UHGV virus genome: UHGV-1695878
From: a virus
Reading direction: 5' to 3' (one strand)
Length of the DNA stretch: 10,862 bases
In this document: piece after piece, positions 1 to 10,862 of the stretch
How the letters are laid out: the number at the start of each line of letters is the position of its first letter
How positions within the stretch are numbered: the stretch's first letter is position 1
Position numbers and translations under genes: made by a program
Notes under the pieces: generated by a model
The model's database searches: none
What the model saw: the letters and a program-made list of their open reading frames with translations, nothing else
What the model was told of the DNA's origin: nothing

Positions 1-82
1 AATTATTGATTTCCAGCGCCACCTGATGTTTCGCGGCTGCTTCAGCAACGGCTTTCACATCTATTTCATATTTGGGATTGCC
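1..82 (-). CDS. ycdX: 3' portion of a core-type chromosomal gene, PHP-family phosphoesterase (YcdX-like), apparently cut off at the island junction; continues leftward out of the window
   Basis: Reverse complement of 1..91 translates [30 protein letters not shown] with the frame open to the window edge. The stretch [27 protein letters not shown] matches what I remember of the C-terminal half of E. coli YcdX (there preceded by ISHP rather than YMIL). Codons are GCG/CTG/GTG-rich, unlike the AT-rich DNA to the right. Recall-based and unverified. Confidence 0.35.
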
Positions 83-121
83 TAATATCATGTACCCATC
101 AACACACGAGAGGATACAACG

Positions 122-391
122 ATGAACATTACCAAAGCAATCCATAACTATGCTCGCCGCCGTGGAATCGAACTTCAACTCGAAGATGAGCAGGTTAGAT
201 TCTGGGAGATAGAACAAGATTGTGAATGGATGTTCAGCTATTCGATTGCTCAATGTGGTTGCTTGTTCTGGAAAGGTAATGTGTATCTTCCTCGCGATAT
301 TAAAGAAGAACTTCCGGCGATGATTGGCACCGATAAGAAGTTAAAGGAAGTCTTAGATTTTATCTACAAAGAGTTTATTAGCAAGAAGTAA
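122..391 (+). CDS. hypothetical protein, 89 aa
   Basis: ATG 122, TAA 389..391; SD GAGGA about 7 nt upstream (gagaggatacaacgATG); followed by a hairpin terminator. No recognisable domain. An open minus-strand frame overlaps it, so strand choice rests on SD plus terminator. Confidence 0.55.
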
Positions 392-401
392 TTTCTAATT
401 T

Positions 402-427
402 GGTGGGTGCAATTCCCACCGCTTTTT
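402..427 (+). terminator. rho-independent terminator
   Basis: GGTGGG-tgcaatt-CCCACC stem-loop followed by GCTTTTT. Confidence 0.5.
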
Positions 428-443
428 AAATGGAGAATCAAAC

Positions 444-527
444 ATGAATCTACTCATTTCTTTTGTGTGTAGTGTCTTCCTTGCAATCTTAAGTTCGGTT
501 TATATCGTCGTGGTAGCAGTGGGATAA
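444..527 (+). CDS. putative small hydrophobic peptide, 27 aa
   Basis: ATG 444 preceded by GGAGAA with 6-nt spacer; encodes MNLLISFVCSVFLAILSSVYIVVVAVG, a single hydrophobic helix. Below the ORF-track length cut-off; may be non-coding. Confidence 0.3.
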   Translation: MNLLISFVCSVFLAILSSVYIVVVAVG

Positions 528-532
528 TCAAA

Positions 533-655
533 ATGAAACAGTTTCATAATGGCATTTCATCTAAGACATTCAAGAAAGATTATTCAATTAGTATTAGCTG
601 GACTGATTTAATCTGCGCTGTGGCATTTGGTCTGATTATTAGCATTAACTTTTAA
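533..655 (+). CDS. putative small protein, 40 aa, hydrophobic C-terminus
   Basis: ATG 533, TAA 653..655; MKQFHNGISSKTFKKDYSISISWTDLICAVAFGLIISINF; weak SD. Speculative. Confidence 0.25.
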   Translation: MKQFHNGISSKTFKKDYSISISWTDLICAVAFGLIISINF

Positions 656-671
656 CGATATAAATATATCG
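656..671 (+). promoter_or_regulatory. AT-rich palindrome containing TATAAATA (T4 late-promoter-like and sigma70 -10-like) upstream of the 701..946 gene
   Basis: cgatata-aa-tatatcg, 7-bp inverted arms; TATAAATA at 659..666, about 35 nt upstream of ATG 701; a TTATTA -35-like hexamer lies 17 nt upstream (636..641). Confidence 0.3.
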
Positions 672-700
672 TAATTCAAATAACAAGAGGAAATTCTACT

Positions 701-946
701 ATGAAAAAGATTATCGCTGGTGTTGTTCTTGCTCTGGGTTTGGTTGGTGCTGCAAATGCCGAACAATATGTACAGGGTGATAGTGTCAAGCGTGCTGCCG
801 TTGCACCTTCTTTAAATCAACTGTGTACTGAATTAGCACAGGTTGCCGGAGTTGGTGACGATGACGACTTTATTACTGCGTGTGTATGGAGTCATATCGA
901 GGATATTAATAAACGTGATGCAAAACTAACTGGAAAGAAATATTAA
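701..946 (+). CDS. small secreted protein, 81-aa precursor with Sec signal peptide
   Basis: ATG 701 with SD AAGAGGAAA; N-terminus MKKIIAGVVLALGLVGAANA|EQ is a typical signal peptide with AxA cleavage site; mature part about 60 aa with two Cys and a DDDD acidic run; terminator hairpin downstream. Confidence 0.65.
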   Translation: MKKIIAGVVLALGLVGAANAEQYVQGDSVKRAAVAPSLNQLCTELAQVAGVGDDDDFITACVWSHIEDINKRDAKLTGKKY

Positions 947-962
947 TGACTTACTAACCAAT

Positions 963-999
963 GCCCCTATCGTTATAATACGCGGTAGGGGCGTTTTTG
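963..999 (+). terminator. rho-independent terminator
   Basis: GCCCCTAtcg...cgGTAGGGGC stem followed by GTTTTTGTTT. The loop contains TTATAAT, a possible weak promoter for the recombinase gene. Confidence 0.5.
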
Positions 1000-1011
1000 T
1001 TTGGAAATGGT

Positions 1012-2691
1012 ATGAAAACTAAACTGTATTCGTATATTCGCTTCTCGTCTATGCGTCAGAGTGATGGTTCGAGTTATGAACGACAAATCAGGATGGCGAG
1101 AGAGATTGCGGCAAAGTATGACTTAGAACTGGTAAATGATTATCAGGATCTGGGTGTATCTGCGTTTAAAGGTGCTAACTCTAAAACAGGGGCGCTATCT
1201 CGTTTCCTTGATGCAATAGGTAGATCCGTTCCTGTTGGTAGCTGGCTATTCATCGAAAACTTGGACCGTTTATCCCGTGCCGATATTGTCAGTGCGCAGG
1301 AGTTATTCCTTTCAATCATCCGTAGGGGGATAACCATTGTTACTGGCATGGATAACAAGATCTACTCGCTTGATACTGTTACCGCTAACCCGATGGACCT
1401 GATGTTCTCCATCCTTTTATTCATCCGTGGTAATGAGGAAAGCCAGACTAAGCGCAATCGTACTAACTCAAGCGCACTGATTAAGATTAAAGCCCATCAA
1501 GAAAATCCCCAGAATCCGGCAGTGGCAATCGAGGAAGTTGGAAAGAATATGTGGTGGACGGATACCACTTCCGGTTATGTGCTGCCTCATCCTACATACT
1601 TCCCTGTTGTTCAGGAGATTGTGGAATTACGGAAGAATGGACGTTCAACCGCCGAAATACTGGATCACCTTAACGAGACATATGCACCACCACCAGCAGT
1701 AAGCAACAAGAAGCATTCAAAATGGTCACGGGCAATGGTTGAAAGGTTGTTTCATACCCGCGCTTTGATTGGTATCAAGGAAATATCTGTAGATGGCGTT
1801 AACTATGAGTTAAAGGATTATTACCCTCGTGTTATTGATGACCCTACGTTCTATCACCTTAAGAAAAATATTGGTGCTAGAGCATGGAACTTTGGAGACA
1901 AGGAAGAAGTTAAACCGATCCCCCTGCTTAGTGGTATTGGCCTATTGAAATGTGATCATTGCGGTTGCGCTATGGTTAAAGTGAAGGGAACGAACAAACG
2001 TTCTGACCAGTATCGTTATACATGTGATGCGACCCGTTCACGTAGACTTGATTGCGAGCATCCAAACTGGAGTTTTCGAGGTGATCAATTAGAGAAAGCT
2101 GTATTGCAATTGCTGGCTGATAAAATCTGGATTGCTGAGGACAAGGCTAATCCGGTTCCGGCGTTGAAAGTACAGGTTGATGAAATATCACGCAAGATTG
2201 ATAACCTGATTGCCCTTTCTGCTATGACAGGAGCAACGAAGGAGCTAGCCGATCAGATTACTACCCTCAATAGCGAGCGTGAAACACTCTACAATCAGAT
2301 CAAGATGGCAGAAGAGGAAATGTATTCTGTTGACTCTCAAGGCTGGGAGAAGCTCGCAGAATTTGATTTAGAAGATGTTTACAACGAGGAACGACTAAAG
2401 GTCCGGTTTAAGATTAAGCAAGCTCTAAAGCGGATCGGGTGTAGCAGGATTGACAGGAATAAAAACTTGTTTGTACTGGAATACATCGATGGAAAGACCC
2501 AGAGAGTTGTAATAGAAAATTCAAGAGGAACGAGGAAAGGACAAATCTTTGTCGATTTGAAAACTATCAATGATAGGCAGATTCTGGAGAGTAACGGGCT
2601 TGTTTTGCATCCATGTTTAGACATGCTGACAGATAAGAACTGGAAACCAGAAGAGGAAATACCAGGTCCATTACAGGAATTTGGAATTTAA
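1012..2691 (+). CDS. large serine recombinase (phage integrase type), 559 aa
   Basis: ORF track starts at TTG 997 (MFGNGM..); I prefer the first ATG at 1012, giving MKTKLYSYIRFSSMRQ. N-terminal resolvase-type catalytic domain (Y-x-R-F-S-S..Q with presumptive catalytic Ser; ENLDRLSR), central recombinase domain, Cys-rich zinc ribbon (CDHCGC...YTCDATRSRRLDCEHP) and C-terminal coiled-coil region: the architecture of large serine recombinases. Confidence 0.9.
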   Translation: MKTKLYSYIRFSSMRQSDGSSYERQIRMAREIAAKYDLELVNDYQDLGVSAFKGANSKTGALSRFLDAIGRSVPVGSWLFIENLDRLSRADIVSAQELFLSIIRRGITIVTGMDNKIYSLDTVTANPMDLMFSILLFIRGNEESQTKRNRTNSSALIKIKAHQENPQNPAVAIEEVGKNMWWTDTTSGYVLPHPTYFPVVQEIVELRKNGRSTAEILDHLNETYAPPPAVSNKKHSKWSRAMVERLFHTRALIGIKEISVDGVNYELKDYYPRVIDDPTFYHLKKNIGARAWNFGDKEEVKPIPLLSGIGLLKCDHCGCAMVKVKGTNKRSDQYRYTCDATRSRRLDCEHPNWSFRGDQLEKAVLQLLADKIWIAEDKANPVPALKVQVDEISRKIDNLIALSAMTGATKELADQITTLNSERETLYNQIKMAEEEMYSVDSQGWEKLAEFDLEDVYNEERLKVRFKIKQALKRIGCSRIDRNKNLFVLEYIDGKTQRVVIENSRGTRKGQIFVDLKTINDRQILESNGLVLHPCLDMLTDKNWKPEEEIPGPLQEFGI

Positions 2692-2727
2692 GCGGCCTAA
2701 ATCGACGTATAACGAGCTAAAACAGTT

Positions 2728-2757
2728 AAGGGGTACAGATGTACCCCTTTTTAATTT
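2728..2757. terminator. bidirectional rho-independent terminator between convergent genes
   Basis: Perfect palindrome AAGGGGTAC-agat-GTACCCCTT followed by TTTAATTT; lies between the recombinase stop (2691) and the stop of the minus-strand gene (2765). Confidence 0.6.
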
Positions 2758-2764
2758 AATTGCG

Positions 2765-3940
2765 TTAGGCAGCATCTAAGAGAGTATTAAAGTATTCATC
2801 CATTAAATCAGGACTGTCGTCATCAATACAGAAAAATTCCGGTTTATTGATGCCGTAGAAGTGAGTATGTAGCTTGAATGTATCGTCATCAAATACATCT
2901 TTCGGGGATACCCACATATTAGCCTCGTCCGGTTGATTGGTTAGGTAGTCATAAACCAGTTGCTGTAAGTGTGGTAACTCATCAATAGTCAGAGTTTCCG
3001 ACCATCCATCCTTGAAATCTTTGTAGGGTGCTGCATGAGTCTTGAAGCGTTGTTTTACTTCATGCTCTAAATCAACGGCTTTCCAACCATCCTCAAACTC
3101 ATGAGTAAAGATTAAGCGGTGAGTGAAGTTGCTCTTTCTGGTTTGCTCTCTCATTCGTTCTTCTGGTTTTCGGGTAGTGATTCCAAATTTAATAAATTTG
3201 TCATCTAATAATTGAATGTAGAAACTAGCCTTACCCTGATAAGTCCGGTTAGACAGTTGCACCAGTTGGTCTTTAATGCAAAGCGGACAAGTGAAAGAAT
3301 CAGCACATCTTAAATGAGATTCCCATTCGTGGTTATGTGACTTGCAATAGGTTTTAAATTTAACATCCTTTAGGTGTGGGGTGTTTATGGTAAATCCTTT
3401 GAAGATGTAAGGTGTAGTCTCGCAACGTGCATTGATGATTGTCTCTTTGTCCTTAATAACTTCATCAAAAGTCTTGCCACTTCTTACCCGTTGGGATTTT
3501 TCAGCCATACAGATTTTGCAATCAAAATCGAAATCATCTTTGAGAGCATGTAATAGAGATGGCGTCATGATTTGATTGTGTTCAGGGCACAAAACACGGG
3601 CTTTCGTTCTATTTCGCCCTTTCCATTCTCCTTGCCATCCGAGGAATTTCTTTCCCTTCTCATTACAACGAGATTCCATTTTCAACCATACAGCCTTTTC
3701 AGTCTGGAGTAACTCACCCCCGTTAGTATCTTCCAGTTTGCGTAATTTGTAGTCCTTATATTCTTGTGTGTCTAAATTGTAGATTCGAAAGTAAGTGTGA
3801 TTACCCTTCCACGGTAGGATAAATCCACCAAATACGAAAGCAGGTTCCAGTTTAGCGATGATTCGTTGTTGGTACTCTTCCGGCGATAAACCGCGAGTTT
3901 TCTTAACAAAAGGAATTTCGGCAGCGTAAGCAAGTTTCAT
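2765..3940 (-). CDS. Cys-rich protein with T5orf172 (GIY-YIG-like) domain, 391 aa
   Basis: ORF track start at 4051 is TTG; the first ATG at 3940 has a strong SD (AGAGGAAActactATG), giving MKLAYAAEIPF... Cys clusters (CPEH...CKIC; CKSH...CADSFTCPLC) and a T5orf172-type core FYIQLLDDKFIKFGITTRKPEERMREQ. Family assignment from motif recognition only. Confidence 0.7.
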   Translation of the reverse strand: MKLAYAAEIPFVKKTRGLSPEEYQQRIIAKLEPAFVFGGFILPWKGNHTYFRIYNLDTQEYKDYKLRKLEDTNGGELLQTEKAVWLKMESRCNEKGKKFLGWQGEWKGRNRTKARVLCPEHNQIMTPSLLHALKDDFDFDCKICMAEKSQRVRSGKTFDEVIKDKETIINARCETTPYIFKGFTINTPHLKDVKFKTYCKSHNHEWESHLRCADSFTCPLCIKDQLVQLSNRTYQGKASFYIQLLDDKFIKFGITTRKPEERMREQTRKSNFTHRLIFTHEFEDGWKAVDLEHEVKQRFKTHAAPYKDFKDGWSETLTIDELPHLQQLVYDYLTNQPDEANMWVSPKDVFDDDTFKLHTHFYGINKPEFFCIDDDSPDLMDEYFNTLLDAA

Positions 3941-3999
3941 AGTAGTTTCCTCTAAAATAATAAGCTCACTACTATTTATTAGAGAAAATTGTCTTGCTA

Positions 4000-4027
4000 T
4001 TGCATTCTCTATCTGAATGTGTATAAT
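4000..4027 (+). promoter_or_regulatory. sigma70-type promoter for the 189-aa/uvsW operon
   Basis: TTGCAT (4000..4005), 16-nt spacer, TATAAT (4022..4027); oriented toward ATG 4095, leaving a leader of about 60 nt with SD AAGTGAGGT. Confidence 0.45.
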
Positions 4028-4094
4028 ATGCGACCCTAAATCCCAAACCAACCATATTGAGGTTATGCCTATAAGTTAAAAAAGTGAGGTCTAT

Positions 4095-4664
4095 ATGATT
4101 CCAGTAATGGCTAAAGATATTGTTTTTACTCCTAAATCCTCCCGTGCTGCAACTCCATCGGCATTAGAACAACGCATTCTGACTCACATCAAAGAGAAGG
4201 ACTTACCGTTAGTCTTTCATGGCTTTCTGGGTGAGTTTAAAGGGCTTCATTCAAGAATTGCTCTTACATGTACCCGATGCGGTAATAGAGCCGACAAATC
4301 AGCTACTAACCTGCTTAATGAAGGTAAACGATGTGTTTGCTTCAATAGTGACTACTTTCAATATAAAGCGGGTGTGCCTTATCTCTATGTAATGAAGTCT
4401 GGGGATATTGGTAAATTTGGTGTTACAAAGTCAATCATCAAGCGACGTGTTAATCTGGGTGTACGCAATCCCGGTCATAACTTTGATATTGTCTTTGCTC
4501 GTGAAATGCCATCAATGAAACATGCTTTAGCCACTGAAAGAGCAATAAAGAGATTACTGGATGTGGGTATAGGCGGGATTGAATACGGCAAAACTGAAAC
4601 ATTCCACTACTGCAATAAATCACTAAACAATATAAAGAATATTGCAAGTGTGGAGTGGAACTAA
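4095..4664 (+). CDS. small zinc-ribbon + T5orf172 (GIY-YIG-like) domain protein, 189 aa
   Basis: ATG 4095 with SD GTGAGGT; Cys cluster CTRCGN...CVCF; then YLYVMKSGDIGKFGVTKSIIKRRVNLG...ATERAIKRLL, a T5orf172/GIY-YIG-like motif. Stop TAA 4662..4664 overlaps the uvsW ATG (TAATG), implying translational coupling. Confidence 0.7.
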   Translation: MIPVMAKDIVFTPKSSRAATPSALEQRILTHIKEKDLPLVFHGFLGEFKGLHSRIALTCTRCGNRADKSATNLLNEGKRCVCFNSDYFQYKAGVPYLYVMKSGDIGKFGVTKSIIKRRVNLGVRNPGHNFDIVFAREMPSMKHALATERAIKRLLDVGIGGIEYGKTETFHYCNKSLNNIKNIASVEWN

Positions 4665-6154
4665 TGCAAGATATTAAAATTCATTTTCAAGATTACAGTT
4701 TCGTTAAGGTTGATTGCTCTCCTTCCATCGGAATGGAATTAAGAGATTATTTCTCGTTTGAGGTTGAAGGGGCTAAGTTTAGCCCCCGTTACAAGTATTC
4801 CGGCTGGGATGGACGAATAAGACTGTTTACGCATGAAAATACCCTACCAATTGGACTATTAAAAACATTGGGTGTCTTCGTTAAAAATATGGGCTATTCA
4901 GTCTGGATTGACCCGCGATTGCTTGAGAAGGAAGATGTAACCAAAGACGCGATTAATGAATGGATTGATTCCTTAGAAGTGTATTCCGGTTCCAATAAAA
5001 TCAATCCTTACTGGTATCAGCGTGAAGCAGTCTTTCAGGGTATCCATAATCGCCGGAGAATGTTAGTTCTTCCTACCAGTGCGGGTAAGTCATTGATTGC
5101 TTGTATGCTGTCTCGTTGGTACTTAGAGCATTACACCGGAAAGGTGTTAATCATTGTCCCGACTACATCGCTAGTGGTTCAAATGAGGGATGATTTTATC
5201 GATTATCGGTTATTCCCTTATGAAGCAATTCATACAATGATGAGTGGTAGCGGGAAACATCCGGGAGAAAGGCTAATCACTGTTTCAACATGGCAATCAG
5301 CTTGCAAGATGCCCCCTGAATGGTTCAAACAATATGGAATGTTGATAGTTGATGAATCGCATAAGGCTAGTGCCAAAAATATTACCAATATCATTAACGG
5401 AATGAATCATTGCCAATTTAAGATCGGCATGACTGGTTCCCCGAAAGAATCAAAGTGCCATTTAATGCAGTATGTCGGGCTTTTCGGTGATATTTCTAAG
5501 ATCGTGAGTATTGACCGCCTGATGGAAGAAGGGCAGGTGACAAAACTGAAAATTAACTGTCTTTTCCTTCGTTATACCGATGAGGAATGTAGCGCGGTTA
5601 AGGGGAGAGAATATGCGGAAGAGATCAAGTATATTACATCTAACCCACGACGTAATAAGTTTGCTTGCAATTTGGCGCTAAAACTCGCTAAGAAGGGCGA
5701 AAACGTATTCCTGATGTTCCGCAATACTAAGCACGGAAAACTTATGTATGACGCGTTACAGAAGGTACACGACAAGGTTTATTATATTGACGGTGGAGTT
5801 AAGACAGAAGAACGTGATGAATTTAAGAAAATGGCGGAGGGTGACACCGGGATCATTTGTGTTGCGTCTTATGGTGTGTTCTCTACTGGTGTTTCAATTA
5901 AGAATTTGCACCATGTTATTTTCGGTCATCCAGTGAAGGAATCAACTATCGTTCGTCAGAGTATCGGTCGTGCATTGCGTAAACATGGTTCTAAGGATAT
6001 TGCAACGGTCTGGGATCTTATAGATAGCCTATGCATAATCGGTCGTAACGGAAAAGTCAAGCGCAAAAATTACGCGGTAAAACATGCACTTGATAGAATC
6101 CGCTATTATGTGACCGACAAATTCGACTATACAACTAAAACAATTGCTATATAA
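4664..6154 (+). CDS. uvsW: UvsW-type SF2 DNA helicase (T-even phage-like), 496 aa
   Basis: Start taken as ATG 4664 (ORF track begins at GTG 4655); GGAG 8 nt upstream. N-terminus MQDIKIHFQDYSFVKVDC plus SF2 motifs LPTSAGKS (Walker A), IIVPTT, DESH, MTGSP and QSIGRALRK. Colinear over its whole length with phage T4 UvsW as I recall it (MDIKVHF..., about 500 aa). Confidence 0.9.
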   Translation: MQDIKIHFQDYSFVKVDCSPSIGMELRDYFSFEVEGAKFSPRYKYSGWDGRIRLFTHENTLPIGLLKTLGVFVKNMGYSVWIDPRLLEKEDVTKDAINEWIDSLEVYSGSNKINPYWYQREAVFQGIHNRRRMLVLPTSAGKSLIACMLSRWYLEHYTGKVLIIVPTTSLVVQMRDDFIDYRLFPYEAIHTMMSGSGKHPGERLITVSTWQSACKMPPEWFKQYGMLIVDESHKASAKNITNIINGMNHCQFKIGMTGSPKESKCHLMQYVGLFGDISKIVSIDRLMEEGQVTKLKINCLFLRYTDEECSAVKGREYAEEIKYITSNPRRNKFACNLALKLAKKGENVFLMFRNTKHGKLMYDALQKVHDKVYYIDGGVKTEERDEFKKMAEGDTGIICVASYGVFSTGVSIKNLHHVIFGHPVKESTIVRQSIGRALRKHGSKDIATVWDLIDSLCIIGRNGKVKRKNYAVKHALDRIRYYVTDKFDYTTKTIAI

Positions 6155-6188
6155 CAAAAAAAGCGCCTCTAGTGGGCGCTTTAATTTT
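6155..6188. terminator. bidirectional rho-independent terminator between convergent genes
   Basis: AAAAAA-AGCGCC-tctagtg-GGCGCT-TTAATTTT between the uvsW stop (6154) and the stop of the minus-strand peptidase gene (6187). Confidence 0.6.
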
Positions 6189-6540
6189 ATCCATTCCATC
6201 TAGCCTTATAACCACGGCTATCAATGTGCGTAAAGGTTTTGTATTTGCCTAAACCATACTGATCGGGATATCTGCTATCGAGATAAGAGTGAACGATATC
6301 AGGAGAGACACCTTTCACTACAATATCAGCAGCCTTGCCCGTGATATGAATCGAACGAGAAGCGCCACCAACTTTCTTATTGTGTGCCGGACAACGGTTA
6401 GCACTGTTAATAACTACTGGTTTCCCGAAGTGTTCGCGTACATCCTCAAGAATTGCCAGTAATTCAGCGTCTACTGTATCCTGTCCGCACTTCCCACATT
6501 TGCATTCAAATTCTTTACGTTTGAAGTAACGAGAGATCAT
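6187..6540 (-). CDS. M15-family zinc peptidase (small phage-type cell-wall peptidase), 117 aa
   Basis: N-terminal FKRKEFECKCGKCG motif and zinc-ligand pattern H-x6-D ... H-x-D (SIHITGKAAD ... THID), typical of small phage Peptidase_M15 proteins; SD AGGGGGTAAT; no signal peptide. Confidence 0.75.
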   Translation of the reverse strand: MISRYFKRKEFECKCGKCGQDTVDAELLAILEDVREHFGKPVVINSANRCPAHNKKVGGASRSIHITGKAADIVVKGVSPDIVHSYLDSRYPDQYGLGKYKTFTHIDSRGYKARWNG

Positions 6541-6549
6541 ATTACCCCC

Positions 6550-6897
6550 TTAAAGGTATTGGAAGATATACCCAATAAAGCGCATACCCTTGATGTAATA
6601 AGGTGTAGTGCCTAGACATACCGCTCGTGTATCGCCAATACAATTGAAGTTGTAAGGATTAACTACATCAATCTCCTGCCCTACACGAAAGCGATACTTA
6701 GGACGTTTAGCGAGTGTCGCAACACAAAACACTAGCCCGTTACCATCATCGCGGATCATTTGCTTGAATTGTTTATGCTGGACTCTCTTCGCCTCAAAAT
6801 CATGTGTCATTGATTCAGGGCTAATGCCATTAATAAAAATACCGGAAAGCTGATCGACCGGATAAGTAGGAAATTCAGTGAAAATATTTTTAGCCAT
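6550..6897 (-). CDS. hypothetical protein, 115 aa
   Basis: ATG with SD TGGGGGTATAAC; tightly packed in a same-strand gene series; no recognisable motif. Confidence 0.6.
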   Translation of the reverse strand: MAKNIFTEFPTYPVDQLSGIFINGISPESMTHDFEAKRVQHKQFKQMIRDDGNGLVFCVATLAKRPKYRFRVGQEIDVVNPYNFNCIGDTRAVCLGTTPYYIKGMRFIGYIFQYL

Positions 6898-6935
6898 GTT
6901 ATACCCCCATAAGTTTCTATGAGGGTATTTATGGA

Positions 6936-7619
6936 TTAAACGTATTTCATGCGTGATTTAATGTGCTTGTTGATATGTTCAAGCATCATTACTTCGTTGC
7001 TTTCCCACGATCCTAGCGTCGAATAACGAGTAGAAATTTTATCCGACTTAACGGCAACAATTCGCTTACTCTGTTTCTGTATGCGTTTCTCTAAGCGACG
7101 TTTTGCCACCGCCGATCCATTCTTAGCGCGTTTGGTTCGGGATTTCTTAGGCTTGTACTTCTTCATGATAAAAGTCCCTTCCTTGTTCTCTACCTTGATG
7201 AAGTTGCCGTTTTCGATGTTACGCATCATCTTACCGCCTTTGATGGCCTTAATGTTCCCGTGGGAGTCTAAGACCTTGCCGTTAGCGATTGGAACTAGCT
7301 TATTGATTTTGCCACCATCGAAATAGTGTTTCAGATAGTCATCCTGACTGCCGATCTTCTTGTCCTTATCCCGTGCGCCCTTGATGAAGATTTGGTGTCT
7401 CGTCCCTGATCGGTTCTTGTAGTTGGTGTTACCTACAGCTTGCTGAGTCCATCGAGTAGGTCTATCAACATTCTTGTTAATCTTCTTCTGGAGTGCTCTG
7501 GAAGCAAAGATCGCCCCTTCCCCTATCGCCTTTTCGAATGTATCGGTTGCCTTTTCAGACCATTGCCGTAACGCTTTCTTAGTCCTTAGAGCGTTTCGTT
7601 TATTGGTACTGGTTGCCAT
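6936..7619 (-). CDS. hypothetical Lys/Arg-rich basic protein, 227 aa
   Basis: SD AGGGGGCTAAC directly upstream; strongly basic tracts (KKYKPKKSRTKRAKNG); no predicted TM segment; function unknown. Confidence 0.65.
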   Translation of the reverse strand: MATSTNKRNALRTKKALRQWSEKATDTFEKAIGEGAIFASRALQKKINKNVDRPTRWTQQAVGNTNYKNRSGTRHQIFIKGARDKDKKIGSQDDYLKHYFDGGKINKLVPIANGKVLDSHGNIKAIKGGKMMRNIENGNFIKVENKEGTFIMKKYKPKKSRTKRAKNGSAVAKRRLEKRIQKQSKRIVAVKSDKISTRYSTLGSWESNEVMMLEHINKHIKSRMKYV

Positions 7620-7620
7620 G

Positions 7621-7791
7621 TTAGCCCCCTAATAACGAAAAGACCCCCGCCAGTGTCCTTAGCAATTGTTCATCCACGGTCATAGCCGGGAGTTCAAGCC
7701 CAAAGGACGTTAGCAGAGGTCTAATAGCTACGTTATAAGTGAGGGCGACAATCAAGAGATAACCAAAATATTTCTTAAGTTTATTCTTCAT
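7621..7791 (-). CDS. putative small membrane protein, 56 aa
   Basis: Not in the ORF track. ATG at 7791..7789 with SD AAGGGGTG (7-nt spacer); stop TAA at 7621..7623, 1 nt before the next gene start; MKNKLKKYFGYLLIVALTYNVAIRPLL... with one predicted TM helix. Confidence 0.4.
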   Translation of the reverse strand: MKNKLKKYFGYLLIVALTYNVAIRPLLTSFGLELPAMTVDEQLLRTLAGVFSLLGG

Positions 7792-7809
7792 ATATTCACC
7801 CCTTTATTA

Positions 7810-8088
7810 TTATTTTTGTTTGAGTATGTCGAGAACTTGGTCAAATTTGGCGTCCATCGCAACCACTTTTTTCTCTATGCCGTGTAGTGTTTGTTCCATT
7901 TGGTAAACACGTTCAGCAATCTTAGTATGGTTATTCTGCATCGTCTCAAACTTCTGGTTTAACAATGCGTCGCTGGATTCCAATTTAGATAACCTATTTT
8001 CAGTTGCTAATTGATTTCGGTGAAGTCTCCAAAGACCACCACAAATTAAGGCGATAACACCGATACCGCCATATATAATTTCAGTCAT
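7810..8088 (-). CDS. membrane-anchored coiled-coil protein, 92 aa
   Basis: SD GGGGG upstream; N-terminal hydrophobic segment IIYGGIGVIALICGGLW followed by coiled-coil-like sequence; first gene of the leftward operon. Architecture resembles spanin/Rz-like or immunity-type proteins, but no homology is claimed. Confidence 0.6.
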   Translation of the reverse strand: MTEIIYGGIGVIALICGGLWRLHRNQLATENRLSKLESSDALLNQKFETMQNNHTKIAERVYQMEQTLHGIEKKVVAMDAKFDQVLDILKQK

Positions 8089-8138
8089 TACGCCCCCGAT
8101 ATTTTATAATTTAATGGCAGAATTATTTAGATAAAAAT

Positions 8139-8172
8139 AATCCCGCCTAACTCAAAAGAATTAAGCGGGATT
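8139..8172 (-). terminator. rho-independent terminator downstream of the J-like gene
   Basis: Read on the minus strand: AATCCCGC...GCGGGATT stem followed by TTATTTTTAT, just 3' of the J-like stop codon (8191..8193). Confidence 0.5.
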
Positions 8173-8190
8173 AATTATTAAAATTAAATT

Positions 8191-10719
8191 TTAAGAAATA
8201 GAAATGCCAGTTGAGGCTTTCTTAGTTACAAGCACAGTCAAATCACTGATATATCCAATTGGGTTATAGTTGTTAACACCATCGCAAGAAACTTCAAACG
8301 TTAGCGTTACCGCCCCCTGTCCGGCTGGCATATCAATTACCCCACTGTACATACACCCACTGGTAGCGGTGCGGTCATATAGAACAGAGCCATTTTTCTT
8401 AACGATCAAACGGCATGTATCCCAAAGATCGTTATGTTCATAGCTGCGCATTGACCCATTGTGATGGATAGCTGGAATAATGATTTGTCGGTTAAATTTA
8501 TGGTCATCTTCAATACGCACTGTCAAAGTGCCGTTAGGCCAGTTGGCGTTTTTGTGCGGGAATCGCTTACCAACCGCTTTCACGAAGTCACCCCTAACCT
8601 GAGTAGCATCAAGCATACCCTTAATATCACAGCTAGAGTTAATCGTGACGTTGTTCAGAGTACCAGAATCAGCGGTAATATTTCCCCTGATCGTTGCGTT
8701 CATGAACGTAGCAGAGCCATTCTTGTTAATATGCCATCCGGTAGATCCGTTCCAGTTGGAAGACTGGATATAGTTACCGATTTTAGCATTATCAATTGCA
8801 CCATTTACAATCTTGGCATTGGTGATCGCGCCGTCCTGAATCTTCGCAGTATTGATCGCAGCATTGCCGATTTTAGCATTAGTGATAGCCGCATCATTAA
8901 TCTGGGCTGTCCCAATCGAGGCATTACGGATCATTGACCAGTCCATGTACACCTTGTTCCCTTCGACACCGAACGGAACAACACCCGCCGCGCCATCCTG
9001 CGGAGCTACCGCCAGTTTATCAGCCGTAAAGATGATTCTGGTTGGTTTAGCCGGATCATTGGTTGCGCTCATGTGAATACCAGCCACACGACCATCTGCA
9101 TTAACAGAAAGGTTGTATTTGCTGTTAATCGTCCCTGTCAGCTTATCGATCTTCGCTTCCGCTTCCTGGTTAACACCAGCGATCTTACCGTCCATTTCTA
9201 CCCGAACTTGTTCGATCTTAGTCGCGCTCGCTTGTTCGCTGGTAGCGATTACCTTTTTCAAATCGGTAACGGCTGCATCAACTTTCTTAGTAACGGTTCC
9301 GTTAGTTTCCGTTGTGATAGTCTTATGAAGTCGATCTAATTTGATGTCGGCATTCTCGCCAGCTTGAGCGATAGCATCAGCGATAGTTTCATCTAAGCGG
9401 TCTTGCAATCCGATCAAGTCCTCTAATGCTTCTTTGTCCTGATCGTCCCAGGTAATCGTAGATTTCATTTTCATGAAATACGGTTCAGACCAGACAGCAT
9501 CATCAGTACCGAAAATATCGTAGTGTGCCGCACGAAGATAATAATCACCGTCCGCAATATCAAAGGATGTATGACTAACGCTATTCGTGCTTACTGCCCG
9601 TGCATTAGAAAAATCCTGATTAGTTGCATACTGGATGATTGTACCCGCGTAATCTGACTCTAAAACATCACCATTCCAACTAACGAAAGCGGAGTTAAAG
9701 CCACCACGAGCGTTAAAACCTTTGATTGGTTTATGTTGTGGGTTAATCGCCACTAAACGCGCTGGGGCGCTCTGTGAGTTGTTATAGCCCCTAGCTGATA
9801 CTTCTACCGTCAATTCACGGGAAAGGCCGTTAAACTGGTTCATATCGAGCGTATAAGTCCATGATTCAGGATCGCGGGTACGGTACTGAATAGACTTACC
9901 AGCTTTGTTAGTGATCTTGATAATGTACGCATCAAACAAATCACTGAATTTATTCGTTTCGCCATTCACGACTACATCTAGTTTTTGCTGGTTTTCCCAT
10001 GCAATAGTAAGGTCATTACCTTTGAAGTAGTTCGGCTGGCTGCCAACGTTTTTGATTCGAATAACTGGAGTCGGTAACTCATAGGTAACAGTTGGATTCT
10101 GGTTAATCAGTTCCACCCAATCGGATCGCGCAATAATACCGAAAGCACATACACGATAATCATAAGACCTATCGCTTGCCAGTGCATTGATATTAAAAAT
10201 TTGCTGCGACGTCTGACCAGCTTTAATCCAGTTAGGTGATCCACTCACGCGGTAATCTACCTGGAAGCCATAACGGTTGAAATCTTCCGGTGCATCCCAT
10301 GTTAACGAGATATTTTTACCGTGGATAGTCTCGCCAGTTGCCTTAATTCTAAAGTTAGTCGGCGCTTGTACTGTCATTGAGTCCGGCAGTCCGGTCGGGC
10401 GATCATCTGGGTTTGCTGCATAGTTCAGATCGGTATAAATCTTGGAATTGTATTCCGTGGCGGTGATTGCCAGCATACCAGCGATACCAGAATCAATAGA
10501 ACGTTCAATCGCAGTAATACGCCAAAGGGAATTACTTAATTTTAATTCATCATGCGTAACGCTGATAACGTCCCAGACTTCGGCGGTGAATGCGTCGGTA
10601 GTCATGAAGCTGATAACCTGCGTTATACGTGATTTGTTGCGCTCTATGCTCGCCAGTTTATCAATCTGGGCTTTATCCTTAACAAAGCGATATTCTACGT
10701 CTTTAGCGATGATTCGCCC
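8191..10719 (-). pseudogene. lambda J-like host-specificity (central tail fibre) gene, 5'-truncated by IS1 insertion
   Basis: Frame open from 10734 down to stop at 8191..8193. The C-terminal ~170 aa align by eye with the lambda J receptor-binding domain ([16 protein letters not shown] vs lambda DMPAGRGNVILTFTLTS; [10 protein letters not shown] vs KKQALGISVV; [15 protein letters not shown] vs SNVTIAENCTINGTL); fibronectin-III-like repeats lie upstream. Only 842 codons are present against about 1130 for lambda J. The frame runs into the IS1 inverted repeat at 10720 and terminates inside it (TAA, complement of 10735..10737). The ATG at 10605 used by the ORF track is internal. Confidence 0.8.
8780..8929. 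repeat. five imperfect 30-bp tandem repeats inside the J-like gene
   Basis: Consecutive 30-nt units (gattttagcattatcaattgc.. / aatcttggcattggtgatcgc.. / aatcttcgcagtattgatcgc.. / gattttagcattagtgatagc.. / aatctgggctgtcccaatcga..) encoding 10-aa repeats of the form A-I-x-N-A-K-I-x-N-x. Confidence 0.6.
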
Positions 10720-10862
10720 GGTGATGCTGCCAACTTACTGATTTAGTGTATGATGGTGTTTTTGAGGTGCTCCAGTGGCTTCTGTTTCTATCAGCTGTCC
10801 CTCCTGTTCAGCTACTGAAGGCGTGGTGCGTAACGGTAAAAGTACTGCCGGACATCAGCGCT
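10720..10862 (+). mobile_element. IS1-family insertion sequence, left end (partial; continues beyond the window)
   Basis: GGTGATGCTGCCAACTTACTGATTTAGTGTATGATGGTG from 10720 is the IS1 left inverted repeat; the following sequence matches IS1 with a handful of substitutions. The 9 bp immediately outside (gattcgccc, 10711..10719) would be the target duplication if this is a simple insertion. Confidence 0.85.
10775..10862 (+). CDS. insA: IS1 InsA, 5' part (3' end outside window)
   Basis: GTG 10775; translates [29 protein letters not shown], the InsA N-terminus with its CPSC zinc-finger, a D-to-E variant of the K-12 form as I recall it. Confidence 0.8.

Follow-up and report, generated by a model that had tools for sequence, protein, structure and literature searches.

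Two questions are raised by the left end of the 10,862-nt stretch of viral DNA analysed here (UHGV virus genome UHGV-1695878; hereafter the window): whether the YcdX-like gene fragment with which it begins marks the exact edge of an integrated element, and whether the large serine recombinase encoded a short way inside that edge is the enzyme that carried the element into the gene. The answer developed below is that positions 56..105 are very probably the attL site of a temperate tailed phage, integrated into ycdX by its own large serine integrase. Integration at ycdX is ordinary phage biology and a routine genome feature; for annotation, its use lies in an exact attL, an exact attB, a reconstructed attP and the responsible integrase.

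The ycdX junction and the element beyond it

Bases 1..79 (minus strand) are chromosomal and come from the interior of the 3' fragment of ycdX, an E. coli/Shigella gene whose product is a PHP-family zinc phosphatase; translation, BLAST to ycdX and alignment with the K-12 protein place the piece at residues N134-N159, and the 3' fragment runs on leftward beyond the window's start. The match to ycdX is 100% identical over 1..79 or, alternatively, 98.8% identical over 1..82, with base 80 as the sole mismatch (E = 6e-32). The first-pass annotation had a YcdX-like gene breaking off somewhere within 60..130, and homology to the uninterrupted gene does stop there, at base 79, which puts the breakpoint at 79/80. 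It had also described a minus-strand frame that stays open past the break but lacks the upstream residues ISHP, including a metal-ligand His. Both features are present: translation across 1..130 meets no stop, and relative to K-12 YcdX the frame retains N134-N159 while the upstream IISHP, including His131, has been replaced. His131 is a metal ligand, a role taken from the YcdX crystal-structure paper as it is cited in PMC7046640.

When window positions 1..400 were compared by megablast with 5,426 complete E. coli genomes, matches were found in 4,832, nearly all of them ending at base 79 or 82, and only 27 genomes match on through base 400. The uninterrupted target gene for which a BLASTN search had been proposed is ycdX, matched by the left 79 bp in those 4,832 genomes. 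Genomes that lack the element are not contiguous with the window past the breakpoint and carry ycdX intact. The converse test, in which 200 bp of K-12 sequence spanning the breakpoint symmetrically served as probe, found the site intact in 5,369 of 5,396 complete E. coli genomes and interrupted in the other 27, a count equal to that of genomes with the window's attL; lysogens at ycdX make up 0.5% of complete E. coli genomes. The ycdX breakpoint at 79/80 is real, specific and rare. The step from GC-rich to AT-rich sequence, reported earlier as a sign of the boundary, has the direction claimed (43.0% GC in 1..79 vs 38.4% in 80..1011), but the contrast is too weak to serve alone as boundary evidence, and it is not needed. 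A tRNA or other RNA gene as the target is ruled out, the window containing no tRNA and no Rfam family.

The other junction, which was also to be sought, lies 36.7 kb away in a complete relative (NZ_AP045758.1), where 36.7 kb of phage genes separate the same left junction from the 5' part of ycdX, beyond which comes ghrA. The element of this relative encodes a recombinase, nuclease, helicase, endolysin, tail tip, tail tube, tail fibre, capsid, portal, terminase and Rha regulator. It is from NZ_AP045758.1 that the bounds of the prophage are read, the window showing the left junction only; the window has the left arm (80..10719), with an integrase module, nuclease/helicase cargo, an endolysin and the 3' part of a tail-tip gene, the last two being recognised by Pfam as an M15 endolysin and a J-like tail tip. 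The element is a temperate tailed prophage, about 36.7 kb long in intact relatives and bounded by the two halves of ycdX. The "island" of the first-pass annotation is thus indeed a mobile element bounded at ycdX, but of a different kind, namely a tailed prophage.

The integrase and its attachment sites

The recombinase gene occupies 1012..2691 on the plus strand and encodes 559 amino acids; its ATG start at 1012 is 933 bp from the crossover, in keeping with the 0.9 kb first estimated. Pfam, PHROGs, AlphaFold and Foldseek all contribute to its identification as a large serine recombinase (integrase). The protein is laid out as a catalytic domain (~1-160), a recombinase domain (~198-287), a zinc ribbon (310-368), a predicted coiled coil (~382-438) and an extra C-terminal domain of ~110 aa (~450-559). 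PF07508 (Recombinase) matches residues 198-287 with E = 1.4e-8 (35.3 bits; cut-off 21.1) and PF13408 (Zn_ribbon_recom) residues 310-368 with E = 1.1e-10, while PF00239 (Resolvase) matches residues 6-153 with E = 2.2e-15 (57.5 bits), a domain that is unlisted in the full-length Pfam scan and is seen only when the N-terminal 163 aa are scanned alone. Among PHROGs the best match is phrog_95, "integrase" (E = 1.3e-62), followed by a weaker one to "DNA invertase". In an alignment with 36 homologues, reaching down to 29% identity, there is no variation at R10, S12, D85, R86 or R89, nor at the four cysteines C314, C317, C338 and C348. A match to PDB entry 3guv was also obtained. The AlphaFold model (mean pLDDT 80) has a long helix at 127-164 and paired long helices at 382-406 and 410-438, and when it is compared with the PDB by Foldseek, full-length serine integrases come out on top (9dxf, 6.4e-17; 9rah, from phiC31, 5.9e-15; both with probability 1.00), with the LI integrase bound to DNA (4kis) at 1.4e-8, again with probability 1.00. 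The TM-scores are modest, 0.2-0.5, which may reflect a flexible arrangement of the domains. By all the sequence and structure criteria tested, the predicted product of 1012..2691 is a bona fide large serine recombinase; a protein named from Shigella boydii has the identical sequence. The annotation of the 36.7-kb element lists no further recombinase and no transposase, and none was found among the right-end ORFs.

The attL hybrid site (56..105) consists of a B arm from ycdX (~56-77), the central crossover dinucleotide TT (78..79) and a P' arm from the phage (80 to ~105), its outer limits being estimated from the length over which the arms are conserved across family members. In the window it reads ...CATATTTGGGA-TT-GCCTAATATCATGTACCC..., to be compared with attB in K-12 ycdX, ...CATATTTGGGA-TT-TCCGGGATGG..., and with attR in NZ_AP045758.1, ...GACTACGTTCGGG-TT-TCCGGGATGG.... 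attL equals attB through base 79, and attR equals attB from the same TT onward; with these the only bases common to attL and attR relative to attB, the overlap of the two junctions with the empty site is exactly 2 bp. The crossover had been predicted near 80..90, and so falls just to the left of that range. Joining the left part of attL, the TT and the right part of attR regenerates K-12 ycdX with zero bases lost, gained or duplicated. Read on the coding strand, the TT at 78-79 supplies the AA in the AAT codon for N134, while GGC, the codon for Gly133 at attL, comes from phage DNA, and the ycdX attB as a whole spans the codons for the conserved SHPGNPKY motif of this PHP phosphatase, a site that is used in both Escherichia and Salmonella.

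The phage site reconstructed from the two junctions is ~54 bp long, GTTATTGGGGGTTGACTACGTTCGGG-TT-GCCTAATATCATGTACCCATCAACAC, or in unbroken form GTTATTGGGGGTTGACTACGTTCGGGTTGCCTAATATCATGTACCCATCAACAC. Imperfect inverted repeats had been expected around the crossover. The arms of the reconstructed attP appear to form one, agreeing at 13 of 26 positions (2.3% of shuffles reach that), but the ycdX attB has no dyad symmetry above chance except GGN-TT-NCC. The P arm is conserved over ~26 nt among relatives, and the P' arm, (G/C)CCTAATAT..., is found at every family attL in ycdX and in hicB, a second target discussed below; all the attL sites examined in ycdX and hicB, from E. coli and from Salmonella, have GGN-TT-(G/C)CCTAATA. 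An intact attP, as would be found in a free or circular phage form, is absent from 50,697 phage records searched with a reconstructed 120-bp attP; an exact 26-mer of attP has zero matches in IMG/VR, and a 20-mer zero matches in metagenome contigs. The attP is for these reasons to be taken as reconstructed, not observed. The matches to a looser 17-mer, at least 120 in metagenomes, are put down to chance, the best among the matches listed agreeing at 33 of 54 positions, of which 16 are forced by the pattern.

The analysis shows the junctions and their 2-bp overlap, the domain architecture, the fold and the frequency of occupied sites; the steps of recombination between attP and attB are transferred to this phage from phiC31, Bxb1, LI and related integrases, and the limits of the att sites, the loss of YcdX function and the requirement for a directionality factor are also inferred. 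Dimers of the 559-aa integrase would bind the phage attP and, likewise, the attB inside ycdX; the two complexes would then synapse, and staggered cuts, offset by 2 nt, would open all four strands at the non-palindromic TT common to both sites. After one half of the complex had turned by 180 degrees, religation would yield the attL of the window and an attR. Excision would require a recombination directionality factor from the phage, and the small ORFs include no candidate recognisable by Pfam or PHROGs. As to the consequences for the host, the point of insertion falls between His131 and Asp192/His194 of YcdX, and since these residues are parted the protein should be inactive; ycdX, split by the prophage, would therefore be a pseudogene in this strain, and the downstream genes ycdY and ycdZ would now be separated by 37 kb from that part of the ycdX transcription unit which precedes the insertion.

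Might the serine recombinase instead be a mere passenger (an invertase or resolvase, for example) in an element that entered ycdX by way of a tyrosine integrase, a transposase or homologous recombination? Some E. coli prophage serine recombinases are invertases, and the homologues of the window's enzyme in E. coli prophages (Pin invertases, and YbcK-like proteins with 31% identity) are not always integrases; the weak second PHROGs match, to "DNA invertase", points in the same direction. We nevertheless regard this as very improbable. The enzyme has the full large-serine-recombinase architecture, not the short invertase form, the same base pair is used for insertion in E. coli and in Salmonella, and the allele of the DNA-binding domains co-varies with the insertion site, as described below; within the 36.7-kb element neither annotation nor search reveals a tyrosine integrase or a transposase, and the 2-bp overlap comes without the target duplication of 3-9 bp expected of a transposase and, at ycdX, without the more extended core of identity that tyrosine integrases typically use (at hicB the junctions do have 5 bp, TTGCC, in common). 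Insertion by a tyrosine integrase or transposase in particular is rejected on the absence of any such gene, the 2-bp overlap and the lack of target duplication; that overlap, the domain architecture and the position of the gene beside attP fit a serine integrase and neither of the other two.

A negligible chance, smaller again, is left for the idea that no mobile-element junction exists here and that ycdX was truncated by a deletion, by a rearrangement or through an IS, or only seems so because the assembly is chimeric. The source genome is indeed rich in IS elements (an IS1 lies at 10720) and the window shows a single junction, but that junction is common to 27 independently finished genomes, there is no IS end at 79/80, and the missing half of ycdX is found precisely at the other end of the element, where the two halves rebuild the gene exactly. 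The reading put forward at the outset, and already in the first-pass annotation, that the element was integrated within a protein-coding gene by the adjacent serine recombinase, has in its favour the 2-bp overlap, the rebuilt ycdX, the large-serine-recombinase domains and the lack of a rival recombinase.

Sister prophages and choice of target

Relatives of the integrase are found at 87-100% identity in Escherichia and Shigella, 69-77% in Salmonella, 74% in E. fergusonii and 60% in Edwardsiella, the remaining homologues all being at or below 40%; a scan of species-representative genomes yielded only relatives at or below 52% identity and so has no bearing on further target sites. On the contigs that encode four divergent integrases (P0015 of E. 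coli, and P0036, P0053 and P0069 of Salmonella), the element in each case lies in ycdX, where the TT is the same and the P' arm is of related sequence. ycdX is therefore the widespread, and probably the ancestral, target of the family.

Sister prophages in E. coli occupy the antitoxin gene hicB, which is interrupted in 42 of 5,323 genomes. There attB reads ...CCTGTTTAGGT-TTGCC-AATTCGCC..., attL ...TGTTTAGGT-TT-GCCTAATATCATGTACCC... and attR ...GACTACATTCGGG-TT-GCCAATTCG..., the 5 bp shared by the junctions, TTGCC, containing the same TT. The hicB-type attP is nearly identical to the ycdX-type attP. Between the two attBs the B arms agree at 10 of 15 inner positions, which 0.2% of shuffles reach, and the agreement of the B' arms is not above chance. 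The more distant E. fergusonii relative (74% identity) sits in a cytosine/purine-permease gene, beside an amidohydrolase gene, and its junction, ...CCCGGTTGCC-TT-GCCTAACATATC..., has the related P' form GCCTAACATATC.

Integrases of the hicB-site prophages are 87-92% identical overall to those of the window's type. The hicB integrase of DEC5A, at 92% overall, is 98% identical to the window's over residues 1-185 and 96% over residues 361-559, but only 82% over residues 186-360; that of L3Cip3, also in hicB, is only 87% identical overall because of a different N-terminal allele (83% over residues 1-185), and has the hicB-type DNA-binding allele. Where the N-terminal allele is common to both types, nearly all of the differences are found within the DNA-binding domains. 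The hicB group has 24 fixed residues that no member of the ycdX group shows. Of these, 19 fall within the span 196-351, and among the 19 candidate positions are E222A, N232H, K237N, N286S, W292C, D347E and P351T. The N-terminal allele, for its part, reassorts independently of site.

DNA coding for the DNA-binding segment is present in 55 complete genomes. In 26 of these it is at least 96% identical to the window's segment, and the prophage is in ycdX in all that were checked; one genome, with a second allele (87.8% identity), also has ycdX as the site; and in the 28 with a third allele (85.7-88.0%) the site is hicB in all checked. The site was checked in about 24 of the 27 ycdX-class genomes and in 27 of the 28 of the hicB class, and in every one of them the DNA-binding allele agrees with the site, although the hosts are of many origins. 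Strain BS74R-D is lysogenic for both prophages, and at each site the allele is the expected one; in the hicB lysogen L3Cip3 the ycdX site is intact and unused. The association of allele with site is complete among the genomes checked, but it is correlative.

One way of accounting for this pattern would be a relaxed enzyme with two targets, ycdX and hicB being interchangeable for any allele and the correlation reflecting shared ancestry of the lysogens. The attP is nearly identical in both groups, the attB B arms agree at 10 of their 15 inner positions, the lysogens are not phylogenetically independent, and Durrant et al. (PMC10083194) report 90%-identity integrase clusters with several targets. 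As an explanation of specificity, the one sub-claim on which it bears, we think a two-target enzyme unlikely: the DNA-binding allele matches the site in all the checked genomes of both classes, and continues to do so while the N-terminal allele reassorts freely; L3Cip3 leaves an intact ycdX unused; and in BS74R-D, which hosts both phages, each is at its own site. The family may tentatively be seen as a natural retargeting series, in which the catalytic and C-terminal modules and the attP, with its TT core, have stayed essentially constant while change in a DNA-binding segment of ~175 aa (~186-360, the recombinase and zinc-ribbon domains) shifted the target from the ancestral ycdX site, in E. 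coli to hicB and, in the more distant relative, to the permease gene of E. fergusonii; we would put the chances of this at a little under even. Sister integrases with nearly the same attP and different attBs, of which the closest pair (the window's and that of DEC5A) differs within the DNA-binding domains, would amount, if the link between allele and site is causal, to a natural experiment on attB choice with relevance to genome-engineering uses of serine integrases. If the retargeting reading is true, the family would also provide a compact natural map of the determinants of attB specificity, useful for reprogramming these enzymes.

Known serine integrases and other features of the window

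The window's integrase resembles those of phiC31, Bxb1, TP901-1 and A118/LI in having a resolvase catalytic domain with a Ser nucleophile, a recombinase domain, and a zinc ribbon with a coiled coil, in a predicted fold that matches the solved structures, and in a 2-bp dinucleotide common to attP and attB, an apparent imperfect dyad symmetry of attP and an integrase gene that adjoins attP. It differs in its low sequence identity to the solved integrases (~13-15%) and in the extra C-terminal domain of ~110 aa. Most well-studied serine integrases come from Gram-positive hosts, whereas the host here belongs to the Enterobacteriaceae. Serine-integrase elements that split a host gene, and whose precise excision restores it, include A118 in comK, SPbeta in spsM and the skin element in sigK. 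Like these, the present prophage is inserted within a protein-coding gene at a conserved motif, and its precise excision would restore ycdX; unlike these, it gives no sign of excision serving as a developmental or regulatory switch, and ycdX encodes a non-essential phosphatase.

Among sequenced phages the nearest proteins are YbcK-type proteins resembling large serine recombinases (E. coli lambdoid phages, DLP12) and the serine recombinases of the Burkholderia phages Bcep176, Bcep22 and JC1. The alignment covers 80-94% of the length, but identity is only 27-31% and their att sites are unrelated, with no match to the attP or the att region. No close relative of the phage is present in the phage collection, where identity to any encoded protein does not exceed 31% for the integrase or 43% for the terminase, and the sole match of DNA 80..8000 to that collection is a uvsW-like helicase of T4-like phages. 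The way in which an integrase was here assigned its attL, attR and attB follows the same logic as the catalogue of Durrant et al. 2022 (PMC10083194), which records single target genes common to distantly related serine integrases, close relatives that differ in their target genes, and a conserved TT core in some integrase families; the window's integrase and att sequences are absent from its supplementary text. A search of the literature on ycdX or hicB together with prophages or integrases brought up no account of this system; of relevance was just one table entry, in Grim et al. 2013 (PMC3680222), which lists a Cronobacter sakazakii prophage at ycdX without integrase type, att or crossover. 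By that entry ycdX is a prophage insertion locus in another enterobacterial genus too. The integrase adds a serine integrase of the Enterobacteriaceae that is without characterisation in the searchable literature or the phage collection.

Several further features of the window lie close to the integration module. The first prophage ORF (122..391, plus strand; 89 aa, phrog_6147) has its start codon 43 bp from the crossover, and some relatives have an unrelated ORF in its place. A second small ORF (701..946, plus strand; 81 aa), variable among relatives, has an N-terminus (MKKIIAGVVLALGLVGAANA) that by eye resembles a signal peptide, and it has no Pfam or PHROG match; L039 and L040 have a 137-aa ORF instead. 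Directly upstream of the integrase start, at 960..995 on the plus strand, is a 14-bp hairpin that, with the T run behind it, resembles a terminator, and a bidirectional terminator-like hairpin (2728..2749) separates the integrase gene from the convergent nuclease gene. At the far end of the window the J-like tail-tip gene is interrupted by 10720..10862, which we take to be an IS1 end from its terminal inverted repeat; relatives match the window only as far as 10716-10720, and IS1 features are annotated under the matches to this segment. This IS1 is not part of the integration system and marks the window's copy of the prophage as damaged; since it lies within the tail-tip gene, that copy may no longer be a viable phage.

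Integrase alleles and their target genes

The integrase encoded in the window has the same sequence as a Shigella boydii protein, which makes Shigella the probable source of this DNA. Residues 1-185 (window positions 1012..1566) exist among the relatives as two alleles of the catalytic domain, 83% identical to each other, and these N-terminal alleles are reassorted with the alleles of the DNA-binding and C-terminal parts, giving a mosaic protein and arguing for recombination near residue 185. A terminator-like hairpin (960..995), with a 14-bp stem followed by a run of T and the motif TATAAT in its loop, immediately precedes the start codon of the integrase (1012); this arrangement suggests, on the sequence, that expression of the integrase needs either read-through or a promoter within the hairpin itself.

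The sister prophages, E. coli relatives with a near-identical attP, interrupt hicB, which encodes the antitoxin, after approximately codon 103, as seen in O55:H7 strain DEC5A (L004, approximately 3137..3256, and L007, approximately 23066..23374) when set against K-12 (L006, 5766..6182), and in these lysogens the toxin gene hicA is left whole beside the shortened hicB. A hicB gene broken at this same position is found in 42 of the 5,323 complete genomes. Strain BS74R-D (NZ_CP063332.1; L025 and L026) harbours a sister prophage in ycdX together with another in hicB, and the DNA-binding-segment allele of each prophage's integrase fits the site that it occupies. In UTME-9, the DNA-binding segment of the integrase is present in two copies.

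A more distant integrase, 74% identical, is found in E. fergusonii (contigs L021/L022, approximately 1900..2010), where it adjoins an amidohydrolase gene and a truncated cytosine/purine-permease gene (Transp_cyt_pur), with the junction reading ...GGTTGCC-TT-GCCTAACATATC. From this arrangement, the permease gene looks like a third target gene of the integrase family.

Variable genes of the prophage

The first ORF next to attP also has two forms among the relatives, in this case unrelated to each other. The one in the window (122..391) is of the MNITKAI... type, encodes 89 amino acids and belongs to phrog_6147, whereas the other, of the MFNIMIRKF... type, encodes 128 amino acids (L005, 3613..3999, and L025, 3734..4120) and bears the label "beta/alpha barrel domain-containing protein" in the annotation of some genomes. 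Which of the two a prophage carries is independent of its integration site.

Two genes with CapR domains lie directly upstream of the uvsW-like helicase gene, and both match phrog_681, "endonuclease". The first, on the minus strand, encodes a nuclease that combines the CapR domain with a GIY-YIG domain (MUG113); its ORF in the window spans 2765..4051, while the gene starts at about 3940 in the RefSeq relatives. The second, on the plus strand (4095..4664), encodes 189 amino acids. This whole region (2765..4664) is missing or substituted in several relatives, and may be a cargo module for defence or counter-defence.

The helicase ORF itself (4655..6154, plus strand; 499 amino acids) encodes UvsW_N, ResIII and Helicase_C domains. 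Positions 4585..6154 show 76-85% nucleotide identity to uvsW of lytic T4-like phages such as Phi1, kaaroe and JK32, a closeness in DNA sequence that is unusual for a temperate prophage compared with virulent phages. Each relative examined in Salmonella and E. fergusonii has kept the helicase gene, and several of those in E. coli lack it. In the right arm of the complete NZ_AP045758.1 prophage (L003, 12383..13829), about 1.4 kb between the early-region and right-end ORFs carries no annotated gene.

The tail-tip gene

The far end of the window (10720..10862) begins at 10720 with the terminal inverted repeat of an IS1 copy. The J-like tail-tip gene is broken by IS1 at that position, the longest remaining ORF being 8191..10605 on the minus strand. 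The copy of the prophage in the window is thus damaged, since the relatives keep this gene unbroken, at about 3.7 kb.

What the first reader, a model, noticed from the sequence alone, without database searches (positions are those of the whole stretch)
2765..6154. Terminator-insulated divergent module (Cys-rich T5orf172 protein, zinc-ribbon T5orf172 protein, UvsW-type helicase): candidate undescribed phage-competition or defence system
Seen in sequence: three genes diverge from a 154-bp AT-rich control region (3941..4094) that carries TTGCAT-16-TATAAT for the rightward pair. The 189-aa gene stop overlaps the helicase start (TAATG, 4662..4666), so the two are translationally coupled. Palindromic terminators on both outer flanks (2728..2757 and 6155..6188) isolate the unit from the integrase and from the leftward operon. 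Both smaller proteins combine Cys clusters with a T5orf172/GIY-YIG-like core; the helicase has intact Walker A (LPTSAGKS) and DESH motifs. The position between integrase and tail fibre is the classic accessory slot of temperate phages, where defence and moron cargo accumulates. I do not know this gene combination as a described system.
Basis: partly seen in the sequence, partly recalled or inferred. Interest (0 to 1): 0.8.

Follow-up and report, generated by a model that had tools for sequence, protein, structure and literature searches.

The report
T4-type helicase with homing endonucleases in prophage
The three genes are a recombination helicase gene (uvsW) captured from a T4-like virus plus two selfish homing-endonuclease-type nuclease genes, sitting in the spare-cargo slot of an E. 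coli prophage and still swapping DNA with lytic T4-like phages; they are probably not a new three-gene defence system.

Summary
The sequence observation holds. Genes, TAATG overlap, both terminators, the TTGCAT-16-TATAAT site and the domain calls are all at the stated coordinates.

- The window is the integrase end of an E. coli/Shigella prophage inserted in ycdX.
- The helicase is a true UvsW, about 80% identical in protein to Krischvirus (RB49/Phi1-like) UvsW. A 561-bp tract (5465-6025) is 98-99% identical in DNA to those lytic phages.
- Both small proteins are CapR-zinc-finger + T5orf172 nucleases, the family of free-standing homing endonucleases of T5, ICP1 and Krischvirus.
- The 189-aa gene occupies the inh/uvsW site where T4 carries segE, whose target is uvsW.
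- Related prophages carry other pieces of the T4-like inh-uvsW-uvsW.1-uvsY.-2-uvsY segment in this slot. Nuclease genes are swapped, deleted or inserted into uvsW, and four genomes keep the helicase alone.
- No PADLOC model matches the nucleases.

Best reading: a homing-endonuclease ("HEG") island of T4-like origin lodged in a temperate phage.

All three genes are under purifying selection. The nuclease subfamilies appear prophage-specific. An anti-T4-like competition role therefore remains possible (about 0.2).

The parts
2728..2749 (.). Bidirectional hairpin terminator between the serine recombinase gene and the 3' end of the 391-aa gene. It marks the left edge of the variable slot.
   Evidence: Called on both strands (9 pairs, 5 GC). 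Homology among slot alleles runs through about 2779 and then breaks.
2765..3940 (-). 'Long' T5orf172-type nuclease (391 aa): CapR-type zinc-finger DNA-binding repeats, a GIY-YIG-like T5orf172/MUG113 core, and an acidic C-terminal extension.
   Evidence: Pfam CapR 1e-9 and MUG113 8.5e-6; phrog_681 1e-42. Best phage relatives (30% identity, 1e-35) are the Krischvirus Whisky/JK32 genes inserted between uvsW and uvsW.1; T5 gene T5.141 (annotated 'endonuclease') also hits at 1e-10. Invariant core Y241, K251, G253, R262, E292, E315, T316. dN/dS 0.08-0.25.
3941..4094 (.). Divergent AT-rich control region (31.8% GC).
4000..4027 (+). Sigma-70-like promoter candidate TTGCAT-16-TATAAT for the 189-aa gene and the helicase.
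   Evidence: Read directly from the sequence. Not called by the consensus scan because the -35 matches at only 3 of 6 positions. Function is inferred.
4095..4664 (+). 'Short' T5orf172-type nuclease (189 aa): one CapR-type CxxC...CxC finger plus the nuclease core. It sits directly upstream of uvsW, at the segE position.
   Evidence: CapR 2.2e-5, phrog_681 2.9e-19. Hits T5-like 'putative homing endonuclease' genes. Invariant Y98, K107, G109, R117, E148, E168, T169 in A3. dN/dS 0.09-0.25.
4664..6154 (+). UvsW-type SF2 helicase (496 aa), start overlapping the upstream stop (TAATG).
   Evidence: UvsW_N 1.7e-34, ResIII, Helicase_C. 80-82% amino-acid identity to Krischvirus UvsW. The closest database relatives are prophage alleles, followed by T4-like (Straboviridae) phage helicases. 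dN/dS 0.03-0.2.
5465..6025 (+). Recombination tract inside the helicase gene that is nearly identical to lytic Krischvirus uvsW.
   Evidence: 9 mismatches to Phi1 and 7 to Whisky in 561 bp, with sharp edges. Flanks are 52-80% identical. Other prophage alleles carry different sequence in the same tract: L017 81-92%, L006 60-81%.
6160..6182 (.). Bidirectional hairpin terminator between the helicase and the convergent M15 endolysin gene. It marks the right edge of the slot.
   Evidence: Called on both strands. Homology to slot-empty alleles resumes at about 6152.
2768..2773 (.). GGCAGC microhomology, repeated at 3920-3925, used for the in-frame 1152-bp deletion of the 391-aa gene in helicase-only alleles.
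   Evidence: Junction read in L007, which keeps only a mini-ORF MKLAYAA*.
4013..4021 (.). CTGAATGTG microhomology, paired with CTGGATGTG at 4557-4565, used for the 544-bp deletion of the 189-aa gene in helicase-only alleles.
   Evidence: The same 108-nt remnant (4557-4664) is present in 4 complete genomes.

Best explanation
The module is a homing-endonuclease (HEG) island of T4-like origin, resident in the accessory slot of a ycdX-integrating temperate phage.

Inferred history:
- An ancestral prophage captured a piece of a T4-like genome spanning inh-uvsW-uvsW.1-uvsY.-2-uvsY.
- The window's allele keeps only uvsW.
- Two free-standing T5orf172 nuclease genes sit at the positions where T4-like phages carry HEGs: directly upstream of uvsW, and on the inh side.

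Inferred mechanism:
- Each nuclease uses CapR-type zinc fingers to recognise a specific site in a nuclease-free allele of this locus. That allele could be in a related temperate phage or in an infecting Krischvirus.
- The nuclease makes a double-strand break.
- The break is repaired by homologous recombination off the nuclease-bearing copy. This copies the nuclease gene and neighbouring uvsW sequence (co-conversion).

Shown directly:
- Repeated exchange with lytic Krischvirus, from the 561-bp tract at 98-99% identity and from other alleles with different patches.
- Turnover of the nuclease genes.

Not shown: cleavage, and the direction of homing.

The three genes are not an obligate unit.
For: 1. 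Family. Both small proteins are CapR + T5orf172-type nucleases with an intact catalytic core. This is the architecture described for T5orf172 HEGs (PMC10448857).

2. Position. T4 segE lies between inh and uvsW and targets uvsW (PMC2988022). Krischvirus G5211 has a SegE-type gene at that site. Whisky and JK32 have a T5orf172 homologue of the 391-aa protein between uvsW and uvsW.1.

3. T4-like synteny in sister alleles of the slot:
- Salmonella L012 has uvsW, uvsW.1 (90% amino-acid identity to Phi1) and a uvsY.-2 fragment.
- L019 has uvsW and a full UvsY.
- L006 has uvsW and the UvsY C-terminus (100% amino-acid identity to Phi1).
- L015, L005 and L004 have inh fragments (80%, 96% and 91%).

4. 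Mosaicism. Tract 5465-6025 is 98.4-98.8% identical to Krischvirus uvsW with sharp edges, and other alleles differ there.

5. HEG-like turnover:
- The left nuclease is only 24-64% identical between prophages whose recombinases are 73-98% identical.
- Helicase-only alleles arose by two microhomology deletions.
- In L013 uvsW is cut off after Walker A, with a short nuclease gene directly behind it.
- A third T5orf172 gene sits elsewhere in L006.

6. UvsW also hosts LAGLIDADG inteins (P0025).

7. The picture matches 'HEG-islands': unstable HEG content and >90% nucleotide identity between unrelated phages (PMC10448857).

8. T4-type infections efficiently recombine with homologous DNA resident in the cell after a break. 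Homology on only one side is enough (PMC3016281).
Against: - No cleavage or homing was tested.
- In the window both nucleases lie on the 5' side of uvsW, so the cargo is not bracketed on both sides.
- The window allele has no inh homology left of the nucleases. Two-sided homing into a Krischvirus genome is therefore not obviously possible from this allele.
- The two nuclease subfamilies were found only in this prophage family, not in T4-like contigs. The long type carries a prophage-specific acidic C-terminal extension. These features fit resident, possibly domesticated, genes.
- The arrangement long nuclease | short nuclease-uvsW persists across E. coli and Salmonella alleles as diverged as 65-71% in the helicase.
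- The prophage-specific 5' two-thirds of the helicase has dN/dS of 0.035-0.13. A purely selfish or hitch-hiking model does not by itself explain this.
Confidence: 0.58

Rival explanations
1. Phage-competition or defence module. The prophage expresses the nucleases, the UvsW copy, or both, from its own sigma-70 promoter in order to damage infecting T4-like (Krischvirus) phages. The nucleases would cut the phage at the inh-uvsW region, a form of marker exclusion or interference. The helicase, present from time zero, would unwind origin R-loops prematurely.
For: - Moron-like architecture: its own promoter candidate and terminators on both sides, in a variable slot.
- Purifying selection on all three genes.
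- Prophage-specific nuclease subfamilies with an added acidic tail.
- The arrangement is conserved across diverged E. coli and Salmonella alleles.
- Precedents: the T5orf172 nuclease Odn is domesticated for phage-satellite conflict (PMC10448857). An intron endonuclease mediates interference between co-infecting phages (PMC11620839, listed).
- T4 UvsW is a late protein that shuts off origin R-loop replication (PMC3016281).
Against: - No PADLOC hit for the nucleases, and only generic SF2 hits for the helicase.
- The parts occur separately. The locus shows decay: gene fragments, a truncated uvsW, and an IS1 in the helicase of ETEC1738.
- It is rare: 17 of 5426 complete E. coli genomes.
- It is found only in one prophage family, not in unrelated defence islands.
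- No T4 late-promoter motif lies in the module.
- No experiment supports it.
Confidence: 0.22
2. The helicase is an ordinary accessory replication or repair function of the temperate phage or its host (RecG-like fork regression and branch migration). The nucleases are incidental parasites of that gene.
For: - Strong purifying selection on the helicase, including its prophage-specific 5' part.
- The helicase is retained alone in 4 genomes after loss of both nucleases.
- UvsW has broad branched-DNA helicase activity (PMC3016281).
Against: - It lies in the cargo slot, not in a replication module.
- It is absent from many sister prophages.
- Some alleles carry UvsY, UvsW.1 or Inh pieces. These make sense only with T4-like partner proteins that the prophage lacks.
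Confidence: 0.12
3. Inert debris: a decaying remnant of an accidental recombination with a T4-like phage, with no activity of any of the three proteins.
For: - Fragments of inh, uvsY and uvsW in sister alleles.
- IS1 in the tail-tip gene of this prophage copy.
Against: - All three ORFs are intact, with conserved catalytic motifs and dN/dS well below 1 over dS of 0.1-0.4.
Confidence: 0.05

Closest known systems
T4 segE / uvsW (free-standing GIY-YIG homing endonuclease between inh and uvsW; target uvsW; Kadyrov 1997, as tabulated in PMC2988022)
   Same: A free-standing nuclease gene sits immediately upstream of uvsW, in the same orientation. Presence is variable among related genomes, and co-conversion-like mosaic tracts lie in uvsW.
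   Different: The 189-aa protein is a T5orf172/CapR-finger nuclease and has no Seg-type GIY-YIG match; the SegE_GIY-YIG model hits the G5211 gene but is not among the Pfam hits of the window protein. The locus is in a temperate prophage, not a T-even genome. Cleavage was not shown.
T5orf172-family homing endonucleases of T5-like, ICP1-like and Krischvirus phages (Barth, Dunham & Seed 2023, PMC10448857)
   Same: CapR-type zinc-finger repeat(s) plus a T5orf172 core. Location is next to core genes. Alleles turn over rapidly and domains shuffle.
   Different: Only 25-33% identical to any phage member. The long type has a 40-70 aa acidic C-terminal extension not seen in the phage paralogues. The subfamilies were found only in one prophage family.
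HEG-islands (core genes flanked by HEGs and shared at >90% nucleotide identity between unrelated phages; PMC10448857)
   Same: A core T4-like gene with adjacent HEGs, a 98-99% nucleotide tract shared between a siphovirus-type prophage and a myovirus, and unstable HEG content.
   Different: The island sits in a temperate prophage and is partly decayed. In this allele both HEGs are on one side of the cargo. The shared tract is 0.56 kb, not >10 kb.
Odn and CapR (T5orf172-derived proteins domesticated in the ICP1-PLE conflict)
   Same: The same domain families are used by one mobile element against, or on, another.
   Different: CapR has lost the nuclease, whereas both window proteins keep it. [quoted passage not shown] No target is known here.
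T4/Krischvirus UvsW helicase
   Same: UvsW_N + SF2 core, about 80% amino-acid identity to Krischvirus UvsW, all motifs intact.
   Different: It is encoded by a prophage without UvsX or gp32. The window allele has no uvsW.1. It lies behind a sigma-70-like promoter rather than a T4 late promoter.

Membership tests
T5orf172-family free-standing homing endonuclease | T5orf172/MUG113 (GIY-YIG-like) nuclease core with conserved catalytic residues | tested here: met
   391 aa: PF13455 at 26.7 bits, above the 22.3 cut-off. 189 aa: no Pfam nuclease hit, but phrog_681 at 3e-19 and the invariant Y/KxG/R/E/ET columns shared with T5.141 and the Krischvirus paralogues.
T5orf172-family free-standing homing endonuclease | N-terminal zinc-finger DNA-binding domain(s) of CapR/DUF723/DUF4379 type | tested here: met
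   PF21817 CapR at 38.9 and 25.0 bits (cut-off 24.2). CxxC...CxC cysteines are conserved. The feature is as defined in PMC10448857.
T5orf172-family free-standing homing endonuclease | Free-standing gene between or beside conserved genes, with presence/absence and allele turnover among close relatives | tested here: met
   Slot alleles. Deletions. Counts.
T5orf172-family free-standing homing endonuclease | Site-specific cleavage of the nuclease-free allele and unidirectional gene conversion (homing) | not testable with these tools
   Only indirect footprints are available: sharp-edged tracts that are 98-99% identical.
UvsW helicase (T4-like core gene) | UvsW_N domain plus SF2 helicase core with Walker A and DExH | tested here: met
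   PF21241 at 118.5 bits, PF04851 and PF00271. LPTSAGKS and DESH in the translation. 80-82% amino-acid identity to Krischvirus UvsW.
UvsW helicase (T4-like core gene) | Genomic synteny inh | uvsW-uvsW.1 | uvsY.-2-uvsY | tested here: inconclusive
   Absent from the window allele itself. Present piecewise in sister alleles of the same slot.
HEG-island (Barth et al. 2023) | [quoted passage not shown] | tested here: not met
   In the window both nuclease genes lie 5' of uvsW, and a terminator and the endolysin gene follow it. In Krischvirus relatives HEGs occur on either side.
HEG-island (Barth et al. 2023) | High nucleotide identity of the island between otherwise unrelated phages, with unstable HEG content | tested here: met
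   561 bp at 98.4-98.8% identity to Krischvirus, and no other DNA similarity of the nuclease region to any phage record. HEG replacement is shown.
Known anti-phage defence systems (PADLOC-DB v2) | Match of the component proteins to a defence-system model | tested here: not met
   No hit for either nuclease. The helicase has only weak generic SF2 hits (PbeA, HamB, type IV REase; best 8.5e-12 over part of the protein).
T4 Seg-type GIY-YIG endonuclease (SegE) | Homology to the SegE GIY-YIG domain | tested here: not met
   PF19835 and PF01541 hit the G5211 gene upstream of uvsW. They do not hit the window's 189-aa protein.
CapR-type repressor (PLE) | CapR DNA-binding domain without a nuclease domain | tested here: not met
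   Both window proteins keep the nuclease core.

The most novel reading that the evidence does not exclude
A temperate prophage keeps a private, diverged copy of T4-like recombination and regulation genes: UvsW here, and UvsY or Inh in sister alleles. It also keeps prophage-specific T5orf172 nucleases. Together these would be a weapon against superinfecting T4-like phages. The nucleases would cut the invader at the inh-uvsW locus. The constitutively made UvsW, present before the phage's own late UvsW, would collapse origin R-loops or divert recombination-dependent replication onto the chromosomal homologue. This would be a defence built from the enemy's own timing switch.
Probability: 0.18. 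Interest if true: 0.75.

Novelty: new variant of a known kind. Interest (0 to 1): 0.45.

Why it matters
It documents recent and repeated DNA exchange between a strictly lytic T4-like lineage (Krischvirus) and a temperate siphovirus-type prophage of E. coli and Salmonella. The exchange is centred on a locus known to be a homing-endonuclease target. Prophages may therefore act as reservoirs and exchange partners for homing endonucleases and for core genes of lytic phages. It also offers a tractable system to test whether T5orf172 nucleases really home, and whether a chromosomal copy of a phage gene plus a nuclease affects infecting phages. For genome annotation, it warns that a nuclease plus helicase in a prophage hotspot need not be a defence system.

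Tried and rejected
- PADLOC and NCBIfam scans gave no defence-system or equivalog match for the nucleases.
- A sensitive blastn of 2700-4700 against 50,697 phage records found no match. The nuclease genes were therefore not recently copied from any sequenced phage.
- T4 late-promoter motif TATAAATA: one match in the window, at 659 and outside the module, which is at chance level. Infection-triggered late transcription is not indicated.
- The MotA-box reading of TTGCTAT at 3995-4001 was rejected by eye. It lies 20 nt from the -10, too far.
- A search of IMG/VR with a profile of the short nucleases looked for T4-like genomes carrying them next to uvsW. Only 8 loci were found, all on 23-45 kb prophage-type contigs.
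- Insertion versus deletion origin of the helicase-only allele: insertion was rejected. The allele retains the ribosome-binding site, start, first 7 codons and stop of the 391-aa gene, and the last 108 nt of the 189-aa gene.
- Assembly chimera was rejected. The same arrangement is in 12 complete genomes.
- No structure prediction was run. The sequence-level family assignments were already clear.

Full report
**1. The observation**

- 2765-3940 on the minus strand, 391 aa from the ATG at 3940.
- 4095-4664, 189 aa.
- 4664-6154, 496 aa.

Other sequence features:
- The 189-aa stop and the helicase start overlap as TAATG at 4662-4666.
- The 154-bp intergenic region is 31.8% GC.
- It contains TTGCAT (4000-4005), 16 nt, then TATAAT (4022-4027).
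- The consensus scan did not call this site, because the -35 matches at only 3 of 6 positions. It found fewer promoter-like sites in the region than in shuffles. The promoter is plausible but unproven.
- Hairpin terminators are called on both strands at 2728-2749 and 6160-6182.

- 391-aa protein: CapR zinc-finger domain plus a MUG113/T5orf172-type core.
- 189-aa protein: CapR finger plus phrog_681 'endonuclease'.
- Helicase: UvsW_N, ResIII and Helicase_C.

**2. Where the window lies**

The window is the integrase end of a siphovirus-type prophage inserted in ycdX, next to the csg operon.
- A complete E. coli chromosome matches 99% of the window at 92% identity. There the region continues into tail, capsid and other phage genes.
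- The region between the large serine recombinase and the M15 endolysin is a variable slot.
- The last 143 bases of the window are the left end of IS1, inserted in the J-like tail-tip gene. This copy of the prophage is probably defective.

**3. The helicase is a T4-like uvsW that still recombines with lytic phages**

- At the DNA level the helicase gene matches only uvsW of Krischvirus (RB49/Phi1-like T4-related coliphages) among 50,697 phage records.
- Protein identity to those UvsW proteins is 80-82%.
- The gene is mosaic. Window 5465-6025 (561 bp) differs from Phi1 at 9 positions and from phage Whisky at 7. The edges are sharp, and the flanks are 52-80% identical.
- Other prophage alleles carry different sequence in that same tract. 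L017 is 81-92% identical to Phi1 there and L006 is 60-81%. All share the prophage-type 5' part.
- This points to several independent exchange events.
- In the large protein database the closest relatives are prophage alleles from E. coli and Salmonella. T4-like phage helicases of many genera follow at 61% identity or less.

**4. The two small proteins are T5orf172-type homing-endonuclease-like nucleases**

- The best phage relatives of the 391-aa protein (30% identity, 1e-35) are genes of Krischvirus Whisky and JK32 inserted between uvsW and uvsW.1.
- Paralogues sit at other intergenic sites of Krischvirus genomes. T5 gene T5.141, annotated 'endonuclease', also matches.
- The 189-aa protein matches 'putative homing endonuclease' genes of T5-like phages.
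- Alignments show an invariant Y...KxG...R...E...ET core and conserved zinc-finger cysteines in both window proteins.
- This is the architecture described for T5orf172 homing endonucleases (PMC10448857).
- The position is telling. T4 segE is a free-standing endonuclease inserted between inh and uvsW, with uvsW as its target (PMC2988022). Krischvirus G5211 carries a SegE-type gene at exactly that site. The 189-aa gene occupies the same site in the window.

**5. Sister alleles show a captured T4-like segment with unstable nuclease content**

Comparing the slot across related prophages:

| Allele | Content of the slot |
|---|---|
| Window type | long nuclease, short nuclease, uvsW |
| Salmonella L012 | long nuclease, short nuclease, uvsW, uvsW.1 (90% aa identity to Phi1), uvsY.-2 fragment |
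| Salmonella L019 | long nuclease, short nuclease, uvsW, full-length UvsY |
| E. coli L006 | a different long nuclease, short nuclease, uvsW, uvsY.-2 fragment, C-terminal half of UvsY (100% aa identity to Phi1) |
| Salmonella L013 | long nuclease, uvsW cut off after Walker A, with a short nuclease gene directly behind it |
| E. coli L015 and L005 | long nuclease plus inh fragments (80% and 96% aa identity to Phi1), no helicase |
| E. coli L004 | only a 23-residue inh remnant |

- In T4-like genomes the order is inh | uvsW-uvsW.1 | uvsY.-2-uvsY. Every allele therefore holds some piece of that segment.
- The long nuclease is only 24-64% identical between prophages whose recombinases are 73-98% identical.
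- Four complete E. coli genomes keep the helicase alone. Their junctions show two microhomology deletions:
  - GGCAGC, 1152 bp, in frame, leaving the mini-ORF MKLAYAA*.
  - CTGRATGTG, 544 bp.
- Among 5426 complete E. coli genomes, 17 have the helicase and 12 have all three genes.

**6. Interpretation**

The simplest account is a homing-endonuclease island of T4-like origin lodged in a temperate phage. It matches the published concept (PMC10448857):
- Homing-endonuclease genes cluster at core genes.
- Their content turns over.
- Nucleotide identity is unusually high between otherwise unrelated phages.

T4-type infections are known to recombine efficiently with homologous DNA resident in the cell once a break is made. 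One-sided homology is enough (PMC3016281). This makes the observed tracts mechanistically reasonable.

The cleavage step and its direction are inferred, not shown.

**7. What does not fit neatly**

- All three genes are under purifying selection, with dN/dS of 0.03-0.25. This includes the prophage-specific 5' two-thirds of the helicase.
- The two nuclease subfamilies were found only in this prophage family.
- The long type has an acidic C-terminal extension that the Krischvirus paralogues lack.
- The three-gene order persists across alleles whose helicases are as diverged as 65-71% in protein.

These points keep a competition or defence role alive.
- One concrete version concerns timing. T4 UvsW is a late protein that shuts off origin R-loop replication (PMC3016281). 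A copy made by the lysogen before infection could sabotage early replication of a T4-like invader.
- Against a dedicated defence system:
  - There are no PADLOC matches for the nucleases.
  - The parts are separable.
  - Fragments and truncations are frequent.
  - The module is restricted to one prophage family.

**8. Verdict**

- The interpretation as an undescribed three-gene defence system is only partly supported.
- The locus is best described as a new variant of a known kind: a T4-like uvsW cargo with T5orf172 homing-endonuclease-type genes, resident in a prophage and exchanging DNA with lytic Krischvirus phages.
- Interest is moderate. The interest lies in gene flow between temperate and virulent phages, and in a possible competition role that can be tested.

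Noticed in passing
window 10720-10862: The left end of IS1 (GGTGATGCTGCCAACTTACTGATTTAGTG...) interrupts the J-like tail-tip gene, so this prophage copy is probably defective. It also explains the 77,404 matching places in E. coli genomes. The IS1 end was recognised from memory of its sequence and from the IS1 annotations under hits H46 and H56.
   Followed up: partly
window 1-136, and L001 11741-12136: The window starts inside a 5'-truncated ycdX pseudogene. The prophage is integrated in ycdX, beside csgG/ycdZ/ycdY, presumably by the large serine recombinase encoded at 997-2691.
   Followed up: partly
window 2765-2920 (C-terminus of the 391-aa protein); alignment A2: All prophage 'long' T5orf172 proteins carry a 40-70 aa acidic C-terminal extension. 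Four end in ELDLSPLExL and the window's ends in LLDAA. The Krischvirus paralogues lack it. It may be a regulatory or protein-interaction tail; its function is unknown.
   Followed up: no
L006 1600-2646; L013 13515-15141: A second variable slot lies between the prophage end and the recombinase. In L006 it holds a third nuclease gene (348 aa, three CapR repeats + T5orf172). In a Salmonella allele it holds OmpW/Ail-like outer-membrane protein genes.
   Followed up: no
L013 6772-7875: In one Salmonella allele uvsW is truncated right after the Walker A motif (143 aa, ending ...PTSSGKD). A short T5orf172 gene follows directly, as if the nuclease gene had replaced the rest of the helicase.
   Followed up: partly
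P0025 (ENA metagenome protein, 844 aa): A UvsW homologue carrying LAGLIDADG homing-endonuclease/intein domains, and a Serratia phage 4S 'split helicase'. uvsW seems to be a general hotspot for selfish elements.
   Followed up: no
L019 8530-8940: A common Salmonella allele (346 member sequences for its helicase) keeps an intact, diverged UvsY (136 aa, 74% identical to Phi1) beside uvsW. The prophage has no UvsX or gp32 partner in the regions read.
   Followed up: partly
window 6550-6897 and 6936-7619 (minus strand): Two conserved genes between the endolysin and the holin-like small ORFs have no Pfam or PHROG match (115 aa and 227 aa, the latter very basic). The 227-aa gene is only 36% identical in the Salmonella prophage, while its neighbours are 70-88%.
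   Followed up: no
NZ_CP122768.1 (ETEC1738), hit H137: In this strain the helicase gene of the same slot is itself split by an IS1 insertion.
   Followed up: no

Follow-up and report, generated by a model that had tools for sequence, protein, structure and literature searches.

Two GIY-YIG-type nuclease genes and a T4-like uvsW gene in a temperate prophage suggest a homing cassette that exchanges DNA with Krischvirus

Homing endonucleases drive exchange among related lytic phages, and proteins that carry T5orf172 and CapR domains are known from the conflict between ICP1 and PLE. What, then, might two predicted nucleases of this kind be doing in a temperate prophage, next to an intact gene for the T4-type helicase UvsW? 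The window that we analysed, 10,862 nucleotides of the virus genome UHGV-1695878, has these three genes in the slot that separates the serine integrase from the endolysin in a prophage of E. coli and Salmonella with ycdX as its insertion site (Table 1). The context of the nuclease pair and uvsW, an accessory slot of a temperate prophage, is new, and we found no literature report of a prophage-borne uvsW or of a nuclease-uvsW cassette like this one.

Table 1. Features of the integrase-endolysin slot, in window coordinates
Feature	Position	Strand	Remark
Bidirectional terminator-like hairpin	2728..2749	.	Between integrase and 391-aa gene; left edge of exchangeable cargo
391-aa T5orf172/MUG113 (GIY-YIG superfamily) nuclease-type protein	2765..3940	-	Stop codon 2765-2767
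Catalytic core (predicted) of 391-aa protein, aa 233-336	2933..3244	-	Invariant-residue block
Two CapR-like zinc modules of 391-aa protein	3245..3700	-	aa 81-155 and aa 156-232
N-terminal module of 391-aa protein, aa 1-70	3731..3940	-	Homologous to N-terminus of 189-aa protein
Divergent intergenic control region	3941..4094	.	154-bp spacer between nuclease genes
189-aa CapR zinc-finger and T5orf172/GIY-YIG protein	4095..4664	+	seg-like position, directly upstream of uvsW
Catalytic core (predicted) of 189-aa protein, aa 94-171	4374..4607	+	Invariant-residue block
UvsW-type SF2 helicase gene, 496 aa, intact	4664..6154	+	UvsW_N domain; motifs I, II, III and VI invariant
Gene-conversion patch in uvsW	5462..6025	+	Columns 801-1364; about 98% identical to Krischvirus Phi1/Whisky
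Strongly diverged uvsW 3' end	6026..6154	+	Protein sequence largely kept
Bidirectional terminator-like hairpin	6160..6182	.	Between uvsW and endolysin gene; right cargo edge

Two nuclease-type proteins and the region between them

The initial annotation took both proteins to be of the T5orf172/GIY-YIG type, and on this Pfam, PHROG 681 and the conserved catalytic-type residues agree. With superfamily membership defined by the profiles T5orf172 (PF10544), MUG113 (PF13455) and GIY-YIG (PF01541), Pfam searches with the single sequences found MUG113 in the 391-aa protein (26.7 bits, over the 22.3 cut-off) and CapR (PF21817) above its gathering cut-off of 24.2 in both proteins (38.9 and 25.0 bits), with T5orf172 under its cut-off of 20 in both (16.2 and 15.6). 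Among the 11 members of the 189-aa family, T5orf172 is matched by 9 (best 1.9e-5; the EC24 orthologue scores 21.1, above the cut-off of 20) and GIY-YIG by 5; CapR is matched by every member of both families, and PHROG 681 'endonuclease' by both proteins (1.4e-42 and 2.9e-19).

The 391-aa protein is laid out as three predicted N-terminal DNA-binding modules, followed by the core and a disordered acidic tail, and the 189-aa protein as one CapR-type domain (aa 1-93) followed by its T5orf172/GIY-YIG core. The cysteine clusters noticed at the outset are real: the smaller protein has the CapR pattern CxxC...CxC (C59-x2-C62...C80-x-C82), and the larger has two invariant C/H/C/C sets of zinc ligands, C118/H121/C141/C144 in the first zinc module and C199/H202/C218/C221 in the second. 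The peptides originally quoted for the shared motif were located at aa 240-266 of the 391-aa protein (FYIQLLDDKFIKFGITTRKPEERMREQ) and at aa 96-122 of the 189-aa protein (YLYVMKSGDIGKFGVTKSIIKRRVNLG). Both proteins have the GIY-YIG alpha/beta fold, and catalytic-type Tyr/Lys-x-Gly/Arg/Glu residues as well as zinc ligands are invariant across each family. The invariant core residues are Y241, K251-F-G253, R262, E292, G312 and E315-T316 in the 391-aa family and Y96, Y98, G106-K107-x-G109, R117, E148 and T167-E168-T169-F170 in the 189-aa family; the catalytic-type Arg and Glu, whose conservation was to be checked, are among them (R262/E292/E315 and R117/E148/E168). From the order of the motifs, these residues would correspond to the catalytic positions of I-TevI.

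A pairwise alignment of the two cores had also been proposed. The comparison of the two families by hhalign found homology only between the N-terminal ~70 aa of the proteins (probability 96%, E 4.9e-9), so that the homology of the two cores rests on shared Pfam and PHROG families and on the fold. The DNA-binding modules diverge faster than the core (for example, 23% identity vs 62% for the core), the zinc modules being the fastest-diverging parts of the 391-aa family. Selection is purifying on both nucleases (dN/dS 0.1-0.35) and on uvsW (0.06-0.2). The arrangement, with CapR modules joined to a core in ORFs that are intergenic relative to the integrase gene and uvsW, is that of free-standing homing endonucleases. 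Both ORFs are best explained as encoding site-specific DNA endonucleases built like the free-standing homing endonucleases of phages, although this belongs to a reading that, taken whole, we regard as evenly balanced.

Relatives of the two proteins are few. A blastn search in distant mode with the nuclease region (2700-4700) found no match in 50,697 phage records, so that the nuclease genes are without a DNA-level phage relative in that set; PADLOC-DB 2.0 and NCBIfam gave no match for either nuclease, and when the sequences of solved structures were searched with a profile of the 391-aa family, nothing was found. No relatives of the 189-aa family were found in the sampled T4-like phages, its nearest phage relatives being T5-like endonucleases at about 26% identity, and in scans of IMG/VR and metagenomes every match lay in the same prophage context. 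T5orf172 homing endonucleases with CapR domains mark genetic-exchange boundaries and have been put to new use in conflicts between phages and satellites (PMC10448857). The T5orf172 endonucleases of ICP1, CapR (of PLE) and Odn (of ICP1) follow the same grammar of CapR CxxC...CxC modules and a T5orf172 core, and the ICP1 endonucleases, too, have shuffled modules, lie at exchange boundaries and play a role in conflicts between mobile elements (PMC10448857, PMC8096241). That system, however, is one of Vibrio and sets a satellite against a lytic phage, whereas the genes studied here are carried by a temperate phage and linked to a T4-type helicase gene; moreover, CapR, a 15.5-kDa protein that matches the N-terminal domain alone of homing endonucleases (PMC8096241), is without a nuclease core and Odn has a RepA_N domain, whereas both window proteins retain a complete core. 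The GIY-YIG/T5orf172 defence proteins PD-T4-3 and PD-Lambda-1 gave no significant profile match, differ in N-terminal domains and architecture, and are single-gene systems without a linked phage-derived target gene.

The nuclease genes had been described as facing each other. Read as convergent this is wrong, since the genes are divergent, with their 5' ends adjacent across a spacer that is conserved among prophage variants whose nuclease genes differ strongly. Within the spacer we predict a rightward σ70-like promoter (TTGCAT at 4000-4005, a 16-nt spacing and TATAAT at 4022-4027), and a mini-ORF of 4 codons at 4065-4079 is conserved. A candidate T4 late promoter in the spacer was rejected, as it matched at just 7/8 positions and was not conserved. 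Scans of the whole window against Rfam and for tRNAs were empty, and no significant fold was found in the leader of the 189-aa gene (z = 0.32). The 189-aa protein begins M-I-P-V-M-A throughout its family; the 391-aa gene likely starts at ATG 3940, with GAGGA as its ribosome-binding site. We note that the mechanical ORF of the latter reaches further, to TTG 4051.

The two terminator-like hairpins lie close to the points at which prophages with different cargo cease and resume being alike: homology on the left stops at about 2768-2779 and restarts on the right at about 6148-6152. In the same evenly balanced reading, the cassette would be carried as a self-contained transcription unit.

The uvsW gene and its exchange with Krischvirus

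The helicase gene encodes a complete UvsW. UvsW_N (PF21241) is matched with 118.5 bits, ResIII and Helicase_C are matched too, the motifs PTSAGKS, DExH, TGSP and QSIGRxLR are invariant, and protein identity to UvsW of Krischvirus is 80-82%. Its ATG at 4664 overlaps the TAA of the 189-aa gene (TAATG). In T4, segE sits at inh/uvsW and targets uvsW (PMC2988022, Table 1), as the initial annotation had stated, and its description of the 189-aa gene as occupying a seg-like position proved apt: the gene stands in exactly the place of T4 segE, where the Krischvirus phages G5211, AV108 and PTE-Eco09 likewise have a SegE-family homing endonuclease. Like the 189-aa gene, these segE-type genes are free-standing genes of the GIY-YIG superfamily that abut uvsW on its upstream side in the same orientation, and in the phages they are linked to a uvsW 5' haplotype that is diverged as well; of the haplotypes compared, that of G5211, AV108 and PTE-Eco09 is the closest to the prophage's (74% vs about 70%). 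The 189-aa protein differs in belonging to the T5orf172 branch, in its CapR zinc finger and in being carried by a temperate prophage. We rejected its membership of the SegE family: neither window protein matches PF19835 (SegE_GIY-YIG), whereas the G5211 ORF does (32.6 bits, cut-off 25), and it falls in another branch of the superfamily.

Among phages, the nearest relative of the 391-aa protein also flanks uvsW. It is a T5orf172-type ORF of 361 aa inserted between uvsW and uvsW.1 in the Krischvirus phages Whisky (QZI94019) and JK32 (QEG05484), which covers residues 1-338 at 30% identity (E 1e-35) and has the N-terminal module and the core in common with the 391-aa protein. This uncharacterised ORF differs in belonging to a lytic phage and in following uvsW, with which it shares a strand; its DNA-binding modules are just 23-36% identical to those of the 391-aa protein, so that a common target cannot be assumed.

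Along uvsW, likeness to Krischvirus is uneven. The central patch has 10-11 mismatches in about 565 nt against Phi1/Whisky, whereas outside it identity falls to 65-75% in the 5' 800 nt and to about 50-65% in the last 130 nt. Although the gene is most diverged at these edges, dN/dS is low. Krischvirus uvsW alleles with a linked homing endonuclease gene have the same pattern of diverged edges, and in Whisky and JK32 the final ~60 nt of uvsW are recoded when compared with Phi1, a phage without the insert. Divergence or recoding of the target gene close to a linked endonuclease gene, as self-immunity or a co-conversion tract, is typical of free-standing homing endonucleases, and the cleavage target may, we infer, lie at these diverged edges. 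The patch is missing from two prophage alleles (L005 and L016), and the donor that matches best varies among the window and two others (L001 and L014). In sister prophages, moreover, uvsY and two gp51'/gp27' fragments are present, with 96-100% identity to Krischvirus and in the order of the Krischvirus genes. Taken together, the alignments indicate that the cassette is recombining with Krischvirus, and the two nuclease genes with uvsW look like a ~3.4-kb cassette of Krischvirus-lineage (T4-like) origin. GC content was tried as a sign of such an origin and rejected as non-discriminating (0.40 in the cassette vs 0.39-0.45 in its flanks).

The prophage uvsW has exchanged DNA with infecting T4-like phages more than once, which suggests that genes travel between a dormant virus and a lytic one or that the two are in conflict. 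The patches could also stem from co-infection of an induced prophage, without any involvement of the nucleases. In the collections searched, no lytic phage had the prophage-type uvsW 5' haplotype or either nuclease gene, so that no instance of homing into phages was seen; proteins matched by the N-terminal half of UvsW were mostly fragments, with no phage near the prophage haplotype, and no uvsW relatives were found in the GTDB species-representative genomes.

A putative homing cassette and its rivals

We favour, at about even chances, the reading that the cassette is a homing-endonuclease pair of T4-like origin together with a resistant uvsW allele, cutting incoming Krischvirus DNA for homing, interference or both. 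The nucleases would be expressed from the conserved divergent promoter region and would recognise and cut the uvsW borders of incoming Krischvirus-type genomes that are without these genes. The resident uvsW, diverged in its 5' part and at its 3' end, would be the cleavage-resistant 'home' allele and supply homology, and broken phage DNA would be repaired from the prophage copy, resulting in homing or marker conversion at a cost to the superinfecting phage. Recombination in the reverse direction would have replaced the central part of the prophage uvsW again and again. The 189-aa nuclease may itself have mobilised uvsW, as the initial annotation proposed. Nuclease activity, the identity of the target, expression in the lysogen and an effect on phage growth are all things that we infer here from sequence. 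We think it unlikely that the prophage has gone further and weaponised this T4-like piece, with the nucleases cutting superinfecting Krischvirus at the uvsW borders and a resistant but active UvsW, made before the invader's late programme, unwinding its origin R-loops.

The sister prophages bring a second reading into play. The same architecture recurs in E. coli and Salmonella prophages with integrases 75-97% identical, and the nuclease genes have been swapped wholesale (28% and 46% aa identity beside a 97%-identical integrase). Among prophages whose flanks are 90-99% identical the slot is polymorphic: it is empty in PD23, has a 391-aa-like gene only in FXCREC043 and GN4741, and has the nucleases without uvsW in EC24, so that uvsW is unneeded for maintenance of the nuclease genes; the ES2 and CFSAN061761 prophages have uvsW without nucleases. 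Such presence, absence and replacement would be expected if the nucleases were selfish homing endonucleases of the temperate family that cut empty integrase-endolysin junctions, a reading that we regard as doubtful. In that case uvsW would be cargo under selection of its own, as a RecG-like helicase for repair or R-loops or as an anti-T4 effector through premature unwinding of origin R-loops, and would lie next to the nucleases by the historical accident of one capture event. In keeping with this, uvsW has remained intact (in its motifs and with dN/dS about 0.1) even after microhomology deletion of both nuclease ORFs, and UvsW of T4 is a late protein that unwinds origin R-loops (PMC3016281). 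Selfish homing within the temperate family, however, leaves unexplained the segE position and T4-style overlapping stop and start of the 189-aa gene, the uvsW-flanking Krischvirus relative of the 391-aa protein, and the fact that uvsW is most diverged at the edges nearest those sites. Moreover, the seemingly 'empty' alleles with uvsW only are deletion derivatives rather than naive target sites.

The same dissociation of the genes bears on the idea that all three form a nuclease-helicase anti-phage defence with a logic like that of Hachiman, Gabija or Nhi, in which UvsW, once domesticated, would detect branched or R-loop replication intermediates of invading phages and leave the destruction of the DNA to the GIY-YIG-type nucleases. 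We consider this quite unlikely. The moron-like location with its own predicted promoter and terminators, the translational coupling of the 189-aa gene and uvsW, the retention of the architecture in E. coli and Salmonella, and purifying selection on all three genes beside hypervariability of the nuclease genes would all suit a defence system. Against it, nucleases and uvsW occur apart in EC24, ES2 and CFSAN061761, which speaks against an obligate nuclease-helicase machine, and uvsW freely exchanges sequence with phage uvsW and is thus not functionally specialised away from it. In addition, the zinc-finger modules indicate recognition of sites rather than sensing of structures, and in PADLOC the nucleases match nothing and UvsW matches only as a generic SF2 helicase (PbeA, HamB, type IV REase), at 1e-12 or weaker.

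CapR domains are sequence-specific DNA-binding zinc fingers, and the repressor CapR itself descends from T5orf172 homing endonucleases (PMC8096241, PMC10448857). With this precedent, and with a conserved intergenic region that could hold operators for the common N-terminal ~70 aa, the proteins might be domesticated, non-cleaving regulators of cassette or invader genes, on the model of CapR or of I-TevI in its repressor role. This is improbable, as both proteins, unlike CapR, have the full core with invariant catalytic-type residues under purifying selection, and no covariation links their variable DNA-binding modules to the intergenic region, which is conserved. Finally, it is very improbable that the cassette is functionless, decaying debris of one illegitimate recombination between a T4-like and a temperate phage: although sister prophages bear deletions and fragments (the uvsY remnant and the gp51'/gp27' pieces) and the cassette is present in only about 14 of 5,426 complete genomes of E. 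coli, hundreds of assemblies have all three ORFs intact (the clusters number 123, 334 and 591 member sequences), even across variants saturated at synonymous sites (dN/dS 0.06-0.35), and the promoter region is conserved.

Dormant and virulent phages in contact

Two things would be new here: a homing-type pair with the presumed target gene of a virulent T4-like lineage inside a temperate prophage, and direct sequence evidence of ongoing recombination between a prophage locus and contemporary Krischvirus genomes. The prophage uvsW also offers a natural test of whether untimely expression of UvsW harms T4-like replication. If the nucleases do cut Krischvirus DNA, the cassette would provide a tractable E. 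coli system for homing across lifestyles, from prophage to lytic phage, and a model both for homing endonucleases as prophage-encoded weapons against superinfection and for how prophages sample and archive DNA from virulent phages that prey on their hosts. Were the prophage indeed to use this T4-like piece as a weapon, it would represent a sequence-specific prophage immunity against a virulent phage family that is updated by recombination, and the Krischvirus-derived patches in uvsW would be the scars of encounters survived.

Two divergent nuclease-type genes

The two peptides that the initial annotation had picked out by eye are present in adjacent ORFs of 391 and 189 residues (hereafter the big and the small protein). 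Their genes had been described as facing each other; they are indeed neighbours, but divergent, with 5' ends 154 bp apart. As single sequences both proteins score slightly below the Pfam cut-off for T5orf172, yet the proposed T5orf172/GIY-YIG-type assignment holds, as family-level Pfam matches (in the small family, T5orf172 in 9 of 11 members and GIY-YIG in 5 of 11) and PHROG 681 'endonuclease' (1.4e-42 and 2.9e-19) make up for these scores. The CapR homology domain exceeds its curated cut-off in both single sequences (38.9 and 25.0 bits against 24.2) and is matched by every member of both families, while MUG113 exceeds its own in the big protein (26.7 against 22.3). The N-terminal ~70 residues of the two proteins are homologous (hhalign probability 96%, E 4.9e-9). 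The CapR motif has been published as CxxC...CxC (PMC10448857); the small protein has an invariant C59-x2-C62...C80-x-C82, and the big protein a Cys-less first module followed by two invariant C/H...C-x2-C modules. The Cys clusters noticed earlier are zinc ligands in DNA-binding fingers of the CapR type, every residue being invariant across the families. A CapR plus T5orf172 class of homing endonucleases is known from ICP1 and other phages (PMC10448857), and the window proteins are new members of it.

Both families are small, with 16 and 9 clusters at a 90% identity threshold. Every cluster comes from E. coli, Shigella or Salmonella, yet assemblies with members number in the hundreds (clusters of 123, 334 and 591 sequences). 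GIY-YIG-type residues never vary, either in the small family (Y96, Y98, G106-K107-x-G109, R117, E148 and E168) or in the big one (Y241, K251-F-G253, R262, E292 and E315), and synonymous sites are saturated between distant variants. Divergence is much faster in the DNA-binding modules than in the core: comparison with P0025, a related protein, gives 23% identity for modules 2 and 3 and 62% for the core. Such a pattern fits nucleases whose activity is maintained while their specificity shifts. We regard the architecture, fold and conservation of the nucleases as established.

The spacer between the two genes is kept in all variants and has a predicted promoter, TTGCAT-16-TATAAT, directed towards the small gene and uvsW. 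A conserved 4-codon mini-ORF lies in the small gene's leader and reads MPIR* in a Salmonella variant (L010); no significant RNA fold was found in this leader.

Features of the window and of sister prophages (window positions unless a locus is named)
Feature	Position	Strand	Remark
81-aa ORF	701-946		upstream of integrase
Large serine recombinase	1012-2691		
Left hairpin	2728-2749		bidirectional, terminator-like
Three cargo genes (big, small, uvsW)	between serine recombinase and endolysin		
Big ORF	2765-3940	-	391 aa; mechanical ORF extends to TTG at 4051
Mini-ORF	4065-4079		ATG CCT ATA AGT TAA; own GAGG
Small ORF	4095-4664	+	189 aa
uvsW	4664-6154	+	
Right hairpin	6160-6182		bidirectional, terminator-like
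M15 endolysin	6187-6540		followed by small lysis-region ORFs and J-like tail-tip protein
J-like tail-tip protein	8191-10605		
Deletion scars, uvsW-only prophages	L014 3493-3768; L015 4831-5107		equal to window 2773|3917 and 4021|4557; uvsW intact

A variable accessory slot

The window, which covers one end of a temperate prophage, begins in a truncated host ycdX beside the csg (curli) operon (positions 1-136), and this start is therefore one attachment junction of the prophage. Relatives, for which L002 and L029 were compared, have serine integrases of 75-97% identity and occupy hicB or codB instead. Two terminator-like hairpins flank the cargo. Prophages with wholly different cargo are 90-99% identical up to ~2768-2779 and again from ~6148-6152. 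The slot so defined is empty in strain PD23 and holds the full cassette in ~12-14 of 5,426 complete E. coli genomes; in FXCREC043 and GN4741 it holds a 332-aa big-like gene, alone or beside other small ORFs, and in EC24 a big-like gene with a 193-aa small-family gene (hhalign 1.1e-34 and 1.6e-41), without uvsW. The order big(-), small(+), uvsW(+) is found again in prophages of both E. coli and Salmonella, and beside a 97%-identical integrase the big protein can be as little as 28%, the small 46% and UvsW 84% identical.

In ES2, CFSAN061761 and UTAK-14 uvsW is the sole cargo. These alleles arose secondarily, by two deletions at microhomologies (GGCAGC; CTGnATGTG) that each excised one nuclease ORF and left its ends behind, which hints that nuclease loss is tolerated or favoured there.

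Some side observations concern the surrounding genes. Other slot cargo ORFs (148 and 162 aa; L028 5071-5517 and L030 4581-5069) give weak PADLOC matches to the C-terminal part of the Hachiman helicase HamB (E 3e-4 to 5e-3). The 81-aa ORF has a signal-peptide-like N-terminus (MKKIIAGVVLALGLVGAANA), found no match in a family search, and may encode a secreted moron product. The tail-tip protein carries a run of short repeats in its C-terminal part. This region matches many other E. coli prophages at 95-99%, more closely than any other part of the window does.

uvsW borders and exchange with lytic phages

The small-gene stop overlaps the ATG of the uvsW-type helicase gene (TAATG, 4662-4666). This uvsW is of the lineage of Krischvirus, T4-like lytic phages; it encodes a protein that shares 80-82% identity with the Phi1 and G5211 proteins and keeps its helicase motifs intact. 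In T4, inh/uvsW is the insertion site of segE, whose target is uvsW (PMC2988022 Table 1). The seg-like position suggested for the small gene is borne out, as Krischvirus G5211, AV108 and PTE-Eco09 have a SegE-family GIY-YIG homing endonuclease at exactly this site; their uvsW 5' haplotype is the nearest to the prophage (74%, against ~70% for phages lacking the insert). The window proteins themselves are not SegE-family members. Among phages, the big protein most closely matches an unannotated 361-aa ORF (30% identity over residues 1-338, E 1e-35), which Krischvirus Whisky and JK32 carry as an insert between uvsW and uvsW.1. Whisky and Phi1 are 98% identical over the 1,560 nt leading up to the final ~60 nt of uvsW, which are recoded in Whisky. 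With the SegE-like insert upstream and the 361-aa ORF downstream, in Krischvirus both uvsW borders are therefore sites of homing endonucleases, and of each positional class the prophage has one relative. It is at these two borders that prophage uvsW diverges most (50-75% identity over the first 800 and last 130 nt, dN/dS 0.1-0.25). Several uvsW homologues, for example that of Proteus phage PM2, contain Hint/intein domains, so that selfish elements of more than one class have repeatedly targeted uvsW.

Within uvsW, window 5462-6025 (columns 801-1364, ~565 nt) has just 10-11 mismatches to Phi1 and Whisky (~98% identity), with sharp junctions on both sides, while the rest of the gene is 50-75% identical. 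The patch is absent from the alleles of sister loci L005 and L016, whose identity to Krischvirus is 60-77% over their full length, and the closest donor is not the same for the window, L001 and L014. This points to repeated, independent gene conversion of prophage uvsW by contemporary Krischvirus. In L005-type prophages the T4-like block is longer and in Krischvirus gene order (L005 10103-11124; also L006-L009 and L016 6953-7120), uvsW being followed downstream by a diverged uvsY and by a gp51-3'/gp27-5' junction in two tandem copies, one nearest Phi1 (96-100%) and the other JK32 (98.6%); it looks like an archive of T4-like fragments in phage gene order. In T4-type recombination, double-strand breaks are coupled to whatever homologous DNA the cell contains (PMC3016281).

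Possible roles of the cassette

Our leading interpretation, to which we give an even chance, is that the slot holds a T5orf172 homing-endonuclease-type pair of T4-like ancestry with a cleavage-resistant uvsW allele. The nucleases would cut uvsW-border sequences of incoming Krischvirus-type phages, and cutting would lead to homing or marker conversion and impose a cost on the invader; here we infer nuclease activity, target, expression and phenotype. Three observations count against this interpretation: no lytic phage with these nuclease genes or the prophage uvsW haplotype was found among phage records, IMG/VR and metagenomes; the DNA-binding modules are too diverged from the Whisky ORF for a target to be carried over from it; and nucleases and uvsW are separate in some prophages.

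It is possible, if unlikely, that the nucleases are selfish homing endonucleases of temperate phages and uvsW separately selected cargo, perhaps for premature unwinding of origin R-loops. A nuclease-helicase defence system seems quite unlikely, since its components are separable and neither nuclease matches a catalogued system in PADLOC. Very unlikely, too, is a role as non-cleaving regulators: CapR is a 15.5-kDa protein that only binds DNA (PMC8096241), whereas both window proteins retain the full nuclease core and are therefore not CapR-like repressors by architecture. That the genes are debris is hardly credible; dN/dS is 0.1-0.35 for both nuclease genes.

A literature search found no description of a temperate prophage that joins a homing-endonuclease-type pair to a T4-like helicase gene and undergoes repeated conversion by virulent phages; experiments on the cassette in E. 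coli would be straightforward.

Follow-up and report, generated by a model that had tools for sequence, protein, structure and literature searches.

A UvsW Helicase Gene of T4-Like Phages in an Accessory Module of a Temperate Enterobacterial Prophage Family

Related Systems

UvsW is encoded by a core gene of the lytic T4-like phages (PMC2993671). The T4 protein is made late, and it unwinds and shuts off origin R-loops (PMC3016281). When UvsW is expressed ectopically in E. coli, it is tolerated and acts on R-loops (PMC5909445). The window analysed here, a stretch of 10,862 nucleotides (UHGV-1695878), contains a uvsW gene whose product shares the domain order UvsW_N, RecA1, RecA2, and C-terminal helices with T4 UvsW (PDB 2OCA and 1RIF) and with the orthologues of Krischvirus (RB49, Phi1, and JSE). 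The proteins are collinear over their full length, and motifs I, II, III, and VI are kept. Motif II reads DESH in the window compared with DECH in the orthologues, and the C-terminal loop is 4 residues shorter than in T4-like phages. The settings differ as well. The window gene lies in a temperate siphovirus-type prophage, unlike its T4 and Krischvirus counterparts. It is served by a sigma70-type promoter via an upstream nuclease ORF, whereas T4 uvsW has a T4 late promoter. Finally, uvsW.1, uvsY.-2, uvsY, uvsX, and gp32, which belong to the T4-like setting, are absent from the window.

Several described systems resemble this locus in part. In the HEG islands that Barth, Dunham & Seed (2023, PMC10448857) describe in ICP1 and other lytic phages, genes with CapR and T5orf172 domains lie beside a core DNA-metabolism gene, nuclease genes sit at allele-exchange boundaries, and DNA-binding regions diversify fast. 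The same is seen in the window. Unlike those islands, the window island resides in a temperate prophage, and the exchange takes place between a temperate phage and lytic Straboviridae. Its nucleases also have no close phage copies, and their homing activity is putative.

PLE CapR and ICP1 Odn (PMC8096241, PMC8263062) are T5orf172/CapR-type proteins of integrated elements or phages that are directed against a specific rival virus. DNA exchange between those antagonists is evident, as it is between the window prophage and Krischvirus. PLE CapR, however, is a repressor that no longer has a nuclease domain, while the window proteins keep nuclease-type residues. The partner in the window, unlike in PLE and ICP1, is a helicase from the core genome of the presumed antagonist itself.

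P2 Tin is a prophage function against T-even phages that acts on gp32. Lambda Rex, e14 Lit, and P1 restriction are accessory lysogen genes directed against T4-like replication or expression (PMC2993671). Their activity has been demonstrated, whereas that of the window module is predicted, and they are not homologues of invader enzymes, unlike the window UvsW. Hachiman HamAB, PbeABCD, and type IV restriction systems (PADLOC) place an SF2 helicase beside nuclease genes in a mobile-element slot, as in the window. In PADLOC-DB v2, however, the window helicase gives only partial, generic matches to the helicase core (PbeA, 8.5e-12, 42 bits; HamB, 23 bits), and neither nuclease has a match. A known defence system is thereby ruled out. 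A search of NCBIfam likewise returned nothing specific for the module.

The UvsW Helicase

The uvsW ORF is intact, running from an ATG at 4664 to a stop codon at 6152–6154, with an in-frame GTG upstream at 4655. The UvsW_N domain (PF21241, 1.7e-34) occupies residues 3–83 of the product and covers all 81 profile positions. Pfam also detects ResIII, DEAD, and Helicase_C. In a phmmer search of the PDB, residues 3–494 align to residues 2–500 of T4 UvsW (2OCA) with E = 1.1e-182. Identity is about 52% to the Tequatrovirus-type protein (P0038) and about 80% to Krischvirus UvsW. The helicase motifs read PTSAGKS (I), DESH (II), TGS (III), and QSIGRALR (VI), and motifs I, II (DExH), III, and VI are kept in 11/11 alleles examined.

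The initial annotation had named this gene uvsW and regarded UvsW as typical of lytic phages. Both statements hold: outside this prophage family uvsW is a core gene of lytic T4-like phages, and the alignment, with its complete N-terminal domain and intact motifs, confirms the ORF as a true UvsW orthologue. Because the alignment runs end to end and includes UvsW_N, a generic SF2 helicase wrongly named UvsW is ruled out. The gene is not distinct from its neighbours in GC content (0.38–0.42). From the 52–80% identity to characterised orthologues, the protein is predicted to unwind R-loops, D-loops, and forks in an ATP-dependent manner and to carry out branch migration.

The Carrier Prophage

The carrier is confirmed as a temperate prophage in ycdX whose integrase is of the serine type and whose tail tip resembles that of lambda J (Table 1). 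This is the kind of carrier that the initial annotation had described, and the recombinase, the tail-tip domains, and the split host gene all agree with it. In the RefSeq annotation of the complete genome L001, a truncated ycdX ends at 15136 and the second half of the gene lies about 36 kb away. Across the complete genomes, an element of about 36 kb splits ycdX or hicB and contains terminase, portal, capsid, and tail genes. Homologues of the window recombinase also have a Resolvase domain.

The serine recombinase is found in 57/5426 E. coli genomes. uvsW is present in 17 of the approximately 57 E. coli genomes with a prophage of this family and in many Salmonella genomes, and about 70% of the family lacks the gene. 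Prophages of E. coli and Salmonella carry the accessory module in ten allele groups (the window and nine clusters at 90% identity). Of the chromosomal uvsW copies among the top 120 homologues, all that were checked lie in this one prophage family. No description of a prophage-borne uvsW or uvsY was found in the searchable literature.

The region between the integrase and endolysin genes contains different cargo in the window and in the relatives L002, L017, and L018. An integrase, a split attachment gene, a full set of virion genes, and variable cargo at a fixed position together mark it as an accessory (“moron”) slot. UvsX, gp32, recombinase, and replication genes were not recognised in the prophage. 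In the window, IS1 (10720–10862) truncates the tail-tip gene upstream; full-length relatives encode about 1216–1250 residues. The window prophage is thus probably defective, but its cassette is nevertheless intact.

Table 1. Features of the window, with positions counted from its first nucleotide.
Position	Strand	Feature	Evidence
1..136	-	3' fragment of host ycdX, prophage attachment junction	window 1-391 equals L001 15001-15391 at 99%
1012..2691	+	large serine recombinase, prophage integrase	Pfam Recombinase, Zn_ribbon_recom; phrog_95 integrase, 4.6e-63
2728..2749	.	bidirectional terminator-like hairpin at integrase/large nuclease boundary, left cassette edge	
2765..3943	-	large nuclease, CapR zinc ribbon and T5orf172/MUG113 (GIY-YIG superfamily), 392 aa	CapR 1.5e-9; MUG113 1.3e-5; phrog_681 endonuclease, 7e-43
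4000..4027	+	sigma70-type promoter (TTGCAT-16 nt-TATAAT) of small nuclease-uvsW operon	sequence reading
4095..4664	+	small nuclease-like protein, CapR zinc ribbon and T5orf172, 189 aa	CapR 2.1e-5; phrog_681, 2.9e-19
4664..6154	+	uvsW, full-length UvsW-family SF2 helicase, 496 aa	Pfam; phmmer vs PDB; motif check
4664..5464	+	prophage-specific 5' half of uvsW (UvsW_N, RecA1)	identity comparison
5465..6026	+	RecA2 part of uvsW, recently gene-converted by lytic Krischvirus sequence	identity comparison
6027..6154	+	prophage-type 3' tail of uvsW	57-61% nt to Krischvirus; 84-88% to E. coli prophage alleles
6160..6182	.	right cassette edge, bidirectional terminator where uvsW and the endolysin gene converge	
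6187..6540	-	Peptidase_M15_3 endolysin, first backbone gene right of cassette	Pfam 2.1e-29; phrog_894
8191..10605	-	J-like tail-tip protein, C-terminal 804 aa	Pfam Phage_Tail_Tip, Ig_GpJ_C

The Accessory Module

In this prophage family, uvsW follows two nuclease genes as the third member of a conserved module. It forms a predicted operon with the small nuclease gene, whose stop codon overlaps its start (TGATG), and the second nuclease gene is divergent. Apart from the deletion derivatives described below, all prophage alleles examined have the small gene directly 5' of uvsW. Similarity to cassette-less relatives stops at about 2768–2773 and, for L002, picks up again at 6152.

The large and the small nuclease both combine a CapR zinc ribbon (CxxC...CxC) with a T5orf172/MUG113 domain. 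Catalytic-type residues are conserved in the large protein, and its alleles are only 24–37% identical between sublineages. RefSeq homologues of the small protein start at 4107. Its T5orf172 domain scores 0.023 when the protein is searched alone, but it is detected in 9/10 family members (best 1.8e-4), and hhalign relates the small to the large nuclease family with 98.2% probability (E = 4e-14). The small gene has a dN/dS of 0.1–0.4. L006 and L017 have different alleles at the nuclease locus.

The initial annotation had also proposed a sigma70 promoter for uvsW. A conserved sigma70-type promoter is indeed present, but it lies in the divergent control region upstream of the small nuclease ORF and not directly before uvsW. 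It falls below the threshold of an automatic scan, since the -35 hexamer matches at only 3/6 positions. Both hexamers are nonetheless invariant in four diverged prophages (the window, L001, L006, and L007), and the spacer differs in L006. A search for operator-like repeats in the control region yielded no more than two short inverted repeats, whose meaning is uncertain. The T4 late promoter sequence TATAAATA occurs once in the window, at 659–666, which is chance level. No copy is close to the cassette, so infection-inducible expression via a T4 late promoter is ruled out.

Evolution of uvsW

The T4-like genes that are absent around the window uvsW survive in part in its relatives. UvsY is full length in L010, L011, L014, and L015 and a fragment in L006. 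UvsW.1 is kept in L022, and a gp27 remnant is found in L014 and L015. These relatives therefore show that a temperate enterobacterial phage family took up a contiguous T4-like block (uvsW, uvsW.1, uvsY.-2, uvsY, and some of the baseplate genes) into the slot between its integrase and lysis genes, and that the block was then eroded around uvsW. The neighbouring genes have decayed differentially, and uvsW has always been retained.

An identical double deletion in L008 and L009 removed both nuclease genes and left uvsW intact. Remnants of both genes remain (corresponding to window 3917–4021 and 4557–4664), and these two prophages are thus deletion derivatives. The remnants also rule out that uvsW alone represents the ancestral state, with the nucleases inserted later. 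The -10 element was lost in the deletion, so expression in these derivatives is uncertain.

The window allele is a mosaic that has recently recombined with uvsW of a lytic Krischvirus. Its 5' half has 91–94% nucleotide identity to the prophage allele of L006 (83% in one 150-nt bin), compared with 63–76% to Krischvirus. The relationship is reversed in the adjacent 562-nt tract, which is 95–99.3% identical to 53/56 Krischvirus records and 67–74% identical to L006. Against phage Whisky there are 7 mismatches in about 564 nt. In the tree of the C-terminal segment, the window tail groups with P0001, P0002, P0005, P0010, and P0011. The tract occurs in several independent complete genomes (L001, L008), which rules out an assembly chimera. 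An identity of up to 99.3% means that lytic and temperate viruses meet and exchange DNA at uvsW. Trees of different uvsW segments are incongruent, and a breakpoint recurs at about nucleotide 810 of the gene in at least four allele pairs. The N-terminal half of UvsW from G5211 groups with prophage alleles. When Salmonella alleles were compared with four phage loci, identity was 65–77% only and no recent tract was found.

Prophage uvsW is under purifying selection. All examined copies in the ten allele groups are intact, with dN/dS of about 0.1 and dS up to saturation. Gene conversion from phages alone could keep part of the ORF intact, and low dN/dS might simply have been imported with phage sequence. 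The latter is ruled out by the prophage-specific 5' half, which in E. coli prophage alleles gives a dN/dS of 0.03–0.15 by itself (dS 0.09–0.44). Selection on this half is as strong as on uvsW in lytic phages, where dN/dS is 0.1. Even after the nuclease double deletion in L008 and L009, the value is 0.077.

Possible Functions

The reading that we prefer, though tentatively and with more doubt than confidence, is that the module acts in the lysogen against superinfecting T4-like phages. The module would be expressed in the lysogen and would act upon T4-like superinfection. UvsW would then already be present at time zero, and origin R-loops and early D-loops or forks would be unwound too soon. 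With this early activity, the invader would change from origin-dependent replication to the recombination-dependent mode at the wrong time. Where UvsY is kept, it may upset the stoichiometry of UvsX and gp32, and the two site-specific-type nucleases may introduce breaks into the invader's unmodified DNA or take advantage of them. On balance, the prophage or the host would gain an edge in competition with T4-like phages.

To our knowledge, UvsY has no partner beyond T4-type UvsX and gp32. Since these are its described partners (PMC3016281) and the prophage has no recognised recombinase or replication gene, action during T4-like infection is indicated. The module has its own conserved promoter and flanking terminators and lies on the integrase strand, as expected of an accessory location. 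In addition, the Krischvirus tract with its identity of up to 99.3% proves that the prophage and its presumed target have been in physical contact. The initial annotation had proposed that origin R-loops or recombination intermediates (D-loops) of a superinfecting phage would be dismantled prematurely. As judged from the sequence, this idea is plausible: a lysogen-type promoter and an accessory slot agree with it, as do the selection on a catalytically intact helicase and the proven contact with T4-like phages. It is also in keeping with the published role of UvsW in shutting off origin R-loops (PMC3016281). It does not, however, explain the nucleases.

Several observations count against interference. 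The match to known defence families is limited to generic helicase similarity, no defence genes are recognised in the equivalent slot of relatives, and about 70% of the prophage family does without uvsW. Premature UvsW might also only delay T4-like phages, since recombination also starts their replication. In a fuller scenario, the temperate family acquired uvsW (some lineages also uvsY) from lytic T4-like competitors and would use it with the two site-specific nucleases as a dedicated weapon that mistimes or sabotages the invader's replication-recombination switch. The C-terminal half would be repeatedly refreshed by gene conversion from invaders, and the nuclease-proximal half would be held distinct, possibly to avoid the prophage's own nuclease. 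We consider this scenario somewhat unlikely.

The module may instead be a selfish nuclease island. Here, as in the HEG islands known from ICP1 and T4-like phages, the T5orf172 homing-type genes would travel with uvsW (with or without uvsY) as a core-gene flank, the prophage would serve as a reservoir for exchange of the island with T4-like phages, and the lysogen would gain nothing. uvsW would stay functional either because recombinant phages are fit only with a working allele or because it is overwritten time and again by phage alleles. Both flanking genes share the CapR and T5orf172 architecture of phage homing endonucleases (PMC10448857), and uvsW is a hotspot for nuclease genes in Krischvirus. 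In G5211, uvsW is immediately preceded by a GIY-YIG gene. In Whisky and JK32, a T5orf172 gene lies directly downstream, between uvsW and uvsW.1, and its product is the closest phage homologue of the large nuclease (30%, E = 4e-35). The nucleases show a homing-type polymorphism of presence, absence, and decay in L008 and L009 (deleted), L018 (frameshift), L002 (remnant), and L017. The incongruent trees, the recurring breakpoint, and the position of the G5211 N-terminal half point the same way. However, across 50,697 phage records the small ORF has no DNA match and the prophage-type 5' half reaches 74% at most, and neither nuclease has a phage relative above 30% protein identity. Therefore no shuttling is visible. 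The 5' half also co-diverges with the prophage backbone under strong constraint, uvsW stays intact after both nucleases are lost, and the core of three genes persists stably in the lineages of both E. coli and Salmonella. An island without benefit to the lysogen is, in our judgement, on the doubtful side.

A different explanation does without superinfection. UvsW could serve as a RecG-like helicase for branch migration, fork regression, and R-loop removal, either in prophage replication and recombination once the phage is induced or, as a lysogenic conversion, in host genome stability. T4 UvsW removes R-loops in E. coli and rescues rho, nusG, and rnhA rnhB defects (PMC5909445), and purifying selection, intact motifs, and a prophage with no recognisable replication or recombination genes would all suit such a role. 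Its absence from most of the family, on the other hand, means that uvsW is not needed for the life cycle, and the gene is flanked by terminators, on the integrase strand and away from the early region. The intact cassette in a probably defective prophage speaks against a replication role, though not against a host benefit. Retention of UvsY and linkage to two nucleases would have no explanation, and we regard this housekeeping function as decidedly unlikely. Very improbable is a role in preventing phage escape. T6 escapes E. coli Shedu by loss of function in uvsW (bioRxiv 10.1101/2023.08.10.552762; PMC13434031), and host-supplied UvsW with intact motifs could complement such escapers in trans, restoring the replication intermediates that the defence attacks and so blocking this way out. 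At about 52% identity to T-even UvsW, cross-complementation is uncertain, and the nucleases and UvsY are given no role. Least credible is that uvsW is inert, left over from an illegitimate recombination event with a T4-like phage, or that it removes Cas R-loops in the manner of an anti-CRISPR. Decay of the neighbouring T4-like genes would fit a relic, but intact copies in all ten allele groups and the selection data contradict it, and nothing ties the locus to CRISPR.

Significance

The locus is thus more than the single helicase gene of the initial annotation: it belongs to a prophage family with uvsW, two nucleases, uvsY or uvsW.1 in relatives, and a mosaic allele that recently recombined with Krischvirus. 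Temperate phages and strictly lytic T4-like phages are usually seen as separate gene pools. Here, a T4-like core gene of replication and recombination is kept by selection in a temperate family, and the tract of up to 99.3% identity to circulating Krischvirus phages provides direct evidence that DNA recently passed from a lytic myovirus to a prophage.

Should the module really interfere with T4-like phages, it would amount to a defence made out of the attacker's enzyme. It would also allow a natural test of the long-standing model in which UvsW timing controls the T4 switch from origin to recombination replication. If the module is a selfish island, prophages would be usable as reservoirs by such islands. 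In either case the finding is relevant to phage therapy, as the module occurs in about 0.3% of complete E. coli genomes and candidate therapeutics include Krischvirus phages.

Identity of the helicase and its carrier

The initial annotation had proposed that the gene at 4664-6154 encodes UvsW. Its product starts with PF21241, the N-terminal domain specific to UvsW (1.7e-34), and continues with the Pfam domains ResIII/DEAD and Helicase_C; PHROGs places it in DNA helicase families. The top match among all PDB chains is T4 UvsW (2OCA, E = 1.1e-182), with residues 3-494 of 496 aligned, and helicase motifs I, II, III, and VI are all found. This near full-length alignment and the presence of PF21241 bear out the assignment: by sequence, the protein belongs to the UvsW family.

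The carrier is also as first described, namely temperate, with a serine integrase and a lambda J-type tail protein. The window covers one end of a prophage that in complete E. coli genomes is about 36 kb long, splits ycdX or hicB by insertion, and encodes terminase, portal, capsid, and tail proteins. The remainder of the prophage has no recognisable genes for replication or a recombinase. Among 5426 complete E. coli genomes, 57 contain the integrase of this family and 17 contain uvsW, every time in the chromosome and annotated as intact.

In the window's strain, the tail-tip gene is interrupted by an IS1 end that shares 96% identity with IS1 of P1 and other records, and the remaining ORF encodes just 804 C-terminal residues of some 1216-1250. 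This prophage is probably defective, though its uvsW cassette is intact. Near the attachment junction, the ycdX fragment overlaps at its end with an 89-residue ORF that is 99% conserved in the E. coli prophage locus L001 and matches phrog_6147 (1.2e-31), a family of unknown function. An 81-residue ORF between the junction and the integrase has a signal-peptide-like N-terminus (MKKIIAGVVLALGLVGAANA) and may be a further accessory gene. The motif just 5' of it occurs at chance frequency.

Features of the window
Feature	Coordinates	Strand	Remarks
ycdX 3' fragment	1-136
89-aa ORF	122-391	+
TATAAATA motif	659-666
81-aa ORF	701-946	+
Large serine recombinase	1012-2691
Left hairpin	2728-2749		terminator-like, bidirectional
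Large nuclease	2765-3943	-	392 aa; CapR-type zinc ribbon + T5orf172/MUG113
Inverted repeats	3939-3988		ATAGTAGT/ACTACTAT; TTTCCTCTAA/TTAGAGAAAA
Promoter	4000-4027		TTGCAT-16 nt-TATAAT
Small nuclease	4095-4664	+	189 aa; CapR-type zinc ribbon + T5orf172/MUG113
uvsW	4664-6154	+	intact, 496 codons
Krischvirus-like tract	5465-6026		within uvsW
Right hairpin	6160-6182		terminator-like, bidirectional
M15 endolysin	6187-6540
Tail-tip protein	8191-10605		lambda J C-terminal domain; IS1 cut at 10720
IS1 end	10720-10862

A three-gene module

The two hairpins enclose three genes, encoding a large nuclease, a small nuclease, and UvsW; the stop codon of the small nuclease gene overlaps the uvsW ATG. The nuclease domain of both proteins belongs to the GIY-YIG superfamily, and profile-profile comparison relates the two families at 98.2% probability. 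Their architecture is that of T5orf172 homing endonucleases in ICP1 and other phages (PMC10448857).

The promoter lies within a divergent control region. Its two hexamers are invariant across four prophages despite differing spacer and adjacent nuclease gene, and no T4 late promoter was found near the module. Two short inverted repeats in the same conserved region overlap the large nuclease gene at its start and may form an operator or have arisen by chance.

The nucleases evolve faster (dN/dS 0.1-0.4) than uvsW, and the large nuclease is replaced wholesale between lineages, its alleles being 24-37% identical. For instance, that of the window and that of another E. coli prophage (L006, 4264-5277) share 28% amino acid identity, with differences mostly in the central, presumably DNA-binding, region. 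Of the sequences flanking this exchanged gene, the integrase is 86% conserved in nucleotides, and the divergent promoter region has 92% mean column identity.

In relatives L002, L017, and L018, different cargo or mere remnants fill the module's slot between the integrase and endolysin genes. Where uvsW is lacking, an acidic protein of about 150 residues, rich in E, D, and V (L017 6071-6517; L018 6081-6569), shares the slot with T5orf172 genes. In L002, a 65-residue fusion remnant (14818-15015) joins the acidic protein to the nuclease C-terminus.

Selection on uvsW

Among prophage alleles, uvsW as a whole has a dN/dS of 0.03-0.17, and dS reaches 0.9. Because phage-derived sequence could import conservation, the 5' half, to which no phage has a closely similar sequence, was also analysed alone. 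Its dN/dS is 0.03-0.15, comparable with the 0.1 found between lytic Krischvirus phages. In two prophages, L008 and L009, the same pair of deletions (window 2774-3916 and 4022-4556) has removed both nucleases and left uvsW intact; since then, uvsW dN/dS has been 0.077. By these evolutionary criteria, the helicase is functional.

Capture from a T4-like phage

A search of 5.8 billion proteins finds chromosomal UvsW clusters of E. coli and Salmonella at 65-97% identity (P0001-P0003, P0005, P0008-P0012), each with hundreds of members, and next UvsW of T4-like phages at 51-58%. All seven clusters whose context was looked up (P0003, P0005, P0008-P0012) sit in the same prophage family and share the core of large nuclease (-), small nuclease (+), and uvsW (+). 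By sequence, P0001 and P0002 match L001 and L006, two E. coli loci where the core is also present.

The right flank differs between lineages. Full-length UvsY is found in L010, L011, L014, and L015, the last two also retaining some 250 nt from the gp51/gp27 region. L022 has UvsW.1 and a uvsY.-2-like fragment, L006 a 55-residue UvsY fragment with 86.6% nucleotide identity to Krischvirus, and the window no T4-like remnant. Since the retained genes agree with the T4-like order uvsW, uvsW.1, uvsY.-2, uvsY, gp25, gp26, gp51, gp27, a contiguous T4-like segment must have been captured and later reduced, with uvsW intact in all uvsW-bearing copies examined. The Salmonella UvsY (L011 11530-11940) is itself mosaic, its N-terminal half matching Krischvirus UvsY at nearly every residue and its C-terminal half diverged. 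That of L015 is intact, yet only 47-51% identical to all other UvsY.

The closest phage homologue of the large nuclease is a T5orf172 gene located between uvsW and uvsW.1 in Krischvirus phages Whisky and JK32 (30% identity, E = 4e-35). In the related phage G5211, a GIY-YIG endonuclease gene lies immediately upstream of uvsW. Thus, uvsW is a hotspot for nuclease genes in lytic phages as well.

Exchange with lytic phages

By sliding-window comparison, uvsW of the window is a mosaic of three parts. The first, nucleotides 1 to about 800, is 91-94% identical to the L006 allele (83% in one 150-nt bin) and 63-76% to Krischvirus, with at most 74% identity to any phage record. In the following tract, 7 of about 564 positions differ from Whisky, and the final 130 nt or so return to the prophage type. 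Of all phage records, 56 genomes match the tract, all of them Krischvirus, and 53 do so at 95-99.3% identity; the small nuclease gene has no DNA match there. Because the tract is common to the whole genus and present in only some prophage alleles, its transfer was recent and directed from lytic phage to prophage.

Trees built from the N-terminal, middle, and C-terminal segments disagree with one another, and some Salmonella alleles cluster with P0013, which represents another T4-like lineage and lies on a 168-kb contig of canonical synteny. The breakpoint near nucleotide 810, at the RecA1/RecA2 boundary, is shared by at least four allele pairs. This could reflect a break hotspot, or only chimeras at the domain boundary may be viable. 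Independent pairs from the window, L019, L020, and L021 place it at window ~5465-5475 (uvsW nt ~805-815).

RB49-type phages are not among the listed carriers of gene 42, which encodes dCMP hydroxymethylase (PMC2993671), so their DNA is presumably unmodified and could recombine with that of the chromosome. The N-terminal half of G5211 UvsW (L003 4001-4800) groups with prophage alleles (81% protein identity, versus 71-74% for other Krischvirus) at a nucleotide identity of just 70-76%, which hints at a shared allele lineage or at an earlier transfer from prophage to phage.

Possible functions

These comparisons of sequence show an accessory helicase that is catalytically intact by its motifs, under selection, with a lysogen-type promoter, and in contact with T4-like phages. 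The strongest pointer to action during superinfection by such a phage is the retention of UvsY in some lineages; its known partners, UvsX and gp32, come from T4-like phages only (PMC3016281). In T4, UvsW is made late and stops origin-dependent replication by unwinding the R-loops at origins (PMC3016281); a helicase present beforehand could mistime this switch, as the initial annotation suggested. Interference by the module with T4-like superinfection is the favoured but tentative reading, less likely than not.

A selfish nuclease island with the prophage as reservoir is a somewhat weaker candidate. UvsW is tolerated in E. coli and active on R-loops there (PMC5909445), in line with a housekeeping, RecG-like or R-loop role for prophage or host, which is unlikely. 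Phage T6 evades Shedu through loss of uvsW, and a resident copy might make such defences escape-proof, a very improbable function. An inert relic or an anti-CRISPR role is more improbable still.

PADLOC does not recognise the module, and a literature search combining UvsW or UvsY with prophage found nothing relevant; the family is known and its prophage setting undescribed. Conceptually nearest to it are the homing endonuclease gene (HEG) islands found in lytic phages and the weapons derived from HEGs in the conflict between ICP1 and PLE. Gene flow from lytic phage to prophage and selected retention of an enemy's core gene are both solid and unusual.

Follow-up and report, generated by a model that had tools for sequence, protein, structure and literature searches.

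A five-gene cassette as the probable, spanin-less lysis module of a siphovirus-type temperate prophage in ycdX

Introduction

Two-gene holin systems of the PBSX/SPP1 type, which consist of the coiled-coil membrane protein XhlA and the small holin XhlB, encoded upstream of an amidase, belong to phages of Gram-positive hosts. In phages of Gram-negative bacteria, single-domain M15A endolysins are represented by LysPM1 of Proteus phage Homer, by the endolysin of phage ST79 and by annotated endolysins of Proteus phages Pm5460 and PM93, Pectobacterium phage PP1 and Salmonella phage BP12B; LysPM1 is a 116-aa, experimentally verified endolysin whose motif residues have been defined (PMC13461873). In Mu-like phages, members of the DUF2730 family sit near endolysins, and some types pair with cytoplasmic endolysins of the non-SAR kind (PMC9239132); Mu gp25, the 99-aa ‘releasin’, was described in the same work (Chamblee et al. 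2022, PMC9239132). Coliphage phiKT is spanin-less and encodes a 56-aa cationic ‘disruptin’, gp28, a small amphipathic peptide without a classical transmembrane domain (TMD) (bioRxiv 10.1101/515445). Here we analyse a 10,862-nt stretch of the virus genome UHGV-1695878 (hereafter, the window) and compare with these systems a block of five close-set genes that probably serves as the lysis module of its phage.

Results

Gene content and genomic setting

A serine recombinase has placed a ~37-kb temperate prophage of the siphovirus type in ycdX, and the window represents its right arm. The cassette and its flanks comprise the following features, in the direction of the late genes:

8191–10719, minus strand: 3′ part (843 codons) of a lambda-J-type tail-tip gene, with Phage_Tail_Tip and Ig_GpJ_C matches
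8138–8173, minus strand: intrinsic-terminator-like hairpin (16-pair stem and T-run) separating the tail-tip gene from g92
7810–8088, minus strand: g92, 92 aa; Shine–Dalgarno site GGGGG at 8097–8093
7621–7791, minus strand: g56, 56 aa; Shine–Dalgarno site GGGG at 7802–7799
6936–7619, minus strand: g227, 227 aa; Shine–Dalgarno site GGGGG at 7629–7625
6550–6897, minus strand: g115, 115 aa; Shine–Dalgarno site GGGGG at 6908–6904
6187–6540, minus strand: g117, 117 aa; Shine–Dalgarno site GGGGG at 6549–6545
6160–6182, both strands: bidirectional terminator hairpin (8–9 pairs, T-runs on either side)

A preliminary description of this DNA had reported five packed same-strand ORFs with gaps of 1 to 38 nt, each preceded by a G-rich Shine–Dalgarno site and together bounded by terminators. 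These features were recovered: the gaps, in order from g92 to g117, measure 18, 1, 38 and 9 nt, a G-run (GGGG or GGGGG) lies 4–8 nt 5′ of the start codon in five of five genes, and terminator-like hairpins occur at 8173–8138 and 6182–6160. The loose pattern GGGG-N4-10-ATG is not rare per se (11 occurrences in the window versus 5.5 expected, with at least 11 in 9 of 200 shuffles); its presence at all five starts is what counts. The dN/dS ratios of the five genes (0.03–0.23) correspond to purifying selection, and we regard all five ORFs as real genes. This includes g56, an ORF that had been flagged as missing from the program-made ORF track and that qualifies as a genuine gene because of its dN/dS of 0.11–0.21 (versus four relatives), its RefSeq annotation (WP_001406248.1) and the presence of the identical protein on at least 1000 contigs.

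The hairpin at 8138–8173, followed by a conserved AT-rich block (CTAAATAATTCTGCCA..TTAAAT), is kept in E. coli, another relative and Providencia, and it carries a compensatory change from TAA/TTA to TAT/ATA in Providencia. The hairpin at 6160–6182 is common to the cassette and a convergent UvsW-type helicase gene, and the neighbouring accessory region is rich in T-even-derived genes (UvsW, endonuclease-like ORFs). A search upstream of g92 found no sigma-70 promoter with proper spacing. The combination of a strong terminator ahead of the cassette and no promoter found is a point that we count against the reading of the block as late-operon lysis genes.

A gene lies upstream of the block where the preliminary description had placed a ‘tail-fibre gene’, but its identity is different: it comprises the last 843 codons of a lambda-J-type tail-tip gene of ~1217 aa, the intact gene encoding 1217 aa in sister genomes. 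Similarity to the sister prophage ends at 10720, where an IS1 terminal repeat (GGTGATGCTGCCAACTTACTGATTTAGTG) starts, and the prophage is probably defective in the present genome because IS1 interrupts the tail-tip gene. The chromosome CP142526.1 is one that carries an intact copy, and the prophage of E. coli 14EC007 contains an IS1. The lambdoid frame in which the block had been viewed does not hold either, as the phage combines a GpA-type terminase, a fused protease–capsid gene, a GTA/T5-like distal tail and a serine integrase; a location after the tail-tip gene is odd only when judged against lambda. Of 5426 complete E. coli genomes, 55 (~1%) carry the cassette, which is also present on 26 IMG/VR viral contigs of about 8–45 kb. 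The prophage family also occurs in Salmonella and Providencia, and the cassette is syntenic between E. coli and Providencia as well as in relatives farther away. A nucleotide search of the whole block against 50,697 phage records returned no match, and a literature search on the ycdX prophage found nothing.

An M15 peptidase in an interchangeable terminal position

The last gene of the cassette, g117, encodes a protein matching PF08291 (Peptidase_M15_3) over profile positions 2–108 of 108 (E 2e-29, 102.3 bits versus a cut-off of 23.2) and phrog_894 ‘endolysin’ (7e-44), and it is 63–66% identical to annotated podophage endolysins of Proteus, Pectobacterium and Salmonella (66% to the best). Its zinc/catalytic motif reads S63-I-H65-I-T-G68-K-A70-A-D72 and its third-histidine motif F103-T-H105-I-D107, with R49 and Y100 in addition. 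g117 aligns to 1LBU over SxHxxGxAxD, with H65 and D72 falling on the 1LBU motif, and S63, H65, G68, A70, D72, F103, H105, R49, Y100 and D107 all agree with LysPM1. The zinc-ligand residues on which the preliminary description had made its M15 assignment depend are thus intact. A hydrophobic N-terminal segment is absent (maximum KD19 0.68), as is any signal or SAR sequence, which bears out the earlier reading of a peptidase without a signal. From these features, g117 classifies as a zinc peptidase of MEROPS subfamily M15A, predicted to be cytoplasmic. It resembles the single-domain M15A endolysins in length (116–117 aa), in having one domain with SxHxxGxAxD and (W/F)xH intact and in lacking a signal sequence. 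By contrast, it is encoded by a temperate siphovirus-type prophage, whereas theirs occur in phiKMV/SP6-like podophages, and the lysis genes around it are unrelated to those around the podophage enzymes.

Full annotation of the 37.6-kb sister prophage (E. coli 14EC007), together with PHROG scans of its remaining unknowns, identified no other muralytic gene. In positional orthologs, the gene order is J, a TMD plus coiled-coil protein (~100 aa), a membrane protein of ~56 aa, a basic protein of ~180–240 aa, a protein of ~100–117 aa and a lysin. The type of lysin in the last position varies, being Peptidase_M15_3 in the window and in relatives L010 and L017, Peptidase_M15_4 in L018 and L023, and Phage_lysozyme (T4-type) in L020 and DCP80. 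This non-orthologous replacement of the last gene is typical of an endolysin slot. None of these last-position enzymes carries a signal or SAR segment, and a holin would therefore be needed. The assignment of g117 as the endolysin of the module is well supported by its sequence relationships: we infer its muralytic activity and role in lysis from the 66% identity to podophage enzymes, its standing as sole lysin in the sister prophage and the replacement at its position.

Two other roles for the peptidase have to be weighed against this evidence. Specifically, g117 could be a virion-associated entry lysin that digests murein as infection begins, and the genes upstream of it could encode tail accessory proteins, given that its gene comes right after the tail-tip genes and that M15 or lysozyme domains occur in tail proteins of some siphophages. 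We consider this highly improbable, because g117 is a free-standing single catalytic domain of 117 aa that lacks a tail-attachment domain, the proteins nearest to it (66%) are annotated podophage endolysins and a 116-aa member of the family is experimentally verified, the sister prophage has no other endolysin, and two membrane proteins precede g117. The preliminary description had also entertained an abortive-infection ‘lysis switch’ or a cell-wall-remodelling exclusion function, that is, defence or exclusion in the lysogen. The terminators bracketing the block in moron-like fashion, the adjacent accessory region with its T-even-derived genes and a PADLOC match of the g92 coiled-coil region to RTasRmuC (E 0.002) would agree with such a role. 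That match is weak, however, and PADLOC gave no meaningful match for any of the five proteins, with nothing at all for the other four; moreover, the prophage would have no endolysin left, three unrelated muralytic folds interchange at the last position, and the block is oriented and positioned like the late structural operon, with a GC content (38–44%) similar to that of the rest of the window (41.9%). We accordingly give a defence or exclusion function very little credence.

Candidate holin proteins

The first two genes of the cassette had been described as encoding a membrane coiled-coil protein and a small TM protein, and topology prediction agrees. g92 has one TMD at residues 4–20 (KD 2.0) followed by a ~70-aa coiled coil; the charges flanking the TMD (N-terminal 0, C-terminal +3; 0 and +2 in Mu gp25) follow the same pattern in all orthologs, and g92 is predicted to be a type I (N-out, C-in) membrane protein with a cytoplasmic coiled coil. 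g56 begins with a basic N-terminus (+5), followed by one TMD at ~12–28 (KD 1.6) and an acidic loop, and ends in a short hydrophobic stretch rich in Gly; its net charge is +3, and it has no Cys. It is predicted to be a small N-in membrane protein, and under the positive-inside rule its topology, like that of g92, is conserved across orthologs. Neither protein matches Pfam or NCBIfam holin families. In PHROG, the ‘holin’ family phrog_1296 matches the L020 and L018 orthologs of g92 (2e-7 and 0.05, respectively) and not g92 itself, and phrog_2024, of unknown function, matches g56 weakly (0.005; L020 ortholog, 1e-6). A homolog of g56 adjoins a g227 homolog even in the rearranged metagenomic phage contig L025. 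Both g92 and g56 are small proteins with a TMD beside an endolysin, as expected of the holin class. We thus consider g92 a candidate holin or holin partner and g56 the second candidate; the two probably act as a holin system, in which either may be the holin itself. The sister prophage also encodes, next to its small terminase gene, a 94-aa protein with 3–4 TMDs that is another candidate for the holin.

The arrangement recalls the PBSX/SPP1-type systems in that a coiled-coil membrane protein and then a small hydrophobic protein are encoded upstream of a cytoplasmic endolysin, and the L020 ortholog of g92 weakly matches an XhlA-type PHROG ‘hemolysin’ (2e-4). The TMD is N-terminal in g92 and C-terminal in XhlA, two extra soluble genes intervene only in the present cassette, the hosts of PBSX/SPP1-type phages are Gram-positive, and the cassette has no significant sequence similarity to PBSX/SPP1-type holins.

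The comparison with Mu gp25 is closer in architecture. Both proteins (92 and 99 aa) have a single N-terminal TMD in N-out/C-in orientation, almost no periplasmic part, a cytoplasmic helical domain of ~70 aa, a comparable motif at the junction (GG-x-W-x-x-(R/H)-R ... (S/T)-E-x-R-(L/V)-x-x-LE) and an endolysin within a few genes. BLASTP aligned g92 with Mu gp25 over 28 residues only (E 0.006), and hhalign of the g92-family alignment (A5) against a seven-member DUF2730 alignment gave a weak, collinear match over 66 columns (probability 41.5%, E 2.7e-4). g92 does not match PF10805 (DUF2730) at E ≤ 10, which leaves it under the Pfam threshold, although its L020 ortholog has a precomputed ‘faint’ match; tblastn of that ortholog found a single weak Streptococcus phage match. 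Homology of g92 to Mu gp25 and DUF2730 is therefore suggested only weakly. Unlike the releasin partner, the endolysin of the present cassette has no SAR domain, and the release of a SAR endolysin therefore cannot be the job of g92; furthermore, its phage is not transposable, and its gene lies upstream of the endolysin, whereas that of gp25 lies downstream. Conceivably, g92 might mark a second branch of DUF2730, belonging to non-transposable phages and acting with cytoplasmic endolysins.

Absence of spanins

The module has neither a two-component nor a unimolecular spanin. A search of the window and the sister prophage for lipobox ORFs of at least 25 aa, with any start codon and in any frame, found none that was genuine, the only two regex matches being antisense fragments inside tail genes, and no lipobox ORF is embedded inside the cassette. 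Rz-like PHROG matches of g92 are weak (0.045; L020 ortholog, 1e-4) and confined to the coiled-coil region. As an i-spanin, which would have an N-in/C-out TMD and a periplasmic coiled coil, g92 was rejected for its predicted N-out/C-in topology in all orthologs and the lack of a lipoprotein partner; g56 has no Cys and hence cannot be a lipoprotein o-spanin. Neither g56, with its real TMD and net charge of only +3, nor g227, which is cationic but has 227 aa and an N-terminal domain that is conserved, qualifies as a disruptin. Like phiKT, the cassette has no lipobox ORF and includes a strongly cationic protein, g227. That protein is four times larger than the disruptin, however, and g56 has only its length in common with phiKT gp28.

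Two conserved soluble proteins

Between the putative holin genes and the endolysin gene lie g227 and g115, both encoding soluble proteins. g227, noted earlier as a basic protein, has a pI of 10.6, a net charge of +37, no TMD and no membrane-association signal; its homologs are all strongly basic (net +26 to +44), and its N-terminal domain is conserved and folded. It is rare (6 clusters among 5.8 billion proteins and, by profile search, 12 hits among 1.84 billion representatives) and under purifying selection (dN/dS 0.12–0.13), and its start codon lies 1 nt past the g56 stop. It is also the hypervariable gene of the cassette: nucleotide alignments to L014, L017 and L010 drop out exactly across g227 while the flanks align, and alleles 35–42% identical, with gene-precise borders, occur between prophages whose flanking genes are 86–97% identical. 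No Pfam match at E ≤ 0.1 was found in 14 family members, tblastn against phage records returned no match, and the AF2 model (pLDDT 44) is unusable. g115, always directly before the endolysin gene, has no family match and is predicted to be a small beta-barrel protein. Its top fold matches are PilZ barrels at 5–14% identity, a generic barrel similarity on which assignment as a PilZ or c-di-GMP-binding protein was rejected.

Tail-completion genes R and S of phage P2 sit beside lysis genes, and the module could likewise be mixed, with g117, g92 and g56 serving lysis and with g227 and g115 as virion or assembly proteins (tail-completion/neck or DNA-end/packaging) between holin and endolysin. Several lines of evidence point in this direction. 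Among 14 g227 relatives, 9 match phrog_1924 ‘minor tail protein’ (best 2.4e-33; g227 itself, E 0.0029) and one matches phrog_27 ‘tail completion or Neck1’ (0.0055). The relatives share DRPTxFT and YLxxxF(E/D)GG...VP...YGNI with phrog_1924 members such as gp44 of Rhodobacter phage RcCronus. g227 homologs adjoin TerS/TerL in RcCronus and contig L025. The RcCronus homolog directly precedes cos and the terminase genes and has no membrane-protein neighbours, a position unlike that of g227 behind the tail-tip gene, and g227 and g115 may accordingly be virion or packaging proteins. The family co-occurs with one head type (GpA terminase, a ~160-aa head–tail joining protein, portal and a large capsid gene). 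In addition, hhalign lined up the g227 N-terminus with HK97 gp10 as expected, P54 coinciding with the conserved Pro, though without significance. Conversely, hhalign of the g227 family (A3) stayed below 1% probability against lambda Z (0.07%), HK97 gp10 (0.08%) and a seven-member gp10 alignment (0.5%, E 0.11), and a profile search of PDB sequences, many solved phage necks included, gave only a chance match to adenovirus pVI. The phrog_1924 label appears to stem from annotation, and no experimental basis for it was found in the paper describing those phages. Alleles of 35–42% identity amid flanks of 86–97% would be unexpected for a protein fitting conserved neck partners, and in its top fold matches g115 resembles PilZ barrels rather than neck proteins. 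Homology of the ORFs to tail-assembly proteins, which the preliminary description had named as a finding that would speak against it, is thus touched by phrog_1924 and goes no further with lambda Z and HK97 gp10. Overall, a mixed module appears unlikely.

An alternative role within lysis is that g227 and g115 stand in for spanins, the polycationic g227 exiting through the holin lesion with the endolysin and destabilizing the outer membrane from the periplasmic side. The gene-precise replacement of g227 alleles between otherwise near-identical prophages, the 1-nt distance between g56 and g227 and the persistence of the g56-like/g227-like pair in rearranged phage genomes fit such a substitution and do not prove it; we rate it as quite improbable. 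If true, it would place outer-membrane rupture under holin control, which the phiKT disruptin does not obviously achieve.

Discussion

Our analysis favours, with a probability of roughly 0.7, the interpretation of the block as the lysis module, placed last in the late operon, of a ~37-kb temperate phage of the siphovirus type in ycdX. The ‘lysis-type cassette’ of the preliminary description is retained in this interpretation, but not its residual status, as no other lysis module was found in the prophage family and the block is syntenic among relatives. At a late stage of the lytic cycle, transcription would proceed past the hairpin that is conserved behind the tail-tip gene, or restart just beyond it, and the five close-set genes, each with a strong Shine–Dalgarno site and presumably co-transcribed, would be translated together. 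Folded and devoid of an export signal, g117 would build up in the cytoplasm, while g92 and g56 would build up in the inner membrane and, jointly or with one regulating the other, make the holin lesion through which g117 gains access to the peptidoglycan. Cleavage of the peptide part of murein by g117 would then lead to bursting of the cell, with the outer membrane rupturing passively or by a non-canonical factor, because no spanin is present. g227 and g115 would be conserved cytoplasmic members of the module and may participate in lysis.

The function would thus be ordinary and the cassette unusual. If g227 and g115 prove to belong to the virion, the block would be no more than an ordinary lysis cassette that has two structural genes inserted among its own. 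The prophage family is common, occurring in ~1% of complete E. coli genomes, and its hosts are genetically tractable. It therefore offers a compact cassette for asking by what means the outer membrane gives way in the absence of spanins, what function DUF2730-like membrane-tethered proteins serve when the endolysin is cytoplasmic, and which role two conserved soluble proteins may play between holin and endolysin.

A conserved five-gene cassette behind the tail-tip gene

The block downstream of the lambda-J-type tail-tip gene (J) is probably (about 0.7) the phage's lysis module, which closes the late operon and whose function as a whole is ordinary. Its five ORFs, named by length in amino acids, agree in position and tight packing with the preliminary description, consecutive genes from g92 to g117 being separated by 18, 1, 38 and 9 nt.

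8173-8138: terminator-like hairpin, upstream end of the block
8088-7810, minus strand: g92, ORF of 92 aa
7791-7621, minus strand: g56, ORF of 56 aa
7619-6936, minus strand: g227, ORF of 227 aa
6897-6550, minus strand: g115, ORF of 115 aa
6540-6187, minus strand: g117, ORF of 117 aa
6182-6160: bidirectional terminator-like hairpin, common to the cassette and the convergent helicase gene

These hairpins correspond to the terminators proposed at both ends, and the G-rich Shine-Dalgarno sites proposed before each gene were also recovered, as GGGG or GGGGG 4-8 nt upstream of the start codon; because the loose pattern of a G-run plus start is only about twice as frequent in the window as in shuffled sequence, its significance lies in its presence at all five starts rather than in its count. 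All five ORFs are under purifying selection (dN/dS 0.03-0.23 against relatives at several divergence levels), including g56, which had been proposed despite its absence from the ORF track, is annotated in RefSeq and occurs as an identical protein on at least 1000 contigs. Just 3' of the upstream hairpin, a block (CTAAATAATTCTGCCA..TTAAAT; 8089-8137, minus strand) is kept from E. coli to Providencia at a variable distance from the start codon, and may be bound by a late regulator of the phage.

A predicted endolysin in the last position

The last gene, g117, is a predicted endolysin. It matches Peptidase_M15_3 far over threshold as well as phrog_894 ('endolysin'), shares 63-66% identity with endolysins of Proteus, Pectobacterium, Salmonella and Escherichia podophages, and lacks a hydrophobic N-terminus. 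Its zinc-ligand and associated residues (S63xH65xxG68xA70xD72, F103xH105, R49, Y100 and D107) are those defined for LysPM1, a 116-aa single-domain M15A endolysin that is experimentally Zn-dependent (PMC13461873), in keeping with the peptidase initially called here. More distant prophages of the same architecture retain the five positions after J with a differing fifth gene, namely Peptidase_M15_4 in two loci (L018 and L023) and a T4-type lysozyme in locus L020 and the phage record DCP80. Exchange of muralytic folds in an unchanged position is typical of endolysins, and argues against the exclusion and abortive-infection functions first entertained beside lysis, and also against g117 being an entry lysin. 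PHROG scans of all other unassigned sister-prophage genes revealed no other lysin, holin or spanin. The lysis-type cassette of the preliminary description is thus upheld by the family and motifs of g117, by lysin replacement at position five and by the lack of another lysin in the sister prophage.

Every possible ORF of 25 aa or longer was scanned, in all frames of the window and of the whole sister prophage; none has a lipoprotein signal, and the cassette contains no embedded ORF. The module is therefore spanin-less, as are approximately 15% of the phages that infect Gram-negative hosts (bioRxiv 10.1101/515445).

Two membrane proteins as holin candidates

All three endolysin types at position five are cytoplasmic and hence require a hole-forming holin, for which g92 and g56, perhaps working as a pair, are the obvious candidates. 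In g92, a three-residue uncharged N-terminus before the transmembrane domain (TMD; residues 4-20) and a +3 flank after it predict an N-out/C-in topology with a cytoplasmic coiled coil of about 70 aa; charge pattern and predicted topology are the same in every ortholog. This predicted topology equals that published for Mu gp25, the 'releasin' and DUF2730 prototype (PMC9239132), and rules out g92 as an i-spanin. Sequence similarity to gp25/DUF2730 is weak, both by BLASTP (E 0.006, across the TMD-cytoplasm junction) and by hhalign between alignments of g92 (11 members) and DUF2730 (7 members; 41% probability, E 2.7e-4, 66 collinear columns), and g92 itself does not match PF10805. The L020 ortholog matches phrog_1296 ('holin') at 2e-7. 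The N-terminus of g56 has a charge of +5 and is followed by a single TMD, an acidic loop and a short, hydrophobic, Gly-rich tail, which points to an N-in orientation; its sole match is phrog_2024 (function label 'unknown'). Separately, beside the small terminase gene of the E. coli 14EC007 prophage lies a gene (L009, 8505-8789, minus strand) whose 94-aa product has 3-4 predicted TMDs and matches no PHROG; this product could be the holin instead of g92/g56, or an exclusion protein.

Two soluble proteins

The remaining genes, g227 and g115, are conserved module members, and could be either lysis accessory or outer-membrane factors or interleaved virion proteins. Positional orthologs of g227 share 31-42% identity, versus 58-97% for flanking genes, and nucleotide alignments to three related loci (L014, L017 and L010) break exactly at its borders, which marks it as the cassette's hypervariable gene. 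The g227 family is very narrow, with 6 clusters in a word-indexed search and 12 matches when 1.84 billion representatives were searched with a full HMMER profile; most matches are positional orthologs in the same prophage family, and every homolog is polycationic (net charge +26 to +44). Homologs also occur outside this family: in Rhodobacter phage RcCronus the gene directly precedes cos and the terminase genes, and a metagenomic contig has the order lysozyme (minus strand), endonuclease VII, g56-like membrane protein, g227 homolog, 132-aa gene, TerS and TerL. Nine of 14 family members match phrog_1924 ('minor tail protein'), a label for which we found no experimental basis, and profile comparisons with lambda Z and HK97 gp10 were not significant. 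The AF2 model of g227 was unusable; g115 is modelled (pLDDT 72) as a small beta-barrel, and its structural neighbours are all generic. On over 50 E. coli contigs g227 (window 6936-7619, minus strand) exists as a frameshifted truncation of 97 aa (P0074, P0115 and P0125), which points to decay of the gene in some lysogens or to a slippery run within it.

The host prophage and its T-even-derived genes

Many E. coli chromosomes encode the identical 227-aa protein. In these a 1217-aa lambda-J-type gene precedes the block; after the block, on the opposite strand, come genes for a UvsW-type helicase, two CapR/T5orf172 endonuclease-like proteins and a large serine recombinase, and beyond them host ycdY-ycdZ-csgG. 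In 14EC007, whose genome is complete, the element is a ~37.6-kb insertion splitting ycdX (NZ_CP024131.1 2954219-2991802), which begins with small terminase, GpA-type large terminase, head-tail joining protein, portal and a 667-aa capsid-family protein, and continues with tail tube, chaperones, tape measure, pb9-like distal tail protein, DUF2163, DUF6950, J and the five cassette genes. Block nucleotide sequence occurs in 55 of 5426 complete E. coli genomes (80-99% identity), and g115 relatives on 26 IMG/VR viral contigs. The recombinase (window 997-2691, plus strand) integrated the element into ycdX. No repressor and, besides the helicase, no replication genes were recognised in the ~37.6-kb element, a Rha/antirepressor-like regulator being the sole regulatory gene. 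Between attachment site and integrase lie two genes that resemble morons, one a 40-aa ORF with a TMD (533-655, plus strand), the other coding for an 81-aa protein whose signal peptide is cleavable (AANA/EQ; 701-946, plus strand).

The window is 98.2% identical to an intact sister prophage over 10 kb, the similarity stopping exactly at 10720, where IS1 interrupts J (10720-10862; the window ends in its left terminal repeat, GGTGATGCTGCCAACTTACTGATTTAGTG...); this copy is therefore probably defective and probably unable to make tails. A separate IS1 lies between J and g92 in 14EC007.

The UvsW helicase (4655-6154, plus strand) shares ~80% protein identity with that of RB49/Phi1-like T-even phages, and sister prophages carry UvsW.1, UvsY fragments, T4_Cef, a Gp38-like adhesin, and NUMOD3 endonuclease or endonuclease VII. 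With such pieces in the window and five related loci (L011, L014, L015, L017 and L020), this temperate siphovirus-type element has repeatedly acquired parts of T4-like genomes, perhaps through homing-endonuclease traffic or for an anti-T-even function. Two CapR/T5orf172/MUG113-type endonuclease-like genes (phrog_681; 2765-4051, minus strand, and 4095-4664, plus strand) flank uvsW, similar to the homing endonuclease genes adjoining uvsW in T-even phage records. Escherichia phage DCP80 (L001, PQ671644.1), a 141-kb record classed as Straboviridae, holds a siphovirus-type J within 10.9-26.3 kb and the same five cassette positions plus an inserted endonuclease VII gene and two unannotated ORFs (153 and 57 aa); the record is a genuine hybrid or else was assembled chimerically.

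The module is unusual in composition: a Mu-gp25-like membrane-tethered protein, found here in a non-transposable phage, is paired with an endolysin that is cytoplasmic, and is accompanied by a second tiny membrane protein and two family-specific soluble proteins, with no spanin.

Follow-up and report, generated by a model that had tools for sequence, protein, structure and literature searches.

The locus described here raises the question of what became of a J-like tail gene that runs into an insertion sequence close to the end of a prophage sequence. Either a part of the prophage was deleted and the rest is decaying, or one gene was interrupted and the remainder of the prophage lies on the far side of the insertion sequence. 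The stretch of DNA analysed (hereafter the window) comprises 10,862 nucleotides of the virus genome UHGV-1695878.

The J-type gene and its junction with IS1

A J-like frame on the minus strand is open from position 10719 down to a stop codon at 8191–8193, a length of 842 codons over which translation revealed neither a frameshift nor a stop, and the remnant bears no further lesions. The adjoining base, 10720, is the first of the IS1 left inverted repeat, GGTGATGCTGCCAACTTACTGAT. An in-frame TAA located 18 bases into the element (10738–10740) closes the J frame on its upstream side. A previous reading of this DNA, made from the sequence alone, had described a J frame that runs into the left inverted repeat and stops inside it, and the description is accurate to the terminal base. 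This is a J-type gene truncated by IS1. At the break itself the remnant lacks a start codon, and the 804-aa ORF that gene callers report begins at its first ATG, 10603–10605. The features of the region are as follows.

8138–8173, minus strand: hairpin resembling a terminator, with a run of T, just beyond the J stop codon (16 pairs including 6 G-C, by consensus scan)
8191–10719, minus strand: 3' part of a J-type tail-tip / central tail fibre gene (translation; BLASTP, 84% identity to residues 376–1216 of WP_250777656; Pfam and PHROG families)
8194–8550, minus strand: predicted C-terminal Ig-like receptor-binding domain, residues 724–842 of the fragment (Pfam PF12421 Ig_GpJ_C, E = 3.1e-36)
8659–8826, minus strand: stretch (residues 632–687) that matches best within the repeats of the tail-tip fibre, or beta-prism, region (Pfam PF09327 Phage_Tail_Tip, E = 5.6e-22, two stretches)
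10711–10719, no strand assigned: GATTCGCCC, the nine bases abutting IS1, which a simple insertion would have duplicated as its target site (sequence)
10720–10862, plus strand: IS1 left end, with the left inverted repeat (IRL) at 10720–10742 and the InsA start codon GTG at 10775; the end of the window lies within the element (megablast, translation)
10738–10740, minus strand: in-frame TAA inside IS1 (translation)

The element at 10720 is a member of the IS1 family. When the last 143 bases of the window, which begin at this position, were compared by megablast with 5426 complete E. coli genomes, they matched annotated IS1 transposase genes in 4964, and in four of these the identity is 143/143. 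The GTG at 10775, about 55 bp inside the IRL, opens the InsA amino terminus, of which 29 codons fall within the window. Across the site of insertion, an IS1-free relative reads GATAATTCGACC followed directly by ATCTTGACG.

At the protein level, the PF12421 and PF09327 matches score 124.9 bits and 78.5 bits against cut-offs of 26.2 and 22, respectively, and matches to PHROGs fall in the tail fibre and central tail fibre J families. With respect to expression of the remnant, neither inspection by eye nor a scan revealed a hybrid promoter directed outward from the end of IS1, and the hairpin at 8138–8173 that follows its stop codon is a consensus match only.

Independent assemblies of the junction

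The 804-aa ORF is recorded on six contigs, all of which appear to stop near the J gene. Two of these were read, a 45-kb contig from ERZ1314766 (three samples) and an 11-kb contig from ERZ27293596, and outside of IS1 the window is 100% identical to both. The first contig ends 179 bases past the junction and the second 107 bases past it, in each case inside IS1. The window and these contigs thus stop early in an element that, when complete, would measure ~768 bp and include insB', the right inverted repeat, and a 9-bp target duplication. The sole differences between the window and the two contigs are four sites at 10819–10843, approximately 100 bases into IS1. Such differences in the interior of the element are explained by assemblers that step from a unique flank into different copies of a multi-copy repeat.

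The junction between IS1 and J could be an assembly artefact, that is, a chimeric join in a genome where J is in reality intact. The window does end in a repeat, and the interior of IS1 differs between assemblies, a sign that the assemblers are guessing there. However, the join coincides to the base with the start of the IS1 inverted repeat, the signature of transposition, and it recurs across samples and at the same base in assemblies made by different assemblers (contig names of the NODE_ and k109_ types), with the first 99 bp of IS1 identical in the window and in both contigs. Exact matches to the 804-aa ORF and to its 92-aa neighbour were obtained only from contigs ending in IS1 and from one 2-kb Logan contig; an intact J was found on none of the contigs carrying either exact protein. 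Since independent assemblies place the junction at the same base, and that base is the terminal nucleotide of IS1, the junction is considered to be real and due neither to chance nor to chimera. An artefact is extremely improbable.

The window stops within IS1 because short-read assemblers are unable to cross a multi-copy repeat. Its end is an assembly boundary and is not to be read as a biological truncation. As the contigs also end inside IS1, the absence of the 5' part of J represents a limit of assembly and not evidence of a deletion.

An uninterrupted relative and the extent of the missing region

With IS1 set aside, the window is approximately 92% identical at the nucleotide level to prophages in 14 complete E. 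coli genomes, and all of these matches stop at 10716–10720. One of them, from E. coli Z0117EC0005 (NZ_CP098223.1, 1912144–1948137), is a prophage of approximately 36 kb that is situated between two halves of ycdX, near ycdY, ycdZ, and csgG. From attL, its order is a set of small genes, a 559-aa serine recombinase, a GIY-YIG/CapR endonuclease-like gene, a 189-aa CapR-domain gene, and a UvsW-like helicase; these are followed on the other strand by an M15 endolysin, four small genes, and J. To the right of J are a DUF6950 protein, hub and distal-tail proteins, the tape measure, the tube, an S74 tail fibre, the capsid, the portal, the terminase, and a Rha regulator, and the right end of the prophage is the other half of ycdX. 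By this comparison, about 25 kb would be expected to the right of IS1 in the window prophage.

The Z0117EC0005 prophage and those of about 13 other genomes share with the window the gene order, the recombinase, the endonuclease-like genes, the UvsW-like helicase, the endolysin, J, and the ycdX site. Comparison with an IS1-free relative had been proposed as a check on the sequence-only reading. The J protein of Z0117EC0005 is an uninterrupted 1216 aa with no IS1, and the other 11 genes match the window gene for gene. Unlike the window, Z0117EC0005 carries an extra 128-aa gene (395 bp) near attL, and its J protein is only 84% identical, with the differences mostly in the C-terminal third.

This J protein (WP_250777656), annotated as a "phage tail tip domain-containing protein", is the closest intact homolog of the fragment, and BLASTP aligns the two end to end from residue 376 of the homolog. 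Since the alignment begins at this residue, the break falls at codon 375/376 and 375 N-terminal codons are placed on the far side of IS1. J proteins in other relatives range from 1249 to 1259 aa with the N-terminal numbering unchanged. An earlier estimate of about 290 missing codons relative to lambda J must be abandoned; it equals 1132 minus 842, with no alignment behind the figure. Codon counts taken against lambda J are misleading when homology is confined to the receptor-binding domain.

The break can also be considered in terms of domains. In the intact 1216-aa relative, Phage-tail_3 (PF13550) matches residues 285–447 with 19.9 bits, which is below the 23-bit Pfam cut-off, and the break at 375/376 lies inside this weak match; the same domain in lambda J spans residues 330–498 with 147 bits. 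A Pfam search of the J fragment in the window returned no PF13550 match. In lambda gpJ, the domains are ordered as hub domains, FNIII, shaft, prism, and receptor-binding domain (PMC11101478). By analogy, the missing 375 codons would encode the N-terminal hub domains from which the tail tip is assembled, and the break would fall within the part that forms the baseplate hub in lambda gpJ.

The receptor-binding domain

Residues 662–841 of the fragment align with residues 947–1131 of lambda J (NC_001416, 1132 aa) at 40% identity (BLASTP, E = 1e-36). Outside of the last ~185 residues of lambda J, no similarity was detectable by BLASTP. The Pfam domains that are specific to lambda, FNIII-A_GpJ, Ig_J, and Ig_J_second, were found in lambda J and were absent from both the window fragment and the intact relative. 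FN3/Ig-like matches of the fragment were weak and involved other tail fibres and titin.

These comparisons make the C-terminal domain a homolog of the receptor-binding domain of lambda J and a member of the gpJ C-terminal family, as judged by its sequence. The C-terminal Ig-like receptor-binding domain and the Phage_Tail_Tip prism region are common to lambda gpJ and the J remnant, and in the relatives of the window prophage J is likewise the last gene of the tail module. There are also differences from lambda. Among sequenced phages, the receptor-binding domain is closest to the J proteins of EHEC lambdoid prophages (VT1-Sakai, Stx2a phages) at 52–53% identity, and the Phage-tail_3 match of the relative is sub-threshold. 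A search of PDB structures matched the fragment to lambda gpJ (8iyk, 8xcj) and more strongly to 9wca, "A8 gpJ 713"; a receptor for "A8 gpJ" was not found in a literature search. The domain had been likened to the LamB-binding domain of lambda. This comparison stands for the fold family, given PF12421 and the 40% identity to lambda J, but it does not extend to the receptor: with an identity of only 40% that includes indels, and with a closer relationship to the EHEC lambdoid J proteins, LamB binding cannot be deduced.

The genes that surround J

The 11 ORFs of the window other than J are full-length and collinear with those of the IS1-free relative, with identities of 77–99%. The 189-aa gene is four codons longer than in the relative and the other lengths are equal. 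No second lesion is present in the visible 10.7 kb. The first ~90–136 bases of the window are a remnant of ycdX. At least one gene of the leftward operon, the M15 endolysin, serves phage lysis, and the remaining four have no assigned function; a consensus scan places a terminator-like hairpin at 6160–6182, between uvsW and the endolysin. An earlier description of an integrase, a UvsW module, and a leftward operon with intact frames and terminators is correct insofar as the frames are full-length and hairpins are present; the integrase, however, is a 559-aa large serine recombinase with Resolvase, Recombinase, and Zn-ribbon domains.

The UvsW/endonuclease block is common to all of the relatives inspected, which identifies it, at the level of sequence comparison, as conserved backbone and not as strain-specific cargo. 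Given that four genes of the leftward operon have no assigned function, nothing marks them as cargo. At the DNA level, uvsW is about 85% identical to that of lytic T-even-like phages. A megablast search of a phage collection matched uvsW only, and the best J match in that collection was 41.5% identity to phage DCP80. The collection searched contained no cultured representative of the ycdX-integrated prophage family.

Two further proposals can be made. The 842-codon J cassette, with its FN3-like, shaft, prism, and receptor-binding regions, might serve as a reservoir of receptor-binding domains for incoming lambdoid phages by recombination, or the prophage might be a domesticated remnant kept for its T-even-like UvsW helicase/endonuclease block. 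Neither has specific support, and both are considered highly improbable.

Other insertion sequences in the prophage family

Insertions in the same part of the prophage were encountered among the relatives. In CP149945.1, an IS3-family element at about codon 328 splits J into halves of 333 and 940 aa, and the full tail module is retained upstream. As in the window, the insertion sequence lies in the N-terminal third of J within the same prophage family, and a short-read assembly of the lineage breaks at the IS. Unlike the window, the element encodes an HTH_Tnp_1/rve transposase and is not IS1, its site is different, and both flanks are visible, making it a demonstrably simple insertion. In strain 14EC007, IS1A is positioned between J and the 92-aa gene with both flanks kept. 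From these sequences, IS insertions in this part of the prophage family are recurrent, and they are simple wherever both sides can be seen.

Insertion sequences in the morphogenesis genes of E. coli and Shigella prophages are commonplace. Examples are found in E. coli among the lambdoid prophages of O157:H7 Sakai and the cryptic prophages of K-12, where IS elements occupy morphogenesis genes and the prophage is classed as defective with many of its genes intact. For these prophages, in contrast to the one in the window, the whole sequence is known and several lesions are usual; the window prophage has one lesion and its remainder is unseen.

Search for DNA beyond IS1

A simple insertion would predict a right junction in which the IS1 right inverted repeat (IRR), ending ...AAGTTGGAGTCATTACC, is followed by GATTCGCCC and then by ATCTTGACG... 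The 5' part of J and the structural module would lie beyond IS1. Databases were searched for both sides of the element. The left J/IS1 junction had no exact match in GTDB species genomes or in IMG/VR, the predicted right junction (IRR and GATTCGCCC) was absent from GTDB species genomes, and no junction-crossing sequence was found among the complete E. coli genomes. No relatives of the J fragment were confirmed in IMG/VR.

A search with the 375 residues of the relative, together with a listing of clusters, returned many contig-end fragments of the J gene. Among the proteins listed, none was an N-terminal J fragment with the IS1 read-through tail ...GRIGNDSNLLIVFYVQIMPDDFVMQLHRF; the unnamed ENA/Logan members of the clusters lie mostly outside the proteins listed, and the negative is accordingly weak.

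A degenerate pattern for both predicted junctions gave three matches on metagenome contigs, all of which were rejected as chance matches in unrelated genes. Two of the three flank a single IS1 insertion, one on each side, in a transporter-like gene in which the 9-mer occurs by chance.

Decay or simple insertion

The sequence-only reading took the locus for a decayed prophage with cargo retained under selection. In its fuller form, the 5' end of J was lost together with part or all of the structural module, for example through an IS1-mediated adjacent deletion or recombination between IS1 copies, and the recombinase, the UvsW/endonuclease block, and the lysis genes were kept for the benefit of the host. 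IS1 promotes adjacent deletions, and a loss of 5' J is compatible with this property. None of the sequences retrieved contains the 5' part of J, and the retained genes are all intact. Nevertheless, the absence is explained by contigs that end inside IS1, the visible 10.7 kb bears a single lesion and the J remnant is undecayed, the retained genes, the endolysin included, are the conserved backbone of the family and not strain-specific cargo, and the IS insertions seen in relatives are simple. The claim of decay was built on a single lesion and on a window whose last 143 bp already belong to a repeat, and nothing visible supports it. Decay by deletion is regarded as unlikely, though of all the alternatives set out here it is the one to be taken most seriously.

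One lesion, intact neighbors, and the simple IS insertions of the relatives make a recent simple insertion of IS1 the most likely event. The undamaged J remnant and the undamaged 10.7 kb indicate that, measured against the pace at which pseudogenes decay, the insertion is young. The known copies of the lineage, from a handful of samples, are identical, and its divergence from the relatives predates the insertion, so that a dN/dS comparison of the J remnant would not be informative on selection. Thus, the probable history is a simple and probably recent insertion of IS1 in the J gene of a ycdX prophage, with loss of tail-tip function.

The proposed mechanism may be summarized as follows. IS1 would have inserted itself by transposition at codon 375/376 in a tail-tip gene of J type, the product of which serves as central fibre and baseplate hub, within a prophage of about 36 kb integrated by a serine recombinase in E. 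coli ycdX. The insertion would part the N-terminal 375 codons from the FN3-like region, the shaft, the beta-prism, and the receptor-binding domain. A copy without the hub part would be unable to build a functional tail tip, and infectious particles would not be expected unless IS1 excises or a helper phage complements the defect. A probable loss of virion production, proposed in the sequence-only reading, is reasonable in this light, as the missing third would correspond to the hub domains by analogy with lambda gpJ (PMC11101478). From the structure of the lambda protein, it is likewise reasonable to expect no infectious virions from this particular copy.

An IS1 in a prophage morphogenesis gene is a well-known kind of event, and its occurrence in J matters little in itself. 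The ycdX-integrated prophage family, on the other hand, is uncharacterised though annotated in RefSeq E. coli genomes, and it may deserve a separate look.

Attachment site and the attL side

The window opens (1-136) with the 3' remainder of ycdX, a host gene interrupted by the prophage, and the far end of the approximately 36-kb prophage in E. coli Z0117EC0005 adjoins the other half of the gene. The serine recombinase thus has its attachment site within ycdX. Near attL, at approximately positions 386-391, the window is without a 395-bp segment found in the Z0117EC0005 prophage (L001, 19392-19786). This segment encodes a 128-aa hypothetical gene that is present in both Z0117EC0005 and 14EC007.

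The IS1 end of the window

The window and the 45-kb public contig from ERZ1314766 differ at only four positions (10819, 10822, 10837 and 10843), all of them within the IS1 sequence and roughly 100 bp past the junction. At the level of InsA, the differences are mostly synonymous with a single Asp to Glu change. The IS1 version of the window is matched at 143 of 143 positions in four complete E. coli genomes. The confinement of the four differences to IS1 suggests that the separate assemblies traced separate copies of the element.

The 9-bp target GATTCGCCC that abuts IS1 in the window is also found in two metagenome contigs, OGDJ01005924.1 (L006) and OGDJ01006175.1 (L007), that terminate in opposite IS1 ends. 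These ends adjoin GATTCGCCC and its complement within a membrane-transporter-like gene. The two contigs seem to represent both flanks of a single IS1 insertion unrelated to that of the window, with the target common to both insertions by chance.

The J gene in related prophages

Intact J homologues open with a long, hydrophobic Gly/Ala-rich stretch (MGFEVLVGAVIAGASAGMAAAATFSVMTAVAIGMAAGAMTLIAS...).

L001 31236-31100: N-terminal end of the intact J relative; the Gly/Ala-rich start is also present in the homologues P0001-P0004

Many of the database entries for the J gene are contig-end fragments. In E. coli CP149945.1 (L012, 6001-11113), an IS3-family element is inserted at about codon 328 of J, splitting it into ORFs of 333 and 940 aa. 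In E. coli 14EC007 (L011, 16670-17367), an IS1A lies between J and the 92-aa gene. The two insertions are independent events in the same region of related prophages.

The UvsW-like helicase block

2765-3940 (-): CapR-domain / GIY-YIG endonuclease-like neighbour
4095-4664 (+): CapR-domain / GIY-YIG endonuclease-like neighbour
4664-6154 (+): UvsW-like helicase gene

The UvsW-like gene is 80-85% identical at the DNA level to its counterpart in Krischvirus, a group of lytic RB49/Phi1-like T-even phages, and the rest of the window is far less close to any sequenced phage. The gene's carrier here is a temperate prophage with a serine recombinase. Two CapR-domain / GIY-YIG endonuclease-like genes flank the helicase gene, and the block is kept in the relatives that were inspected. 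Given the high DNA identity and the endonuclease-like neighbours, the UvsW-like gene may have been transferred fairly recently, perhaps in connection with homing endonucleases.
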